Source of the DNA: Spirochaetia bacterium
Lineage (GTDB): Bacteria; Spirochaetota; Spirochaetia; SZUA-6; Bin103
DNA: 64,000 nt
Assembly (NCBI GenBank): GCA_965203905.1
Contig: CBDBDQ010000005.1
Location: forward strand, 224,001-288,000
Direction of reading: 5' to 3'
Shown here: positions 1 through 64,000 of the stretch, in pieces
Numbering within the stretch: position 1 is the stretch's first letter
Layout of the letters: every line of letters starts with the position of its first letter
Translations under genes and position numbers: made by a program
The notes under the pieces: model-generated
Told to the model about the DNA's origin: nothing
The model's input: the letters and a program-made list of their open reading frames with translations, nothing else
Databases searched by the model: none

Positions 1-246
1 GCTGTGCACCAGGGTGTGCTTCTCCGGCTGCGCCCCACCGCTGCGCAGCAACTCCCGCGCCTGCTCCACCAGCCGATGCTCCATCATGCCGCCACCGATG
101 GTCCCGTGCAGGCCCCCGCCCTCGGCCACCAGCAGCTTCGCGCCGGCGGTACCCGGCGAGCCGCGGGTATGCTCAGCCACACAGGCAACGAACACCCGCT
201 CTCCCCGCTCCAGGTAATCGCCCACCCGCTCCCAGAATGCACTCAT
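1..246 (-). CDS. xdhC: XdhC/CoxI family xanthine dehydrogenase accessory protein (N-terminal part, runs off window)
   Basis: Manual translation from ATG at 246: MSAFWERAGDYLERGERVFVACVAEHTRGSPGTAGAKLLVAEGGGLHGTIGGGMMEHRLVEQA..; GSP..GAK and GTIGGG..E motifs of XdhC. Not in ORF track because it has no stop in the window. Confidence 0.8.
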   Translation of the reverse strand, partial: MSAFWERVGDYLERGERVFVACVAEHTRGSPGTAGAKLLVAEGGGLHGTIGGGMMEHRLVEQARELLRSGGAQPEKHTLVHS

Positions 247-559
247 CCGTCATCTCATGATAGCCGATCGGACTATCTGCGACACTACCTCCAACGAGTG
301 CGGACCCGAAAGACGCGCCCCTGACGTGAGAGTCCCGCCGGTGGGCGGACCACGTCGGGCTTGTCAGAGTAACAGCACCTCCGACGCCATCGTACTTGCT
401 CTCCTTCGCCATGCGGATGGCTGCAAGTGTGCTCGACTTCTGGCGAGCATGGTTCGATTGTGGTACTCTCCCTCCGTTGCAAAATGTGCCTGTGCCATGC
501 CATATGCCGATTGATACCCTACACACCAAGCCCGCGTCATAAAGCGCGGGTGCACAACC

Positions 560-1849
560 ATGGTTAAGAGGCTCATAGTAGATCGATTCAAGTCGATTCG
601 CACCGCCACCCTCGAGCTTGGACGAATTAACTTGCTCATCGGTGGGAATGGTGCCGGAAAGTCCAATATTCTCGAAGCGATAGGTGTCATGTCTGCCGCG
701 GCATACCGAGGTCTTGGCGACAGCGATCTGGCAAGAAAAGGTGTACGAATCACGCCTCCTGCGTTGATGAAGTCAGCATTCAAGAACTACGAACTTCCGA
801 AGACGCTACAACTTACCGCCGAACTAGAAGGGGCCGTAACTTACAAGATCAATCTCACGGGAAGAGACGATGACCCATTGCTTGCGTTCTTCAGCGAGAG
901 TTGTACGTACGGAAATCGCAAGATGTTCGGTCAAGGGACCAATGGCGTTCAAGTATTGGGGAAGAGCATCTACGACGACATCTATATCAATCGGAGCATT
1001 TGGGATCAAGTACGTTTCGGTCACAAGTTTCCGGCTCGCGTCAGACAAGCATTTCATATGCTCTCCGAGTACGCAATCTACTCACCACAGACCGATTTCT
1101 TGCGTGGCAAGACAGGGAGTGTCGATACTCCACCCGTCGGCTTGCATGGTGAAGGTCTGCCACAGGCTGTTCGTGGATTGATTGCACAGATAACGAAGTT
1201 GAAGAACCCAAAATCGAATTCGAAGTACTCGTCTCAACAAGATCATTCCTGGAAGCTCAAACGTCGGGCGCTCGACTTGGCTTACCTGCCACGCTGGGCT
1301 AGCGGTGTCCGTGTTGGTAGAATCGACAGTCATTTGGTGCCTAGAGCTTTGCTCGATCAAGGAGAAGATACGGTCTACTTTCTCGACCGATTCATGCATT
1401 TGAAGAGACGTACACTATCGGTGTACGACAGTAGTGAGGGAACACTGTTCCTTCTCTTCATCGCCGTCCTACTCGCGCACGACGAGTCCCCGAATCTGTT
1501 CGCTTTGGACAATGTCGACAGTGCATTGAACCCCCGAATGACCAGATCGTTGCTTGAGACGGTGATCGAGACGACCAAAGACGCGGCCGCTCACGACTTG
1601 CATTGCGGACCCAGACAAGTCTTCCTTACCAGCCACAATCCTACGTCGCTGGACGCATTTGACTTGTTTGACGACGACCAACGCATCTTCGTAGTCGAGC
1701 GAGATGACATCGGTCAGACGGTCGTGACCCGGCTCCGACCGAGGCCGGGGATGTCGAGAGACGACTGGGAGGAAGCCAAGAACGGTCGGAATCTATCGCA
1801 GCTCTGGTTGGACGGTGAGATCCGCGGTGCTCTTGGACAGAGAGTATAG
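560..1849 (+). CDS. ABC-type/AAA_21 ATPase (putative defence/conflict system ATPase)
   Basis: Walker A GGNGAGKS, signature SEGT, Walker-B-like ALDNVDSALNP, LTSH H-loop; no TM partner; lower GC than flanks. Confidence 0.85.
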   Translation: MVKRLIVDRFKSIRTATLELGRINLLIGGNGAGKSNILEAIGVMSAAAYRGLGDSDLARKGVRITPPALMKSAFKNYELPKTLQLTAELEGAVTYKINLTGRDDDPLLAFFSESCTYGNRKMFGQGTNGVQVLGKSIYDDIYINRSIWDQVRFGHKFPARVRQAFHMLSEYAIYSPQTDFLRGKTGSVDTPPVGLHGEGLPQAVRGLIAQITKLKNPKSNSKYSSQQDHSWKLKRRALDLAYLPRWASGVRVGRIDSHLVPRALLDQGEDTVYFLDRFMHLKRRTLSVYDSSEGTLFLLFIAVLLAHDESPNLFALDNVDSALNPRMTRSLLETVIETTKDAAAHDLHCGPRQVFLTSHNPTSLDAFDLFDDDQRIFVVERDDIGQTVVTRLRPRPGMSRDDWEEAKNGRNLSQLWLDGEIRGALGQRV

Positions 1850-1852
1850 TCC

Positions 1853-2535
1853 ATGCGCATCGGCGTCGTATGTGAAGGTCCGACGGACGCTCACGCGATT
1901 GCGTGTTTCTTGCAGGCGTCACTGACCCACCGCGGAATCACGCCGGAATTCATTCCGATTCAACCCGACACAGACAACACGAGACCACTCGACGGTGGGT
2001 GGGGCGCAGTGTTTCTTTGGCTGCAGAAAAACCCACCGAGATCAAGGACCAGGACCTATTTCCATGGAGGTCTATTTGACTACGATCTGTCGATATACTC
2101 TCAGACCTGGGCTTCCAGCGCTGGACGAAAGAGCACTACGACCACTCTGTGGCAGACCACCCGGACCCACTCGAACGTGGGAACGAAATCACACAAATCA
2201 TCAAGATTGTAGGAGAATTCGCAACGCTTACAACCGCTGACTTGAGACGGCACATTCCCGCACCATCCGTAGAGTCAACAGAAACATGGTGCATCGCAGC
2301 GTTCCGACAGCTTTCTGTCGATCCAGAAACTCTTCGCGGAATTGCGCTTTGTCGGGAATTCATGACTGCTCTGCATCGATTCGAGAACCGCCCGATGGAA
2401 GACTTCGTTCACATCGACAAGAACCCTGACCGAAGACTTCCCTATTGTGTGAATCATTCAGGCGGGTTTCCTCGTCTAGAGAACCAATGCTATCACTATC
2501 GCAATTTGGTGGATGCGCTTGTCAACAGCAACTGA
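1853..2535 (+). pseudogene. TOPRIM-like (DUF4276/RloB-like) ATPase partner, split by frameshift/deletion near 2090
   Basis: N-terminus MRIGVVCEGPTD (1853 frame) continues in another frame as DILSDLGFQRW...SVESTETWCIAA (2149..2535 ORF). Confidence 0.65.
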
Positions 2536-2781
2536 TTCGAGGCGCCGCGCTACGCAAAAGCAACGTTCTTGCACCGCCCACCTTCCATCGCGAGGAGCTT
2601 GTCGGCTCATCTCGCCAGAGCCTCTCAGACCATCATGCCTTGGCTTACCAAGCGTCCCATTCCGGAAGCCAGCGGGTTTCGGCGCCGCCAGCTCCTCGGT
2701 ATGGGCGGCGGTAGGTTGTAGCGCGCGGACCGGCCGGCGGCTGGCTCGTGGCACGAGGGCGACTCTGGTACCCTGTGACCG

Positions 2782-4311
2782 ATGCAACGCAACGGTGAGC
2801 GGACGGGCGGCGGTCTGCCCGACATCATCATCTTCAACCCTGACCAGTGGCGGGGGGACGTGCTTGGCCACGTGGGCAACCCGGCCGCGGTGACCCCGGC
2901 GATCGACCGCCTGGTGGCGGAAGAGGGAGTCTCGTTCTCGCGTGCGTTCTGCCAGAACCCGGTGTGCACGCCGAGCCGCTGCAGCTTCATGAGCGGCTGG
3001 TATCCGCACGTGCGCGGCCACCGCACCATGCACCACATGCTGCACTCCGAGTGGAACGAGCCCAACCTGCTGCGCATTCTCAAGCAGCACGGCTACTTCG
3101 TATGGTGGGGCGGCAAGAACGACCTGGTGCCGGGGCAGGGCGACTTCTCTCCCTACTGCGACGTGAAGTTCGAGCCGACCGACGAGGACTACCGGCGCTG
3201 GGGCTGCACCCGGCGGGAGGGCACCCACGGCGGCGATCTGCACTGGCGCGGCGACCCGAAGGGCGACAACTTCTACAGCTTCTTCAAGGGGCGGCTGGAC
3301 CGGGAAGACGATCCGTTCTACTGCGACCGCGACTGGGCGAACGTGCTCGGCGCCATCGACTTCCTGCGCGACTACCGCGGCGACCAGCCGGTTTGCGTCT
3401 ACCTGCCGCTCTCCTTTCCGCACCCGCCCTACTGCGTGGAGGAGCCGTGGTACGGCATCACCGACCGCGCCGCCTTGCCCCCGCGCATCCCGGCGCCCGC
3501 CGACGAGACCGGCAAGCCATCGCTTCTGGGCGGCATCCGCCGCGGCCAGCGGCTGCAGGGCTGGAGCGAGGAGCGCTGGACCGAGCTGCGGGCGACCTAC
3601 TACGGGATGTGCGCGCGCGTCGATCACCAGTTCGGCCTGCTCTGCGATGCCCTGCGCGAGCGCGGGCGCTACGACGCCGCCGCGATCTTCCTGTTCTCCG
3701 ACCACGGGGACTTCACCGGCGACTACGGGCTGGTGGAGAAGACCCAGAATACGTTCGAGGACTGCCTGACGCGGGTGCCGCTGGTGGTCAAGCCACCGGC
3801 AGGGGTGCCGGTGACGCCGCGCGTCTGCGATGCCCTGGTGGAGCTGGTGGACTTCTCGGCGACGGTGTACGACCTGACCGGGATCGCCCCCGGCTACGAC
3901 CACTTCGGGCGCAGCCTGCTGCCCCTGGTGGCCGATGCCAGCACCGGTGGTGGACGTGACGCCGTGTTCTGCGAAGGCGGACGGCGTCTCGGCGAGGTGC
4001 AGGCCTCCGAGTTGGAGAGCGCCAGCGCCGGCGGCTCGCTCGGCCTGTACGCACCGCGGGTTCAACTTCAGGTTCAACTCGATGCGCCGTACCACAGCAA
4101 GGCAACCATGTGCCGCACGGCGACCCACAAGTACGTCCAACGCCTGTACGAGAGCGACGAGCTTTACGACCTGGGGCTCGATCCGGGGGAGCAGCGCAAC
4201 GTGATCGACGATCCCGCGTACCGCGACCTGCTCGCGGAACTGCGGCTGCGGCTGCTGCGCTGGTACCAGGAGACCTGCGACGTGGTTCCGCGCGTCACCG
4301 ACCGCCGTTGA
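2782..4311 (+). CDS. Formylglycine-dependent sulfatase
   Basis: IIIFNPDQWR, CTPSR (CxPxR) motif, SDHGD, ELYDL..DP.E motifs. Confidence 0.9.
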   Translation: MQRNGERTGGGLPDIIIFNPDQWRGDVLGHVGNPAAVTPAIDRLVAEEGVSFSRAFCQNPVCTPSRCSFMSGWYPHVRGHRTMHHMLHSEWNEPNLLRILKQHGYFVWWGGKNDLVPGQGDFSPYCDVKFEPTDEDYRRWGCTRREGTHGGDLHWRGDPKGDNFYSFFKGRLDREDDPFYCDRDWANVLGAIDFLRDYRGDQPVCVYLPLSFPHPPYCVEEPWYGITDRAALPPRIPAPADETGKPSLLGGIRRGQRLQGWSEERWTELRATYYGMCARVDHQFGLLCDALRERGRYDAAAIFLFSDHGDFTGDYGLVEKTQNTFEDCLTRVPLVVKPPAGVPVTPRVCDALVELVDFSATVYDLTGIAPGYDHFGRSLLPLVADASTGGGRDAVFCEGGRRLGEVQASELESASAGGSLGLYAPRVQLQVQLDAPYHSKATMCRTATHKYVQRLYESDELYDLGLDPGEQRNVIDDPAYRDLLAELRLRLLRWYQETCDVVPRVTDRR

Positions 4312-4330
4312 GACCAGCGAGCGGGGTGGA

Positions 4331-4358
4331 TCCATCGCAGCCGCTCCGCTGCGATGGA
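4331..4358. terminator. GC-rich hairpin between convergent genes
   Basis: Perfect 11-bp inverted repeat tccatcgcagc/gctgcgatgga; no U-tract. Confidence 0.45.
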
Positions 4359-4412
4359 AGCCGCGCGCCTGCCGGCTGGTTCGCCGGCGTGACCGCGAGA
4401 CGACGCCTTACG

Positions 4413-5222
4413 TCATGTCGGGCTCGCGATGACCGCGGGCTGGTCTTCGGGACTGTAGAAGTAGGCGCCCGGCCGCCACTCCGCGCTCAGGTCGCCGAGC
4501 AGGCGCCGCTGCCGGGGGGTGCAGCGGTCCAGCAGATCCGGGGCGTGACCGTTGAAGTCGAAGGTGCGGAAGCACATCTGGCTGTAGCAGTAGATCAGCG
4601 ACTTGCGGGCGCGGCGGGAGTGGTTGGTCGACACGCCGTGCCACAGCGCGTGGGGGAAGATGACCGCGTCACCTGCCTCGGCGCAGAGCTGCACCGCACC
4701 GGGCGTGGAGGTGGTGACCGGGTTGTCCCCCTCGGGATAGGGACGCAGATGGCTGCCGGGAAAGAGGGTGAAGTTGCCGCTGCCGGGCCTGCGGAGGTCG
4801 GTCAGGAAGTACTGCACCTTGATCTGCAGCGGCCAGCTCGTCTCGCTCACGCGGATGCGGCGCAGCGCCTCGCCGCCGTCGGTGTGGATGTAGCCCTTGT
4901 CCTCGGGGTTGGGCGGACGCACGATCGCTTCCGCCATGCTGAGTTGAACGTAGGGGCCCATCAGCTCCACCACCGGTTCCAGGATGGACGCATGGTCGAT
5001 CAGGTCGATGAACTCCTGGCTGTCGGGCAGGATGTTGCGGCGGTCCATGCCCGGCCGCGCCTGGGCATGGGCGTTGCTCCGGATTTCCCTCCGGTACAAC
5101 CGGTCGACCTGGCGCAGCAGCCGGGTCACCATCGTTTTCGGCAGCGCACCCTTCAGCACCAGATAGCCGTCGCTTGCCCATTGGCGCCGCTCGGTGTCGG
5201 TCAGTGCGCCGTCTCGGACCAT
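4413..5222 (-). CDS. Phytanoyl-CoA dioxygenase (PhyH) family Fe/2OG oxygenase
   Basis: DGYLVL, HTD, PGSH, AGDAVIF..ALWH motifs; GAGGAGG RBS upstream of ATG 5222. Confidence 0.85.
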   Translation of the reverse strand: MVRDGALTDTERRQWASDGYLVLKGALPKTMVTRLLRQVDRLYRREIRSNAHAQARPGMDRRNILPDSQEFIDLIDHASILEPVVELMGPYVQLSMAEAIVRPPNPEDKGYIHTDGGEALRRIRVSETSWPLQIKVQYFLTDLRRPGSGNFTLFPGSHLRPYPEGDNPVTTSTPGAVQLCAEAGDAVIFPHALWHGVSTNHSRRARKSLIYCYSQMCFRTFDFNGHAPDLLDRCTPRQRRLLGDLSAEWRPGAYFYSPEDQPAVIASPT

Positions 5223-5319
5223 GGTGTACCTCCTCGCGAACACCGTGACCGTACCACCGGGGACGGACGGTATCCAGACTCCCGTGCCGGATGGGTTGCG
5301 GAATCGGGTCGCAACCGGG

Positions 5320-6711
5320 ATGCTCGGTTCCGTGACCGCTTCAGAGCGACCGCACATCGTGGTGATCGCCGCCGACACGCTCCGGCCGGCCTACCTCGGC
5401 TGTTACGGCAACACCGCCGTGCACACGCCCCACCTGGACCGGCTGGCGGCGCAGTCGCTCCGCTTCACCCGCGCCCACCCGGAGGCGCTGCCGACCATTC
5501 CGACGCGGCGCACCGTGCACGGCGGGCGGCGCGTGTACCCATTCGCCGACTACCGGCCGGTGCCGTGGGACAATGTCTACCTCCCCGGCTGGCAGCCCAT
5601 GGCGGCCGAGGAGCCGACGGTCGCCGAGGCCCTCGAAGCGGCCGGCTACCACACCGGCTTCGTCGCGGACGTACCCCACTACTTCGTGCCGGGGATGAAC
5701 TTCACCCGCGGTTTCCGCCAGTGGCAGTTCGTGCGCGGGCAGGCGGAGGACCGTTTCGGGGCCGAAGCCGCGGCCGACCCGGCATTGCTGCCGCGCTACC
5801 GGGCCAAGATCGGGCGCCGCCACCTGGTCAACGTGCGCCCGCGGGCAGCGGAAGAAGAGTGGCCGACCGCGCGCACCTTCCGCTGGGCGCAGCAGTTCCT
5901 GGAGCAGAACGCCGGCGGCGAGAAGCCGCTCTACCTGTACGTCGACAGCTTTACCCCGCACGAGACCTGGGAGGCGCCGCTGCACTACTACGACCTCTAC
6001 GGCAGCCGCGCCGAGCGCGAACCGATCTGGCTCAGCGTGCCCTACGGGCCGTTGGCGGAGGTGCCCGAACTGGAAGCGCAGCTGCCGAGCGTGCGCGCCA
6101 ACTACGCGGGCCTGGTGACCATGGTCGACCGCTGGTGCGGCCTGCTGCTGGACACCATCGACCGGCTCGGCATGCGCGACCGGACGCTGATCGTGTTCTT
6201 CAGCGACCACGGCACCAACTTCGCCGACAACCCCGAGGGGATCGTGGGCAAGCCGGCCGGCTGGATGTACCCCGGCACCATGGACATTCCGCTGTTGGTG
6301 CGGCTGCCGGACGGGCGTGGCGCCGGCACCGCGTGCGACCGCCTGGCCTCGACCGCCGACATCCCCGCGACGGTGGCCACGGCAGCCGGCCTGAGCGGGC
6401 TGCCGCTCGACGGGACCAGCCTCGCCGCAGCCGCCGACGGCGCCTACCCCGGCTACGACCACCTCACCTGCCGCTACGGCAACTTCGTCTGGTACCGCGA
6501 CCTGCGCACCTGGTTCTTCAGCGGTCTCGACTTCACCGGCCCGCGACTGTTCGACCTGGAGGCCGACCCCGCGTGCCGCAACAACGTCGCCGAGCGGCTG
6601 CCCGAACGCGCGGCGTTGGCGCGCGAGAGGATCCTGGCCGATGCCGGCGGCCGGCTGATCCGGCACGACCCGCCCGCCGCCACCGACGCCATCGGCCGGC
6701 GACCCGGCTGA
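5320..6711 (+). CDS. Sulfatase-like alkaline-phosphatase-superfamily hydrolase with Thr at the catalytic position
   Basis: VVIAADTLR, LPTIPTRR, DSFTPHE, SDHG, LFDLEADP motifs; start 5320 ATG or 5332 GTG. Confidence 0.8.
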   Translation: MLGSVTASERPHIVVIAADTLRPAYLGCYGNTAVHTPHLDRLAAQSLRFTRAHPEALPTIPTRRTVHGGRRVYPFADYRPVPWDNVYLPGWQPMAAEEPTVAEALEAAGYHTGFVADVPHYFVPGMNFTRGFRQWQFVRGQAEDRFGAEAAADPALLPRYRAKIGRRHLVNVRPRAAEEEWPTARTFRWAQQFLEQNAGGEKPLYLYVDSFTPHETWEAPLHYYDLYGSRAEREPIWLSVPYGPLAEVPELEAQLPSVRANYAGLVTMVDRWCGLLLDTIDRLGMRDRTLIVFFSDHGTNFADNPEGIVGKPAGWMYPGTMDIPLLVRLPDGRGAGTACDRLASTADIPATVATAAGLSGLPLDGTSLAAAADGAYPGYDHLTCRYGNFVWYRDLRTWFFSGLDFTGPRLFDLEADPACRNNVAERLPERAALARERILADAGGRLIRHDPPAATDAIGRRPG

Positions 6712-6755
6712 CCTGAGAGTCACCACCCAGCAGGAAAGGCCAAGGCCAAAGGAGA

Positions 6756-6785
6756 TTGACAATGTCGCGTCGCTGTTTATAGGCT
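6756..6785 (+). promoter_or_regulatory. Putative sigma70-type promoter of ACP-PPTase-hydrolase operon
   Basis: TTGACA-N18-TAGGCT, 65 bp upstream of the ACP ATG. Confidence 0.35.
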
Positions 6786-6849
6786 GCGTGAAGCTGGATC
6801 ACGTGAAGTTCGCTTTGCGTGCTCTGACATTCACCACTGGAGTGTACCT

Positions 6850-7080
6850 ATGGCAACGGCGGCTGATCGCCTCAAAGAACTCGCCAACGAACATCTGGAT
6901 CTAGGCCACGAGCCGGACTTCGACGTCAAATTCAGCGATTCCGGTGTCTCCTCCGTGGACGCGGTCGCCTTCATCAGGGTCGTGAATCAGGATTTCAACA
7001 TTACGATTCCGCCGGAGAAGGTCGCGGAGATGGAGACGCTGCGAGACCTCGCCGAATACCTGGATACGAATTCCGGGTAG
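6850..7080 (+). CDS. supB: Stand-alone acyl carrier protein (SupB-like)
   Basis: 76 aa, acidic, GVSSVD phosphopantetheine site, C-terminal 'F.I.IP.E....TL.DL'; GGAG RBS. Confidence 0.85.
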   Translation: MATAADRLKELANEHLDLGHEPDFDVKFSDSGVSSVDAVAFIRVVNQDFNITIPPEKVAEMETLRDLAEYLDTNSG

Positions 7081-7095
7081 GCGCCCGGGTCCGCG

Positions 7096-7812
7096 ATGCC
7101 GGCGTCTGGCGTCCGTTCGATGGACGACTGTTGGTGGCGCCGATATCGTGAAACCGGCGACCGTGTCGTCATTCATGTCGACCTGACGCAGCAGGCGGCC
7201 CGCTCGGCCGCTGCCCTGGCGTGGCTCGATCAGACCGAACGGGTGCGCTGGCACCGCTACCGCTATGCCCGTCCTCGCCGTGAGTTCGGCTTGTGTCGCG
7301 CGGCGTTGCGTGCCACGCTCTGCAGCCGACTCGGCTGTGACAACCATGAACTTGCGTTCGGGACGGCGCAGCACGGAAAGCCGGTCGCCCTGGTGCGGGG
7401 CAGGCCGGCCCCAATCAGCTTCAACGTCAGTCACAGTGGCAGCCATGGACTGATCGCATTGGCGCCGGAGGGACGCATCGGGGTGGATGTGGAGGAACGG
7501 CGCTCCCGGCCCGATCCCGACGGGCCAATCCGGACGGTATTTGCGCCGGCCGAACGCGCGGAGCTTGCAGCGGCACGCGGGACCCGCAAAGTCGACCTTT
7601 TCTTCGCTCTGTGGACGATGAAGGAAGCACTGATCAAGGCTCTGGGCATAGGCTTCTCGATCGATACCTCCACGTTCGAAATCCCCCCGGAAATGCGTCG
7701 AGGCTCTCCCACCAGCGTATTTCGATTCCCGCATGCCCCGATGGTGGGATGGCGACTCGAGAATGTGGGCAACGCCAGGTTCGCAGCCGCCGTCGCCCAT
7801 GAGCTGAGCTAG
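7096..7812 (+). CDS. supC: Sfp-type 4'-phosphopantetheinyl transferase (SupC-like)
   Basis: HGKP, FNVSHS, IGVDVE, WTMKEALIKALG motifs. Confidence 0.9.
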   Translation: MPASGVRSMDDCWWRRYRETGDRVVIHVDLTQQAARSAAALAWLDQTERVRWHRYRYARPRREFGLCRAALRATLCSRLGCDNHELAFGTAQHGKPVALVRGRPAPISFNVSHSGSHGLIALAPEGRIGVDVEERRSRPDPDGPIRTVFAPAERAELAAARGTRKVDLFFALWTMKEALIKALGIGFSIDTSTFEIPPEMRRGSPTSVFRFPHAPMVGWRLENVGNARFAAAVAHELS

Positions 7813-7820
7813 GTACCGAC

Positions 7821-8750
7821 GTGACCCCCGAGAATGACTGGAAGATACCGGAGCCGCTCTCGGCGCGTGAGGTGCGCTTGGACAGGGACACGGTCACCAT
7901 CCTGAGGCGGCATGGGAATCCGGACGGTCCACGGCTCGTGCTGTGTCACGGCAACGGTTTCGCAATCGATCTCTACTATCCGTTCTGGTCGCTGCTCGCA
8001 CCTGACTTCGACCTGGTCATGTATGACCTCAGGAATCACGGCTGGAATTCGGTCGGCGACCGCGAGTACCACAACATTCCGACTTTGATTCGAGACCATG
8101 AACTCATACTCGAAGCAATTGACCAGCACTACGGAGACAAACCGAAGATTGGCGTATACCACTCGGTTTCCGCACTGATCGCGTTGCTGGCGTCAGCCAC
8201 TACCACCCTACGGACCTGCGTCCAACGCAGCCCCCTGGCCGCTCAGGTACTACTGGATCCGACTTTGTGCCGGCCGGGTGTCAGCCAGTTGGAGTTCGAG
8301 GTAGCCGCCGTCCGCTCTGCCGAACTGATCCGACGGCGGGGGTACCGCTTTCAGTCCCGAGAAGACTTCGCGGAACTCCTCCGCTACGCTCCCGCCTTCC
8401 TGCGGGTCGTTCCGGGAGTTCGGGAACTGATGGCAAGAACTACACTGCGCCGGTCGCCTGACGGACATGATTACGAGTTGCGGTGCCCACGCGAATACGA
8501 GGCACAGATCATGCAGTACACGCGCATCTATTGCGTATTGGTGGATTTTGACGAGCTTCCGTGCCCGACCAAGGTGATCGGCTGCGATCCGACGCTGCCC
8601 TACGCCTATCTGCCAACCCTCGACCTCGGCGACATGACCAGCTTGGACTACGATTTCCTGCCGGAGACTACCCACCTGTTTCCCCTTGAGAAACCGGCAG
8701 AGTGTGCGGCGCTGATTGGGGATTTCGTCGAGTCTCAGGGCCTGACCTAG
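7821..8750 (+). CDS. supD: Alpha/beta hydrolase (SupD-like; candidate trans-acting thioesterase)
   Basis: HGNGF oxyanion motif, DLRNHG, nucleophile YHSVS, C-terminal THLFPLE His. Confidence 0.8.
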   Translation: MTPENDWKIPEPLSAREVRLDRDTVTILRRHGNPDGPRLVLCHGNGFAIDLYYPFWSLLAPDFDLVMYDLRNHGWNSVGDREYHNIPTLIRDHELILEAIDQHYGDKPKIGVYHSVSALIALLASATTTLRTCVQRSPLAAQVLLDPTLCRPGVSQLEFEVAAVRSAELIRRRGYRFQSREDFAELLRYAPAFLRVVPGVRELMARTTLRRSPDGHDYELRCPREYEAQIMQYTRIYCVLVDFDELPCPTKVIGCDPTLPYAYLPTLDLGDMTSLDYDFLPETTHLFPLEKPAECAALIGDFVESQGLT

Positions 8751-8792
8751 CCACCAGAGCTCCCCGCGATCGCTCCGCAAGTTCTAGTCGGG

Positions 8793-10565
8793 CTACGGGG
8801 ACGCTCCGTGGGCGGCCGTCGCGGCTGGCACGCGGACCGTGACAATATCCGTGTCATGATACTGCCGATGGCGCACCGCGGACGCCAGATGGCGCAGCAG
8901 ACGCAGTGACACATCCCGCTCGACCGAAGCCTCATCCGTGTGCTCGCGGAGTAGCGCGATTCGATCCTGCAGGTTATCCGCACCGGGTCCGAGCACGAAT
9001 TCGAGGACGGCGGCGCTCTCTTCCCGGTGCGCCGTCAGGAGCAGCCGGCGGTCACGTCCTGGCGCGCCTCCAGGTTCCTGCAGCAGTGTGAGCAGCGTCT
9101 CCTCAGCGGCGGCGGCGAGACGTTCGGCGAGTGCGGAATCCCACCCATTACGGGCCGCGAATGTACCGAGAAACTCCCGGATTCCCGGCACCACGGAGGG
9201 GTCGAACCGCGCCGCCTTGAAACGACTGCGGCGGGACTCCGACAGGGCCACGAACCCGGTCATGAGGATAGCCGTAAACCCTCCGGCGTTGGTCCCGTTG
9301 CGCAACAGGCCGCCGCCGAATTCCGAGATCAGTTCCGGGAACATGAAGCCATAGTGACAGCCGATCCCGATCAGAAGGGAGATGCCGATGATCAGTCCAT
9401 TGCGCGGATTGAGGCCATCCTGAACCACGATCCTCATGCCGATCAGGACGAGCAATGCCAGCAGCACGATGAGGTACCCGGCAAGTACCGGGTCCGGTAT
9501 CGCCAGAACCACGGCCAGTACCTTGGGCATGAACGCAAGGACGACGAATGCGGCGCCGGCCACGACCCCGAGGCCTCGGGCCGCGACGCCGGTAAGCTCG
9601 ATCAGCGGAACGCTGACCGAGTAGGTGCTGTTCGGAACGGTGCCCGCCAGACCGGAGACCAGCGTACCGAGGCCGTCCACGGTCACCGCCCCCTGCACCG
9701 CGCGGAAGTCCACCGCCCGGCGCCCGCGCCACGACACGCGTTGCACGGCGACGGCGCTGCTCATCGCGCGCACCGCGGCGATCACGGCGACCAGCAGGAA
9801 GGCCGGCAGCAGCGCCCAGAAACTCGACCCGAATTCGAGATCGAAACCCGGCCACCGGCCCCGTGGCAGGCCGATCCATGCGGCCCCTGCTAGGCGGCTC
9901 ACGTCGTACAGACCGAACCAGGCGCCGATCGCGGCTCCGGCACCCACCCCGACGATCGGCGCCCACAGGCGCCATGCCGGCGGTGCCTTCAGCGTCAGGC
10001 CGCCGATGAGGAGCACCGTCACCAGGGCGCTCAGCGGCGCGCCCGCTGCCGCGCTCCCGGCCGGTACGCTCGTCAGCAGGTCGCCGACGGCTGGCAGCAC
10101 CGTGACCGGAATCAGCATGAGCACGGTTCCCGAGACGGTGGGGGTCAGAATCCGCTGAAACGATGCAAGCCGCCAGGAAATCACCAGCGGGACGAACGCC
10201 GACAGGACGACCAGGGTGGCGAGCAGCGCCGGCCCGCCCTCCACCAGCGCCGTGATACTGATCGAGATGAAGGCCCCGGATGCCCCCATGACCAGCACGT
10301 GGCCCGCACCGATTCTGCCGATGCGCAACGCTTGCAGCATCGTGGTCATGCCGCACACCGCGACCGTGGCGTACACCGCCCAGGCAGCTGAGGCCTCGGA
10401 CGCATCGGCGGCCCGCATTACCACCGTCGGGATCAGTATGACCGCACCCAGGTTGAGTATCGCGAGCTGCAATCCGAGCCCGACGGTCAGCGCTGCCGGA
10501 GGCCGCTCGTCAGGCTCGTATCTGATGCCGTACGGAGCCCTGTCGAGGTGTCGCTGACGCGCCAA
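8793..10565 (-). CDS. supE: Xanthine/uracil (NCS2) family permease with soluble C-terminal extension (SupE-like)
   Basis: GLQ..., TMLQ...IG.G, PTVSGTV, ELTGVAAR, PK...L.AIP NCS2 motifs; TTG start directly downstream of the PKS. Confidence 0.8.
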   Translation of the reverse strand: MARQRHLDRAPYGIRYEPDERPPAALTVGLGLQLAILNLGAVILIPTVVMRAADASEASAAWAVYATVAVCGMTTMLQALRIGRIGAGHVLVMGASGAFISISITALVEGGPALLATLVVLSAFVPLVISWRLASFQRILTPTVSGTVLMLIPVTVLPAVGDLLTSVPAGSAAAGAPLSALVTVLLIGGLTLKAPPAWRLWAPIVGVGAGAAIGAWFGLYDVSRLAGAAWIGLPRGRWPGFDLEFGSSFWALLPAFLLVAVIAAVRAMSSAVAVQRVSWRGRRAVDFRAVQGAVTVDGLGTLVSGLAGTVPNSTYSVSVPLIELTGVAARGLGVVAGAAFVVLAFMPKVLAVVLAIPDPVLAGYLIVLLALLVLIGMRIVVQDGLNPRNGLIIGISLLIGIGCHYGFMFPELISEFGGGLLRNGTNAGGFTAILMTGFVALSESRRSRFKAARFDPSVVPGIREFLGTFAARNGWDSALAERLAAAAEETLLTLLQEPGGAPGRDRRLLLTAHREESAAVLEFVLGPGADNLQDRIALLREHTDEASVERDVSLRLLRHLASAVRHRQYHDTDIVTVRVPAATAAHGASP

Positions 10566-10577
10566 TCCGACTGGCTC

Positions 10578-13500
10578 CTAGCGCGTGTCTATCCAGTGGC
10601 GCCGGCGCTGGAACGGATAGCTCGGCAGGGAGATCCGGCGCCGCGACTCTCCCGCAAACAACCCCGCGAAGGAAACGGAAAGTCCCGCCACGTAGGCGGC
10701 CGCGACAGCCTCGGCGAAGGTGGCGTCCCCGGCGTCCGGCGCAGCGTCGCCGGGTGACTCGGCGCTGCTCGCCCGCACCACCGGAATGCCGCAGCCATCC
10801 GCCAGCGCGTCCGGCAGCGCGCGCGGCGCCGTCTCCACGATCGCCTCGATCCCCAGATCGGCGAGCGTCCTCAGGCAGGTGGCGATCGCCGGTCGTGGCG
10901 CCGGTGATCGCCACTCGGCAACGTCAACGGTCGCCCCCGGCTCGACAATGCGGCCGGTGGAGCAATCCACCAGTGGAGGGGTCCCGCCGGTCAGCGCGAC
11001 CGATGTCGGCTCGCCCGTGCCGCGTTCGGCGGCGGCCAGGCGCAACCCCTCCTCCAGGTCCAACATTCCCGTCGCCTGCGCCGCAGCCAGCGCCCCCAAC
11101 CCGTGCCCGATCACGGCACTTGGCCGGATTCCCACACTCGACCAGAGCGCCGTCAGCGCGCACTGCAGCGCGTAGATCGCCGACCGGGTCCACGCCTCGC
11201 CGTCCAGGTGCCTCGTCGCCCCGTGCCGTTCGCACATCGCCTCCAGCAGGGAGGCGCCGCGCACCGGTCTCAGCGTGTCGTCGCAACGATCCAGCACGGC
11301 GCGCACCACCGGCTCGTTGGCATACAGCTTCGCGCCAATCTCCAGCCAGTGGCCGGCTTGCCCGGTGTAGGCAAACGCCATCTTCGTGGCTGTCCGCGGC
11401 TCAGCGAACTCCGGCGCCTCAGCCAGCGCCAGTAGTCGTTGCCGCAGCGATTCGGCATCGCGGAACACCACCGCTGCCCGGTGGGCAAAGTGGCTGCGTC
11501 CGACGCCCGCGGTCCAAGCCATGTCCGCGAGCAAGCCATCACCGGCGCCGCCTTGCAGTTCTCCACTCCGTTCGTCGAGCCAAGTCAGATAGCGCCCGAC
11601 CAGCTCGCGCAACGCGTCATCCGACTTGGCCGACAACGGCAGCAGGCGCACCGCGTGCGGTTTCAGTCCCTCCTGCTGCGCCGCCACCTGGTGTGCGGCT
11701 CCGACGGGCCACCGCCACTCCTCGGTGCCGCTTGCCGCCTGGTACGCCTCCACCACGACGTGGGCGTTGGTGCCGGATACACCGAACGCGCTCACCCCGG
11801 CGCGCCGTGTTCGGCCGCCGTTCGCGGGCCAATCGGTCGGCCGCCCGGTAACCCGTACCGGCAACCGGTCCCAGTCCAGGTTCGGGTTCGGGTCATGGAA
11901 GTGCAAGTGCCGCGGAATCACTCCGCGCTGCATCGCCAGCACGGTCTTGATGAGACCGGCCATTCCGGCGGCCGACTCCAGGTGGCCGAGGTTGGTCTTC
12001 ACCGAGCCGATCAACAGCGGTTGGTCCGCCGCCCGGCCCCGCCCGTACACCGCTGCCGCCGCCTGCACCTCGATCGTGTCGCCGAGTTCCGACCCCGCCC
12101 CGTGGGCCTCCAGGTAGTCCACTTCCGACGGCGCTACCCCGGCACACGTGAGTGCCGCTTCGATAACCCGCTCCTGCGCCGGGCCGTTCGGCACGGTCGG
12201 TCCAGCGCTCGCCCCGTTCTGGTTGACCGCCGTGCCGCGGACTACGCCCCAGATGCGGTCGCCGTCCGCCTCCGCGTCATCAAGCCGCTTCAGCACGACC
12301 ATCCCGCAGCCCTCGCTGCGCACGAATCCGGCCGCTGCGGCATCGAAGGTTTTGCAGCGGCCGTCGGGAGACAGCATCCTCAACTCGGCCATCTCTCTGG
12401 TCAGGCCGGCCGACAGCACCGCGTTCACGCCTCCCACCAGGGCCAGATCCACTTCACCCTGGCGCAAGGCGGTGACCGCCTGGTGCACCGCCACCAGCGA
12501 CGACGCGCAGTTCAGCACCACCGGCATGGTCGGCCCCTCCAGACCCAACTGGAAGGCAACGCGTCCGACCGCCATGCTCCCGGCGGTGCCCAGGTAGTTG
12601 ACGTCCGCGCTGCCGGCACGCATCAGGTCCCGGTACTCGCTGGGGGCAATGCCGGCAATCACGCCGGTGCGCGTGCCCCGCAACCGGTCCGGATCGATCC
12701 CCGCGTCGTCGAGCGCCTGCCAACTCGTCTCCAGCAGCATCCGTTGCTGCGGATCCATCGTTCGCGCCCCGATCGGCGGAATCCCGAAGAAGCGTGCGTC
12801 GAAGCGGTCGATGCCGTCGACAAACCCGCCGCGCCGGGCGAAGCTATCTTCCAGCGCGGGGTCTCCGGAAACACCACTCCAGGAACCGCCATCGCGCCGG
12901 CCCTCGGTCACGGCGTCCACACCGGCTTCGAGCTGATGCCAGAAGGCCGCCAGATCGGGAGCGCCGGGGAAACGGCAGGCCATGCCGACGATCGCGATGC
13001 CGTCACCCGTGCGTTCCCCGGAAGAGGGCGGCGACGCCGGCGGCTCGGGCTCCGACTGGGGCGCCGTCGCGGCGGCGGGCTCGCCGAGCGCGTCGACGAG
13101 GTGACCGGCCAGTGCGGCGATGTCCGGGTAGTCGAACACCACGGTATTGGGCGCCACGTACTCCCCGGCACACGCCCGACCAAGACGGTTGCGCAGTTCT
13201 ACCGCCATCAGCGAGTCCATGCCGAGCTCGAAGAACCCCACCGTTGGGGCCGGCGGCGACGGCAGCCTGAGCACCGACTGCACCTCGCGCTGCAGGAACG
13301 ACACCGCCACACCCGTGCGCTCCTCCTCTGGAGCGCTGCGCAGGCGCGAAGGCAGGTCGTCGGACGCGTCGGCGCCATCCGTTCCAGCCTCGGCGATGGC
13401 CGCAAGCTGATCCTCCAGCAGCGGCGGACGGCCGTCGAGCATCTCCCCGAACAGCGGCCAGTCGACCGCCATCACCGCGGCAGCCGTGGAGTCCGCGCGC

Positions 13501-16500
13501 AGCAGCCGGTCGAACGCCCTCAGCCCCTGCTCGACGCTGATCCAGCCGGCTCCGGATGCGGCCCGGCGCCCGGCAATCCGTTCCCGCTGCTCCTCGGCTT
13601 CGCCGAGCCCCGACCACGCCCCCCAGGCGATCGTTTGACCGGGGAGTCCGAGCGCGCGCCGGTGCGCCGCGAGCTGATCGAGGAACGCATTGGCCGCCGC
13701 GTGATTCGCCTGACCCGGATTGCCCAGTACGCCCGCGACGCTCGAGAACAGCACGAAGAGGTCCAGATCGCGTGCCGCGGTCGCGCGGTGCAGGTGCCAG
13801 GCGCCCAGCACCTTGGGCCAGAGCACCTGCTCGAACCGCTGCCAGCTCTGGTTGCCGAGCGCGGCGTCGGCCAGCACGCCGACGCTGTGGATCACGCCCG
13901 CGAGGGGCGGCAGCTCCCGGTCCATGCGCGCCAGCATCGCGTCCAGCGCCGCCGCGTCGGTCACGTCCGCCATTTCGACCTGCACCGTGGCGCCGCGATC
14001 CCGGAGCGTGGCGATGATTTCCTCCGCGGCCGCGTCCGGCGCCCGCCGGCCGTTCAGGACGATCGCGCCGGCGCCCCGTTCCACGAGCCAGCCGGCCACG
14101 GCGCAGCCGATCCCACCCAGACCGCCGGTCACCAGGTAGGTCCGGTCTCGGCGCAACTCTCCACTCGCGAGCGGCGGCGAGGTGAGAACGATCTTGCCGA
14201 TGTGGCGGGCGTCGCGCATGAATCCCATCGCCGCGCCCGCCTCGGCAAGCGGCCACAGGCTGTGTACCAGGGGGCTCAACTCGCCCGCCGCAAGCCTGGC
14301 CATCACCTGCTGCAGGGCGGCTCCCGCACGCGCGGGATCGTCCTGCTTCAGTACATCCAACTCCAGAATGGAGTAGGCGACATCCGGCCGCACCACCGCC
14401 ATTTCTTCCTTGCTCAAGATGTCGCGCCGGGACAACTCCACGAACCGTCCGCCGTGCGCCAGACAGGACAGGCTGGCCGCGATGAAGCCTTCTCCGGTCA
14501 GGCTGTTCAACACCACGTCGACACCCGTGCCACCGGTAGCTTCGAGGATCTCTTTCCCGAACGCCGTCGAGCGGCTGTCGCACACGCGGCTTGCGCCGAG
14601 CGACCGCAGGAAAGCCCGCTTCGGCGCGCTGGCAGTCGCAAAGACCTCCGCTCGGGCAGCTTGCGCCAGTTGGATCGCCGCCAGCCCCACACCCCCCGCG
14701 CCGGTGTGAACCAGAACCCGTTCGCCGGGGCGCAACTCCGCCAGATCGTAAGCCAGGGCCGCCGTCACGAACGCCGTCGGCATGGTGGCCAGCGCTGCGA
14801 CCGGTAGCGTGGCCGGCGCATGCGCCACCAGCTCTTCGCGGGTAACCGCCTGCGGTCCGAATGTCCCGAACGCGAGACCCACTACGCGGTCGCCCACGGC
14901 AACGGCGGTCACCTCGGAGCCGACCTCGACGATCCGGCCGCACAGCTCCTCGCCGAGGGGCCCCTCGCCGATGACGCGGATCCCCCGCAGCACGTCCTGG
15001 AAGTTCAGGCCGCGGGCTTCCACCTCGACGCGCACTTCCTTTGGCTCCAGGGATGGCGCCGGCCGCGGTTCGGGGTGGAGGTTCTCCAGCGCACCGCCGG
15101 GGTCGGGCGCCAGCACCCAGTCCGACCCCGCCGGCAGCACGAGACGCCCGGCCGTGGCGCCTGCCCGCGCCAGACGCGCGACCTGGCGGCGCCCGGCGCG
15201 GTACGCGATGTGATCCTCCGCGCCGGGGGACAGCAGCTCACTTGCCAGATCGGCCACCGCGATCGGGGCGTCGGGGTCGAGATCGATCATCCGCGCCTGC
15301 AGATGGGGCGCCTCGCGGGACACCACCTTGCCGAAGCCCCACAGCGTCGCGCCGGCGAGTTCGCCGCCGCGCTCCCGCTCCAGCACCTGCGCGCCACGGG
15401 TTACGAACCACACCCCGGAGGCGGTTGCCGCATCGGCGTCGGCCAGCCCCTGCACCAGCGCCAGGGCGCTCCCCGCCACGCGACGCGTGTCCTGCGCCAT
15501 CTCAGCGGCGGTCGCATGCGAGCCGTGACCATCCAGCGCCGCGAAGTGCACCACGCCGCCGAGCGGCACGCCGGCCGGCAGGTCCGCGACGAGCGAACGC
15601 CAGGACTCACGCCGCAGCACGTCGACGGCGCGCATTACAACTCCGCGTTCGTCCGCGGCGAATGCGCCGTCGGTAGGCGACTCGCCGCTCGCCACCACCA
15701 CCGCCTGGTTCTGCGCCGCGAGCTGTGCCGCAAGCTCCACCGCCACCCCGCAACGGTCCGCGACCACCAGCCATGCGCTCCGCGGCGGAGTCACTTCTGC
15801 CGGCCCCCGCGCCACGATCACGCCGCGATCGGGCAACACGTCCGCGTCCGACTCGTCCACCCCCAGAATCTCGATCTCCCCGAAGCCCGCATCGGCGAGC
15901 GCCTGCCGCCACACGGCCGGCCCGGCGAGGGCATGGTGCGGTCGATAGCGATCGGCAAACCGCCACCAGCCGTCCAACTGACCGAAGACGAGATCCATCC
16001 AGGCACGTGCGCGCTGGTTCTCGAGCGCCACGAGCTGCCCGGATGGGGCGAGCAGTTGCCGGCAGTGGTTCAGCGTCTCGTTCAGGTAGCGGGTGGCGTG
16101 CAGGACGTTGGCGGCAATCACCAGATCATAGCCGTACGCATCGAAGCCCTGGGCCAACGGATCCGTCTCAATGTCCAACACCCGGTAGGCGATCGGGGCG
16201 CCGCTGTCGGCGAATCGCGCTTCCGCTTCGGCAAAGAAGCCCGCCGAGATGTCGGTGTAGGTGTAGTCGAACCGACCGGCCGGCAGTGCCGGCAGGACGC
16301 AGGATGTCGCCGATCCGGTTCCCGCGCCGACCTCCAGCACGCGCAGCCGCCGGCCTTCCGGTAGATCGGCCACGAGTGCGGAAACCGCGTCGCCCAGCAT
16401 CCGATTGGCCGCTCGCCACACCGGCGCCTTGCGATACAAATCGGCCGCGTTCGGCTCCACCTCGCCGAACAGCAGCCCCAACGGATCCTCCCGTCCGCGC

Positions 16501-19500
16501 AGCACGTCCGGCAAGGCACCGGCGCAGCGCCGAAACAGCGCGATCTCGTGCACCGCGTGAGGGTAGCGTTCGCTCATGCCGCGTGCGAATCGTTCGGGAT
16601 CGGGCGGCACGTCCTGCGGCAACGAGTCCTCGATTCCGGTCACCACGACGAAACCGTCGTCCTGCTCCGCCAGCACCCCGGCACGGGCCAGCAGTTCCAG
16701 CATGCGGCGGAACAGGCGGGCGTGTTCGGCTTCGACCCGCAGCTTCTGGCGGAGCTCGTCGGCGTCGATTACCGCGCCCGCCGGCCGCTGCCATCCAAGC
16801 TTGTCGAGAGTCGCAAGCGCATAGCACGCGGCAACCCGCTCCTGGTCCGCGATCAGCGCGGCCCGGTCCCGAGCCGCAACCCCCTCCGCTGCGAGGAAGT
16901 CGGTGAACAGGCGCGAATCCGCCGCGACGCTTGACGGCTGCCGAAGAAACCCAGCCGGCAGCACGCTCGGGGCCAGCGCGCGGTCCCGCCACACCACTTC
17001 GTACAGCAGCTCCTGCACCCCTTCGACGGCCGCAAGCAGCGCCGACCGGGTCGCCCGCTTCACCAGATACCCACGCAGCTCACCGGCCAGCATTCCGCCC
17101 GCGTGGTAGATCAGCAGGTCCGCGGTCAGGACCTCGGGCTCCTCGCTGTGCCCTTCCGGCACCGGTGCGGGCGGGGGCTGGGACATGCGCAGATGGCAGA
17201 TCAACCGATCCGGCAGTGGCCCTCGCAACCACAGCCGCTGCCAGCCGAACGGCAGGTAGGTGGCCCGGACGGCGCCGGCAGGGCTCCACGCGGCCGCCAT
17301 TACCTGAAAGCAGCCATCGAGCAGCAGCGGATGGACTGTCAGCCCGTTGCGGCCCAGCTCCTCCGGGAACTCCACCTCGGCCACCGCCTCGCCGGCCCCG
17401 GACCAGACCCGCCGCAGCGTGCGGAACGACGCACCGAGCTCGATCCCGACACCCGCCTTGGCACGGTAGAAGGCCGGTACGTCCACCGGCTCCATGCCCG
17501 CCTTGAGCGTTTCCAGGTTCACGTGAGAGGGCGCGGCCGGCGTGCGGGCGGCGGTCCCGGAAGCAACCTGCGCTTCCGCGTGAAGGGTCCAGCCCTCGTC
17601 GTCCGGCCCCCGGCTGAGGATCTGCACGCGGCGGGGTGCTTCCTCGGTTGCGTCGAGGAGCACCTGGACCCTGCGCGCCGCCGCGGCGCCGGCCCCGTCC
17701 GCCGCGTCCCCTTCCGGGAGCAGCAGCGGGCTGTGCAGTTGCATCTCCTCGACGACGGCCGCTCCGCCGCCCTCGGCAGCGGCGGCCGCCGCTGCCATGG
17801 CGCCGTAGAGCGCGCCCGGCGCCAGCAGCCGGCCGAACACCCGGTGATCGGCCAGCCACGCCGGATCGTCCGGCAGCAACTCGGTGTCGAATGCCACCTC
17901 ACCGCGCGCCGACTCGTGCCGCTCGCCCAGCAGCGGGTGGCCGGCGCCCGCCCGGCGCCGGCGCGGCGCCGGGACCCAGTGGCGCGCGCGCTGAAACGGA
18001 TACCCCGGCAGCGAGATGCGCCTGCGCTCCTCGCCCGCGAACAGCCCCTCGAACCGGATCGGGAGCCCAGCCTCGTAGGCGCCGGCGACCGCCGCCGCGA
18101 ACGCGCCTTCCACCTCTGCGGGCGGCGTGTCGCGCGCGGGGCGCCGCAGGCTGGCCAGCACCGCCGGCGCTGCATCCGGCGCAGCCGCCGGCCACGCCAG
18201 GACCGCCATCGGCCCCAGTACCGCATGCGGGCCGAGCTCCACGAGCGCCTCCACGCCGAGCTCGGCCAGGGTCTCCACCGCCTGGCGAAACTGCACCTTC
18301 TCGCGCGCGTGGCGGCGCCAGTAGGCGGCGTCCGGCACCGTGCCCGGCGCCAGCAGGCGGCCGCTCAGGTTGCTCACCAGGGGAACCGCCGGGGCCGCGA
18401 ACGTGACCCGCTCCAGCGCAGCCTCCAGGTCATCCAGGGCCGGCTCCACCAGCGCGCTGTGGTAGGCGGGGCTGTGGCGCAGCAATCTTACTCGCACCTG
18501 CTCCGTCTCGAACCGCTCCAGGATCGCCGCGACGTCCGCCGCCGGACCGCTGAGCACCTGGTTCGAGCCGTTGTCCACGGCCACGCACAGCCCCATTCCG
18601 GTGGCGGCTGCGTTGTGTTCCTCCACCGCCGCCGCGACCCGCCGGGCCGGCGCGAACACCACCGCCATCGCTCCCGCCTCGGGCAGCTCCCCGATCAGGG
18701 CGCCGCGCGCCGCCGCGAAGCGCAGCCCGTCCTCCAGGCTGAACACGCCCGCAGTCTGCGCCGCCGCAATCTCGCCCAGGCTGTGCCCGACCACCACGTC
18801 CGGGCGAATCCCCAGGCTCGCCCACAGCGCGGCCAGCGCGCACTCCAGCGCGTAGATCGCGGGCTGCTTCCAGGCCGGCTCATCCAGACTGCCGGCAGCA
18901 CCCGGGCGCCCGAACATGACGTCCAGCAGGGAGGCGCCACGCTCGGCACGCAGCAGCGCATCGCAGCGGTCCAGCACGGCGCGCACCACCGGCTCGCTCG
19001 CGTAGAGCGTCTGTCCCATACCGGCCCACTGGCTGGCCTGCCCGGTAAAGGCGAAGGCTACCTTCGGCGCCGCCTTCGCCGCCGAACGCGGCGCCGCGCC
19101 GGCGTCCGGCTCGGCCACCGCGAGCAATCCCTCGCGCAGCGACTCCGCGTCGCGGAACACCACGCCGGCGCGGTAGCTGAAGTGGCCGCGGCCGACCCCG
19201 GCCGTCCAGGCCAGATCCGACAGCGGCGGGTCGGCTGCGGCACCGCCCCCGTCCAGTTCCGCGCCGTGCTCGTCGAGCCAGCCCAGGTATCCGCGTGCCA
19301 GGTCGTGCAGCGCCGCCTCCGACTTGGCCGACAGCGGCAGGAACCGGCACGCACGGGCGGCGAGCCCGTCACGGGGCGCCGGCACCTCGGCGACCGGCGC
19401 GGGCAGCGACACGGCAATCCGTTTGGCGGGGCCGGCGGCCCAGTGCGCTTGCTCGACGCCGGGGCGGGCGCCGTTCCCCTCCAACACCAGGTGCGCGTTG

Positions 19501-20828
19501 GTGCCCGACCATCCAAAGCCGCTTACGCCGGCCAGCGGTGGATGCTCGGCGTGCGTCGGCCAATCCGTCGCCTCCGCGGTGACCTGCAACGGCAGCCGCT
19601 CCCAGTCCATCTGCGGACTCGGCTTGCGGAAGTGCAGGTGAGGGGGAATGATCCCCTGTTGCATCGCCAGCACCACCTTCATCACGCCGGCGACGCCGGC
19701 CGCCGACTCCAGGTGGCCGATGTTGGTCTTCACCGAGCCGATCAGCAGCGGCCGGTCGGCCGGACGCCCGCGGCCGTAGGCCGCTCCGGTGGCGTTGGCC
19801 TCGACCGGGTCGCCCACCTCGGTGCCGGTGCCGTGCGCCTCCACGTAGTCCACGTCCGCCGGCGCGATACCGGCGCGCTCCAGCGCCGCTTCGATCACTC
19901 GCTGCTGCGCCGGGCCGCTGGGCACGGTCAGGCCCGGGCTCGCCCCGTCCTGGTTCAGCGCCGAGGCGCGGATTACCGCCCAGATGCGGTCGCCGTCCGC
20001 CTCCGCCTCGGCCAGCCGCTTCAGCACCAGGATGCCGCAGCCCTCACCGCGGACGTAGCCGTTGGCCGCGGCGTCGAACGTCTTGCAGCGCCCGTCCGGC
20101 GCCAGCATGCCGGCGTTGGCGCGCAACTCCAGCAACCGCCCGGACAGAATGACGTGCACGCCGCCGGCCAGCGCCAGGTCGGCCTCGCCGCGCAGCAGGC
20201 CCGACGTCGCCTGATGCAGCGCCACCAGCGACGAGGAGCAGGCGGTATCGACCGCCATGGCCGGTCCCTCCAGACCCAGAGCGAAGGCCACCCGGCCAAT
20301 GGCGGTGTTGTAGGAAGAGCCGCTGACCATGTACAGGCTGGCCGCCGGTTCGGCGGGGTCTGCGCCGTCCAGGATCAGGCCGCGGTAGTCGTTGTTGCTG
20401 ATTCCCGCGTACACGCCGGTGCGGCTGCCGGCCAGCCGTTCCGGATCGATCCCGGCGTCCTCCAGCGCGCGCCAGCTCGTCTCCAGCATCAGGCGTTGTT
20501 GCGGGTCGAGCAGTTGCGCCTCGACCGGCGAAATGCGAAAGAACGCGGCGTCGAACAGGTCAACCTCGTCGAGGTAGGCGCCGAACCGGCATGCCGGACG
20601 CCGCTCCGCGGTGTCCGGGAAAAGCTGGCCGACCCGCCCGACCCCGGAACCCGGTTCGCCCTCGGTGATCAGGTCCGCGCCGGCGGCGAGCCGGCGCCAG
20701 AACTCGGCCGGGCTGTCGGCGCCCGGAAAGCGACACGCCATGCCCACGATCGCGATGCGTTGGTCGCCGCGAACTATCTGTCTCCCCTCAGGTTCAGCGC
20801 GCGTTTTTTTGGAACGAAAGGTCGTCAT
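10578..20828 (-). CDS. supA: Type I PKS, SupA-type: KS-AT-DH-cMT-ER-KR-ACP-KS-AT(inactive)
   Basis: KS DTACSSS/HGTGT/NIGH; AT GHSLG; DH HRVFGRLLAP; MT LEVGAGTG; ER HTGAGGVG; KR TGGLGGIG; ACP GMDSL; KS2 LNCASS/HGAGS/NLGH; AT2 GHGLG; no TE. Matches the sponge-symbiont ubiquitous PKS architecture. Confidence 0.92.
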   Translation of the reverse strand: MTTFRSKKTRAEPEGRQIVRGDQRIAIVGMACRFPGADSPAEFWRRLAAGADLITEGEPGSGVGRVGQLFPDTAERRPACRFGAYLDEVDLFDAAFFRISPVEAQLLDPQQRLMLETSWRALEDAGIDPERLAGSRTGVYAGISNNDYRGLILDGADPAEPAASLYMVSGSSYNTAIGRVAFALGLEGPAMAVDTACSSSLVALHQATSGLLRGEADLALAGGVHVILSGRLLELRANAGMLAPDGRCKTFDAAANGYVRGEGCGILVLKRLAEAEADGDRIWAVIRASALNQDGASPGLTVPSGPAQQRVIEAALERAGIAPADVDYVEAHGTGTEVGDPVEANATGAAYGRGRPADRPLLIGSVKTNIGHLESAAGVAGVMKVVLAMQQGIIPPHLHFRKPSPQMDWERLPLQVTAEATDWPTHAEHPPLAGVSGFGWSGTNAHLVLEGNGARPGVEQAHWAAGPAKRIAVSLPAPVAEVPAPRDGLAARACRFLPLSAKSEAALHDLARGYLGWLDEHGAELDGGGAAADPPLSDLAWTAGVGRGHFSYRAGVVFRDAESLREGLLAVAEPDAGAAPRSAAKAAPKVAFAFTGQASQWAGMGQTLYASEPVVRAVLDRCDALLRAERGASLLDVMFGRPGAAGSLDEPAWKQPAIYALECALAALWASLGIRPDVVVGHSLGEIAAAQTAGVFSLEDGLRFAAARGALIGELPEAGAMAVVFAPARRVAAAVEEHNAAATGMGLCVAVDNGSNQVLSGPAADVAAILERFETEQVRVRLLRHSPAYHSALVEPALDDLEAALERVTFAAPAVPLVSNLSGRLLAPGTVPDAAYWRRHAREKVQFRQAVETLAELGVEALVELGPHAVLGPMAVLAWPAAAPDAAPAVLASLRRPARDTPPAEVEGAFAAAVAGAYEAGLPIRFEGLFAGEERRRISLPGYPFQRARHWVPAPRRRRAGAGHPLLGERHESARGEVAFDTELLPDDPAWLADHRVFGRLLAPGALYGAMAAAAAAAEGGGAAVVEEMQLHSPLLLPEGDAADGAGAAAARRVQVLLDATEEAPRRVQILSRGPDDEGWTLHAEAQVASGTAARTPAAPSHVNLETLKAGMEPVDVPAFYRAKAGVGIELGASFRTLRRVWSGAGEAVAEVEFPEELGRNGLTVHPLLLDGCFQVMAAAWSPAGAVRATYLPFGWQRLWLRGPLPDRLICHLRMSQPPPAPVPEGHSEEPEVLTADLLIYHAGGMLAGELRGYLVKRATRSALLAAVEGVQELLYEVVWRDRALAPSVLPAGFLRQPSSVAADSRLFTDFLAAEGVAARDRAALIADQERVAACYALATLDKLGWQRPAGAVIDADELRQKLRVEAEHARLFRRMLELLARAGVLAEQDDGFVVVTGIEDSLPQDVPPDPERFARGMSERYPHAVHEIALFRRCAGALPDVLRGREDPLGLLFGEVEPNAADLYRKAPVWRAANRMLGDAVSALVADLPEGRRLRVLEVGAGTGSATSCVLPALPAGRFDYTYTDISAGFFAEAEARFADSGAPIAYRVLDIETDPLAQGFDAYGYDLVIAANVLHATRYLNETLNHCRQLLAPSGQLVALENQRARAWMDLVFGQLDGWWRFADRYRPHHALAGPAVWRQALADAGFGEIEILGVDESDADVLPDRGVIVARGPAEVTPPRSAWLVVADRCGVAVELAAQLAAQNQAVVVASGESPTDGAFAADERGVVMRAVDVLRRESWRSLVADLPAGVPLGGVVHFAALDGHGSHATAAEMAQDTRRVAGSALALVQGLADADAATASGVWFVTRGAQVLERERGGELAGATLWGFGKVVSREAPHLQARMIDLDPDAPIAVADLASELLSPGAEDHIAYRAGRRQVARLARAGATAGRLVLPAGSDWVLAPDPGGALENLHPEPRPAPSLEPKEVRVEVEARGLNFQDVLRGIRVIGEGPLGEELCGRIVEVGSEVTAVAVGDRVVGLAFGTFGPQAVTREELVAHAPATLPVAALATMPTAFVTAALAYDLAELRPGERVLVHTGAGGVGLAAIQLAQAARAEVFATASAPKRAFLRSLGASRVCDSRSTAFGKEILEATGGTGVDVVLNSLTGEGFIAASLSCLAHGGRFVELSRRDILSKEEMAVVRPDVAYSILELDVLKQDDPARAGAALQQVMARLAAGELSPLVHSLWPLAEAGAAMGFMRDARHIGKIVLTSPPLASGELRRDRTYLVTGGLGGIGCAVAGWLVERGAGAIVLNGRRAPDAAAEEIIATLRDRGATVQVEMADVTDAAALDAMLARMDRELPPLAGVIHSVGVLADAALGNQSWQRFEQVLWPKVLGAWHLHRATAARDLDLFVLFSSVAGVLGNPGQANHAAANAFLDQLAAHRRALGLPGQTIAWGAWSGLGEAEEQRERIAGRRAASGAGWISVEQGLRAFDRLLRADSTAAAVMAVDWPLFGEMLDGRPPLLEDQLAAIAEAGTDGADASDDLPSRLRSAPEEERTGVAVSFLQREVQSVLRLPSPPAPTVGFFELGMDSLMAVELRNRLGRACAGEYVAPNTVVFDYPDIAALAGHLVDALGEPAAATAPQSEPEPPASPPSSGERTGDGIAIVGMACRFPGAPDLAAFWHQLEAGVDAVTEGRRDGGSWSGVSGDPALEDSFARRGGFVDGIDRFDARFFGIPPIGARTMDPQQRMLLETSWQALDDAGIDPDRLRGTRTGVIAGIAPSEYRDLMRAGSADVNYLGTAGSMAVGRVAFQLGLEGPTMPVVLNCASSLVAVHQAVTALRQGEVDLALVGGVNAVLSAGLTREMAELRMLSPDGRCKTFDAAAAGFVRSEGCGMVVLKRLDDAEADGDRIWGVVRGTAVNQNGASAGPTVPNGPAQERVIEAALTCAGVAPSEVDYLEAHGAGSELGDTIEVQAAAAVYGRGRAADQPLLIGSVKTNLGHLESAAGMAGLIKTVLAMQRGVIPRHLHFHDPNPNLDWDRLPVRVTGRPTDWPANGGRTRRAGVSAFGVSGTNAHVVVEAYQAASGTEEWRWPVGAAHQVAAQQEGLKPHAVRLLPLSAKSDDALRELVGRYLTWLDERSGELQGGAGDGLLADMAWTAGVGRSHFAHRAAVVFRDAESLRQRLLALAEAPEFAEPRTATKMAFAYTGQAGHWLEIGAKLYANEPVVRAVLDRCDDTLRPVRGASLLEAMCERHGATRHLDGEAWTRSAIYALQCALTALWSSVGIRPSAVIGHGLGALAAAQATGMLDLEEGLRLAAAERGTGEPTSVALTGGTPPLVDCSTGRIVEPGATVDVAEWRSPAPRPAIATCLRTLADLGIEAIVETAPRALPDALADGCGIPVVRASSAESPGDAAPDAGDATFAEAVAAAYVAGLSVSFAGLFAGESRRRISLPSYPFQRRRHWIDTR

Positions 20829-21071
20829 TGCTGCTCCATGAATTGGTCCTGTAACCCCGATAAATAACCGAATTCACCTTGTACACGTGGACGGCATAGT
20901 CCGCCCGATTGCCCCTGTCGTCAAGCACATCCAGCGCTGCTCACAGCACTCAACCGACTCGGCGCCGCGCCATTCGCAGGCGTTACTCGGCACCTGTTTC
21001 ACGGCCACCGTCATGCCACTCGCAGTGCACCCAGCGCTGGAGTTCACCACCGTACGGTAGTCCGCTGCCGA

Positions 21072-22487
21072 TCAGCGCGCGGTAGCCGCCTGCAGCCACT
21101 CTTCGGCGATGCGGCGATGGCACGCCAGCAGCTCGCCGGTCGCGGCCGCGGTGAGCCTTCCGTCGCTCACCAGGGAGCGGCCCGCGACGACGGTGTGTCG
21201 CGGGACCACCGGGCCGCAGCGCAGCAGCGCCTCGACCGGGTCGGACAAGGCTCCCGCGAACGCGATGCCCGCGACATCCGCGGCGCCGGCCAGCGGCCAG
21301 ACCACCAGGTCGCCCGCGCGCCCCGGCGCCAGGCAGCCGATGTCGTCCCGGCCCAGGCACGCGGCGCCGCCCAGGGTCGCCAGCTCCAGCGCCTCGCGCG
21401 CCTGCATCGCCCGTGCCCCGCCGCGCAGCCGGGCCAGCAGCAGCGCGCCGCGGGTCTCCAGCCAGAGGGACGCGCAGTCGGCCGATGCCGAGCCGTCGCA
21501 GCCGATGCCCACCGGCACGCCCGCGTCGCGCAACTCGCGCACGGGGGCCAGGCCGGCACCCAGGATCTGGTTCGAGCTCGGGCAATGCGCCACCCCCGTG
21601 CCCCAGCGTCCCAGCCGCTCGATCTCCGCCTGATTCGGATGCACACAGTGCGCGACCCAGGCCCGGTCCGACCCCCAGCCGACCCGCTCGAAGTGCTCGA
21701 CCGGACGGCAGCCGAAGGCCTCCCGGCAGTAGGCGTTCTCGCCCAGGTCCTCGGCCAGGTGGGTGTGTAGCCGCACGTCCAGGCGCTCGGCCAGCTCAGC
21801 GGTGCGGGCCATCAGCTCCGGGGTGACCGAGAACGGCGAGCAGGGAGCCAGGGCGATGCGCACCATGGCGCCCGGCGCCGGGTCGTGGTGCATTGCAACC
21901 AGCCGTTCGCTGTCGGCCAGGATCTCGTCGTCCTCCTGCACCACCTCATCCGGCGGCAGGCCACCGTCCTTGACCGACAGGCTCATCGACCCGCGGGTAG
22001 GGTGGAAGCGGAAGCCGAGCTCGCGCGCCGCCGCGATCTCGGCGCTGATCAGGTCGCCGGCGCCACGCGGATGGAGGTACAGGTGATCGGTGCTGGTGGT
22101 GCAACCGCCCAGCGCCAGCTCGCACAGCCCGATCCAGGCCGACACGTAGGCAGCCTCCTCGTCCAGGCGGCTCCACACCGGATACAGGGTGCGCAGCCAC
22201 TCGAACAGGTCCCCTTGCAGCGCCGGCGCGAAGGCCCGGGTCAGGTTCTGGTACAGGTGGTGGTGGGTGTTGATGAGGCCCGGCGTCACCAGACAGCCGG
22301 AGGCGTCGATCACCCGCTCGGCCGCCGGTTCCCGCCCCGGTTGCCCCAGCGCACTGATCATGCCGTCGTCGATTGCGACCCAGCCGCCTGGAATCTCCCG
22401 CCGCTCGGCATCCATCGTTACGAGCAGTTGGGCACCGCGCACGCACAACTCTACGGGTGCTGTGCGCTTCCTCTCATCCACGGGCAT
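21072..22487 (-). CDS. 8-oxoguanine deaminase-like amidohydrolase
   Basis: PGLINTHHHLYQNLTR, LAPCSPFSV, HTHLAE, HCPSSN, GCDGSAS motifs. Confidence 0.85.
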   Translation of the reverse strand: MPVDERKRTAPVELCVRGAQLLVTMDAERREIPGGWVAIDDGMISALGQPGREPAAERVIDASGCLVTPGLINTHHHLYQNLTRAFAPALQGDLFEWLRTLYPVWSRLDEEAAYVSAWIGLCELALGGCTTSTDHLYLHPRGAGDLISAEIAAARELGFRFHPTRGSMSLSVKDGGLPPDEVVQEDDEILADSERLVAMHHDPAPGAMVRIALAPCSPFSVTPELMARTAELAERLDVRLHTHLAEDLGENAYCREAFGCRPVEHFERVGWGSDRAWVAHCVHPNQAEIERLGRWGTGVAHCPSSNQILGAGLAPVRELRDAGVPVGIGCDGSASADCASLWLETRGALLLARLRGGARAMQAREALELATLGGAACLGRDDIGCLAPGRAGDLVVWPLAGAADVAGIAFAGALSDPVEALLRCGPVVPRHTVVAGRSLVSDGRLTAAATGELLACHRRIAEEWLQAATAR

Positions 22488-22506
22488 CGATACGGTTCAC
22501 GTACCC

Positions 22507-22959
22507 TCAATTGCTGCTCGGCGAAGCAAGTCGCGCGCATGCTGACCTCGTTAACAGCCGAGCATTGGCCGCGCGCGAGTATACCCTACCCCGAGGTTGG
22601 ATGATGCGCCGGTCCTTGAAGTCGTCGATCAGGGCGCCATCTCCGGTGTAGAGAAGCCGTACTCCCGTCGCCCTTGCCAACGCGAGCACGTGCGGGTCGT
22701 CAGAACGAATGTGAGGCGCAAGAGCACCTGCGTCTCGTTCGAAATGCTGGGGCGACACGTACACGGCCTTGCCTGCCCTCGAATAGTCCAAGAGCCTGGC
22801 TCTGGTCCTACCGACAACTTCGTCGGCGAACTTGCCTCCGGTCGAATAGACGATGCGTCCACCCTGCTCATCGAGCCATCTTCGCACCGGCGCGGCATCC
22901 GCGTGCACTGGATCGGCAAGGAACAGTCGCAACCGGTTTGCGTCTATGATCATGCACAT
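22507..22959 (-). CDS. PIN-like domain protein (putative ribonuclease)
   Basis: IIDAN at N-terminus, SDDPHVLALA, LLYTGD..L..D acidic motifs typical of the PIN fold. Confidence 0.65.
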   Translation of the reverse strand: MCMIIDANRLRLFLADPVHADAAPVRRWLDEQGGRIVYSTGGKFADEVVGRTRARLLDYSRAGKAVYVSPQHFERDAGALAPHIRSDDPHVLALARATGVRLLYTGDGALIDDFKDRRIIQPRGRVYSRAANARLLTRSACARLASPSSN

Positions 22960-22975
22960 GGAACTCGGTTCAAGC

Positions 22976-24274
22976 TCACTCGAATCCCAGTAACTGATCC
23001 GTTTCCTTCAAGAAAAAGTCTCGATATCCAGCGGGCGTGTGGTGCAGGTTACCGTCGCCATCTAGGCTGATGTTGTGAATCACAACCGAAGTTCTGTTCG
23101 GCTCAAAGTACAGAATCGAAACATCGTCCGGCCTCAACACTCCCTTCCTCATTAGGATCCGTATCCGATCGACTATGTAGTCGCTATGGGTTTCGATCAG
23201 AAACCGGTTTTTGTTCTTTCTCCATGACTCGGCAAATAGCCCGGCAAGACTAGCCTGTGCACGTGGGTGCAGGTGCACCTCCGGCTGCTGCAGGAGAAAC
23301 GTGCGCCGGCTTGCTCTTCGGACGTCCACCAGGATCGGCAAGCTCTGACTAACACCGTAACCAACATCCATGATATTTGCGTAGGACCCAGATCGTACCT
23401 TCACCTGCAACTGAAACGGATCGCTCATTTGCCTGCCATGGCTGCGCACCTTGATGTCGGAAAACAGTCCCGAATCCTGGCCAAACTCCAGCAAGTCATC
23501 GTGCAGCGAACTCCAGTCATCCTTTTCGGTCCGATCCAGCCGCATCATCAACATCGGGATGTGCTCGCCATCCGGCGCGGCGGCCTCACGCACTGGGTCA
23601 TAGGTACGCTTGGGCTTCGACCGAAGCGGTGCAATCGGCACGACCTGTGAAATATCTGGAAGCCATAGTCGCCATCCTACCGGGCTCTCGCGCCCGCGAA
23701 GCAGCCCTGAGAGAGACTCGACGACAGCTCGAACATCCTCCGACTCGAGCAAGTGTCCGTTTGGCCGCAGCAAGTGATCCAAGAGGTAAACCCAGTTGTC
23801 AATGGCATAGTCTATCGATGCTTTTCTTTCGGGAATCTCTAGAATCGTACCTCCGGAACTGCTGCGCCGAATGCTGAGAAACACGTGCTCCTTGAACTGG
23901 ATGTGAATCGACGTTACTACCGGCTGCGATCCTGCTTCAGAAAACGTCACGAGAAGAGGATAGGATCTCAGCCCGGAACTGGGCCTAGGCATGATAGAAA
24001 ATCCGAGTTTGAACTGTTCGATCCGTCCAGTTCGGCCGCGCCCGGACCGCACTATCTCACGGAACGATCCCATCGCAAACGGCTCTTGATTGAAGTCCAC
24101 CGGGTCGCCGGACACAGCGGAGCGCGAAATCAACCGATGGAGAACGCGGTAGCACCCAAGGAACGTAGTTTTGCCTGTGCTATTCTCTCCAACGAGCAAC
24201 GTGATTGGGCCCAGTTTCGCCCTCTGCTCGCCCTGAAAGCATCGCACATCATGCAGTACGAATTCCTTGATCAT
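22976..24274 (-). CDS. ABC-type/AAA_21 ATPase with DUF3696-like C-terminus
   Basis: Walker A GENSTGKT, VGYGVSQ signature, LLQQPEVHLHP, IETHS; lower GC. Confidence 0.85.
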   Translation of the reverse strand: MIKEFVLHDVRCFQGEQRAKLGPITLLVGENSTGKTTFLGCYRVLHRLISRSAVSGDPVDFNQEPFAMGSFREIVRSGRGRTGRIEQFKLGFSIMPRPSSGLRSYPLLVTFSEAGSQPVVTSIHIQFKEHVFLSIRRSSSGGTILEIPERKASIDYAIDNWVYLLDHLLRPNGHLLESEDVRAVVESLSGLLRGRESPVGWRLWLPDISQVVPIAPLRSKPKRTYDPVREAAAPDGEHIPMLMMRLDRTEKDDWSSLHDDLLEFGQDSGLFSDIKVRSHGRQMSDPFQLQVKVRSGSYANIMDVGYGVSQSLPILVDVRRASRRTFLLQQPEVHLHPRAQASLAGLFAESWRKNKNRFLIETHSDYIVDRIRILMRKGVLRPDDVSILYFEPNRTSVVIHNISLDGDGNLHHTPAGYRDFFLKETDQLLGFE

Positions 24275-24348
24275 GAGCCACTCTTCGAACTTACAAGAGT
24301 CTCATATTGGTGTGATTTCGGTCACAGCCCGCGCACAGTACTGTGCCG

Positions 24349-26025
24349 TCAGTGGGTGGTGGCGCCGTAGCTGGCGGAGGAGACCAGGCGCGCGTACTTG
24401 GCCAGCGCGCCGCGGGTGTAGGGGATGGGACGCTCCGGGAGGGCGGCGATCCGCTGCCGGATCTCCTCGTCGGACAGCTCCAGCTGGATCGACTTGTGCT
24501 CCAGGTCGAGGGCGATGATGTCGCCCTCCCGAACTGCCGCGATCGGGCCGCGGGCCTGCGCCTCGGGGGCGATGTGGCCGACCACGATGCCGTGGCTGCC
24601 ACCGGAGAAGCGGCCGTCGGTGATCAGCGCCACGTCCGCGATCAGGCCGGCGCCGGCGATTGCCGAGGTGAGCGCCAGCATCTCGCGCATGCCGGGACCG
24701 CCGCGCGGGCCCTCGTAGCGGATCACCAGCACGTCGCCCTTGTTCACCTGGCCCTTGAGAATCGCCTGCAGCGCGCCCTCCTCGGCGTCGAACACCCGCG
24801 CCGGGCCGCGGTGGCGGCGCACCGTCACCCCGGACGACTTCAGCACCGCGCCCTCCGGCGCCAGGTTGCCCTTGATCACCAGGATGCCGCCGCTTTCCTT
24901 GTGCGGCTTGTCCACCGGGTACACCACGTCCTGCCCGTCGAGGTGCACTGCGACGTCGGCCAGGTTGTCGGCGATGGTGCGCCCGGTGACGGTGATGCAA
25001 TCGCCGTGCAGCAGGCCGGCGTCGAGCAGCATGCGCATCACCATCGGCACCCCGCCCACCTGGTCCAGGTCCTTCATCACGTAGCGCCCGGCGGGCTTGA
25101 GGTCGGCCAGGGTCGGGGTGGTCTCGGCGATCGGGTTGAAGTCGTCGATGGTCAGGTCCACCTCCGCCTCGTGGGCGATGGCCAGCAGGTGCAGCACGGC
25201 ATTGGTGGAGCCGCCGAGCGCCATCACGATGCGGATCGCGTTCAGGAACGCCTCGCGGGTCATGATGTCGCGCGGCTTCAGGCCGCGGCGCAGACACTCG
25301 ATCACCGCCGTGCCGGCGGCGCGCAGGTCCTGTTCCTTGCGCGGATCCACCGCCGGGATCGAGGAGTTCCCCGGCAGCGCCATGCCCATGGCTTCCACCG
25401 CGGAGGCCATGGTGTTGGCGGTGTACATGCCGCCGCACGCCCCCTGGCACGGGATCGCGGCGCGCTCGATGCCGGCGCGTTCTTCCTCGTCGATCCGGCC
25501 GGCGCTGAAGGCACCCACCGCCTCGAAGGCAGAGATGATGTCCACGTCGCGGCCCCGGAACACGCCCGGCAGGATGGTGCCGCCGTACACGAACACGCTG
25601 GGGAGGTTCATGCGCGCCATCGGCATCACGGTGCCGGGGATGGTCTTGTCGCAGCCGCCGATGCCGATGATGGCGTCGAACTGGTGGCCGATGGTGACCA
25701 GCTCGATGGTGTCGGCGATGGCGTCGCGGCTCACCAGCGAGGCCTTCATGCCCTCGTGGCCCATCGCCTCGCCGTCGGTCACCACGAAGGTGTTGTAGCG
25801 CAGCGGGAAGCCGCCCGCCCGGCGCACGCCGTCCTTGGCCTGCTCGGCGAGGTCGTCCAGGTGCATGTTGCACGGCGTCACCTCGGAGCCGGCGCTGGCG
25901 ATGCCCACCAGGGCGCGCTCGAAGTCGGCGTCGTCCATGCCAACGGCGCGCAGCATGGAGCGGTTGGGCATGCGCTCGATGCCGGCGGTCATGTTGCGGC
26001 TGCGACTGTTCAGTGGTGTGCTCAC
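24349..26025 (-). CDS. ilvD: Dihydroxy-acid dehydratase
   Basis: [59 protein letters not shown]; GTG start with AGGAG RBS. Confidence 0.97.
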
Positions 26026-26154
26026 GTGGTGCTCCTGGAGTCTTTGCATTGACGGGACGTGACCCATCGCACCGGTCCGCTCCGGCGGCGCCCGCGAACG
26101 CCGCCGACGTGCGGTTGCGCGGCTGAAGGACCGCCGCCGCGCCCGGCGCACGCA

Positions 26155-26183
26155 ACGGTAGTAACACCGCGAACCGCTGTCAA
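26155..26183 (-). promoter_or_regulatory. Putative sigma70-type promoter of ilvD
   Basis: TTGACA-N17-TACCGT on the minus strand. Confidence 0.4.
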
Positions 26184-26254
26184 CGCGCGCGACCTCAGCG
26201 CACGAGTGCGCGCCTGACACGGATCATGTCGTCGACGGCACCGCAGCGCAGAGC

Positions 26255-26614
26255 CAAGTCCCCTGATTCTCGACCTACATGCCAAATCCTTTGCACAAAC
26301 TCGCAAACTATTGTAACGCATCGATTTACGTTCCCAAGAGTGGTATAGACGTAAGATGGCACTCCATCGATCCAGTCGCGAAATGGCGAATTTCTTGTGG
26401 GTTTTCGACTGATACGCCAGTTCGTGAATTTGACGGATTGGTCCTTGTCTCATTGCCCTACGATGCTGACTATTCTCGTCAATTAATTGTAGAGACACGA
26501 TTTAATAGCGCCGGCTCTACATTGTGCGTAGGAGACCGGACCATCGCGAAATGGCGAACCTCGGAACGTTCCGCCGATTCGCGGCCTGGCGAGAGAGAAT
26601 TCGGTGCTCAGGCG
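26255..26614 (+). repeat. Dispersed ~355-bp AT-rich non-coding element, copy 1
   Basis: Aligns end to end with the reverse complement of 54519-54870 (51/60 identical over 26305-26364). Confidence 0.9.
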
Positions 26615-26678
26615 AGCATTCGGGAAGTCGTGCGGGTCGTGCGTCGGGCCGTGGATCGGTTATTCTTGCCTCAGCCTC

Positions 26679-27592
<914 letters not shown>

Positions 27593-27596
<4 letters not shown>

Positions 27597-28819
27597 GCAA
27601 GCTCTGGCTGGTGGCGCGCAAGGAGCTGACGATGACCGCCGGCACCAAGTCCTATGTGATCACAACGGTGGCCGCGCCCTTCCTCATGGCCGCCTTCATC
27701 GCCGTGCTGGTACTGCTGGGAGAGAACGTGTCCGACAACCGCACGGCGGTGGAGGGCCGCTCCCTGGCGTTCGTCGCGGCCGGGCCACTGCTGCCGGCGA
27801 TCAGGGAGGAACTCGCGGCGCCCGGAGTCGCCGTCGAGGAGGCTTCCGCTGAAGCGGGTCTGGCCGACCGCGTGCGCGCCGGCGAGTTGGACGGATTCGT
27901 CGTGTTTCCCGACCAGCGCCTGGGGCCGGAAGGGCCGCGCTTCGTCACCGACGACATCGCCAACCTTGCGCTGCGCGAGGCGGTCTCCGCGGCGATCGGG
28001 CGCACGGTCGTGCGGCAGCGACTGGCCAACGAGGGGCTCAACGCCGAGCGCATCGGCACGCTGACGCAGCGCCCGCGACTGCAGGTCCGCGCCCTGGCCG
28101 ACGAAGGAGAAGTCGAGCAGGACTGGACCGGAGTGGTCTTCACCGTGATCGCCTTCGTGGTCCTGCTCTACATGACGATCCTGCTCTACGGCCAGGCACT
28201 CGGGCGCGCGATCCTGACCGAGAAGACCGGTAAGACCGTCGAGATCATGCTGTCCTCGCTGCCGCCAACCGCGTTGCTGGCCGGCAAGCTGCTCGGCAAG
28301 GGATTGGCGGGATTGATCCAGGTGTGCGTCTGGGTCCTGATCGGTATCGTGGTGATCGAACTTCTCGGCCCGCGGCTGCACCTTCCGGTGCCACCGCTGG
28401 TACGGGTGGAAACCCTGGCCGCCCTGGTCGGCTTCTTCGTGCTCGGCTTCCTGCTGTACTCCACCGCGTTCGCGATGGCCGGTGCCATAGCCGCCGACGA
28501 GCAGAACTTTTCGCAGCTCCTGTGGCCGGTGATCGTGATCCTGATGCTGCCGATGATACTCATGTCGGGGTTGCTGACCGCCGCCGACGGCCCGCTGGCG
28601 GTGGCGCTGTCGCTGTTCCCGGCGACCGCGCCAGTGGTGATGTTCATGCGCGTGATCCTTGGCGAACCCGGCCCCCTGCAGGTGGTGGTGTCGGTAGCGG
28701 GCATGGTCCTGGTCACCGTCATCGCGGTGTGGGCCGCGGCCAAGGTGTTCCGCCTCGGCATCCTGCTCACCGGCAGCAAGGGCTCCCTCGGCGAGATCGT
28801 CCGCCTCCTGCGCGCCTGA
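27593..28819 (+). CDS. ABC-2 exporter permease (NatB/YhaP-like)
   Basis: 1+5 TM layout, EK.GK.VEIMLSS, LLAGKLLG; ATGA overlap with ATPase. Confidence 0.88.
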
Positions 28820-28845
28820 TCCCCGGAAGCGCAACTCGACGTTGC

Positions 28846-29457
28846 TTAGCCGGCGAAAGCGTTCAGGTAGGGGAGCCGGGCCGCGGTGGCGTCGATCCGG
28901 TCGCGGTTGGCGAGCAGCAGGGTGGTCGAGTCCCAGGTGCCGCGCACCAGGGCGTGGCGAGCCCCGTCCGGCATGTGAGCTGCGAACTGGAGCGCCCCAC
29001 CGGCCACCGTCCCCGCTTCGAGGTCTACGCTCACCTCGGTTTCCGGATGCTGTTCGACCAGCGCCTGCAGCCGTTCGACGTCGGCATCGGCGGCTCGTAC
29101 CGCGGGAATCCCCAGCACCGTGCAGTTGCCGGCGAAGATCTCCGCGAACGACACACCCACCAGGGCGCGGATGCCGAACCGCTGCAGCGCCTGCGGCGCG
29201 TGCTCGCGCGAGGAACCGCAGCCGAAGTTGCGCCCCACCAGCAGGATCGAGCCGCCCTCGTAGCGGGGGTCGTCGAATGGGTGAGTACGCCCGGCCTTGC
29301 GCTCGGCGGCGCGCTCGTCGATGAACGCGGCCTCTCCCAGGCCGTCGAAGGTCACGTTTTTCAGGTAGCGGGCGGGGATGATCCGATCGGTATCGATATC
29401 GTTGCCCGGCATCGGTATAGCGCGGCCGGTGGTCAGCGCACGCACGGCATCGCTCAT
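28846..29457 (-). CDS. leuD: 3-isopropylmalate dehydratase small subunit
   Basis: DIDTDRIIPARYL, NFGCGSSREHAPQAL, SFAEIF.GN. Confidence 0.97.
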   Translation of the reverse strand: MSDAVRALTTGRAIPMPGNDIDTDRIIPARYLKNVTFDGLGEAAFIDERAAERKAGRTHPFDDPRYEGGSILLVGRNFGCGSSREHAPQALQRFGIRALVGVSFAEIFAGNCTVLGIPAVRAADADVERLQALVEQHPETEVSVDLEAGTVAGGALQFAAHMPDGARHALVRGTWDSTTLLLANRDRIDATAARLPYLNAFAG

Positions 29458-29584
29458 GGCCGACTATCGACGGCCGAGCGCGGGCCGCCCTCCGATCGGA
29501 AGAATCGATATGGCAAGTACATCAGGGCCGTACCATATCCCAACACCGGCGACGACACCAGAGCCCCCAAGCCTCTCAAGCATC

Positions 29585-30031
29585 TCACGACTCACTCCCA
29601 ACACCGCCGATAACCGCGACCACGGGACCTAAGGCTCCCAGAAGGAAACGAAGGAAGTCTTCCAGGATACCATTAGTGCGATTGTCGGGCATCAGCCAGA
29701 CGCCTGCACGTGGCAGTAGCGTACTCCCGGGCGCTTCAAGAATAGTACCATCGACGAATGGTTCTTCCGGTACGTTCTCGTAACCTGCGCTCACAAAGAT
29801 GTCATGCACCGAACGCCACCGGGCATCGATTCGCTCGTCGGCATCCACCACAACGCCCACGACATCGCCCTCTTGGCTTGCTTTGAGCTGAACCGGGAAT
29901 GCTGCGAGAAGACTCTCCACGTCGCCGTGCGGACGTACGTCGTCCAGTTTCGGCACACCGCGATTGCCACATATATGCATCATTACGTGGGCATCGTTGT
30001 TGCCTTCGACGAGCAGTATCCTTCGGCTCAA
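29585..30031 (-). pseudogene. DUF3226-like (TOPRIM-related) ATPase partner, probably C-terminally truncated
   Basis: LLVEGNND, GVVVDAD, GVWLMPDN...GILEDFL; recognisable similarity stops abruptly at ~29640; ATGA overlap with the ATPase. Confidence 0.65.
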
Positions 30032-31131
30032 ATTCCGCGCACCTCGATTCTCTCTCGGGCAGCTACGGCGACTTCTTTTTCCGCAAATACCGTAGGCACG
30101 ATCTCGTCTCCTAGGCGTGTCAGGCGTAACAGGACACCAACTTCGGGACTTTCCTCGGCCGCCTGCTGGAACGCCTCGATCGTGTCCCAGCTATGCGTGG
30201 TTGCAAACACCTGCGTGTCGAGTCTCTGGGCCAAACAGAATATGATGCGCCATGCGTTGAGCTGAGCGGTATGGTGCAGCCCATTCTCGAATTCATCGAC
30301 CAACATCAGCCGGCCGCGGGCGTTCACGAGTGCAAGAATCATCGCGAACAAGCGATTCATCCCGTCGCCCAACAGTCGCATCGGAACGGGACGCGCCAAG
30401 TCGTCGGTTCGGACAAAGGCGGTACGCCGCATACGAGCCCCCTCTCCGCCCACCATCGTAACCTTGGATACGTGGGGATCGATGATCCGGAGCGCGTCCA
30501 CGACCTCCTGCTCGTTGTCGGAGAGTGCGATTCCATCCCACAGCGTCCCCAGCTCTGCAGTGCTGTCGCCGCTGTTCGCACCGATGAAGAAGCAGCCGAT
30601 CCCAGGGCGCCGTGAGCCAGACACATGAAGGGAAAAGCCTGAGTCGAGGTTTTCGATCTCATGGATACGGGTACCGGCGGGAGTCGTGATCACAATGGAA
30701 GCTGCACCCTCGGGTTCATCCGGACCGTGTTCCTCGAACCGAAGATTCCCTCTCTCGTCCCGCTTACGCGAGAACCAACTGACGTGAATTGACACTTCTT
30801 TGGGGTCAATGCCGCCGTCAGTGGAAATGACTAGTGGATCAGGACGTTCGGTTATTTCTGGGAATCCGTGGAACAGACCGGAGAACTGGTAGAGCGGACG
30901 GTCGGATTGTGCTGCTTCCGGTCCGGTACTATACTCCTCACGATTGCCAAGTATTCTTTGCAACTCATCGAGCGCTGCACCCGTAGCGAGAATACGGATC
31001 CCTTCGAGAAATGACGACTTTCCGGTGTTGTTCTTGCCGGTGATCAGATTCACGCGCCCGAGCCCTTGCACGTGCAACTTACGGAACGTGCGGAATCGCG
31101 CGAGAGTTACATTCTCGATCTTGATGTCCAT
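30028..31131 (-). CDS. ABC-type/AAA_21 ATPase inserted between leuC and leuD
   Basis: GKNNTGKS, GDGMNRL, LVDEFENGLH, ATTHS; GGAGGAGG RBS; lower GC. Confidence 0.88.
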   Translation of the reverse strand: MDIKIENVTLARFRTFRKLHVQGLGRVNLITGKNNTGKSSFLEGIRILATGAALDELQRILGNREEYSTGPEAAQSDRPLYQFSGLFHGFPEITERPDPLVISTDGGIDPKEVSIHVSWFSRKRDERGNLRFEEHGPDEPEGAASIVITTPAGTRIHEIENLDSGFSLHVSGSRRPGIGCFFIGANSGDSTAELGTLWDGIALSDNEQEVVDALRIIDPHVSKVTMVGGEGARMRRTAFVRTDDLARPVPMRLLGDGMNRLFAMILALVNARGRLMLVDEFENGLHHTAQLNAWRIIFCLAQRLDTQVFATTHSWDTIEAFQQAAEESPEVGVLLRLTRLGDEIVPTVFAEKEVAVAARERIEVRGI

Positions 31132-31215
31132 CGCAAGTGTCCTCCTCCACAGCGCCGGTCACGGCGTTTGGTGGACCCACCGTATCCCAACCAGCGGAAG
31201 TACACCGGAGTTCGG

Positions 31216-32622
31216 TCAGTTCAGCAGTTCGCGGACATCGGTGACGGCGCCATTTACGGCGGCGGCGGCGACCATGGCCGGACTCATCAGCAGGGTGCGG
31301 CCGGTGGGGGAACCCTGGCGGCCGATGAAGTTGCGGTTGGAGGAGGATGCGCTCACCTGCTCTCCCACCAGCTTGTCGGCGTTCATGGCCAGGCACATGG
31401 AGCAGCCGGCGCCGCGCCACTCGAACCCGGCCTCGGTGAAGACCTCCGGCAGCCCCTCGGCCGCCGCCTGCTGCGCGATCTGCCGGGAGCCGGGCACCAC
31501 CAGCGCCTTGACGCGCCGGTCGACCTTCTGGCCGCGCACCACACGTGCCGCCTCGCGCAGGTCGGTGAGGCGGCTGTTGGTGCAGGAGCCGATGAACGCC
31601 ACGTCGATCCTGGTGCCGGCGATGGGGTCGTTCTCGGTCAGGCCCATGTGCCGGTAGGCCGCGGCGGCCGTGTCCTTCTCATCGGCGGCCACGGCGGACA
31701 GCCGCGGCAGCCGGTCCGACACGCCCAGCGACTGGCCCGGGTTGATGCCCCAGGTGACCACCGGCTCGATCTCCTCCGCGCGCAGCACCACCTCGTCGTC
31801 GAACCGGGCATCGTCGGCCGAAGCGATCGAGCGCCAGTATTCGTCGGCGCGCTCCAGCGCCGCGCCGCTCGGGGCGTAGGGCCGGCCGCGCACGTAGTCG
31901 GCGGTGGTGCGGTCGGGGTTGACGTAGCCGACCCGCGCGCCGCCCTCGATGCTCATGTTGCAGATCGACATGCGCTCGTCCATCGACAGCGCCTCGACGG
32001 CGGAGCCGGCGTACTCGTAGGCGTAGCCGATGCCGCCCTTCACGCCCAGGGTGGCGATGATGGAGAGGATGATGTCCTTGGCGTACACGCCGGTGCCGAG
32101 GGCTCCTTCCACGCGGATGCGGCGCACCTTGGGCTTGGTCACCGCCAGCGTCTGGGTGGCCAGCACGTCGCGCACCTGGGAGGTGCCGATGCCGAAGGCG
32201 ATGGTGCCGAAGGCGCCGTGGGTGGAGGTATGGGAGTCCCCGCAGGCGATGGTCATGCCCGGCTGGGTGAGGCCCAGCTCCGGCCCGATGACGTGGACGA
32301 TCCCCTGGTACTCCGAGTCCAGGCCGAAGAAGGCGATGTCGTGCGCGGCGGCGTTGCGCTCCAGCGCCTGGTACATCTCCTCGGCCAGCGGATCGCTCAG
32401 CGGCCGCTGCTGGCGGTCGGTGGGCACGATGTGGTCCACCGTGGCGAAGGTGCGCTCGGGGTGCAGCACCGGCAGGCCGCGTTCCTCCAGCATCTGGAAC
32501 GCCTGCGGCGAGGTCACCTCGTGCACCAGGTGCAGACCGATGAACAACTGGGTCTCGCCGGTCTCCAGGGTGCCGACGGTATGCAGATCCCAGATCTTGT
32601 CGAACAACGTAGCTTGCGACAT
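31216..32622 (-). CDS. leuC: 3-isopropylmalate dehydratase large subunit
   Basis: [48 protein letters not shown]. Confidence 0.98.
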
Positions 32623-32744
32623 GGGTGCCTCAAGGTATCGCAACGGCGCCCCGGCGACAATGCGCCAGCAACCACGCTTCATGTATGCCGCGTAGCGACC
32701 TGCCGAACGCCGAGCACACTGCCGCAGGTCCGCAACCTATGCTG

Positions 32745-33455
32745 CTACCCTTCCTTGATCACCCGTCCCGAGCCCGAGGTGCGCACGTCTACCCGCGTCG
32801 GTGAACCACGGTAGCGGATCGTTCCCGACCCCGAGATGCTGCCGGTAAGGTCGCCGCTTCCCAGCGTCAGCAGCCCATCACCGGAACCTCCGATCCTCAC
32901 TTCCGCGCCCGTAAACGTGCACCCTCGCAGGTCAGCCGAGCCCGAGCCGCTGATGCTAACAGAGACGCCATCTCCCTTACAGGCCGGGGCTTCGCCGTGG
33001 ATGAAAACGTCTCCCGAACCGCTGATCGAGATCGTGGCGCCAGCGAGCTTACAACCCTCTACGGTGATGTCGCCGGAGCCGGAGACATCGGCCTCCAACG
33101 CGCCCACCCGGCAACCGTTCACATGTACACTTCCCGAGCCCGACACGCCGAGTTCCAGCGTCGGCGCCTCGAACCCGTGGGCGGCCACCTGACCACTGCC
33201 GCTGACCTGAACCCGTTCCAGCTCTGGCAGCGACACCCGTGCGCGCAGACTCACGCGCCGGAACCACCTCGCCCCTTGCCGCAGGCCGAACCGCAGCGTG
33301 TTGCCGCGCAGTTCCACGCGCACGTCGTCGCGCACGTTGTCGTCGACCTCCACCTCGACGGCGAAGGCTCCCGGCGCTGCCTCAATCCGAGGAAGCAGCG
33401 CGATACACACCCGCAAGCGAGCGGACGGGACAGCACCGATCCCGTTTCGCCCCAC
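32745..33455 (-). CDS. DUF2807/GIN beta-helical protein, apparently lacking its N-terminal signal region
   Basis: Repeated (I/V)SGSG motifs, VDDN motif, C-terminal I.Y.GSP; N-terminus lacks a signal peptide, start uncertain. Confidence 0.7.
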   Translation of the reverse strand: MGRNGIGAVPSARLRVCIALLPRIEAAPGAFAVEVEVDDNVRDDVRVELRGNTLRFGLRQGARWFRRVSLRARVSLPELERVQVSGSGQVAAHGFEAPTLELGVSGSGSVHVNGCRVGALEADVSGSGDITVEGCKLAGATISISGSGDVFIHGEAPACKGDGVSVSISGSGSADLRGCTFTGAEVRIGGSGDGLLTLGSGDLTGSISGSGTIRYRGSPTRVDVRTSGSGRVIKEG

Positions 33456-33522
33456 TCGCTCAGTTGACGAGGGGAGTCATATGGGGTAGCAGTGGCGGTC
33501 AGGACTTTTTGAGGAGGTTCCC

Positions 33523-35586
33523 ATGACTCACACAGCCAGATACGTCGTCGCCACCTTGGCGCTGCTGCTCGTCGGCGCCCTGCCACTGGCGGCAAGCGGT
33601 GCCGAGGAGGAGGGCGCGATGGGCGCCCAGGCCAACATGGCACTCAGCACGGTGGAGGGCGAACCCTACGTCGACCATATCCACGCCACGCCCGAGGCCT
33701 ACGCGGCCGCGACCGGAAACACCATCGACCGGTTCTTCGAAGCGCCGATGCTGGCCGCCCTGGTAGCCGAGGGCAAGTTGCCGCCGGTGGAAGAGCGCAT
33801 TGGCCAGGATCCGCAGGTGGTGCGTCCCGCGTTCGAAATCGGTCAATACGGCGGTGTGCTGCAGGATGCCGGTCCCGAATTCGAGTCCGGCCAGATCATC
33901 GAGGAGTCGCAGCAGCCGATGGCGAAGTGGCCGCCGGATGCATCGGTCTTCTTTCCCAACATCCCGAAGTCATGGGAGCTTTCAGCCGACGAAAAGGTGT
34001 TCACCCTGCACCTCCGGCGCGGCATGAAGTGGTCCGACGGCGACGACTTCGACGCCGAGGACTTCGAGTTCTTCTACGAGAGCATTCTGAAGAACGAGGC
34101 GATCACCGCGATCGTACCCGAGCCCCGCGAGCGCTATCGCCCGGGCGGCGAGCTGATGACCATGCGCGTCATCGATCGCTACACGGTCGAGTACACCTTC
34201 GCGGTTCCGTTCTTCAACGCGACCCGGGGCGGCTGGGCGCGCGGGCGTGCCTTCGCTCCGGCACACTACCTCGGCCAGTACCACGTCGATCACAACCCCG
34301 ACGCGGCCAGCTTGGCGAAGGAGGAGGGCTACGAGACCTGGATGGAGGCGTTCGCCGCCCACCACTCCGACCGCGGGCACACCGGATCCCTGCCGGTGGC
34401 CTATCGCTTCACGGACCTTCCGGTAACCGACATCTTCGTGCTCAAGGAAGACAATCCCGGCGTGCAGTATTGGGAACGCAATCCCTACTACTGGAAGATC
34501 GATACCGCCGGCAACCAGCTCCCCTACGCCGACGGGGTGCAGCAACTGAAGCTGGAGAACCCGGCCCAGGTCATTCCCGGCAAGGTGATGGCAGGGGAGA
34601 TCGACTGGCCCGGCTTCTGGATGATGGATCCGGCCGAGTTGCCGGTCTACCGGCGCAATGAAGACTCCGGCGGGTACCAGGCCCACCTGTGGACCAACGA
34701 ATCCACCTCCACGACGCTGGCGATCGCGTTCAACTACACCCACAAGGATCCGGTCAAGCGGGAGATCTTCAACGACCTGCGGTTCCGTCAGGCAATGTCG
34801 CTGGCGATCAACCGCCAGGAGATGAGCGACAAGCTGTTCCTGGGCCAGGTCGAACCGTTCATTCCGTCGGTGCCGCGCCACTGGACCGGCTTCGAGGACT
34901 GGATGGCCACGCACTACGCCGAGTACGACGTGGAGCGCGCCAACGAGTTGCTGGACGAGATGGGCCTGGAGTGGGATGCCGATCGCAAGTGGCGGCTGCA
35001 GCCGGACGGCAAGCCGATCTTCATCGACGGCACGCACCTGCACTCCAGCCAGACCCTCATCGACGCCATCGACCTCCTGGCCACCTACTGGGCGGCAGTC
35101 GGGGTGAGGATGGAGCCCAAGCGGGTGCAGTATCCGCTGTGGTTCGAGCTGGGACAGGCGAACGAGCTGGACGCCGCGTTCGATCGTACCGGCGGCGGCG
35201 CCGAGGTCACGGCCCAGTCAGCCTACCCGTTGCGCCTCATCCCGCCGTGGCACTGGATTCACTGCTGCCCCGTGGCGGCCTATCCGTGGGGCCAGTGGTA
35301 TCACAGCGGCGGCGCCGAGGGCGAAGAGCCGCCGCCCGAGATCAAGCGCCTGTTTGAAATCACCGACGAGTGGCTGGCGGCCCGGCCCGGCACGCCCGAG
35401 TACGAGGCGGCGTCGAACGAGCTGCTCACCCTGAACGTCGAGGGCATGTACCTGGTCGGGACGGTGAGCAATCCGCCGGTGGTGGTGGCCGTGAACAACC
35501 GTATCGGCAACGTGCCGGAGAAGAGCTTCTTCCTGCTCAGCGCCGCGGAGCCGTTCAACATGGACACGCTCTACATCAAGCAGTAG
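33523..35586 (+). CDS. ABC transporter substrate-binding protein, family 5
   Basis: Signal peptide, GKLPPVEERI, KWSDG, ERNPYYWKIDTAGNQLPY, FRQAMSLAINR; GAGGAGG RBS. Confidence 0.92.
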   Translation: MTHTARYVVATLALLLVGALPLAASGAEEEGAMGAQANMALSTVEGEPYVDHIHATPEAYAAATGNTIDRFFEAPMLAALVAEGKLPPVEERIGQDPQVVRPAFEIGQYGGVLQDAGPEFESGQIIEESQQPMAKWPPDASVFFPNIPKSWELSADEKVFTLHLRRGMKWSDGDDFDAEDFEFFYESILKNEAITAIVPEPRERYRPGGELMTMRVIDRYTVEYTFAVPFFNATRGGWARGRAFAPAHYLGQYHVDHNPDAASLAKEEGYETWMEAFAAHHSDRGHTGSLPVAYRFTDLPVTDIFVLKEDNPGVQYWERNPYYWKIDTAGNQLPYADGVQQLKLENPAQVIPGKVMAGEIDWPGFWMMDPAELPVYRRNEDSGGYQAHLWTNESTSTTLAIAFNYTHKDPVKREIFNDLRFRQAMSLAINRQEMSDKLFLGQVEPFIPSVPRHWTGFEDWMATHYAEYDVERANELLDEMGLEWDADRKWRLQPDGKPIFIDGTHLHSSQTLIDAIDLLATYWAAVGVRMEPKRVQYPLWFELGQANELDAAFDRTGGGAEVTAQSAYPLRLIPPWHWIHCCPVAAYPWGQWYHSGGAEGEEPPPEIKRLFEITDEWLAARPGTPEYEAASNELLTLNVEGMYLVGTVSNPPVVVAVNNRIGNVPEKSFFLLSAAEPFNMDTLYIKQ

Positions 35587-35612
35587 GCGCGCCGGGCCGG
35601 CGCGACTGCACT

Positions 35613-35654
35613 GAGAGGGGCCCGAGCAGGTTCGCCAGCCGCTCGGGCCTCCCT
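35613..35654 (+). terminator. Intercistronic hairpin downstream of SBP gene
   Basis: Inverted repeat ggcccgagc/gctcgggcc with extended purine/pyrimidine flanks. Confidence 0.45.
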
Positions 35655-35668
35655 CGGTACACCAACCG

Positions 35669-36661
35669 ATGACCAGCTACATCCTGCGCCGCGTGATCTA
35701 CATGCTCCTCCTCATGTGGCTGCTCACGGTGGTTTCGTTCGTAATCATCCAGTTGCCCAAGGGTGATTACGTTTCCACCATCGCCCTCAAGCTGTCGATC
35801 CGCGGCGAGGAGGTGAGCAGGGAACTGCTCGATGGCCTGCGCCGGCGCTACGGTCTCGACCGCCCGATGCACATTCAGTATCTCAAGTGGTTCGGCAACG
35901 TCCTGCAGGGCGAGTTCGGACATTCGTTCCTGCTCGGCAAGCCGGTGCACGAGGTCATCGGCGAGCGGCTGGCACTCACCATGCTGATATCGGTGTGCTC
36001 GCTCGCGTTCACCTACTGCATGGCGATTCCCATCGGGATCTACTCCGCGACCCACCAGTATCGTCCGGGCGACTACCTGTTCATGGTGCTCGGATTCATC
36101 GGTCTGGCCACGCCGAACTTCCTGCTCGCAGTCATCTTCATGTTCTTTTCTCTCGAGGTGGGCCTGAGCGTGGGCGGGCTGTTCTCTCCGGAGTACATGC
36201 GCGCCGGGTGGAGCCTGGGGAAACTGCTCGACCTGGTGAAGCACCTGCCGCTCCCGGTAGTGATCGTGGGGACCGCGGGTACCGCCGGCCTGATCCGGAT
36301 CATGCGCGGACAATTGCTGGACGAGCTGGAACGCCAGTACGTGATCACGGCGCGCGCCAAGGGGGTCCGGGAAGGTACGCTGCTGTTCAAGTATCCGGTC
36401 CGCGTCGCAATCAACCCCATGATCAGCACCGTGGGCTGGCTGCTGCCCACCATCGTGTCCGGAGAGATAATCGTTTCCCTGGTGCTGGGGCTGCCAACCG
36501 TGGGTCCGTTGCTGTTCACGGCGCTCACCAGTGAGGACATGTTCCTGGCGGCGACGTTGCTGCTGTTTCTCAACTTTCTCACGGTGATAGGCACCTTGAT
36601 CTCGGACATCCTGCTGACCATGACCGATCCGCGGATTCGATTTACCGCGCAGAACGCATGA
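35669..36661 (+). CDS. Dpp/Opp-type ABC permease B
   Basis: YILRR, YGLDRP, TARAKG EAA loop, DPRIR end. Confidence 0.92.
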   Translation: MTSYILRRVIYMLLLMWLLTVVSFVIIQLPKGDYVSTIALKLSIRGEEVSRELLDGLRRRYGLDRPMHIQYLKWFGNVLQGEFGHSFLLGKPVHEVIGERLALTMLISVCSLAFTYCMAIPIGIYSATHQYRPGDYLFMVLGFIGLATPNFLLAVIFMFFSLEVGLSVGGLFSPEYMRAGWSLGKLLDLVKHLPLPVVIVGTAGTAGLIRIMRGQLLDELERQYVITARAKGVREGTLLFKYPVRVAINPMISTVGWLLPTIVSGEIIVSLVLGLPTVGPLLFTALTSEDMFLAATLLLFLNFLTVIGTLISDILLTMTDPRIRFTAQNA

Positions 36662-37782
36662 GTGCCCCGGCAGCCGAGCGCAGCGATGCCGACGCCGCGG
36701 TCGAGGCCTACTACATCGCCTCGCAGTGGCAACTCATGTGGCGCAAGTTCCGGCGTCATCACCTGGCGATCGTCGGGGCGATCATCCTCGGGGTGTTCTA
36801 CCTGACGGCAGTCTTCTGCGGCTTCTTCTCGCCCTATCCGCCCGATCAGTTGATCGGGGACGCCGGCCACCATCCGCCGTCCCGCATCCGCCTGTTCCAC
36901 GAAGGACGACTGGTGGGTCCGTTCGTCTATGGCATCGCCTCCGAGGTGGATCAGGAGGCGTTCATCAGGGTCTACACCGAGGATCGCAGCGTTCGGTTTC
37001 CGCTGCGCTTCTTCACGAGCGGTGCGGAGTACCGTCTGCTCGGGTTGTTCCCGAGCCGGGTGCGGCTGTTCGGCGTGGAAGCGCCGGGTGCGGTGTTTCT
37101 GTTCGGCAGCGACAAGCTGAGCCGCGACCTGTTCTCGCGCACCATCTGCGCGGCCCGCATTTCGCTCTCGATCGGGCTCCTGGGCGTGGCGTCCTCGTTC
37201 GTCATCGGGGTCGCTTTGGGGGGTCTCTCGGGCTACTACGGCGGACGCGTGGACATGCTCATCCAGCGCATCATCGAGTTTCTCATCTCCATTCCTACCA
37301 TTCCACTGTGGATGGCACTCGCCGCCGCGCTGCCCCGCGAGTGGAGCGTGATTCAGATCTACTTCGCCATCGTGCTGATCCTGTCGCTGGTGAAGTGGGG
37401 CGGACTGGCGCGGGTGGTGCGCGGAAAACTGCTGGAGCTGCGGGAGCACGACTTCACGATGGCTGCGCGCATCGCCGGGATGCGTGAGATCGGCATCATC
37501 GGCCGCCACCTGCTCCCCTCCTTCGCCAGCTACCTCATCGTGCACCTGACGCTGGCGGTACCCGACATGATCATTGCCGAAACGGCGCTCAGCTTCCTCG
37601 GACTCGGGATGCAGAGCCCCGCGCTGAGCTGGGGAGTATTGCTGCAGCGGGCGCAGAATTTTCGCAGCATCGCCGTGTTTCCGTGGCTGCTGATCCCCGC
37701 GCTGTTCGTGGTCATCACCGTTATGGCGTTCAACTTCCTGGGCGACGGCCTGCGCGATGCGGCCGATCCCTACAAGCGATGA
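36658..37782 (+). CDS. Dpp/Opp-type ABC permease C
   Basis: WRKFRRH, FGSDKLSRD, ETALSFLGLG, GDGLRDAADPY. Confidence 0.92.
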   Translation: MSAPAAERSDADAAVEAYYIASQWQLMWRKFRRHHLAIVGAIILGVFYLTAVFCGFFSPYPPDQLIGDAGHHPPSRIRLFHEGRLVGPFVYGIASEVDQEAFIRVYTEDRSVRFPLRFFTSGAEYRLLGLFPSRVRLFGVEAPGAVFLFGSDKLSRDLFSRTICAARISLSIGLLGVASSFVIGVALGGLSGYYGGRVDMLIQRIIEFLISIPTIPLWMALAAALPREWSVIQIYFAIVLILSLVKWGGLARVVRGKLLELREHDFTMAARIAGMREIGIIGRHLLPSFASYLIVHLTLAVPDMIIAETALSFLGLGMQSPALSWGVLLQRAQNFRSIAVFPWLLIPALFVVITVMAFNFLGDGLRDAADPYKR

Positions 37783-37783
37783 T

Positions 37784-39505
37784 TCACCCGTTCGCCGGGA
37801 GCGTCCGCAGCAAACCTCGAGGCGTGATCACGACCGTCTGCCGGGTGGCCACCTCGACGAACTCGGTGCGCGATCCGTCGGGCCAGTCCACCCGCAGTTC
37901 GGGGACGCTGTCGGCCTCCGCGAGTCCGAAGTGGGCGGACAGCTCGGCGACGCTGAGATAGGTGCTGCCGCCGTGTATCAGGCGGTGCTGCCACTGGTCT
38001 CCCAACCGTACCGACACCCGCGCGCCGAACCCGTTCGGAGCCAGGTGAGGGTGCCCGCCGGTGTCCAGAAACACCCGCAGCCATGCCGTGCGTGGGCCGC
38101 CCAGGTCGTTCCGGTACAGGTTGACCGGCCCGAGCTGATTGAAGATCAGGATGTCCTGGTCGCCGTCGTTGTCGAAGTCGGCGTTGACCAGGCCGCGCCC
38201 CTGCCCGGTGTGTGACAGCCCGTGGGCGCCGGAGGCGTTGGCGAAGAGGAGCGGTCCGGAGCCCGCCTGGCGGTTCAGGTACACGCGCGTGATCTCGTGG
38301 TCCCACTCCAGCTCGTAGTCGAGGTTGCGTTTCGGCCAGCCGTTGGTGGCCACGAGGTCGAGGCGCAGGTCGTGGTCGAGATCCACGGCCACCGTGCCCC
38401 ACCCCCAGCCACCGTCGCTGACCCTGGCCTCGCGTGCCGCTTCGACGAAGCGGTGCTGTCCCCGGTTGAGGTACAGCATGTTGCCGCTGCCCACCAGGCG
38501 CACCGGCTCGTCCACCTGCACCGAGGTGACGTACCAGTCGAGCAGCCCGTCGTTGTCGAGGTCGCCGACGGCGCTGCCCATGCCGTTGGCATCGAGGCCG
38601 GTGCCGGAGACGGGGGTCAGGTCCGAGAACGTCCCGTTGCCGTTGTTCCGGAAGTAGCGGCTCATGCCGAAGTCGGCCACCAGCAGCAGCTCGGGGTAGC
38701 GGTCGCCATCCATGTCGGCGAAGGTGGCGCCGAAGCCCATCACGTCCGTCTCCACGCCCGCGCCCCCCGTCACCAGCGCGAACGTGCCGTCGCCGTTGTT
38801 GCGGTACAGGACGTTGCCGAACGAGCCGGGCAGGTAGCCGGTCACGAACAGGTCCAGGTCGCCGTCCAGGTCGTAGTCACCGAAGGCCGCCCCCATGCCG
38901 TCCGCGCTGTCCCGCGAGGAGTATGCGACTCCCGCACTGCCCGCTACCTCCGTAAAGGTGGGCACGCCCACGCCGCGCTCACTCACGCCGCCGGTCCCAT
39001 TGTTGCGGTAGAGCCGGTGGCGGCCGGGCACGGCCGGCACTCCCGCCTCGCCCAGGCTGGTGACGAACAGGTCGAGCCAGCCGTCCCCGTCGTAGTCGCC
39101 GACCGCGGCACCGATGCCACGGTGGGCTGCCGCCAGCCCCGCCTCCCGCGCGTGGTCGCTGAAGGTGCCGTCGCCGTTGTTCAGGTAGAGCGCGTCCGGA
39201 GCGCCGCCTCCGGCGAGGAACAGCAGGTCCTGCCAGCCGTCGTTGTTGAAGTCGCCCACGGCGCCGCCGCCCCCCATCGCCGGAACCCCGTCCGGCAACG
39301 GCGCACGGGCCGCGGTTAGCGCCGCGGCGCCACTGACGTCCGTGAACCTGAGTTCGCCGTGGGCGTCGCTGGCGGCGGCATGAAGCGCGACGGCGAGGAC
39401 CGCGGCGCCCAACCTGCTCCGTGCGCTGCAACTCGCCCTGCCGGCCGGCGCCTCGCACGACCCGCGCGGCCGGAGGGCGACTATGCTGCCTGCGCCGGAA
39501 GTCAC
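37784..39505 (-). CDS. CRTAC1/ASPIC-UnbV family FG-GAP repeat protein
   Basis: Multiple GD(F/Y)(N/D)xDGxxDL and LY.NNGDGTF repeats; C-terminal GARV...HFGL...V.WPDG. Confidence 0.88.
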   Translation of the reverse strand: MTSGAGSIVALRPRGSCEAPAGRASCSARSRLGAAVLAVALHAAASDAHGELRFTDVSGAAALTAARAPLPDGVPAMGGGGAVGDFNNDGWQDLLFLAGGGAPDALYLNNGDGTFSDHAREAGLAAAHRGIGAAVGDYDGDGWLDLFVTSLGEAGVPAVPGRHRLYRNNGTGGVSERGVGVPTFTEVAGSAGVAYSSRDSADGMGAAFGDYDLDGDLDLFVTGYLPGSFGNVLYRNNGDGTFALVTGGAGVETDVMGFGATFADMDGDRYPELLLVADFGMSRYFRNNGNGTFSDLTPVSGTGLDANGMGSAVGDLDNDGLLDWYVTSVQVDEPVRLVGSGNMLYLNRGQHRFVEAAREARVSDGGWGWGTVAVDLDHDLRLDLVATNGWPKRNLDYELEWDHEITRVYLNRQAGSGPLLFANASGAHGLSHTGQGRGLVNADFDNDGDQDILIFNQLGPVNLYRNDLGGPRTAWLRVFLDTGGHPHLAPNGFGARVSVRLGDQWQHRLIHGGSTYLSVAELSAHFGLAEADSVPELRVDWPDGSRTEFVEVATRQTVVITPRGLLRTLPANG

Positions 39506-39544
39506 GATCCTCTGATCTGGCGCCGGCTGGCCACCGGCGGGCTC

Positions 39545-40342
39545 CTAGGCGAGCATGTCCTTGAAGGCGCCCGGCGGCACCGGAACGGGCCGGCCGAGCA
39601 TCCACTGCCACATCTCGGTGCGCAGCTCCCACTCCTTGTAGTGGTCGGAGGAGTGGTCGACGGGTCCGACGTGCGCACGGATGTGGCGCGGGGCGACTTC
39701 CGGGAGCGTTTCCGGCTCGTGGTTCCAGCTCGGCTCCGTCGGCGTGGACGTCCGGTCGAACAGGAACTTGAGCATGTAGCGGTAGCGGCCGGTCAGGTTG
39801 CGGGTGGCGGCGTGCCAGAGGTCGTAGTGGGTGATGGCCACGGTCCCGGCGGCCACCGCCAGCGGCACCTGGCCCTTGATGTTGGCGTAGGTCGCCAGCC
39901 GCTCGGTGGGGGCGTTGCGTAAGTGGGTACCGGGCATGATGATGGTCGGTCCCTGCTCGGGCGGTACGTCATGCGGGTAATACATCGCCAGCACGCACCA
40001 GACCTGGTGATGGCGTACGTTGGTGCCGTCCTGATGCCAGTTCTGGCTGCGTGACCCGGGCGCGTTTACGTGCAGGTGGCGATGGCCATTCATCACGTAG
40101 TCGCCGCCGAGGAGGCTGATCAGCGCGCCGCGCACCTCCGGGTGGGCGTAGACCTGGTGCAGCAGCGGGACGGAATCGAGGATTTCGTTGCCGACGCGCT
40201 TCACCTCGCCGCACTGCTCGGCGATCGCCTCGTTGAGGCCCTCAGGGTACTCGGGGTGCAGCAGGTGATAGCCGTGGGTGATGAAGCGCAGCACCTGGTC
40301 GTCGGATAGCAGCCGTGGCGGCTGCGTGCTCAGATCAGTCAT
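39545..40342 (-). CDS. PhyH family dioxygenase
   Basis: FITHGY, WHQD, PGTH, AGTVAITHYDLWH. Confidence 0.85.
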   Translation of the reverse strand: MTDLSTQPPRLLSDDQVLRFITHGYHLLHPEYPEGLNEAIAEQCGEVKRVGNEILDSVPLLHQVYAHPEVRGALISLLGGDYVMNGHRHLHVNAPGSRSQNWHQDGTNVRHHQVWCVLAMYYPHDVPPEQGPTIIMPGTHLRNAPTERLATYANIKGQVPLAVAAGTVAITHYDLWHAATRNLTGRYRYMLKFLFDRTSTPTEPSWNHEPETLPEVAPRHIRAHVGPVDHSSDHYKEWELRTEMWQWMLGRPVPVPPGAFKDMLA

Positions 40343-40748
40343 CGTACTCCTCCATTTTCTCGAGGATGAACTCATGTCCCATCAGGTCGATCTCACGATC
40401 GTCGAACGGCGCCCGCTGCTGCGGAAAGTGGACCACGCGCCAGCCTTCAACTATGGCGTCGTGGACGTTGCGGTAGGGCAGCTCGGGAGCCTGCGGATCG
40501 ATCTCGGTGACCGCCCCGGCGACAGGCTCGTGGATGGCGGCGGCCACCAGGTTGGCGTGGATGCTCGGCGTGTTGGCGTGCAGGTACAGCAGCCGCTGGC
40601 GCAGCCGGCGGCGGGAGCCGCGGGCATCGGCCAGTAACCGGTCGAGGTCGCTCTCGCTCAGGCCGCCTCCCGCCTGCAGTTTGCGGCGCGCGGCGTCCAC
40701 CCACGCGGCGACTGGATCGGCTGGGGAAGGCTTCGAGGCGGCTGACAT
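40335..40748 (-). CDS. Hypothetical protein overlapping the start of the PhyH gene
   Basis: 137 aa, high-GC codon usage, 8-bp overlap with PhyH; motif Y..VHDAI.EGWRVVHFP. Confidence 0.65.
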   Translation of the reverse strand: MSAASKPSPADPVAAWVDAARRKLQAGGGLSESDLDRLLADARGSRRRLRQRLLYLHANTPSIHANLVAAAIHEPVAGAVTEIDPQAPELPYRNVHDAIVEGWRVVHFPQQRAPFDDREIDLMGHEFILEKMEEYDD

Positions 40749-40790
40749 CGCGAATGCTCGTGTCCACTACCCTACCCCATACCCGGAAGA

Positions 40791-40846
40791 AGTACGACCC
40801 CACCCGGCCAGCCGGCGGCCGGCTGAGGTCCGGGTGGGGTCGTACT
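40791..40846 (-). terminator. Long perfect hairpin downstream of second SBP gene
   Basis: 17-bp perfect inverted repeat agtacgaccccacccgg/ccgggtggggtcgtact with inner cagccgg/ccggctg stem. Confidence 0.6.
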
Positions 40847-40859
40847 CAACTCGGGTCGT

Positions 40860-42884
40860 TCAGCTCTGGTCGAAGAACCACTGATAGGCGAATACGCCGT
40901 TGTTGAGGTGGGTCGTGTGCTCCTTGAGCATCACGTTGCGGAGCGTGTCGCGGCGCAGCCGCACCGAGGGTGGCGGTCCCACGACGCCGACATACCACAG
41001 GTTCTCCACCCGCAGGTCGTACGCCTCGCGCGCCAGGCGCACCCGCTCATCGGCATCCTGAGTGACGGGGATGGTCTCCCACAGGTTGTACCACTCCCGC
41101 ACCTCGGCCGGCGGCTCCTCGCCATGCTCGCCATCGGTCTGGAACCAACGCTTCCATTCGCGTCCCCAGAACTGGCTTCCGGCCCACCAGTTCACCTGAG
41201 TGAACAGAATGTCGGTCCTCGACATGTCGATCTTCCACAGACTGATGTGCGACTCGTTGGCATCGTAGCGCTGCCACAGCCCGCCTCCGGTCAGCTCGTC
41301 CACCGTGGTCTTGACGCCGATGTCGTTCCAGTGGGAGGCGATCAGCTCGGCGGCCCCGGCGTGGCTCCCGAGGCGGTTGGAGATGGTCAGGATGACGTTG
41401 AGCACCTCGCCGTCGGGACGCAGCACGAAGCCATCCTCGTTGCGCTTGAGCCCGATGTCGTCGAGCAGCCTGCGGGCGCGTTCGGGATCGTACTCGGCAA
41501 ACGCGCGCGCCCGGCTCTCGTCGTATACCGGCGAGTTGGCCGGGGCGGCGGCCTGGGTCGGCTCGGCCAGTCCCAGGTAGGCGAGTTCACTCACCTCCTC
41601 CCGATTGATGGCCAGTGACATTGCCTGCTTGAAGGTCACGTTGCTGAACAGCTCCCGCAGCACGGGGTCCGGCACCGTGTGATTGAACAGCATGACCACT
41701 TCCAGCGTGTGCCAGTTTTCCCACGCCGGTAGCGACGTGTCCAGGACATAGTTGTTGGCCGCCACGCTCTGACTGAGTATTCCGATTTTGTCGACGCTCA
41801 CGTCGATGCAGGAAAAATCCACGTCTCCGCTCAACAGGCGGCCCGCCCGCAACTCCTCGTCCTCGGAGACAATGGCCACGACACGGTCCAGGTAGGGCAG
41901 TTGATTGCCGGCGGTGTCGATGGCCCAGAAGTAGGGGTTGCGCGTGAACGTGGCCCGCTCCGGCGAGAAGTTCTCGAAGTCCCAGGCTCCCATCTGCGGG
42001 ATCTCGGGATTCCGTATCCAGCCCTGCCGGGCCATGAAGAGTTGAAACCAATGCTCGAACCCCGCCTCCTTGGCCAGCTTGTTGGCGTCGGCGTTGTGCT
42101 CCAGGTGAAACTGCTTGAGGTAGTGAGCGGGACGGTAGGAGCCGTGGTTCGACCACGCGGAGCCCCATCCGGTGCCGGCGGAAAAGGCATACTCGGCGGT
42201 GGCCCAGGGTTGGGCAAAGCTGAACTGCACCGTATAGTCGTCCACCTTGTCCACCTTGACCGGCACGCCCCCGGGCTTCCAGATACCGGGATACACCGGG
42301 AACAGCTCCTCGTTGCCATACATGTCGACGAAGTTGAACACCACGTCGTCGGCCGTGAACGGTGCGCCGTCGGACCACTTGAACCCGCTGCGCAACTCGA
42401 TGGTGAAAGAGGTAGCGTCGGCACTGGATTCCCACCGCTTGGCCAGACCAGGCCAAGCCCCGGCGGTGAGGTCCGAGCGCTGCGCCTGGAGGATCTCCCC
42501 GGAAGCCATGTGCTGCTGTAGCCGGTCGATGAAGTCAGCCCGCCAGAGAATCGTGTTGACGGTGCCGCCGTAGGTGCCGATCTGCTCGTCGGGGCGCACC
42601 ACCAGCGGTTCCTCGCCCATGCGCTCCTGCAGCGGCGGGAGCTGTCCCGCGGCCACCTGCTGCGCCAGCGTCGGCGCCTCCTGCCACGAGTCGATGCGGT
42701 TGCCCGTTTCGGCCTCGTAGGCGGCCGGCGTGGCCCACAGGTTGAAGCCGAGCCGCTCCTCCTCCATGGCGCCGCCCGCCGCACCCTGCTCCGGTTCCGC
42801 TTCGCCGCCGGCGAAGACCAGGCTGCCGGCGCACAGCCACACCGCAACGGTCGCCATTCCTGCCTTGATCCAGTTGAATCTCAT
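40860..42884 (-). CDS. ABC transporter substrate-binding protein, family 5
   Basis: Signal peptide ending FAGGEAE, GQLPPLQERM, KWSDGAPFTADD, RNPYFWAIDTAGNQLPY. Confidence 0.92.
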   Translation of the reverse strand: MRFNWIKAGMATVAVWLCAGSLVFAGGEAEPEQGAAGGAMEEERLGFNLWATPAAYEAETGNRIDSWQEAPTLAQQVAAGQLPPLQERMGEEPLVVRPDEQIGTYGGTVNTILWRADFIDRLQQHMASGEILQAQRSDLTAGAWPGLAKRWESSADATSFTIELRSGFKWSDGAPFTADDVVFNFVDMYGNEELFPVYPGIWKPGGVPVKVDKVDDYTVQFSFAQPWATAEYAFSAGTGWGSAWSNHGSYRPAHYLKQFHLEHNADANKLAKEAGFEHWFQLFMARQGWIRNPEIPQMGAWDFENFSPERATFTRNPYFWAIDTAGNQLPYLDRVVAIVSEDEELRAGRLLSGDVDFSCIDVSVDKIGILSQSVAANNYVLDTSLPAWENWHTLEVVMLFNHTVPDPVLRELFSNVTFKQAMSLAINREEVSELAYLGLAEPTQAAAPANSPVYDESRARAFAEYDPERARRLLDDIGLKRNEDGFVLRPDGEVLNVILTISNRLGSHAGAAELIASHWNDIGVKTTVDELTGGGLWQRYDANESHISLWKIDMSRTDILFTQVNWWAGSQFWGREWKRWFQTDGEHGEEPPAEVREWYNLWETIPVTQDADERVRLAREAYDLRVENLWYVGVVGPPPSVRLRRDTLRNVMLKEHTTHLNNGVFAYQWFFDQS

Positions 42885-42979
42885 TTCCTGTTCTCCTGAT
42901 TACCTGTTGGACGCGAGCCTGGCGTCCCTATTCCAATCCTGGTCGACTATTTCCTGTTCACCTCCTCGTCCCATGCTGA

Positions 42980-44077
42980 CTACTTGTACGGATCGGCGGC
43001 ATCCCTGAGCCCGTCGCCGACGAAATTGAAGGCCAACACGGTGACAATCACGAACAGCCCCGGAAACATGAGCCAAGGGTAGAGCACTATGGTCTGCAGA
43101 TTCTGCGAATCCTGCAACAGCGTTCCCCAGCTTACCGCGGGCGGGCGGATCCCCAGGCCGAGAAAGCTGAGCGCCGTCTCACCGAGAATCATGGCCGGTA
43201 TCTTCAGCGTCACGCTGACGATGAGGTAGCTCAGAAACGAAACCAGCAGGTGGCGCACGATGATGTTGCTCTCGGTGGCGCCGGCCAGAGCGGCCGCCAT
43301 CACGAAGTCGGCCTCGCGCAACTCCAGCAGCTTGCCGCGCACGACACGGGCGAGATCGGTCCAGCCGACTACCGACAGGATGATGGTGATGGCGAAGTAG
43401 ACCCGAATCGACGACCATTCGGCGGGCAGCGCGGCGGCCAGCGCCATCCACACGGGAATCGTCGGCAGCGACATCAGGAACTCGATGATGCGCTGGATCA
43501 CGAGATCCGCCACGCCACCGTAATAACCCGATATCCCGCCGAGGATCACGCCGAGGAAGAAACTGAGGGCAACTCCTACCAGGCCCACGGTGAGGGAAAC
43601 CCGCGCCGCGTACAGGTTTCTGGTCAACAGATCACGGCCAAATTTGTCGGCGCCAAGCAGAAACAGCGGATGTCCCTCGGCGCCGACGAAGTGGATGTCG
43701 GCAGGGAACATCCCCAGCACCAGATACTCCTCGCCGCGCACGAAAAACTTGATCGGAAAGGGCGTCGAGCGGTCCACCTGATAGGTGATCAACATGGTGC
43801 TGCGGTCGATCTGCTTCTCCATTCCATAGACGAACGGAGCGTGCAATCTTCCCTGGTGCAACAGGCGTACGCGCTGGGGCGGAGCGAAAGCAAACTTGAT
43901 GTGGCGTTGGGCCGGCACCGACGGCGAGAAGAACCCGCACAGCATGGCGACCAGGTACACCGCCAGCATGACGGCGGCAGCGGCCACCGCCAGCTTGTGC
44001 CTGACAAAGCGGCGCCACATGAGCTGCGACTGCGACGCCACGAAATGACGCTCGTCGGCGGCGATACGGTCGCTCAT
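42980..44077 (-). CDS. Dpp/Opp-type ABC permease C
   Basis: WRRFVRHK, LGADKFGRD, ETALSFLGLG, GDGLRDAADPYK; start at ATG 44077 (ATGA overlap). Confidence 0.92.
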   Translation of the reverse strand: MSDRIAADERHFVASQSQLMWRRFVRHKLAVAAAAVMLAVYLVAMLCGFFSPSVPAQRHIKFAFAPPQRVRLLHQGRLHAPFVYGMEKQIDRSTMLITYQVDRSTPFPIKFFVRGEEYLVLGMFPADIHFVGAEGHPLFLLGADKFGRDLLTRNLYAARVSLTVGLVGVALSFFLGVILGGISGYYGGVADLVIQRIIEFLMSLPTIPVWMALAAALPAEWSSIRVYFAITIILSVVGWTDLARVVRGKLLELREADFVMAAALAGATESNIIVRHLLVSFLSYLIVSVTLKIPAMILGETALSFLGLGIRPPAVSWGTLLQDSQNLQTIVLYPWLMFPGLFVIVTVLAFNFVGDGLRDAADPYK

Positions 44078-45069
44078 CGGGCCACCCTCTCGAAGCGGAT
44101 GCGGGGATCCACCACCACCAGCATGAGGTCCGAAACGAGCGTGCCGATGACCGTCAGGAAACTGAGTAGCATGATCGTGCTGCCGGCCAGGAACATGTCC
44201 TGCTGCAGCAGCGCGGTGAACACCAGCGGGCCGATGGTGGGCAGACCGAGCACGATCGCGACGATGGTCTGTCCCGACACGATTGCGGGCAGCAGCCAGC
44301 CGACCGTGCTGATCACCGGATTGAGTGCCACGCGAACCGGATACTTGAGCAGCAGACGACGCTGAGTCAAGCCCTTGGCACGGGCGGTGATCACGTACTG
44401 CTTGCCCAGTTCGTCGAGCAGGGAACTGCGCAGCACGCGGATCAGCGACGCGGTACCGGCCATGCCGATGACGATGACGGGGACCGGCAGGTGCTTGAGC
44501 AGGTCGATGACCTTGCCGAGGCTCCATGGGGCGTCGATGTACTCGCCCGAGAACAGTCCCCCGATGCTGAACCCGAACAGGTAGAAGAAGGCCACCATCA
44601 GCGCCAATGCCAGCAGAAAATTGGGCACGGCAAGACCGATGAAGCCGATCACGGTAACGACGTAATCGCCGAATCCATACTGATTGGTAGCGGAGTAGAT
44701 GCCGATCGGGATGGCGATCACGTAGACCACGAGGAAGGACAGGATCGACACCGTTATGGTGATTGGAAGACGCTCGGCAAGGAGCTCGGAAACCGGCCGG
44801 TTGAAGGTGAAAGAGACGCCGAAATCACCGTAGGTCATCTTCCGTATCCAAAGCAGGTATTGCGCGTGCAGTGGACGGTCGAGACCATACTGTTTGGTCA
44901 GCGATGCGATCATCGCCTGATCGACGGCTTCGCCGGTAGCCTCCAACTGGGAGATGTACTCGGTAATGTAGTCGCCGGGTGGCAGTTGGATGAGGATGAA
45001 GGAAACCGCTGACACCAGCCACAGCACGAAGACCATGTAAACGATGCGCCGGAGGATGTAGCCTGCCAT
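44074..45069 (-). CDS. Dpp/Opp-type ABC permease B
   Basis: YILRR, YGLDRP, TARAKG, DPRIR. Confidence 0.92.
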   Translation of the reverse strand: MAGYILRRIVYMVFVLWLVSAVSFILIQLPPGDYITEYISQLEATGEAVDQAMIASLTKQYGLDRPLHAQYLLWIRKMTYGDFGVSFTFNRPVSELLAERLPITITVSILSFLVVYVIAIPIGIYSATNQYGFGDYVVTVIGFIGLAVPNFLLALALMVAFFYLFGFSIGGLFSGEYIDAPWSLGKVIDLLKHLPVPVIVIGMAGTASLIRVLRSSLLDELGKQYVITARAKGLTQRRLLLKYPVRVALNPVISTVGWLLPAIVSGQTIVAIVLGLPTIGPLVFTALLQQDMFLAGSTIMLLSFLTVIGTLVSDLMLVVVDPRIRFERVAR

Positions 45070-45111
45070 CGGTTGCTCCCACTGTCGTGCCGAAGACCGG
45101 CGCTGTCAAGC

Positions 45112-45473
45112 TGAGGTGGTCCCGGTCTGTTGGGCAGTCCGAAGGGTAAGGTTAAGGTGTATCCCGTTGGTTGTCAACCCACCCCTCCATGCTCCAAACA
45201 GGCGGCGGTAACGGGGGGTGGGGATACGGGGGCGGGGGGTGTTTGATCCTGTGGATATGTGGATAACTCCCCGCTCCGAATTGCACACCCGCTTGCCCCC
45301 TGACCCGGTATCCCGCAGTTGCCACCCGCTCCCCATGTCCGCTACGCCACCTGCTGTCCGGGCGCCGCGGCGCCTCGGTAGGCCTCCACCGGCGTCCGTC
45401 CACCCAGCGCCGAGTGCGGTCGCACGTCGTTGTAGAACTCGATCCACTCCTCGATCACCCGCTGCGCCACGAA
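45112..45473 (-). mobile_element. IS3-family remnant: right end and integrase C-terminus
   Basis: End sequence TGAGGTGGTCCCGGTCTGTTGGGCAG at 45112; minus-strand 45473-45342 translates FVAQRVIEEWIEFYNDVRPHSALGGRTPVEAY..* (YN..RPHS.LG..TP motif). Confidence 0.8.
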
Positions 45474-46612
45474 GGGTGGTCGGATCGAGTCCCGGCGGTG
45501 CCCGACCGGTTCTCACCAGGTGGTTCAGGATCTTTTTGATTTGCACGGGATTCTGGATCACTGCGATCACGGGATTGCCTGCGGCAATCCTCTAACCGAG
45601 CTCCGCAGCGGGGGCAGACAAGTGGGTCGACTTCGTAGACCCGAGCGAGCAGGCGGGCCAACGTAATAACGCATGCCGACGTTCACGCGCGTCGGGAGCG
45701 TCGGTTTCCGTTGCGGGCACCTTTGGGCTCTCGGCCCTGTTGGATGCGGTGGCGGCATTCTGGTCATTTTGACTCGTCCATCCTGGTGGCGCCCGCTGGA
45801 GAACGTAGGGCATGCGCGTCCAGTGGCCCTTGATCCGCGAGGAGTACAAACCATAACGACGAATGAGTTGCACCCGCGCCGGTGGGATGTGCTGTAGAGT
45901 TGCCGCAGGCAATCTCCGAGCTCGGCAAGGAAGTCCAGAGCGTCGAAGAGGTGCACGATTTCTGGCGCTGGCACTCCCAGCGCTTGAAATAGTCCGAGTA
46001 CGTAGTGTGGAACAACACACGACCTTTGAAAGATTCATAGCGGATCTTCTTCCAGCGCTTGCGCGGAGATCGCAGCGCGTGAGACGTATTCAGCCAGAGA
46101 TCGCTGCACACCTTGATCGAGGATGCGAACTGAATTGTCAATGCTAAAGCCGGAGTGCCGCCAGGAGAGCATGTTACGCGCGAAGCGGCGGTCGAGTAGC
46201 TTCTGATCCACCAGCAACGCGACCACACGGCGACGCAGCAGCTCGGTCATGGCCTGCAGGTGGCCAAGCGGTATGTACACGAAGGTACCCTGATCGTCGA
46301 AACCGCCTTCCAAGACGATTGCGTGGAAATGAGGGTTCCAGCGCAACATGTCGCCGAATGTCTGGTGAGCGATTACGACACCGGTCCGAATCGGCCTACC
46401 GGCAGCTTGATGATAGAACTCCTGGATGATGTGGTAGATCAGCCGCGAGACATGGCCAAACAGCCGGCGGTCGTGGCGGAAGAAGATGCGCAGCGCCTTC
46501 GGCAGGGCGAACACGAACTGGCGCTGCGGAAAGTTCAGAAGCACCTCGTCGGTGAGATGCTCGGCAAATAAAAGCGTCCGTTTCTGGCTACACGACGGGC
46601 AGAGGTAGAATC
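45474..46612 (-). mobile_element. IS91/ISCR-like Y2 (HUH) transposase pseudogene
   Basis: Pieces in different frames: YLCPSCSQKR, QFVFALPK.LR, WNPHFH (HUH), HSGFS, LAEYVSR, IRRYGLYSSR, ARLLARVYEVDPLVCPRCG; N-terminus missing. Confidence 0.85.
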
Positions 46613-46704
46613 AGTTCACAGTGTGGCGCCAGGCGAGTCCGTTCGCTACGCGCCGCGCAACAGCTGGCGACCGATCGTCGGGGCCGCGGGTGGTTTCACG
46701 GTGG

Positions 46705-46795
46705 GTCTCGCAGGCCGTCAGCCATGAAGTCGAAGCACAGCTGCGTGACGACCACGAAGATGCTGGTATCAGCAGCCACGGGTGCAGCCACGGAG
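46705..46795 (-). pseudogene. Degraded 3' fragment of a DppC-type permease
   Basis: Translates (with one 1-bp gap) HPWLLIP-IFVVVTQLCFDFMADGLRD, matching the C-termini of the two intact permeases in this window. Confidence 0.6.
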
Positions 46796-47685
46796 CTATG
46801 CGCGTCCGATACTGTCTTGTCTGTCAGGAATGGGCGTAGGGCTGCGAGCTGGAATCGGCTCGAGCAAAGCAAGCCGCTGCGACGTCAGGCGGGAGCGGAG
46901 CCCATCTGACATGTCGTAGTTGAAGCGCGCCCGCAGGTGCCTCGCAGAGTAGCGATATATGACCGCGCGCCGATACCCGTCGTTCGTGCGTTCCGCCGAT
47001 CCGTGTGTAATGGCGTCGGTGAAAAACAGAGCATCCCCCGCCTTGAGGTGCATCTCCTTCATACCAAGCGCGGTGCCTGCCGCCTCGGTTCCACTTCCAG
47101 CCGAGACGATGCCTTTGCCGTCTTCCATGAGGCGGGGATGGACCTCAGTCGTCTTGTGACTTCCGGGTACCAGCACGGTCGGGCCGTCCCCGGGACCGAT
47201 ATCCTCCAGCGCCATGAGCACGTTGATCTGCCCGACCATCCACTCGCCGGTATTGTGCTGTCGAAATGTCAGATAGCTCAGCGGCGCATGGCCGCCGCAG
47301 TGAATGTACAGGTGGCCGCCCCTCCCGCGCACGTTCAGGAGGTTCTCGTGAATCGACACTCGGTTGACAGGATTATGTACTTCTTCGCGAGGTCGATCCA
47401 AGCTGGGTGGTCGATCAGTCGCTCGAACACTGGCCCAGCCTCCACGATATTCTGGAAGTTGACGCCGTCGTCGATGCCATAACTGTGTGTTTCGACGTGC
47501 CCGATCCACCGACTTCGGGCCTCTTCGCCTGCACCTTCCTGCGGCCGCTCCACGTAGTCCCAGTGCGCATCCACCCAAGCGTTCAACTCGGCGAGGTCGG
47601 CACCCGAGATCGCATTCTCCAGTAACAGATAGCCGCGCAAGTCGAAGAGATAGTCGTTGTGTCGTTCATCAACGGAATGGGTCAT
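46796..47685 (-). pseudogene. PhyH family dioxygenase split by a frameshift near 47374
   Basis: YLFDLRGYL..LIDHPAWI..KKYI in one frame continues as NPVNRVSIHE..HCGGH..PGSHK..AGDALFF..THGS in another. Confidence 0.75.
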
Positions 47686-48007
47686 CAAGGTCCCTTTAGT
47701 TTGCATTCTGGATCATCGAGTGCATTGATGGCAACACCAGGTTCCATGCCAACACTCTCGCATGCTCGCTTCGTTCACTGAGACTTGGGAGAGACCTGAG
47801 TCTCCGACAACCTGCGAGGAACGGCATCGCTGCCGCTCCCCGCCGAAGCCATCCTGCCGGGCTGAGTCGTTCGCCTGGTGCGCTGGCCGCGTGCGCCGCG
47901 GTGGCCGCGGGATCCGCCGGCTTCACTGAACCGGCAGCGGCCGGTAGAATGGAAGCCCCGGTCGCCAGCGATGGTCGCCGGACTCTGTCGAACACGGGAG
48001 CAGCGTC

Positions 48008-49282
48008 ATGTTCATGAACCGGTCCGTACTGGATTGGCCAACCGGCGTTTCCGTCTACCAGCCAGACAAGTGCTACAATGGCTACACGGTCGTGAATCCG
48101 TTCATTTCCCGGACCGCGTATCTGATTGATATGAGCGGCCGGGTGGTGCACACTTGGCAATGCCGCGAGGTGGACGAGGAGGGCGACCCGCTCTATCCGA
48201 TTTTCGTCGAGAAACAGGCTGCTGACGCCTGGATGAGCCTGCGCTGGCGGGAGCCGGCAAAGGCGCCGCGGCTGTCACCCCCGTATCCGCAACACAGCGT
48301 GGCGCAGCTGGCCTGGGACGGCAGCGTGGTGTGGCGCTATGACCCGCCCGCGGGGAGCGTCCCGCATCACGACCTGGAGCGGCTCGAGAACGGCAATACC
48401 CTGGTCCTGATGTTGCGCATGGAGCAGCTGCCACACATTTCCGATCGCCTGATGCAGAACATCGTGTTTGCCGAGGTGGATGCGGAAGGACGCACGGTCT
48501 GGGAGTGGAACGCCGGCGACCACTTCGACGAGTTCGAATTCTCCGCCGCGGCGCGCAGCCTGATGCGCGAAAAGGGCGGCGACATCTTTCATGACAACAC
48601 CGCCACCGTGGTGCCCGGCAATGCCCTGGGCCGTCGTGACACGCGCTTCGCCAAGGGCAACATCCTAGGCAGTCAACGCAACACCAACCTGATCTACATC
48701 ATCGACAAGCAGAGCGGTGAGGTAGTGTGGCAGTGGGGCACCGGTGAAGCTCAGCTCGTGGGCCAGCACCACCCCACCATGTTGGCAAACGGAAACATCC
48801 TGATCTACGACAATGGGGGCCAAGCCGGGTACCCCACCAGGTATCGATTCAACTCACGACTGCTGGAGATCGATCCGCTCACCGGTGACACGGTGTGGGA
48901 GTACGGCTACGAGTATTACCAGCGTCAATCATCGAAATTCCTGTCATCTTCGTGGGGCTCGGCGCAACGGCTCCCCAACGGAAATACCTTCTCGCTCGAT
49001 ACCCACAAGGGGCGGCTGTTCGAAGTAACCCCACTTGGGGAAATCGTCTGGGAGTACATCAGTCCGTTCCCGTGGGGTACCACGCTGGTGGGGCACGGCG
49101 CCCATCACAACCAGAATCTGACCAAGACCGAATACGGAATGTATCGCGCTTTCCGCTACGGCTACGACGAGGTGCCGCAGGTCGATCCCGAGTATCGGGG
49201 CAGAGATGGCGCCGCCGCCGTATCCGCTACGCCTGCGAAGCTGCCGCCGCGGATGGGTCTTCCGTCGACCGACCTGCCCTGA
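48008..49282 (+). CDS. Aryl-sulfate sulfotransferase (ASST) family beta-propeller protein
   Basis: HHD...LENGN, FHDN, QHHP...NGNILIYDNG, SAQRLPNGNT, YRAFRY. Confidence 0.82.
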   Translation: MFMNRSVLDWPTGVSVYQPDKCYNGYTVVNPFISRTAYLIDMSGRVVHTWQCREVDEEGDPLYPIFVEKQAADAWMSLRWREPAKAPRLSPPYPQHSVAQLAWDGSVVWRYDPPAGSVPHHDLERLENGNTLVLMLRMEQLPHISDRLMQNIVFAEVDAEGRTVWEWNAGDHFDEFEFSAAARSLMREKGGDIFHDNTATVVPGNALGRRDTRFAKGNILGSQRNTNLIYIIDKQSGEVVWQWGTGEAQLVGQHHPTMLANGNILIYDNGGQAGYPTRYRFNSRLLEIDPLTGDTVWEYGYEYYQRQSSKFLSSSWGSAQRLPNGNTFSLDTHKGRLFEVTPLGEIVWEYISPFPWGTTLVGHGAHHNQNLTKTEYGMYRAFRYGYDEVPQVDPEYRGRDGAAAVSATPAKLPPRMGLPSTDLP

Positions 49283-49287
49283 CGGTG

Positions 49288-50190
49288 ATGGCAACACGAA
49301 CAGCGTACCGCGAGCTGACGGCGGACCAGGAGCGGCAGTTTCTCGACCACGGCTACGTGGTGATCGAGCAGGCCGTGGCGCGCGACCTGGCCGAACAGTG
49401 GCGCGACCTCGCCTACCGCCGCCTCGGCTACGATCCGCACGATCCCGCCACCTGGCTGGAGCCAAAGGTCCACCTTCCGGTCATGAACCGCAGAAAGGTG
49501 TCCGAGGTCGCGCCGCGCGCCTGGGCCGCGATCTGCGACCTGCTCGGCGGGGAGCAGCGTGTCCGCACCGGGGCGGACTACTCGTTCGGCGACTCCTTCA
49601 TCATCAACTTCCACCACGGCGCCGACCAGCCGTGGCAACCGCCCTCGCCGCAGGTCGCGGGCTGGCACAAGGACGGCGACTTCTTCCGCCACTTCCTGGA
49701 CAGCCCGGAGCAGGGGCTGCTGACCATCGTGGTCTGGTCCGACATCGAGCCGCGCAGCGGCGGCACCTTCGTCGCCACCGACTCGGTACGGCCGATCGCA
49801 CGGCACTTGGCGAACCATCCGCAAGGTCTGCTCCCCGCCGAGGCCGGGTTCGGCGCGCTGATCGAGCACTGCTCGCGCTTCGTCGAGCTGACCGGGCGCA
49901 CCGGCGACGTGGTGCTGCTCCACCCCTACATCCTGCACTCCGCCTCGTACAACCCATCCGGCAGGCCGCGCTTCATCACCAACCCGGCGGTGGCGCTCAA
50001 CGCTCCCATGAACTTCAGCCGCAACGATCCCGCCGACTATTCGCTGGTGGAACGCGCCGTGCTGCACGCCCTCGGCGTCGAGCGGCTCGAGTTCCTGCAT
50101 ACCGCACCGCGCGCACGCGTGGTACCGGAGCGCGAAGCGATCCAGGCGCGCATGCTGGCGCAGGAGAAGCAGCGCCTCGGCATCTCTTGA
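49288..50190 (+). CDS. PhyH family dioxygenase
   Basis: FLDHGYVVI, GWHKDGD, GDVVLLHPYILHS; ATG at 49288. Confidence 0.82.
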   Translation: MATRTAYRELTADQERQFLDHGYVVIEQAVARDLAEQWRDLAYRRLGYDPHDPATWLEPKVHLPVMNRRKVSEVAPRAWAAICDLLGGEQRVRTGADYSFGDSFIINFHHGADQPWQPPSPQVAGWHKDGDFFRHFLDSPEQGLLTIVVWSDIEPRSGGTFVATDSVRPIARHLANHPQGLLPAEAGFGALIEHCSRFVELTGRTGDVVLLHPYILHSASYNPSGRPRFITNPAVALNAPMNFSRNDPADYSLVERAVLHALGVERLEFLHTAPRARVVPEREAIQARMLAQEKQRLGIS

Positions 50191-50292
50191 CCGGTTACCT
50201 GAACGCCGGCTCACGGTCCGCTCACGAATGCCTGACCCGTTGCTTGAGAGCCAACCTGGGGCTGCGTCGGGACAGCCGGCGCAGGAGGAACC

Positions 50293-51450
50293 ATGAGACA
50301 GAGTGACCAGCCGACCGCACCCGGCGCGGCACGGCTCCTGCTGACGGCGGCGCTGGCGCTGGGGGCGTGTCTGGCGCACGCCAAGGATCCGAGCTACGTC
50401 GGCTCGGTACACACGGTCGGAACCGATGCGGTGGGCGCGGTGGCGCGCGGCACCGTGTTTCTGGACGCCAATCGCAACAGCCGGCTCGACACGGGCGAAC
50501 GCGGGATCGCGGACGTGGACAACCTGGACGAGCTGTACGCGATCGTCGGCGACCGGCCCGCGCTGGGCCTGTCGGGACACACCCACACCATCGAGCAGAT
50601 CATGCCCGGTGAGCACTTCCACGGCTGGCAGGAGAACACCGGCACCGGCCCGGCGCAGTTCCACCAGATCGTGACCGGCGCGGTGTCGGGCTCCTGGTGG
50701 GCCGGCGACCTGGACGACGCGGGCATCCCGCACGCCACCCAGCGCCTGGGCTCGCCGCGCGGCTACTACGTGCTCGACTTCGACGGAGCCGACTACGTGG
50801 ACACCTACCTGAGATTCGGCGGCAGCGCCGACCAGCAGTTCCATGCCTCGTTCAACACGCCGCGGTTCCGGCGCTGGGCGGCGGACCTGTTCGCCTACGT
50901 CGACCTGCACGGCGCGCCCTCCGAGGTTCCGCCGCCGGTCACCATCAACGACCTGGGCGACATGAACATGCTCACCCACGCCGACCTGGGCGGCGGCACC
51001 TGGGTCGCGGTCAACGTGTGGAACGGGTCGCGGCAGAGCATGGTGTCGGTGGCGGTTGACGGCGGTGCGCCGATCGCGGCCGCGCGCACGCAGCCGGGCA
51101 CGGGCGAAGGTTCGCTTTCAGGCCCCGAGTACGCCGACCCGTGGGCGGTGGCGCTGCAGTCGACCAACGGGCGCATGGCCGTGCGCAACGACCGTGGCGG
51201 CGACGACACCGCCGGCTTCACCACCTGGCGCGGGACTCGCTGGAGCGGGGTAGCCGGCCCGTTCCAGGCGTGGATGCTGACCCGACGCTCCAGCCATCTG
51301 TAGCGCGCCGACCTGCCCGCCGACCTCGCCCCCGGCGTGCACACATTGGAGGTATCCACCACCGACCGCTACGGCCGTACCTTCCGCGCCACCAGTACCT
51401 TCGAGGTGGTGGACCGCATCCCGGAGATGGGCTGGAACGGCGGATTCTGA
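50293..51450 (+). pseudogene. Calcineurin-like phosphoesterase with internal deletion and premature TAG (51301-51303)
   Basis: GTVFLDANRN...GERGIADV joins directly to DNLDEL..LSGHTH, GAVSGSWW, GSPRGY; frame continues past TAG (HL*RADLPADL.PGVHTLEV..TDRYG) to TGA 51450. Confidence 0.8.
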
Positions 51451-51526
51451 AGTTGGGGAAGACGCCCCGGCGCGCGCTGCCAAGGCGGACCGAGCCTTGC
51501 CGGGCGGCGCCGGGCGCGCCCCTCCG

Positions 51527-52537
51527 CTACCCGGCCGGGTCGGCGGCGAGCGCCAGCAGCCGTGCGCTGTGGGCGTTCATCTCCTTCCACGCCTGGGGCA
51601 GGCTCTGCGGTGCTTCCCAATGCTCCCTGGTCGCTTCGTAGAACTTCTTCAGGCGGTAGCAGGGGACGCCGGGGAAGGTGTGGTGCTCGGTGTGCCATTC
51701 CATGTGCCAGTACATGAACGAAGTGAAGGGGTCGACCTTCACCGAACGGCAGCTCTTGCGGAAGTCGTCCGCCTCCGGTTCGCGTCCCACGTGCATGGTG
51801 GCGTGCACCAGGGTGTGGTACCAGCGTGCGCCGTAGAACTGCGGCAGGCTCACCACCACGATCAGAAACCACTCGCCGGCTGCGATCGCCCACACCGCGA
51901 ACGCCACGTGGAGCAGGAACTGCGTGAGCGAGCGCCAGTACGCTTCGCGGCGCTCGCCGTCACTGGCCTCCTGGTACACGTAGCGTTGCCACACGCTGCG
52001 CCGCGGGTTGCCCAGGTAGGGGCGGAAGATCGAGTAGACCTGGTCGTACAGTGCGGTCACCAGGGCGCTGACATCCACAACCTGGAACGCCTGCTGCAGC
52101 ACCTGCTCGGTGGTCTTGACCTTCGGGTGCACGCGCTCGCCCTCGCTGCGGCGGTGCAGCGTGTAGCGGTGGTGGTACTTGTGGCTCATGCGGTAGGTGG
52201 CGAGGTTGGAGTTCCAATGGACCACCCCGAAGATCCGCCCGAACAGGTTGTTGAGCCAGCGCGACCGGAACATGGTGCGATGCGACAGCTCGTGAGTCTG
52301 CGGACCGAAAGCGAACAGGCCGCCGTGCAGGTAGAGCGCCAGCGCCATCAGCACCCACTGGCCGGTGCGGTAGAACCAGTAGCAGAGCGCGCCCGAGGCC
52401 GCCAGCACCGCCAGCACGCCGAGCGAGTGCCACAGACCCTGCAGGTCGCTACGCCGCATGAACCGCGCCAGAAGCTCGCGGTCGATCGGCGGCCGCTTCC
52501 ATTGCACCCTGATCGGGGTGTACGGATAGGAGCTCAT
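51527..52537 (-). CDS. Membrane fatty acid desaturase family protein
   Basis: His boxes HELSH, HKYHH, HTEHH; TM segments. Confidence 0.85.
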   Translation of the reverse strand: MSSYPYTPIRVQWKRPPIDRELLARFMRRSDLQGLWHSLGVLAVLAASGALCYWFYRTGQWVLMALALYLHGGLFAFGPQTHELSHRTMFRSRWLNNLFGRIFGVVHWNSNLATYRMSHKYHHRYTLHRRSEGERVHPKVKTTEQVLQQAFQVVDVSALVTALYDQVYSIFRPYLGNPRRSVWQRYVYQEASDGERREAYWRSLTQFLLHVAFAVWAIAAGEWFLIVVVSLPQFYGARWYHTLVHATMHVGREPEADDFRKSCRSVKVDPFTSFMYWHMEWHTEHHTFPGVPCYRLKKFYEATREHWEAPQSLPQAWKEMNAHSARLLALAADPAG

Positions 52538-52625
52538 TTCAGCGCCTCAATATACACATCGGCGCGCTGCGTGTCGCCCACCACGGCCGCTGTGCAACCG
52601 CTGTGCCGCCATGGCGAGCGGCTGG

Positions 52626-53495
52626 CTACTCCACCGCGCCCTCGTCCGCGGGTTCGCCTCGCGGCGCTCTCGACAGCAGCCTGGAAAGCGCCGCCACCAC
52701 CAGGAAGATGGCCACGCACACCAGGGCCACCGCCGCACCCGACGCGACGCTGAAGTAGTAGGAGAGATAAAGTCCGACCACGCCCGAGACGATGCCGACT
52801 CCCGCGGCCACCAGCACGGTGTGGTGAAAGCGGCGCGTGATCTGCAGCGCCGCGGCGGCCGGGGCGACCATCAGGGTCACCACCAGTGCGATGCCGATGG
52901 TCTGCAGCGCCACCACGATGGCAAGGGCGATGAGCAGGTACTGCAGATAGGTGAGCGCGGTGCTCTTGAGCCGGAGCGAAACGGCGAACACGCGGTCGAA
53001 GGTGACCACCACCAGCTCCTTGTAGAGCAGCACGACGACCGCGACCACGATGAGCGACACCGCGCCGACCCGTACCAGGTCGGCGTTGGTCACGCTGAGC
53101 AGGTTGCCGAACAGGAAGTGCAGCAGATCCACGGCGAAGTTGCGCGCGGTCGAGATGATGGCGATACCGAGGGCGAACATGCCGGCGTAGACGACCCCCA
53201 CCGCTGCATCCTCGCCGACCCGCGAGCGGTGCACCAGGGTGGCCATGCCCAGCGAGGCGAGGAGGGCGGTGGCCGCAGCCCACCAGAACAGGCGGTTGCG
53301 GTCGGCCCCGCCCAGCAGGTAGCCGACGGCGATGCCCGGCACCAGGGAGTGGGCCAGGGCGGTGCCGATGTAGGACATGCCGCGCAACACGGCGAAGGTG
53401 CCGACCAGGGCGCACACCGATGCCACCATGGTGACGGCGAGCAGGGCCCGGCCCACGAAGGGGTAGGCGAGCGGAGCCAGCAGCAGGTCGATCAT
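52626..53495 (-). CDS. znuB: Metal (Zn/Mn) ABC transporter permease
   Basis: ABC-3 motifs: ALAHS.VPG, EDAAVG, LFGNLL, TFD..FA. Confidence 0.85.
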   Translation of the reverse strand: MIDLLLAPLAYPFVGRALLAVTMVASVCALVGTFAVLRGMSYIGTALAHSLVPGIAVGYLLGGADRNRLFWWAAATALLASLGMATLVHRSRVGEDAAVGVVYAGMFALGIAIISTARNFAVDLLHFLFGNLLSVTNADLVRVGAVSLIVVAVVVLLYKELVVVTFDRVFAVSLRLKSTALTYLQYLLIALAIVVALQTIGIALVVTLMVAPAAAALQITRRFHHTVLVAAGVGIVSGVVGLYLSYYFSVASGAAVALVCVAIFLVVAALSRLLSRAPRGEPADEGAVE

Positions 53496-53496
53496 C

Positions 53497-54309
53497 TCAC
53501 GTCGAGGTGGCGATCGGAAGTTCCGGCGGGCTCTCGGGAACGCCTTCGTCGGTGTCGTTGCGGCCCGGAGAATCGCCGTAGGCGGCGGCCAGATGCTCGG
53601 CCACCAGCACCTGGCCGGGGGGACCGACGGCAATCACCCGCCGATTGAGCAGCATTACCTGTTCGAGGTGGTGCGCGACTGCAAGGTTGTGGGTCGAGAC
53701 CATGACCGCGATGCCCTTGCCCACGGCGTCAAGGGTGGCGGTGAGTTGCGCGCCTGCCTCTGCGTCGAGCCCGGCGTACGGCTCGTCGAGCAGCATGATC
53801 TCCGCCTCTTGCGCCAGGGCGCGGGAGATGAACATGCGCCGCCGCTGGCCACCTGAGAGTTCCCCGATCTGGCGCCGCCGCAAGTCGCTAATCGCGACCC
53901 GCTCCATGGCTTCGGCGACGATCGCGCGGTCACGGCGCCGCAGGAAGCGCCCGTATCCTACGCGTGCGGTGCGCCCCATGGTAACCACGTCCTCCACCGT
54001 CGCTGGAAAACGCCAGTTGAGGTTGGCGTTCTGCTCAATGTAGGCGATGCACACATGGCGCTCCGACTGGCTGCCCGAGACCTTCACCGAGCCCGCCGCT
54101 GGCCGGTGGATACCCGCGATCACCTTGAACAAGGTGCTCTTGCCGGCGCCGTTGGGGCCTACCACGGCGGTGCGTTCGCCGCTCTCCAGACGGAACGAAA
54201 CCCCGTCGAGCGCACAGCGCCCGGCATAGTACGCCCGTACCCCGTTGAGCTCGAGGGTTACCGCACCCGCGACATGGGCCGGCTCACGGCTGCCGCTGCG
54301 GCCCTTCAT
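53497..54309 (-). CDS. znuC: Metal (Zn/Mn) ABC transporter ATP-binding protein
   Basis: GPNGAGKS, W.FPATV.DVV.MG, LSGGQRRR, LLDEP; start uncertain. Confidence 0.85.
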   Translation of the reverse strand: MKGRSGSREPAHVAGAVTLELNGVRAYYAGRCALDGVSFRLESGERTAVVGPNGAGKSTLFKVIAGIHRPAAGSVKVSGSQSERHVCIAYIEQNANLNWRFPATVEDVVTMGRTARVGYGRFLRRRDRAIVAEAMERVAISDLRRRQIGELSGGQRRRMFISRALAQEAEIMLLDEPYAGLDAEAGAQLTATLDAVGKGIAVMVSTHNLAVAHHLEQVMLLNRRVIAVGPPGQVLVAEHLAAAYGDSPGRNDTDEGVPESPPELPIATST

Positions 54310-54386
54310 CACCGACGCCACGGGAATGAACCGTCGACCATTAGCGCGGACTTTCTGCCTGTTTTCATGACGTTCCACAACATACT

Positions 54387-54407
54387 TCGAGATATCATTA
54401 TCATTAG
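54387..54407 (-). promoter_or_regulatory. Putative Fur-family (Zur-like) operator upstream of znuC
   Basis: CTAATGATAATGATATCTCGA; 16/21 identical to the site upstream of znuA. Confidence 0.55.
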
Positions 54408-54518
54408 TAGCCCGCCCCGGCAACCGCTCGTTTCGACCACCCGGCCGGCGTGGACGCCGCGCCAGCCGAATCGCCAGTTGCCAGCAAATTGCCTACTCCC
54501 AAATTCTCCCCCAATCAA

Positions 54519-54870
54519 CGCCTAAGCACCGAATTTCCTCTTACGAATTCGCGAATCGGCGGACGAATCTGCAGGTTCGCGATTTCGCGATGGATGGGTC
54601 GCATAAGGGATGGCTCTAGAACCGGTGCAATTAATCGTTTTCCTACAATTAATTGTTGAGAATAGTCTGCATCTCGTGCCAGTGAGATCAGGGGGCCAAA
54701 CCGTCAAATTCGCGAATTCGCGTATCAGTCGTAAACCCACAAGAAATTCGCGATTTCGCGACTTGACCGATAAGAGTGTCATCTCGAGTCTATACAAGCC
54801 TTGGGAACGCAAATCGATGCCTTACAATAGTTTGTGCAAAGATCAAGCATATATGGCGAGGATCGGGGCT
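54519..54870 (-). repeat. Dispersed ~355-bp AT-rich non-coding element, copy 2 (inverted)
   Basis: Reverse complement aligns with 26255-26614. Confidence 0.9.
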
Positions 54871-54882
54871 CATGTTTTTCAA

Positions 54883-54910
54883 TTGACAAGGTTGCCAGAG
54901 TCCGTACAGT
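54883..54910 (+). promoter_or_regulatory. Putative sigma70-type promoter of the permease-SPFH operon
   Basis: TTGACA-N16-TACAGT, 33 bp before the TTG start. Confidence 0.4.
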
Positions 54911-54942
54911 AGCTCAAATTTGAGGATAGCGATACGGACTGG

Positions 54943-57219
54943 TTGTTGAGCATATTCACCGGATTCTTCGATTTTCTCTGGTCGTCGTTCCTGTTGCTGG
55001 CGCCCATGCTGCTGCTGGGCCTGTTCCTGGCCGGGGTGATTCACGTCATGATTTCGCGGCAGTCCATTCTCCGCTGGCTGCGCCACGACAGCTTGAAGTC
55101 GGTCAGCACGAGCGCGGCGGTCGGAGTGCCGATACCGCTGTGCAGTTGCTCGGTCGTGCCGGTGGTCGCCGAGATGCACCGCAAGGGCGCATCGCGTTCG
55201 TCCTGCATGTCGTTCCTCATCACTGCTCCAGAGACCGGCGCCGACTCGATTCTCATTACCAACGCGTTCTTCGGATTCCTGGCCGCGGTTGCGCGTCCCG
55301 TGATCAGCTTCATCACCGCGGTGGTGGCCGGCATCTTCTGCATCGGCCTGATCCGCGGCCGTCCTGCGCCGCACCACGACCACGACCACGACGATCATGA
55401 CCATGAGCACGACCACCACGGACTCGGTCATGCGGGCCATGACCACGCCGAGCACGAGCCGCTGCTGCCCGGCAGCGACGATTGCTACGTACGGCCCTCG
55501 CAACTGAAGGCAGCCCTGACCGGCTGGGCGCGGAGAACGGTGCAGAGCGTCACCGAGAGGATAGGGCGACGCAAGACCGTCACCTGGGTCAAGCCCGACT
55601 TCTACCGCTCGGCTCCTGTCGCCGAGCAACCCCGCGCCAGCCACAGCGGACCGCCCAATGGTGCCGAGGACCTGGATTTTAAGCACATCATCAAGCACGT
55701 GTTCCGCTACGGGTTCGTCGAGATAGCCGACGACATCCTGTTCTCGCTGCTGGTGGGCGTCGCCCTGGGAGGCGTGCTCTACCTGGTGATACCCAGCGAA
55801 CTGATGGCCAACGAATACGCACGCTGGATCTCCTATCCGATCATGGTGCTGGTGGGGGTGCCACTCTACATCTGCGCCTCGGCGAGCACACCCATCGCCG
55901 CCGCGCTGGTCGCCCGCGGCGTCAGTCCGGGGGCAGCGCTGATCTTTCTCATGACCGGACCGGCTACCAACACCGGTACCATCGCGATCATCGCCAACCA
56001 GTTCGGTGCCCGCTTCGCATCGGTGTATGTGACCGTGGTCATCGTCGTGACCGTCGCGATCGGCATCCTGGTCGACACCCTGGTGCTCGCCGCCGGTGCC
56101 ACCCTCTCGGTCAACCTGGGTGCCGTCCAAGCTCCGGCCATCGAGATCCTGGAATGGACCGGTGCCTTCCTCCTCATCGCCCTGATTATCTGGCGGTTCC
56201 AGGCCGGCGCCCTGAAGAGCGGTTACCAGGATCTGGTGTCCAACCTGCGGACCTTCTCCCCGCCCTGGAAGCGCCTCTTGCGCCGTCTGACCCGCGGGCG
56301 GCGGCTGGCCGGAGTGATCTCTCCCGCTGCGCCGCTGGGCATGTCGCTCTGGATTCTGCTGATCGTGGCGTTTCTGGCCACCGGCTTTACCGCGGTGCCT
56401 CCGGCGGCGGTGGGCTACGGCCGGCTGTTCGGTGCGGTGGTCTGGCGCGACCTGCCACCGGGCCTGCACTACCTGGCGCCGCGGCCGCTGGCCAGCGTCG
56501 ACCACTGGCCGATCCGGGAAGTGAAGTCGGTCACCAACGATGTGCCGTTCGAGTACCTGTCGGGCGAGTTGAACCTGCTGTCGCTCACGGTGAACGTGCA
56601 GTACCGGGTGCGGGATCCCTACGTCTATCACTACCGGACAGAGGATCCGGAGCGGGCGATTACCGACAGCGTGCGCGACGAGGTGCGTGCGTTTGTGGCC
56701 GTCGGCGACCTGAATCAGCTGCTCAACGTCCGGCGGGAGGAGTTGGAAGCGACGATTCACCGGTTGTTCTCGGGCTCCTCGGACTCGACGGCCCCGGTGC
56801 TGGATGCAGTCGAACTGATCAAGGTGAATCTCGTGGCCGTCCAGCCGATCGCTGAGACGATGAGCGCGTTTCGGGAAATCTCCAGCTCCCAGGAGGACCG
56901 CGAACGCATCATCGTCGACGCGCAGCGGTTCATGGTCACCTTGATTCCGAGGGCCCACGGTAACGCGGTGTACGAGGTCGAGCAGGCGGCCGGCGAGGCG
57001 TTCCGGAACGTGACCGCGACCGCCGCGGAGGCCGATGCCATCCGCGTGGTGTCGCGGGCGGTGCAAGCGGCCCCCGACGTGCTCCAGAGCATGCTCTGGC
57101 GCGAGAAACTGGAAACGGCCCTCGCCGGCGACAACTACAAGATCATCGTCCCGAGTCAGGACAGCCTGGCCAAGGTGGCGCTGTGGAAGCGATCGGCGGA
57201 GGAGCACACGGACCGATGA
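54943..57219 (+). CDS. ArsP/DUF318 (SO_0444-like) metal permease with His-rich loop fused to a C-terminal SPFH/HflK-like domain
   Basis: PLCSCSVVP, SFLITAPETG, PLYICASASTPIA, FLMTGPATN; HHDHDHDDHDHEHDHH loop; C-terminal RLFG...PPGLHY..P, VQYRV.DP, AFREI.S..ED.ER, IPRAHG.A. Confidence 0.85.
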   Translation: MLSIFTGFFDFLWSSFLLLAPMLLLGLFLAGVIHVMISRQSILRWLRHDSLKSVSTSAAVGVPIPLCSCSVVPVVAEMHRKGASRSSCMSFLITAPETGADSILITNAFFGFLAAVARPVISFITAVVAGIFCIGLIRGRPAPHHDHDHDDHDHEHDHHGLGHAGHDHAEHEPLLPGSDDCYVRPSQLKAALTGWARRTVQSVTERIGRRKTVTWVKPDFYRSAPVAEQPRASHSGPPNGAEDLDFKHIIKHVFRYGFVEIADDILFSLLVGVALGGVLYLVIPSELMANEYARWISYPIMVLVGVPLYICASASTPIAAALVARGVSPGAALIFLMTGPATNTGTIAIIANQFGARFASVYVTVVIVVTVAIGILVDTLVLAAGATLSVNLGAVQAPAIEILEWTGAFLLIALIIWRFQAGALKSGYQDLVSNLRTFSPPWKRLLRRLTRGRRLAGVISPAAPLGMSLWILLIVAFLATGFTAVPPAAVGYGRLFGAVVWRDLPPGLHYLAPRPLASVDHWPIREVKSVTNDVPFEYLSGELNLLSLTVNVQYRVRDPYVYHYRTEDPERAITDSVRDEVRAFVAVGDLNQLLNVRREELEATIHRLFSGSSDSTAPVLDAVELIKVNLVAVQPIAETMSAFREISSSQEDRERIIVDAQRFMVTLIPRAHGNAVYEVEQAAGEAFRNVTATAAEADAIRVVSRAVQAAPDVLQSMLWREKLETALAGDNYKIIVPSQDSLAKVALWKRSAEEHTDR

Positions 57220-58145
57220 ACAGATCGGGGAAGCTGAGGAACAGAGTCGTAGCGGTGGTCGTGGTGCTGGCAATAACGGTGGTCGCAGCCGACAGCTTCT
57301 ACATCATCGACGAGGCGCAGCAGGGAGTACTGACCCATTTCGGCAAGATCCGGCTTCCCGTTCGGCAGCCCGGCCTGCACCTCAAGTTTCCGCGTCCCAT
57401 CGCAAAGATCTACAAGGTCGACCGGCGTATCCATACCCTGGACGGAATGGTCCAGGAGCTGATTACCGAAGACCAGAAGAACGTGCTGGTGGACGGGTAC
57501 CTGCTGTGGCAGGTCTCCGATCCGGTCAGGTACGTGGAAGCGATCCGCACCGAGGCCAATGCCGTCGCCCGCATACGCGACCTGTACCTTTCCAGCAGCG
57601 GCATCGTGATCAGCAACAAGGCACGCGACGCCTTCGTCAGCCTGGGGCTGCTGCGCGAGGAGCAGCACATCGCGGCCCAGGAAATCCTCGACCGGATCAG
57701 GCCGGTTGCCGCCGCCGAGTACGGCATCGACATCATCAAGGCCGGGATCATCGAGTACACGTTGCCACCCGAGAACCGGCCGAGCGTCATCCAGCGCATG
57801 ATCTCCGAGCGCGCCCGCATCGCGGCCCGCTACCGCAGCGAGGGCGAAGAGATGGCACTCCGCATCGAGGCCCTGGCGATCAACGAACACGAGAGGCTCA
57901 TGGCCAACGCCCATGCGGAGGCGACGGCCATTCTCGGCCAGGCGGAGGCCGAGGCAATGGCGCTGCTGGGAGCCGCGTACCGGCAGGACCCCGATTTCTA
58001 CAAGTTCATCCGCGCACTCGACAGCTACGACGCGATCATCGACGACCGCACCACCCTCCTGCTGCCGGCCGACAACGAGCTGTTCATGTATCTGGACGCC
58101 AACCGCATTCCGGCGCCGGCGGAAGTAGCACGCGCGGATGAGTGA
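57216..58145 (+). CDS. hflC: HflC-like SPFH protein
   Basis: N-terminal TM, FGK...QPGLH.K.P, T.DQKN..VD.Y..W.V.DP, RMISER, AY..DPDFYKF.R.L..Y; ATGA overlap. Confidence 0.88.
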   Translation: MNRSGKLRNRVVAVVVVLAITVVAADSFYIIDEAQQGVLTHFGKIRLPVRQPGLHLKFPRPIAKIYKVDRRIHTLDGMVQELITEDQKNVLVDGYLLWQVSDPVRYVEAIRTEANAVARIRDLYLSSSGIVISNKARDAFVSLGLLREEQHIAAQEILDRIRPVAAAEYGIDIIKAGIIEYTLPPENRPSVIQRMISERARIAARYRSEGEEMALRIEALAINEHERLMANAHAEATAILGQAEAEAMALLGAAYRQDPDFYKFIRALDSYDAIIDDRTTLLLPADNELFMYLDANRIPAPAEVARADE

Positions 58146-59565
58146 CGCAACCCAGCTACCGCCGAGCACGCGCATCATCCATGCCGTGTTCGACTATGCC
58201 GGGAAGCACAAGACCCGGATTCTGGCGCTGGGCGTCGCGCTGGCATTGCTGATGCTGGTGGCCAGCGGTTTCTACATCGTCAAGAAGGAAGAGCGCGGTG
58301 TTCGGGTGCGCTTCGGGAAAGTGGTCACGGCAGAGGTCGAACCCGGTTTGCACTACCGTATCCCCCTGATCGAGCGCGTACACGTGCGCAAGGTGATGCG
58401 GATCGAACGCCAGCTCATCGCCAGCCAGGGGGGCGCTAGCGGTTCTGCCGCGTTCACCATCCTGTCCGGCGATACCAATCTCCTGGAGATCGACCTGGTC
58501 GTGCAGTACCGCATCGAAAACCTGCGGGACTACCTGTATGCGTCGTCGGATCCACACCGCCTGCTCGCCATGGTGGCGCGCGAGCGACTGGTCGACATCG
58601 TGGGCAGGAACTTCGTCGACCTGATCTTCACCCAGAACCGCGACTACATTCAGCGTCACCTGACGGAGGGGACCGCCTTCCACCTCGAACAGTACGGCAT
58701 CGGCGTGGAGATCGTCTCGCTGAACATCGTCGACGTGCGCCCGATCGCGGAAACCGTTGCCGCCTTCCGGGACGTCAACGACGCCCTCGCCGAGCGCATG
58801 CAGGCGGTGAGCAATGCCCACCGCCTGCGGGAACAGCTCCTGGCCCGCTCCCGCGGTCAGGCGGAAGCGCTGCTGCTGAGCGCGAAGGCGAAGGCGGTGG
58901 AGCGTATGGTACAGGCGCGGGCCAGCTCCACCGCGTTCTCGGCGCTGCTCGGCGAGTACCGCGTGCAGCCGGAACAGGTGGCGATCACACGCTACTGGCA
59001 GCGCATGCGGACCATCTTCGCCGAGGCGCACCTGGCGGCGGTCAATCCGGATGCCGAATCGACCATCGACATCAACATGCTGGACGGCATCGCGGCGTAT
59101 CCGCCTACGGCCGTGCCGCCGGACGTGATGGCGGCTGCCGTGCCCGACGAATCGGCGGATCGGCCGCTGCTGACCACGCTGCGACCGCCGGGAATGCATA
59201 CGATCGAGACCGTGGACGCGGATAAGCCGCTGCTCGACGGGCAGTTCCACGAGCCGCTCGCGGAACGCGACCACGGTGCCGCGCACCCGAGGTCGCTGCT
59301 GTTCGACACCCCGTCGATCTTTCGCCACCGGCATGTCGTCACCCGCCGGATCCAGCCAGCCGCGCCGACGCCGGCGGGGGTGCCGAGCGCCGCGGTCGAA
59401 CCTGCGGACCAGGTGAAGGACGCCGCCGCGGCCGAACCGGCGGCGGCGGAGCCTGCCGCGGAACCGGCGCCAACCGATCCGGAACCAACGCCGCAGAGCA
59501 AGGAACAGCCCTCGGTGGAGGCTCAGCGCGTATCGAACAAGGGTGATTATGGCACGAATGAGTGA
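58138..59565 (+). CDS. hflK: HflK-like SPFH protein with long His/Pro/Ala-rich C-terminal tail
   Basis: SGFYIV..EERGV..RFGK...PGLHY.IP.IE, SGDTNL, VQYRI, AFRDV.DA, R.RGQA. Confidence 0.85.
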   Translation: MSDATQLPPSTRIIHAVFDYAGKHKTRILALGVALALLMLVASGFYIVKKEERGVRVRFGKVVTAEVEPGLHYRIPLIERVHVRKVMRIERQLIASQGGASGSAAFTILSGDTNLLEIDLVVQYRIENLRDYLYASSDPHRLLAMVARERLVDIVGRNFVDLIFTQNRDYIQRHLTEGTAFHLEQYGIGVEIVSLNIVDVRPIAETVAAFRDVNDALAERMQAVSNAHRLREQLLARSRGQAEALLLSAKAKAVERMVQARASSTAFSALLGEYRVQPEQVAITRYWQRMRTIFAEAHLAAVNPDAESTIDINMLDGIAAYPPTAVPPDVMAAAVPDESADRPLLTTLRPPGMHTIETVDADKPLLDGQFHEPLAERDHGAAHPRSLLFDTPSIFRHRHVVTRRIQPAAPTPAGVPSAAVEPADQVKDAAAAEPAAAEPAAEPAPTDPEPTPQSKEQPSVEAQRVSNKGDYGTNE

Positions 59566-60727
59566 GCGTCCGGCACGGCGGCGGGGCTCGGTGGCGGCGC
59601 TCTGCCTTGTTCTGCTGGCAACTTCCCTGCCGGCGGCCGCGGCGCCGGGGATAACCGCCAACGCGATCGTGTTCGGGCAGAGCGCGAGTCTGACGGGGCC
59701 GAACCGGAAGCTCGGGATCAACTACCGCGCCGGCATCGAAGCCGCCTTCAGCGAGCGCAACCGGCGCGGCGGCGTTGGCGGCAGGCTGCTCGAAATCCGC
59801 TCACTGGATGACTCCTACGAGCCGGAGCATGCGGCCGCCAACGCCCGCTGGTTCGTGGAAAGGAACGACGTGTTTGCCGTCATCGGCGGAGTAGGTACGC
59901 CTACCGCCAAGCGCATCGCTCCGATCCTGCGGGCGGCGCAAGTACCCTTCGTCGGTCCCTTTACCGGGGCCGACTTCCTGCGTAGCGCCGAGCGCTTTCC
60001 CAACGTGGTCAACCTGCGCGCCGGGTATCTCGACGAGACGCGCGTCCTGGTCGACTTCATGATCCGCGAGTTGGGAACCCGGCGCTTCGGGATCATCTAC
60101 CAGGACGATGCCTTCGGCCGCTCGGTCCTCAGAAACTTCCACTCCGTGCTCGACAGCTACGACCTTCCGCTGCTGGCTCGATCCACCTTTTCGCGCAACA
60201 CGCATGCGGTCCATACCAGCCTGTTCACCCTGGCCAAGGCCGATCTGGACGCTCTGCTGCTGGTGGGGAGCTATCCCGTCAATTCGCTGATCATCAACCT
60301 TGCCCAGGCCCTGGGACATGAGTACGTGATGGCCAACCTTTCGTTCGTCGACTCGCAAGCCCTGCGGGAGCTGGTGGAAGTCCCGAGCGAGCGCATCCTG
60401 GTATCCGAGGTAGTACCCGACCCGCAGGACACCAGCCGGGCGCTGGTGCGACGCTTCCGGAACGCCATGGCGGCGCACCACCCGGAGACGGATGACCTGA
60501 TCGACGCGGTGTCCCTGGAGGGATACGTCCTCGGCAGGTTCGTGATCGACGTACTGGACCGGATGGAAGTCGAGTTGACCCGTGAACGTTTTCTGAGCAC
60601 CGCGCTGTCGCCCGATCCGGTTGCCATCGATGACTGGACCATTCGCTTCGAACCCGGAACCAATGTCGGCTCCGATTACATCAGATTGACCAATCTGGGC
60701 GGCGATGATGACACACAAGGGGAGTAG
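59558..60727 (+). CDS. Periplasmic ligand-binding protein (LivJ/Peripla_BP_6 family), orphan
   Basis: Signal peptide, FGQSASLTGP, LDDSYEP, GVGTPT, YQDDAFG. Confidence 0.85.
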   Translation: MSERPARRRGSVAALCLVLLATSLPAAAAPGITANAIVFGQSASLTGPNRKLGINYRAGIEAAFSERNRRGGVGGRLLEIRSLDDSYEPEHAAANARWFVERNDVFAVIGGVGTPTAKRIAPILRAAQVPFVGPFTGADFLRSAERFPNVVNLRAGYLDETRVLVDFMIRELGTRRFGIIYQDDAFGRSVLRNFHSVLDSYDLPLLARSTFSRNTHAVHTSLFTLAKADLDALLLVGSYPVNSLIINLAQALGHEYVMANLSFVDSQALRELVEVPSERILVSEVVPDPQDTSRALVRRFRNAMAAHHPETDDLIDAVSLEGYVLGRFVIDVLDRMEVELTRERFLSTALSPDPVAIDDWTIRFEPGTNVGSDYIRLTNLGGDDDTQGE

Positions 60728-60730
60728 CGG

Positions 60731-61219
60731 TTGAAGAAGCTGGAGGAATTCTCCACCGAGGAAACCGGCGAGGAGTGGTTACGCGAACTCTATAAGGTCA
60801 TAACCATGCGGCGCAGTTCGATGTTCCGGCTGATCACCGAGTCGGTACGGCTGCTGCTGTTCGGCAATGGCGGCGGCGTGGCGCTCATCATCGGGTTCAT
60901 GAGCGCCTTCGGCGGCGCTGACACCGCCTCCTTCCACTGGCTCGCGCTGCTGACGCTGGTCCTGTTCGCCTGCGGAACCCTGGTCGCGGCGCTCACCATG
61001 CTCCTGGTGACGGCGGTGTCGGTGCAGGAAGCGCACGGAGCGGAAAAAGGACTGAAACGGTTCGTCGACGGTGATACGGACCGCACCCAGACGCTGTTCA
61101 CCATCGAGCAACATACCTTTCGACTCGCCGATTACGCCACGCTCTGCGGGATTGTCAGCACCGGCGCGTTCCTGCTCGGCGGCCTCGGCAGCATCGTATT
61201 GCTGATCGTGTTTTTCTAA
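60731..61219 (+). CDS. Hypothetical 3-TM membrane protein
   Basis: GGAG RBS, TTG start, hydrophobic segments with L.GNGGG motif; last gene of the operon. Confidence 0.6.
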   Translation: MKKLEEFSTEETGEEWLRELYKVITMRRSSMFRLITESVRLLLFGNGGGVALIIGFMSAFGGADTASFHWLALLTLVLFACGTLVAALTMLLVTAVSVQEAHGAEKGLKRFVDGDTDRTQTLFTIEQHTFRLADYATLCGIVSTGAFLLGGLGSIVLLIVFF

Positions 61220-61289
61220 ATCCGCACGGACCATCCGCGAGTTAGGCCACCCACTCGCGGCCTCGAAGCCAAGCGGTTCAAGTGATTCG

Positions 61290-61322
61290 CCGCATGGCGG
61301 CAGCGGAGCGACCGCCATGCGG
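61290..61322. terminator. Hairpin between convergent genes
   Basis: ccgcatggcgg/ccgccatgcgg 11-bp inverted repeat. Confidence 0.45.
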
Positions 61323-61333
61323 TTGGCGCACGA

Positions 61334-62398
61334 TCAAGGTGCCAGTGCGGCCACGATCCGTTCGACGTTGGTGCGCATGAAGTCCTGATAGGTGGCGGCA
61401 GGGCCATCGGGTTCGCTCAGCGAACCGGTGTAGATGGCCACCAGCTCAATGCCGAGGTCGTCGGCAACGGATTCTGCGATTTGCGGACTCACGGTGGTGC
61501 CGACGAAGATCGCGGGAGTGCCGTGTTCAGCGATCGTCTCCCGCAGTTGCGCCAGATGGCGCGCGGACGGCTCGGACGCCGTGCTGACGCCGGGTACGAT
61601 CGTCTCCAACAACCGGAAGCCGTAACGCTCGGCGAAGTAGCCCATTACGTCATGATCGGTCACCAGGAGGCGACGCGCTGCGGGGACGGCGCTCACCTGG
61701 TTCCGGATCCATGCATCCAGCTCATGCAACTCGCTGCTCAGCGCGGCCGCGCGGGCGGCGTAGCCGGCGGCGTGCTCGGGGTCCACCTCGGAGAGTGCCT
61801 CCGCGATTTCGTCCGTCCACCGGGCGACCAGCGTGGGATCCATCCACACGTGCGCATCGAATTCTCCATGATCGTGTTCCTCGTCGTGGTGGTCTTCCTC
61901 CTCGTCGTGGTGATCTTCCTCGCCGTCTTCGTCTTCTTCCTCGTCGTGGTGGTCTTCGTCGGCGTCTTCGTCTTCCTCGTCGTGATGGTCTTCGTCACCC
62001 TCCTCGTGCTCCTCTTCCTCGGCATCATCCATCCTGCGGAGGGGCAGGTGCGCGGAGACCTCCACCAGGAGACGCGGCTCGGCGGTCTCCAGCAGGCTGC
62101 CGAGGAAGTCGGCCTCGAGCCCGGCGCCGTTGGCAAACACGACATCGGCATCGGCAACCTGGCGCAGGTCACGTGGAGTCGGGTGAAACACGTGCGGATC
62201 GACGCCCGGAGCCAGCATCACGTACAAAGAGATCCGGTCCCCGCCAACACCGGCGACGATGTCGCCGACAATGGTGGTGGTCGCTACCACGGCCACCTGG
62301 TCGCCCGCAGGCTGCTCGCCCGCCGGTGAAGCGAAGAGGCAGGCGGCTGCAAGTGCGAGCACGGGGACCAGCAGCGCGGTCTTGGAAGAGAAGAACAT
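61334..62398 (-). CDS. znuA: Metal (Zn) ABC transporter substrate-binding protein with His/acidic loop
   Basis: VDPHVF.P, ANG.GLE, DAHVWMDP, HD..GYF, SEPSA. Confidence 0.88.
   Translation of the reverse strand: MFFSSKTALLVPVLALAAACLFASPAGEQPAGDQVAVVATTTIVGDIVAGVGGDRISLYVMLAPGVDPHVFHPTPRDLRQVADADVVFANGAGLEADFLGSLLETAEPRLLVEVSAHLPLRRMDDAEEEEHEEGDEDHHDEEDEDADEDHHDEEEDEDGEEDHHDEEEDHHDEEHDHGEFDAHVWMDPTLVARWTDEIAEALSEVDPEHAAGYAARAAALSSELHELDAWIRNQVSAVPAARRLLVTDHDVMGYFAERYGFRLLETIVPGVSTASEPSARHLAQLRETIAEHGTPAIFVGTTVSPQIAESVADDLGIELVAIYTGSLSEPDGPAATYQDFMRTNVERIVAALAP
61868..62030 (-). repeat. Coding tandem repeats of EDHHDEE in ZnuA loop
   Basis: Four GAAGA(C/T)CA(C/T)CACGACGAGGA units with variable acidic spacers. 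Confidence 0.8.
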
Positions 62399-62415
62399 GC
62401 AGACAGGCTATTATA

Positions 62416-62436
62416 TCGCGAGGTCGTTATCAATAG
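62416..62436 (-). promoter_or_regulatory. Putative Fur-family (Zur-like) operator upstream of znuA, abutting a TATAAT
   Basis: CTATTGATAACGACCTCGCGA followed by TATAAT; resembles the znuC site. Confidence 0.55.
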
Positions 62437-62508
62437 ACCATCGTGCTTTGCGCGCTTTGACATGCTTTGACCGCGACTCTCCGGCACGGTAGGTTTCCAC
62501 GCCAAGCC

Positions 62509-63825
62509 ATGCCCTTCGCCGCCGACTCTCCCCTTCCCCGCATGCGCCACGTCGACGTGATCCCGGTCGAGCTGCAGGGCCGGCAGGCGTTCTACCTGCG
62601 CGACCCGCTGGCGTTCGCCCCGGAGCCGCTGGTGCTCGGCACCGCGGGCTTGTTCATCGTGTCCCAACTCGACGGCCGGAACAGCGCCGCTCAGGTGCGC
62701 AGCGCCGCGTTGCGGCAGTTTCCGGACAGCGACATCGGCCTGGCGGAGATCCGCGGGTTGCTCGCCGTGCTGCGCAAGGGCTGCTACCTGGACGACCACG
62801 TGGCTGCGGCGCGCATAAACCGGGTACGCGCCGAGTTCGAGGGTGCAGAGGTGCGCCCGGCGTGGCACGCCGGCGCGGCTTACCCGCACGACCCGCGAGA
62901 GCTGGCGGCGATGCTCGACCGCTTTTTCGCCGCCGCGCCGGCACAGGCCGCGGAGGCCGCAGTGGCGGCGGATTCCACGCACCAGCTTGCCGCCGTCCTG
63001 TGTCCGCATATCGACCTGCGCGCCGGCGGCGAGATCTATCCTCCCGCCTTCCGGGCGCTGGCCGCGGCCGCCGCCGGGGAACCGCCCGTCGAGCTCTACG
63101 TGATCCTCGGGGTGGCCCACCACGGCGGCACCGAGCCGGGCAAGAGCTTCGCCATCGCCACCGACAAGCACTACGCTACCCCGCTCGGGCAGGCGCCCGC
63201 AGACCGCCGCCTGATCGAAGAGTGGTCGCGACGCGCCGGCCGCGACGTCACCGAGCGGCAGTGGCTGCACCGCACCGAGCATTCGGTGGAGTTTCCGCTG
63301 CTGTTTCTGCAGTACATCCAGGCCCAGGCGGACTTGCCGCGGTACACGGTGGTGCCGGTCCTGCTTGGCGGCGTGGACCACTACGTGCACGCCGGGGAGG
63401 ATCCGCTGCAGGCGCCGGAGGTCGCCGCCGAGCTGGCCGCATTGCGGGCGGCGGTGAACGCCAGCGGCAAGCGCGCGCTCTATCTGTTGAGCGTGGATCT
63501 GGCCCACATCGGTCCGAAGTTCGGCCACGGCGAGCGGATCGACGATGCCGCCGCGGCCGCCTGCGAGCAGGCCGACCGCGAACTGCTGGGCTACGCCGAG
63601 CACTTCGACGCTACCGGCTTCACCCGCTCCTTGCACGCCGACCGCAACGGCCGCAACGTGGACGCCGTCTCCGGCCTGTTCTCGCTCTACCCGCTGCTGG
63701 CCGGCGCCGAGTGCCGCGGTTCCCTGCTCAGCTACGGCCAGAACCGCCAGCCCGACACCGGCTCGCTGGTCAGCTACGCCAGCATGGCCTTCTACCGCAC
63801 CGCCACGGAGCCGGACCATCACTGA
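62509..63825 (+). CDS. amrB: AmmeMemoRadiSam system protein B (MEMO1 family) with N-terminal extension
   Basis: RPAWHAG.AYP, CPHID, GVAHH, TPLG, EHSVEF, SVDLAH.G, VSYAS. Confidence 0.85.
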   Translation: MPFAADSPLPRMRHVDVIPVELQGRQAFYLRDPLAFAPEPLVLGTAGLFIVSQLDGRNSAAQVRSAALRQFPDSDIGLAEIRGLLAVLRKGCYLDDHVAAARINRVRAEFEGAEVRPAWHAGAAYPHDPRELAAMLDRFFAAAPAQAAEAAVAADSTHQLAAVLCPHIDLRAGGEIYPPAFRALAAAAAGEPPVELYVILGVAHHGGTEPGKSFAIATDKHYATPLGQAPADRRLIEEWSRRAGRDVTERQWLHRTEHSVEFPLLFLQYIQAQADLPRYTVVPVLLGGVDHYVHAGEDPLQAPEVAAELAALRAAVNASGKRALYLLSVDLAHIGPKFGHGERIDDAAAAACEQADRELLGYAEHFDATGFTRSLHADRNGRNVDAVSGLFSLYPLLAGAECRGSLLSYGQNRQPDTGSLVSYASMAFYRTATEPDHH

Positions 63826-63858
63826 GTCCGCGCCGGCAGGGCATGACCGGAGGCATCG

Positions 63859-64000
63859 ATGAAAGCCCGAAACCCGATCGTCATCCACTACGTGCATGAC
63901 ATGAAGCGCGCAACGACCTTCTACACCGAGGTCTTTCGAGTAGTGCCTGCGTTCGAGTCGCCCGGATGGACGACCCTCGATTTCGGCGCCATTCACCTCG
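63859..64000 (+). CDS. VOC/glyoxalase family protein (partial, runs off window)
   Basis: GGAGG RBS; MKARNPIVIHYVHDMKRATTFYTEVF...SPGWTTL. Confidence 0.7.
   Translation, partial: MKARNPIVIHYVHDMKRATTFYTEVFRVVPAFESPGWTTLDFGAIHL

Follow-up and report, generated by a model that had tools for sequence, protein, structure and literature searches.

The repeat that occurs twice in the window (the whole stretch of 64,000 nucleotides analysed here, part of contig C5 of the source genome, labelled G000) is, we conclude with considerable confidence, an old non-coding MITE with IS1380-type ends, from a lineage that lands upstream of promoters. As an object, the MITE is nothing unusual; the point of interest is the target rule. 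Elements with these ends often carry a -35-like hexamer at a fixed distance from one end, and that distance follows the length of the target duplication.

An earlier note on this DNA had taken the two stretches for inverted homologues, and BLASTN confirmed this (77.4% identity over 332 nt, E 8.6e-65). The limits it gave, 26255-26614 and 54519-54870, were not correct and have been replaced by those in Table 1. The element is also not confined to the two copies that had been counted. Iterative nhmmer searches of the genome gave 36 hits, which were merged to ~22 loci with weak reverse-strand hits on palindromes within copies set aside, in agreement with the dispersed family that the note had proposed. 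Eight of the 22 loci are full length (347-377 bp) and share 66-81% identity, indicating that the family is old. Several further descriptions held: the window copies are AT-rich islands in relative terms (48-50% GC against 66% for the contig), both are intergenic between divergent genes, the right end of each faces an ABC ATPase gene, and conservation is not at the protein level, with 0 reading frames that stay open in all 8 full copies. A decayed protein gene was rejected as the origin of the repeat on this last ground, together with the lack of any match to the IS1380-family transposase gene of this genome.

Aligned copies have sharp common ends and unrelated flanks. The left end begins CCCTGATCCTCGCC and the right end closes GGCGAGGATTTGGG, forming an imperfect inverted repeat. 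Where the earlier note had seen neither terminal inverted repeats nor a target duplication, both window copies were found to carry imperfect terminal inverted repeats (TIRs) of 14-17 bp, and copy 1 is bracketed by a perfect 5-bp duplication, AAGTC; copy 2 has a 3-bp match only. Exact flank matches of 3-6 bp were observed at 6 of the 8 two-ended loci of the genome (5, 5, 6, 4, 3 and 3 bp) and were absent at the other two. IS1380-family ends begin CC, and the MITE ends also border three IS1380-family transposase remnants in the genome. A match to a known IS end, which the note had named as evidence against its own reading, was thus found, and among the options it had listed the MITE is the one supported by the TIRs, the target duplications and the IS1380-type ends. 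An orphan ncRNA was rejected in favour of a MITE. The viral contigs searched held 0 matches to the MITE right end.

Table 1. Features of the two MITE copies and their surroundings (positions in the window).
Feature	Position	Strand	Basis or remark
ilvD-type dehydratase, left neighbour of copy 1	24349..26025	-	own TTGACA-17-TACCGT site at 26183-26155
Target-site duplication, left, AAGTC	26256..26260	+	flank comparison
MITE copy 1, 364 bp	26261..26624	+	alignment, nhmmer
Left TIR, copy 1	26261..26277	+	same type as left end of IS1380 remnant, G000:C5:7149382
Promoter-like site TTGGGA-16-TACAAT, copy 1	26310..26337	-	faces out of left end; consensus match only
Hairpin module 1, copy 1	26376..26427	+	arms nearly invariant, 10 copies
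Hairpin module 2, copy 1	26544..26584	+	15-nt motif of module 1 at its start
Right TIR, copy 1	26608..26624	+	same type as right ends of IS1380 remnants, C3:66213 and C5:3940921
Target-site duplication, right, AAGTC	26625..26629	+	flank comparison
Candidate host promoter GTGCGT-16-TATTCT	26639..26666	+	weak; 14 nt outside copy 1 right end
DrrA-like ABC ATPase, right neighbour of copy 1	26679..27596	+	profile match
Mn/Zn-type ABC ATPase ORF, right neighbour of copy 2	53497..54423	-	best MntA, AztA, both below cut-off
MITE copy 2, 360 bp	54509..54868	-	3-bp flank match GAG only
Right TIR, copy 2	54509..54525	-	imperfect repeat
5' arm of hairpin module 2, copy 2	54576..54590	-	motif match
5' arm of hairpin module 1, copy 2	54747..54761	-	site of single compensatory change
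Promoter-like site, copy 2	54801..54828	+	faces out of left end
Left TIR, copy 2	54852..54868	-	first 14 nt = left end of IS1380 remnant
Predicted host sigma70-type promoter TTGACA-16-TACAGT, 10/12	54883..54910	+	exactly 14 nt outside copy 2 left end
SO_0444-family Cu/Zn efflux permease + HflK-like C-terminal part, one ORF	54943..57219	+	behind promoter 54883-54910

An end scan placed the left TIR 97 nt upstream of one of the transposase remnants (C5:7147906-7149382), and two related elements that survive as 3' halves, one on C3 and one on C5, end in the right TIR. The remnant protein matches PF13701 with 78 bits (cut-off 34.7) and scores 179.7-180.1 with the NCBIfam IS1380 model NF033539, at its cut-off of 180; its matches were to IS1380 models only. 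The locus of this remnant (L012, G000:C5:7146406-7150713) is without a right end, and its frame is open for 856 residues, into unrelated coding sequence. In a quick tree the remnant fell within a clade that has full support, well apart from the other IS1380 proteins that served as controls. An intact partner transposase was not found in the assembly (98.7% complete). Intact relatives with 48-78% identity carry the record labels Spirochaetia, Verrucomicrobiota, Acidobacteriota, Planctomycetota, Chloroflexota and others, and also occur in genomes of the same family as the source. More distant relatives share 35-48% identity. These intact IS relatives have the TIRs of the MITE, and 50 two-ended IS loci showed 5-bp duplications in 24 cases and 6-bp duplications in 3. 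The predicted fold of an intact relative (pLDDT 86.8) is closest to the Tn5 transposase (Foldseek E 4.6e-10). Residues D169, D171, D244 and E375 are invariant in 39 transposase relatives, and the DDE triad probably lies among them. The PLSDB plasmids yielded no close relative of the clade, the best full-length matches among those listed having 22-26% identity, and no homology was detectable between the MITE interior and the IS interior. The shared ends, target duplications and dispersed copies point to a partnership between the MITE and this divergent IS1380 clade, in which a DDE transposase of the clade would recognise the 14-17 bp ends and move the MITE in trans.

The flanks of elements with these ends were searched for -35-like hexamers, defined as starting with TTG and having at most 2 mismatches to TTGACA, the sigma70 -35 consensus. 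The IS flank set comprised 142 ends, of which 129 were unique; own-genome loci and those below 40% identity were left out. A hexamer was found at offset 14 in 29/69 right and 12/60 left flanks, with 4 further at 15, and any offset other than 14 has at most 4. At least one end with a hexamer at 14 was present in 30 of the 53 source genomes of this set. Metagenome loci retrieved by the right-end sequence alone provided an independent sample; among the matches listed, 32/117 ends had the hexamer at 14 and 12/117 at 15, against a background of 1.3%. Of the 121 metagenome loci among the matches listed, at least 41 are other MITEs, 92-220 bp long, that share these ends and vary inside. In the source genome, 7/31 ends had the hexamer at 14 and 2/31 at 15 (background 0.5%); 3 of the 31 are ends of IS remnants, 2 of them positive, and 2 lie at a tandem junction. 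The signal is absent at the remaining 22/31 ends, which is partly expected because only one end faces a promoter and the copies are old. As controls, two distant multi-copy IS1380 elements from genomes of the same family gave 1/30 and 0/23 ends (1/53). IS1380 ends from two genomes, G179 and G056 (4 loci), had unclear limits and were left out of the counts. Relatives also have MITEs, 94-207 bp long, that share these ends but have unrelated interiors, at L289 and L311 (G004), L292 (G018) and L286 (G008); in the G018 copy the duplication is 5 bp and TTGACC starts at 14 nt.

The geometry was examined in 107 unique two-ended elements; the 57 with a 4-8 bp duplication were counted (46 of 5 bp, 11 of 6 bp) and the 50 without one of this length were dropped. 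TTG was present at duplication length + 9 outside one end in 46/57 elements, compared to 2.1 expected by chance. This held for 38/46 of the 5-bp and 8/11 of the 6-bp elements, for 26/30 MITEs and 20/27 IS, and on the right side in 26, the left in 20 and both sides in 0. Duplications of 5 bp pair with 14 nt and those of 6 bp with 15 nt (38:0 vs 1:8, Fisher p 2.9e-8; this and the other p-values overstate, as loci from one genome are not independent), so the target keeps its position on the promoter side and shifts at its far edge. A -10 box, scored as TAnnnT at spacer 16-18, follows 30/90 (33%) of the targeted hexamers, whereas 2/129 (1.6%) of the remaining hexamers from these flanks have one, as do 1.6% across the genome. 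In flanks without TTG, a -10 box was found at offsets 36-39 in 10/133 (p 0.0013). By consensus matching, this enrichment suggests that the targets look like whole promoters rather than bare hexamers.

Copy 2 fits the rule, as its predicted TTGACA-16-TACAGT promoter starts 14 nt outside the left end and is likely to be the insertion target, with a 3-bp flank match where the rule predicts 5. Copy 1 fits weakly: neither of its flanks has TTG at 14 or 15, and the candidate ahead of the ABC ATPase start at 26679, GTGCGT at 14 nt followed after 16 nt by TATTCT, fails the TTG test and went undetected in the promoter scan. The left neighbour of copy 1, the ilvD-type gene, has its own TTGACA-17-TACCGT at 26183-26155, 77 nt from the element. 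Since the fixed-distance promoter of copy 2 is at the end opposite the ABC ATPase gene, before the permease gene, the association of the MITE copies with ABC ATPases looks incidental.

On these statistics, the clade inserts beside sigma70 promoters in either orientation, with a constant 9 nt between the -35 hexamer and the promoter-side edge of the duplicated target. The far edge varies by one base, which gives duplications of 5 or 6 bp and distances of 14 or 15 nt. If the hexamer is placed at -35, the target lies around -49 to -45, a region that the alpha C-terminal domain binds and from which activators contact sigma region 4. The transposase complex may be positioned by promoter-bound RNA polymerase, via sigma region 4 or the alpha C-terminal domain, and insertion would leave genes and core promoters intact and separate them from upstream sites. 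We favour this positioning by promoter-bound RNA polymerase, somewhat cautiously, as the most likely cause, over direct reading of the DNA. If the transposase instead read the TTGAC motif directly by a domain of its own, with no role for RNA polymerase, the rigid protein-DNA contact would suit the fixed 9-nt spacing, and the signal would be concentrated as it is, on CTTG(A/C)C, with no sequence preference in the duplicated bases and almost none across target and spacer. Direct reading does not readily account for the -10 box behind a third of the targeted hexamers, nor for its enrichment even in flanks without TTG, although part of this enrichment could stem from selection against genic insertions. 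We regard direct reading as a tentative alternative, on the unlikely side.

Inside the element are two hairpin modules and an outward promoter-like site, the latter at the same place in 6/8 full copies. Across 10 copies, 1-7% of the cells in the hairpin arms are off consensus, compared to 11-20% elsewhere and 11-15% in the TIRs, making the modules 4-5x more conserved than the remaining element (Fisher about 1e-9; 1/1000 column permutations). The motif-focused conservation that the earlier note had looked for is therefore present, in the hairpin arms, and a cis function for the internal hairpins is possible. The element might have arrived as a MITE whose hairpins or outward promoter-like site were then kept by selection, as structured RNA, a protein-binding site or a transposition enhancer. 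The arm conservation, the kept promoter-like site, the 18 occurrences of the hairpin motif in the genome, all within element loci, and the related palindromic repeats inside many metagenome MITEs with the same ends, among the matches listed, are in line with such selection. Similarity-based copy finding, however, favours intact motifs, gene conversion among repeats could homogenise the arms, and the motif is missing from 23/23 other genomes of the family. A compensatory change was found in 1/40 predicted pairs and the covariation term is unfavourable (+0.29), in stems that are near invariant and give little power. Together with 0 Rfam hits at the gathering threshold in the window and weak single-strand folding of the copies (MFE z -1.5 and -2.1), this lends little support to the structured ncRNA that the note had suggested. 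Selection on the modules thus seems doubtful to us, and their conservation may possibly reflect a cis role, domestication, gene conversion or discovery bias. The core 15-mer has 2 single matches in 91 other genomes, neither in an element. In their paired short motifs, more conserved than the surroundings, the modules presumably resemble REP/REPIN, and we take many interiors of the MITEs among the metagenome loci (L163-L283) to be built of REP-like palindromes. The window motifs differ from REP/REPIN in that they occur only inside the MITE in this genome, which has no GxxExxY partner gene; no paper on such a partner was found in the literature searched.

Two further readings are far weaker than positioning by RNA polymerase. 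Random insertion, with survival of those copies that lay harmlessly upstream of promoters, would agree with the old, selection-filtered copies, which seem intergenic in a crude ORF check; it predicts widely scattered distances, whereas the observed peak is one base wide and moves with the length of the duplication, the distant IS1380 elements of same-family genomes show no peak, and we consider it highly improbable. A host-encoded site with no tie to transposition, serving chromosome organisation, recombination or the regulation of ABC genes, which the repeated palindromic motifs and the ABC ATPase genes faced by both window copies might have suggested, is scarcely credible given the IS-type ends, the target duplications, the use of both strands with no pattern along the contig, and the absence of the element from 40/40 relatives by BLASTN and from the orthologous spacer of copy 2 in one relative, G006.

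That spacer is too diverged to give a base-precise empty site. Read contigs from X4 and X6 span the left and the right junction of copy 1, indicating that related strains carry this copy, and no joint skipping copy 1 was present among the joints shown from 4 runs. The neighbours of ilvD differ from the copy 1 locus in 9/9 relatives, and a divergent ABC ATPase beside ilvD was seen at 0/9 of these loci (L315-L323); in several of them ilvD is preceded by a co-oriented gene.

The clade resembles described members of the IS1380 family (IS1247, ISPme1, ISEcp1) in its PF13701/NF033539 transposase, short inverted repeats and 5-bp direct repeats; the available text on IS1247 reports 16-bp inverted repeats and a 5-bp direct repeat (PMC3281130). 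It differs in that the window element carries no transposase and that the two distant IS1380 controls lack the promoter rule. Outward promoters and one-ended mobilisation have been described for the family (PMC9330008, part of the text), and IS1380 elements are over-represented between co-oriented genes in a paper whose available part gives no promoter rule (PMC9208149). As far as the available text goes, a MITE is a short, non-coding element bounded by TIRs and served by a transposase in trans (PMC9330008). Correia elements (CREE), MITEAba12 and TIMEs are alike in being short, non-coding and TIR-bounded, and the window MITE differs from them in its IS1380-type ends. CREE duplicates TA or -10-like sequences, according to the same partly available source (PMC9330008), whereas the IS1380-clade MITE lands upstream of the whole promoter.

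The closest parallel to the target rule is provided by TnGBS, ISLre2 (p-MULT 3) and ISKra4 (p-MULT 4), whose insertions lie 15-17 bp ahead of sigmaA -35 boxes; the paper that reports them, which does not mention IS1380, proposes that they contact the initiation complex of RNA polymerase (PMC3942029). These elements and the IS1380 clade share a fixed distance upstream of the -35 box, but the former have a Mutator-like transposase of an unrelated superfamily, of which the IS1380 clade is not a member. The distance also differs, being the duplication + 9 nt (14-15 nt) in the IS1380 clade, as does orientation, since the clade uses both (26 right, 20 left) and most p-MULT 3 elements are oriented, as stated in the available text (PMC3942029). 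In the literature searched, which lay largely outside subscription journals, such targeting was described for the Mutator-like TnGBS/ISLre2/ISKra4 only, and no description of fixed-distance promoter targeting by IS1380 was found; provisionally, we regard the promoter rule as new for this family. The clade would then be a second, unrelated, single-gene promoter-targeting system, with a sharper rule. That a widespread IS1380 clade and its MITEs evolved docking to sigma70 RNA polymerase independently of Mutator-like elements, with hairpins that aid mobility or insulate the promoter, seems to us an evenly balanced proposition. If true, one strand-transfer position would sit a constant 9 nt ahead of the -35 box while the other shifts by a base, and a single 487-residue transposase would be a natural promoter-finding integrase across several phyla. 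The existence of non-targeting relatives and of intact multi-copy members makes tethering to the polymerase directly testable. The flanks of clade elements also point to probable promoters in bacteria that have not been cultured, and an insertion can separate a gene from regulatory sites further upstream while leaving the gene whole.

Some loci of the source genome have unusual structures. At G000:C5:3286477-3287029, a 5'-truncated and a full copy stand head to tail with 5 nt between them and TTGACA 14 nt past the last end, which suggests that one promoter site was used repeatedly; a similar tandem was seen at L210. Six loci (G000:C5:1272207, 1372292, 3343082, 3391266, 4186654 and 4505541) keep the right end and are missing the left part, and such left-truncated copies often begin just ahead of a hairpin arm. 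A second element type, at C5:3220407-3220685 (+) and C5:2681250-2681510 (-), shares the hairpin motif, has a right end related to that of the window MITE and differs from it in the 3' interior. Elsewhere in the window, an AT-rich palindrome at 54388-54408, upstream of the metal ABC ATPase and kept in G006, presumably resembles a Zur/Fur box, and positions 10578-20828 encode a type I polyketide synthase of 3416 residues with 2 KS, 2 AT, DH, MT, ER, KR and ACP.
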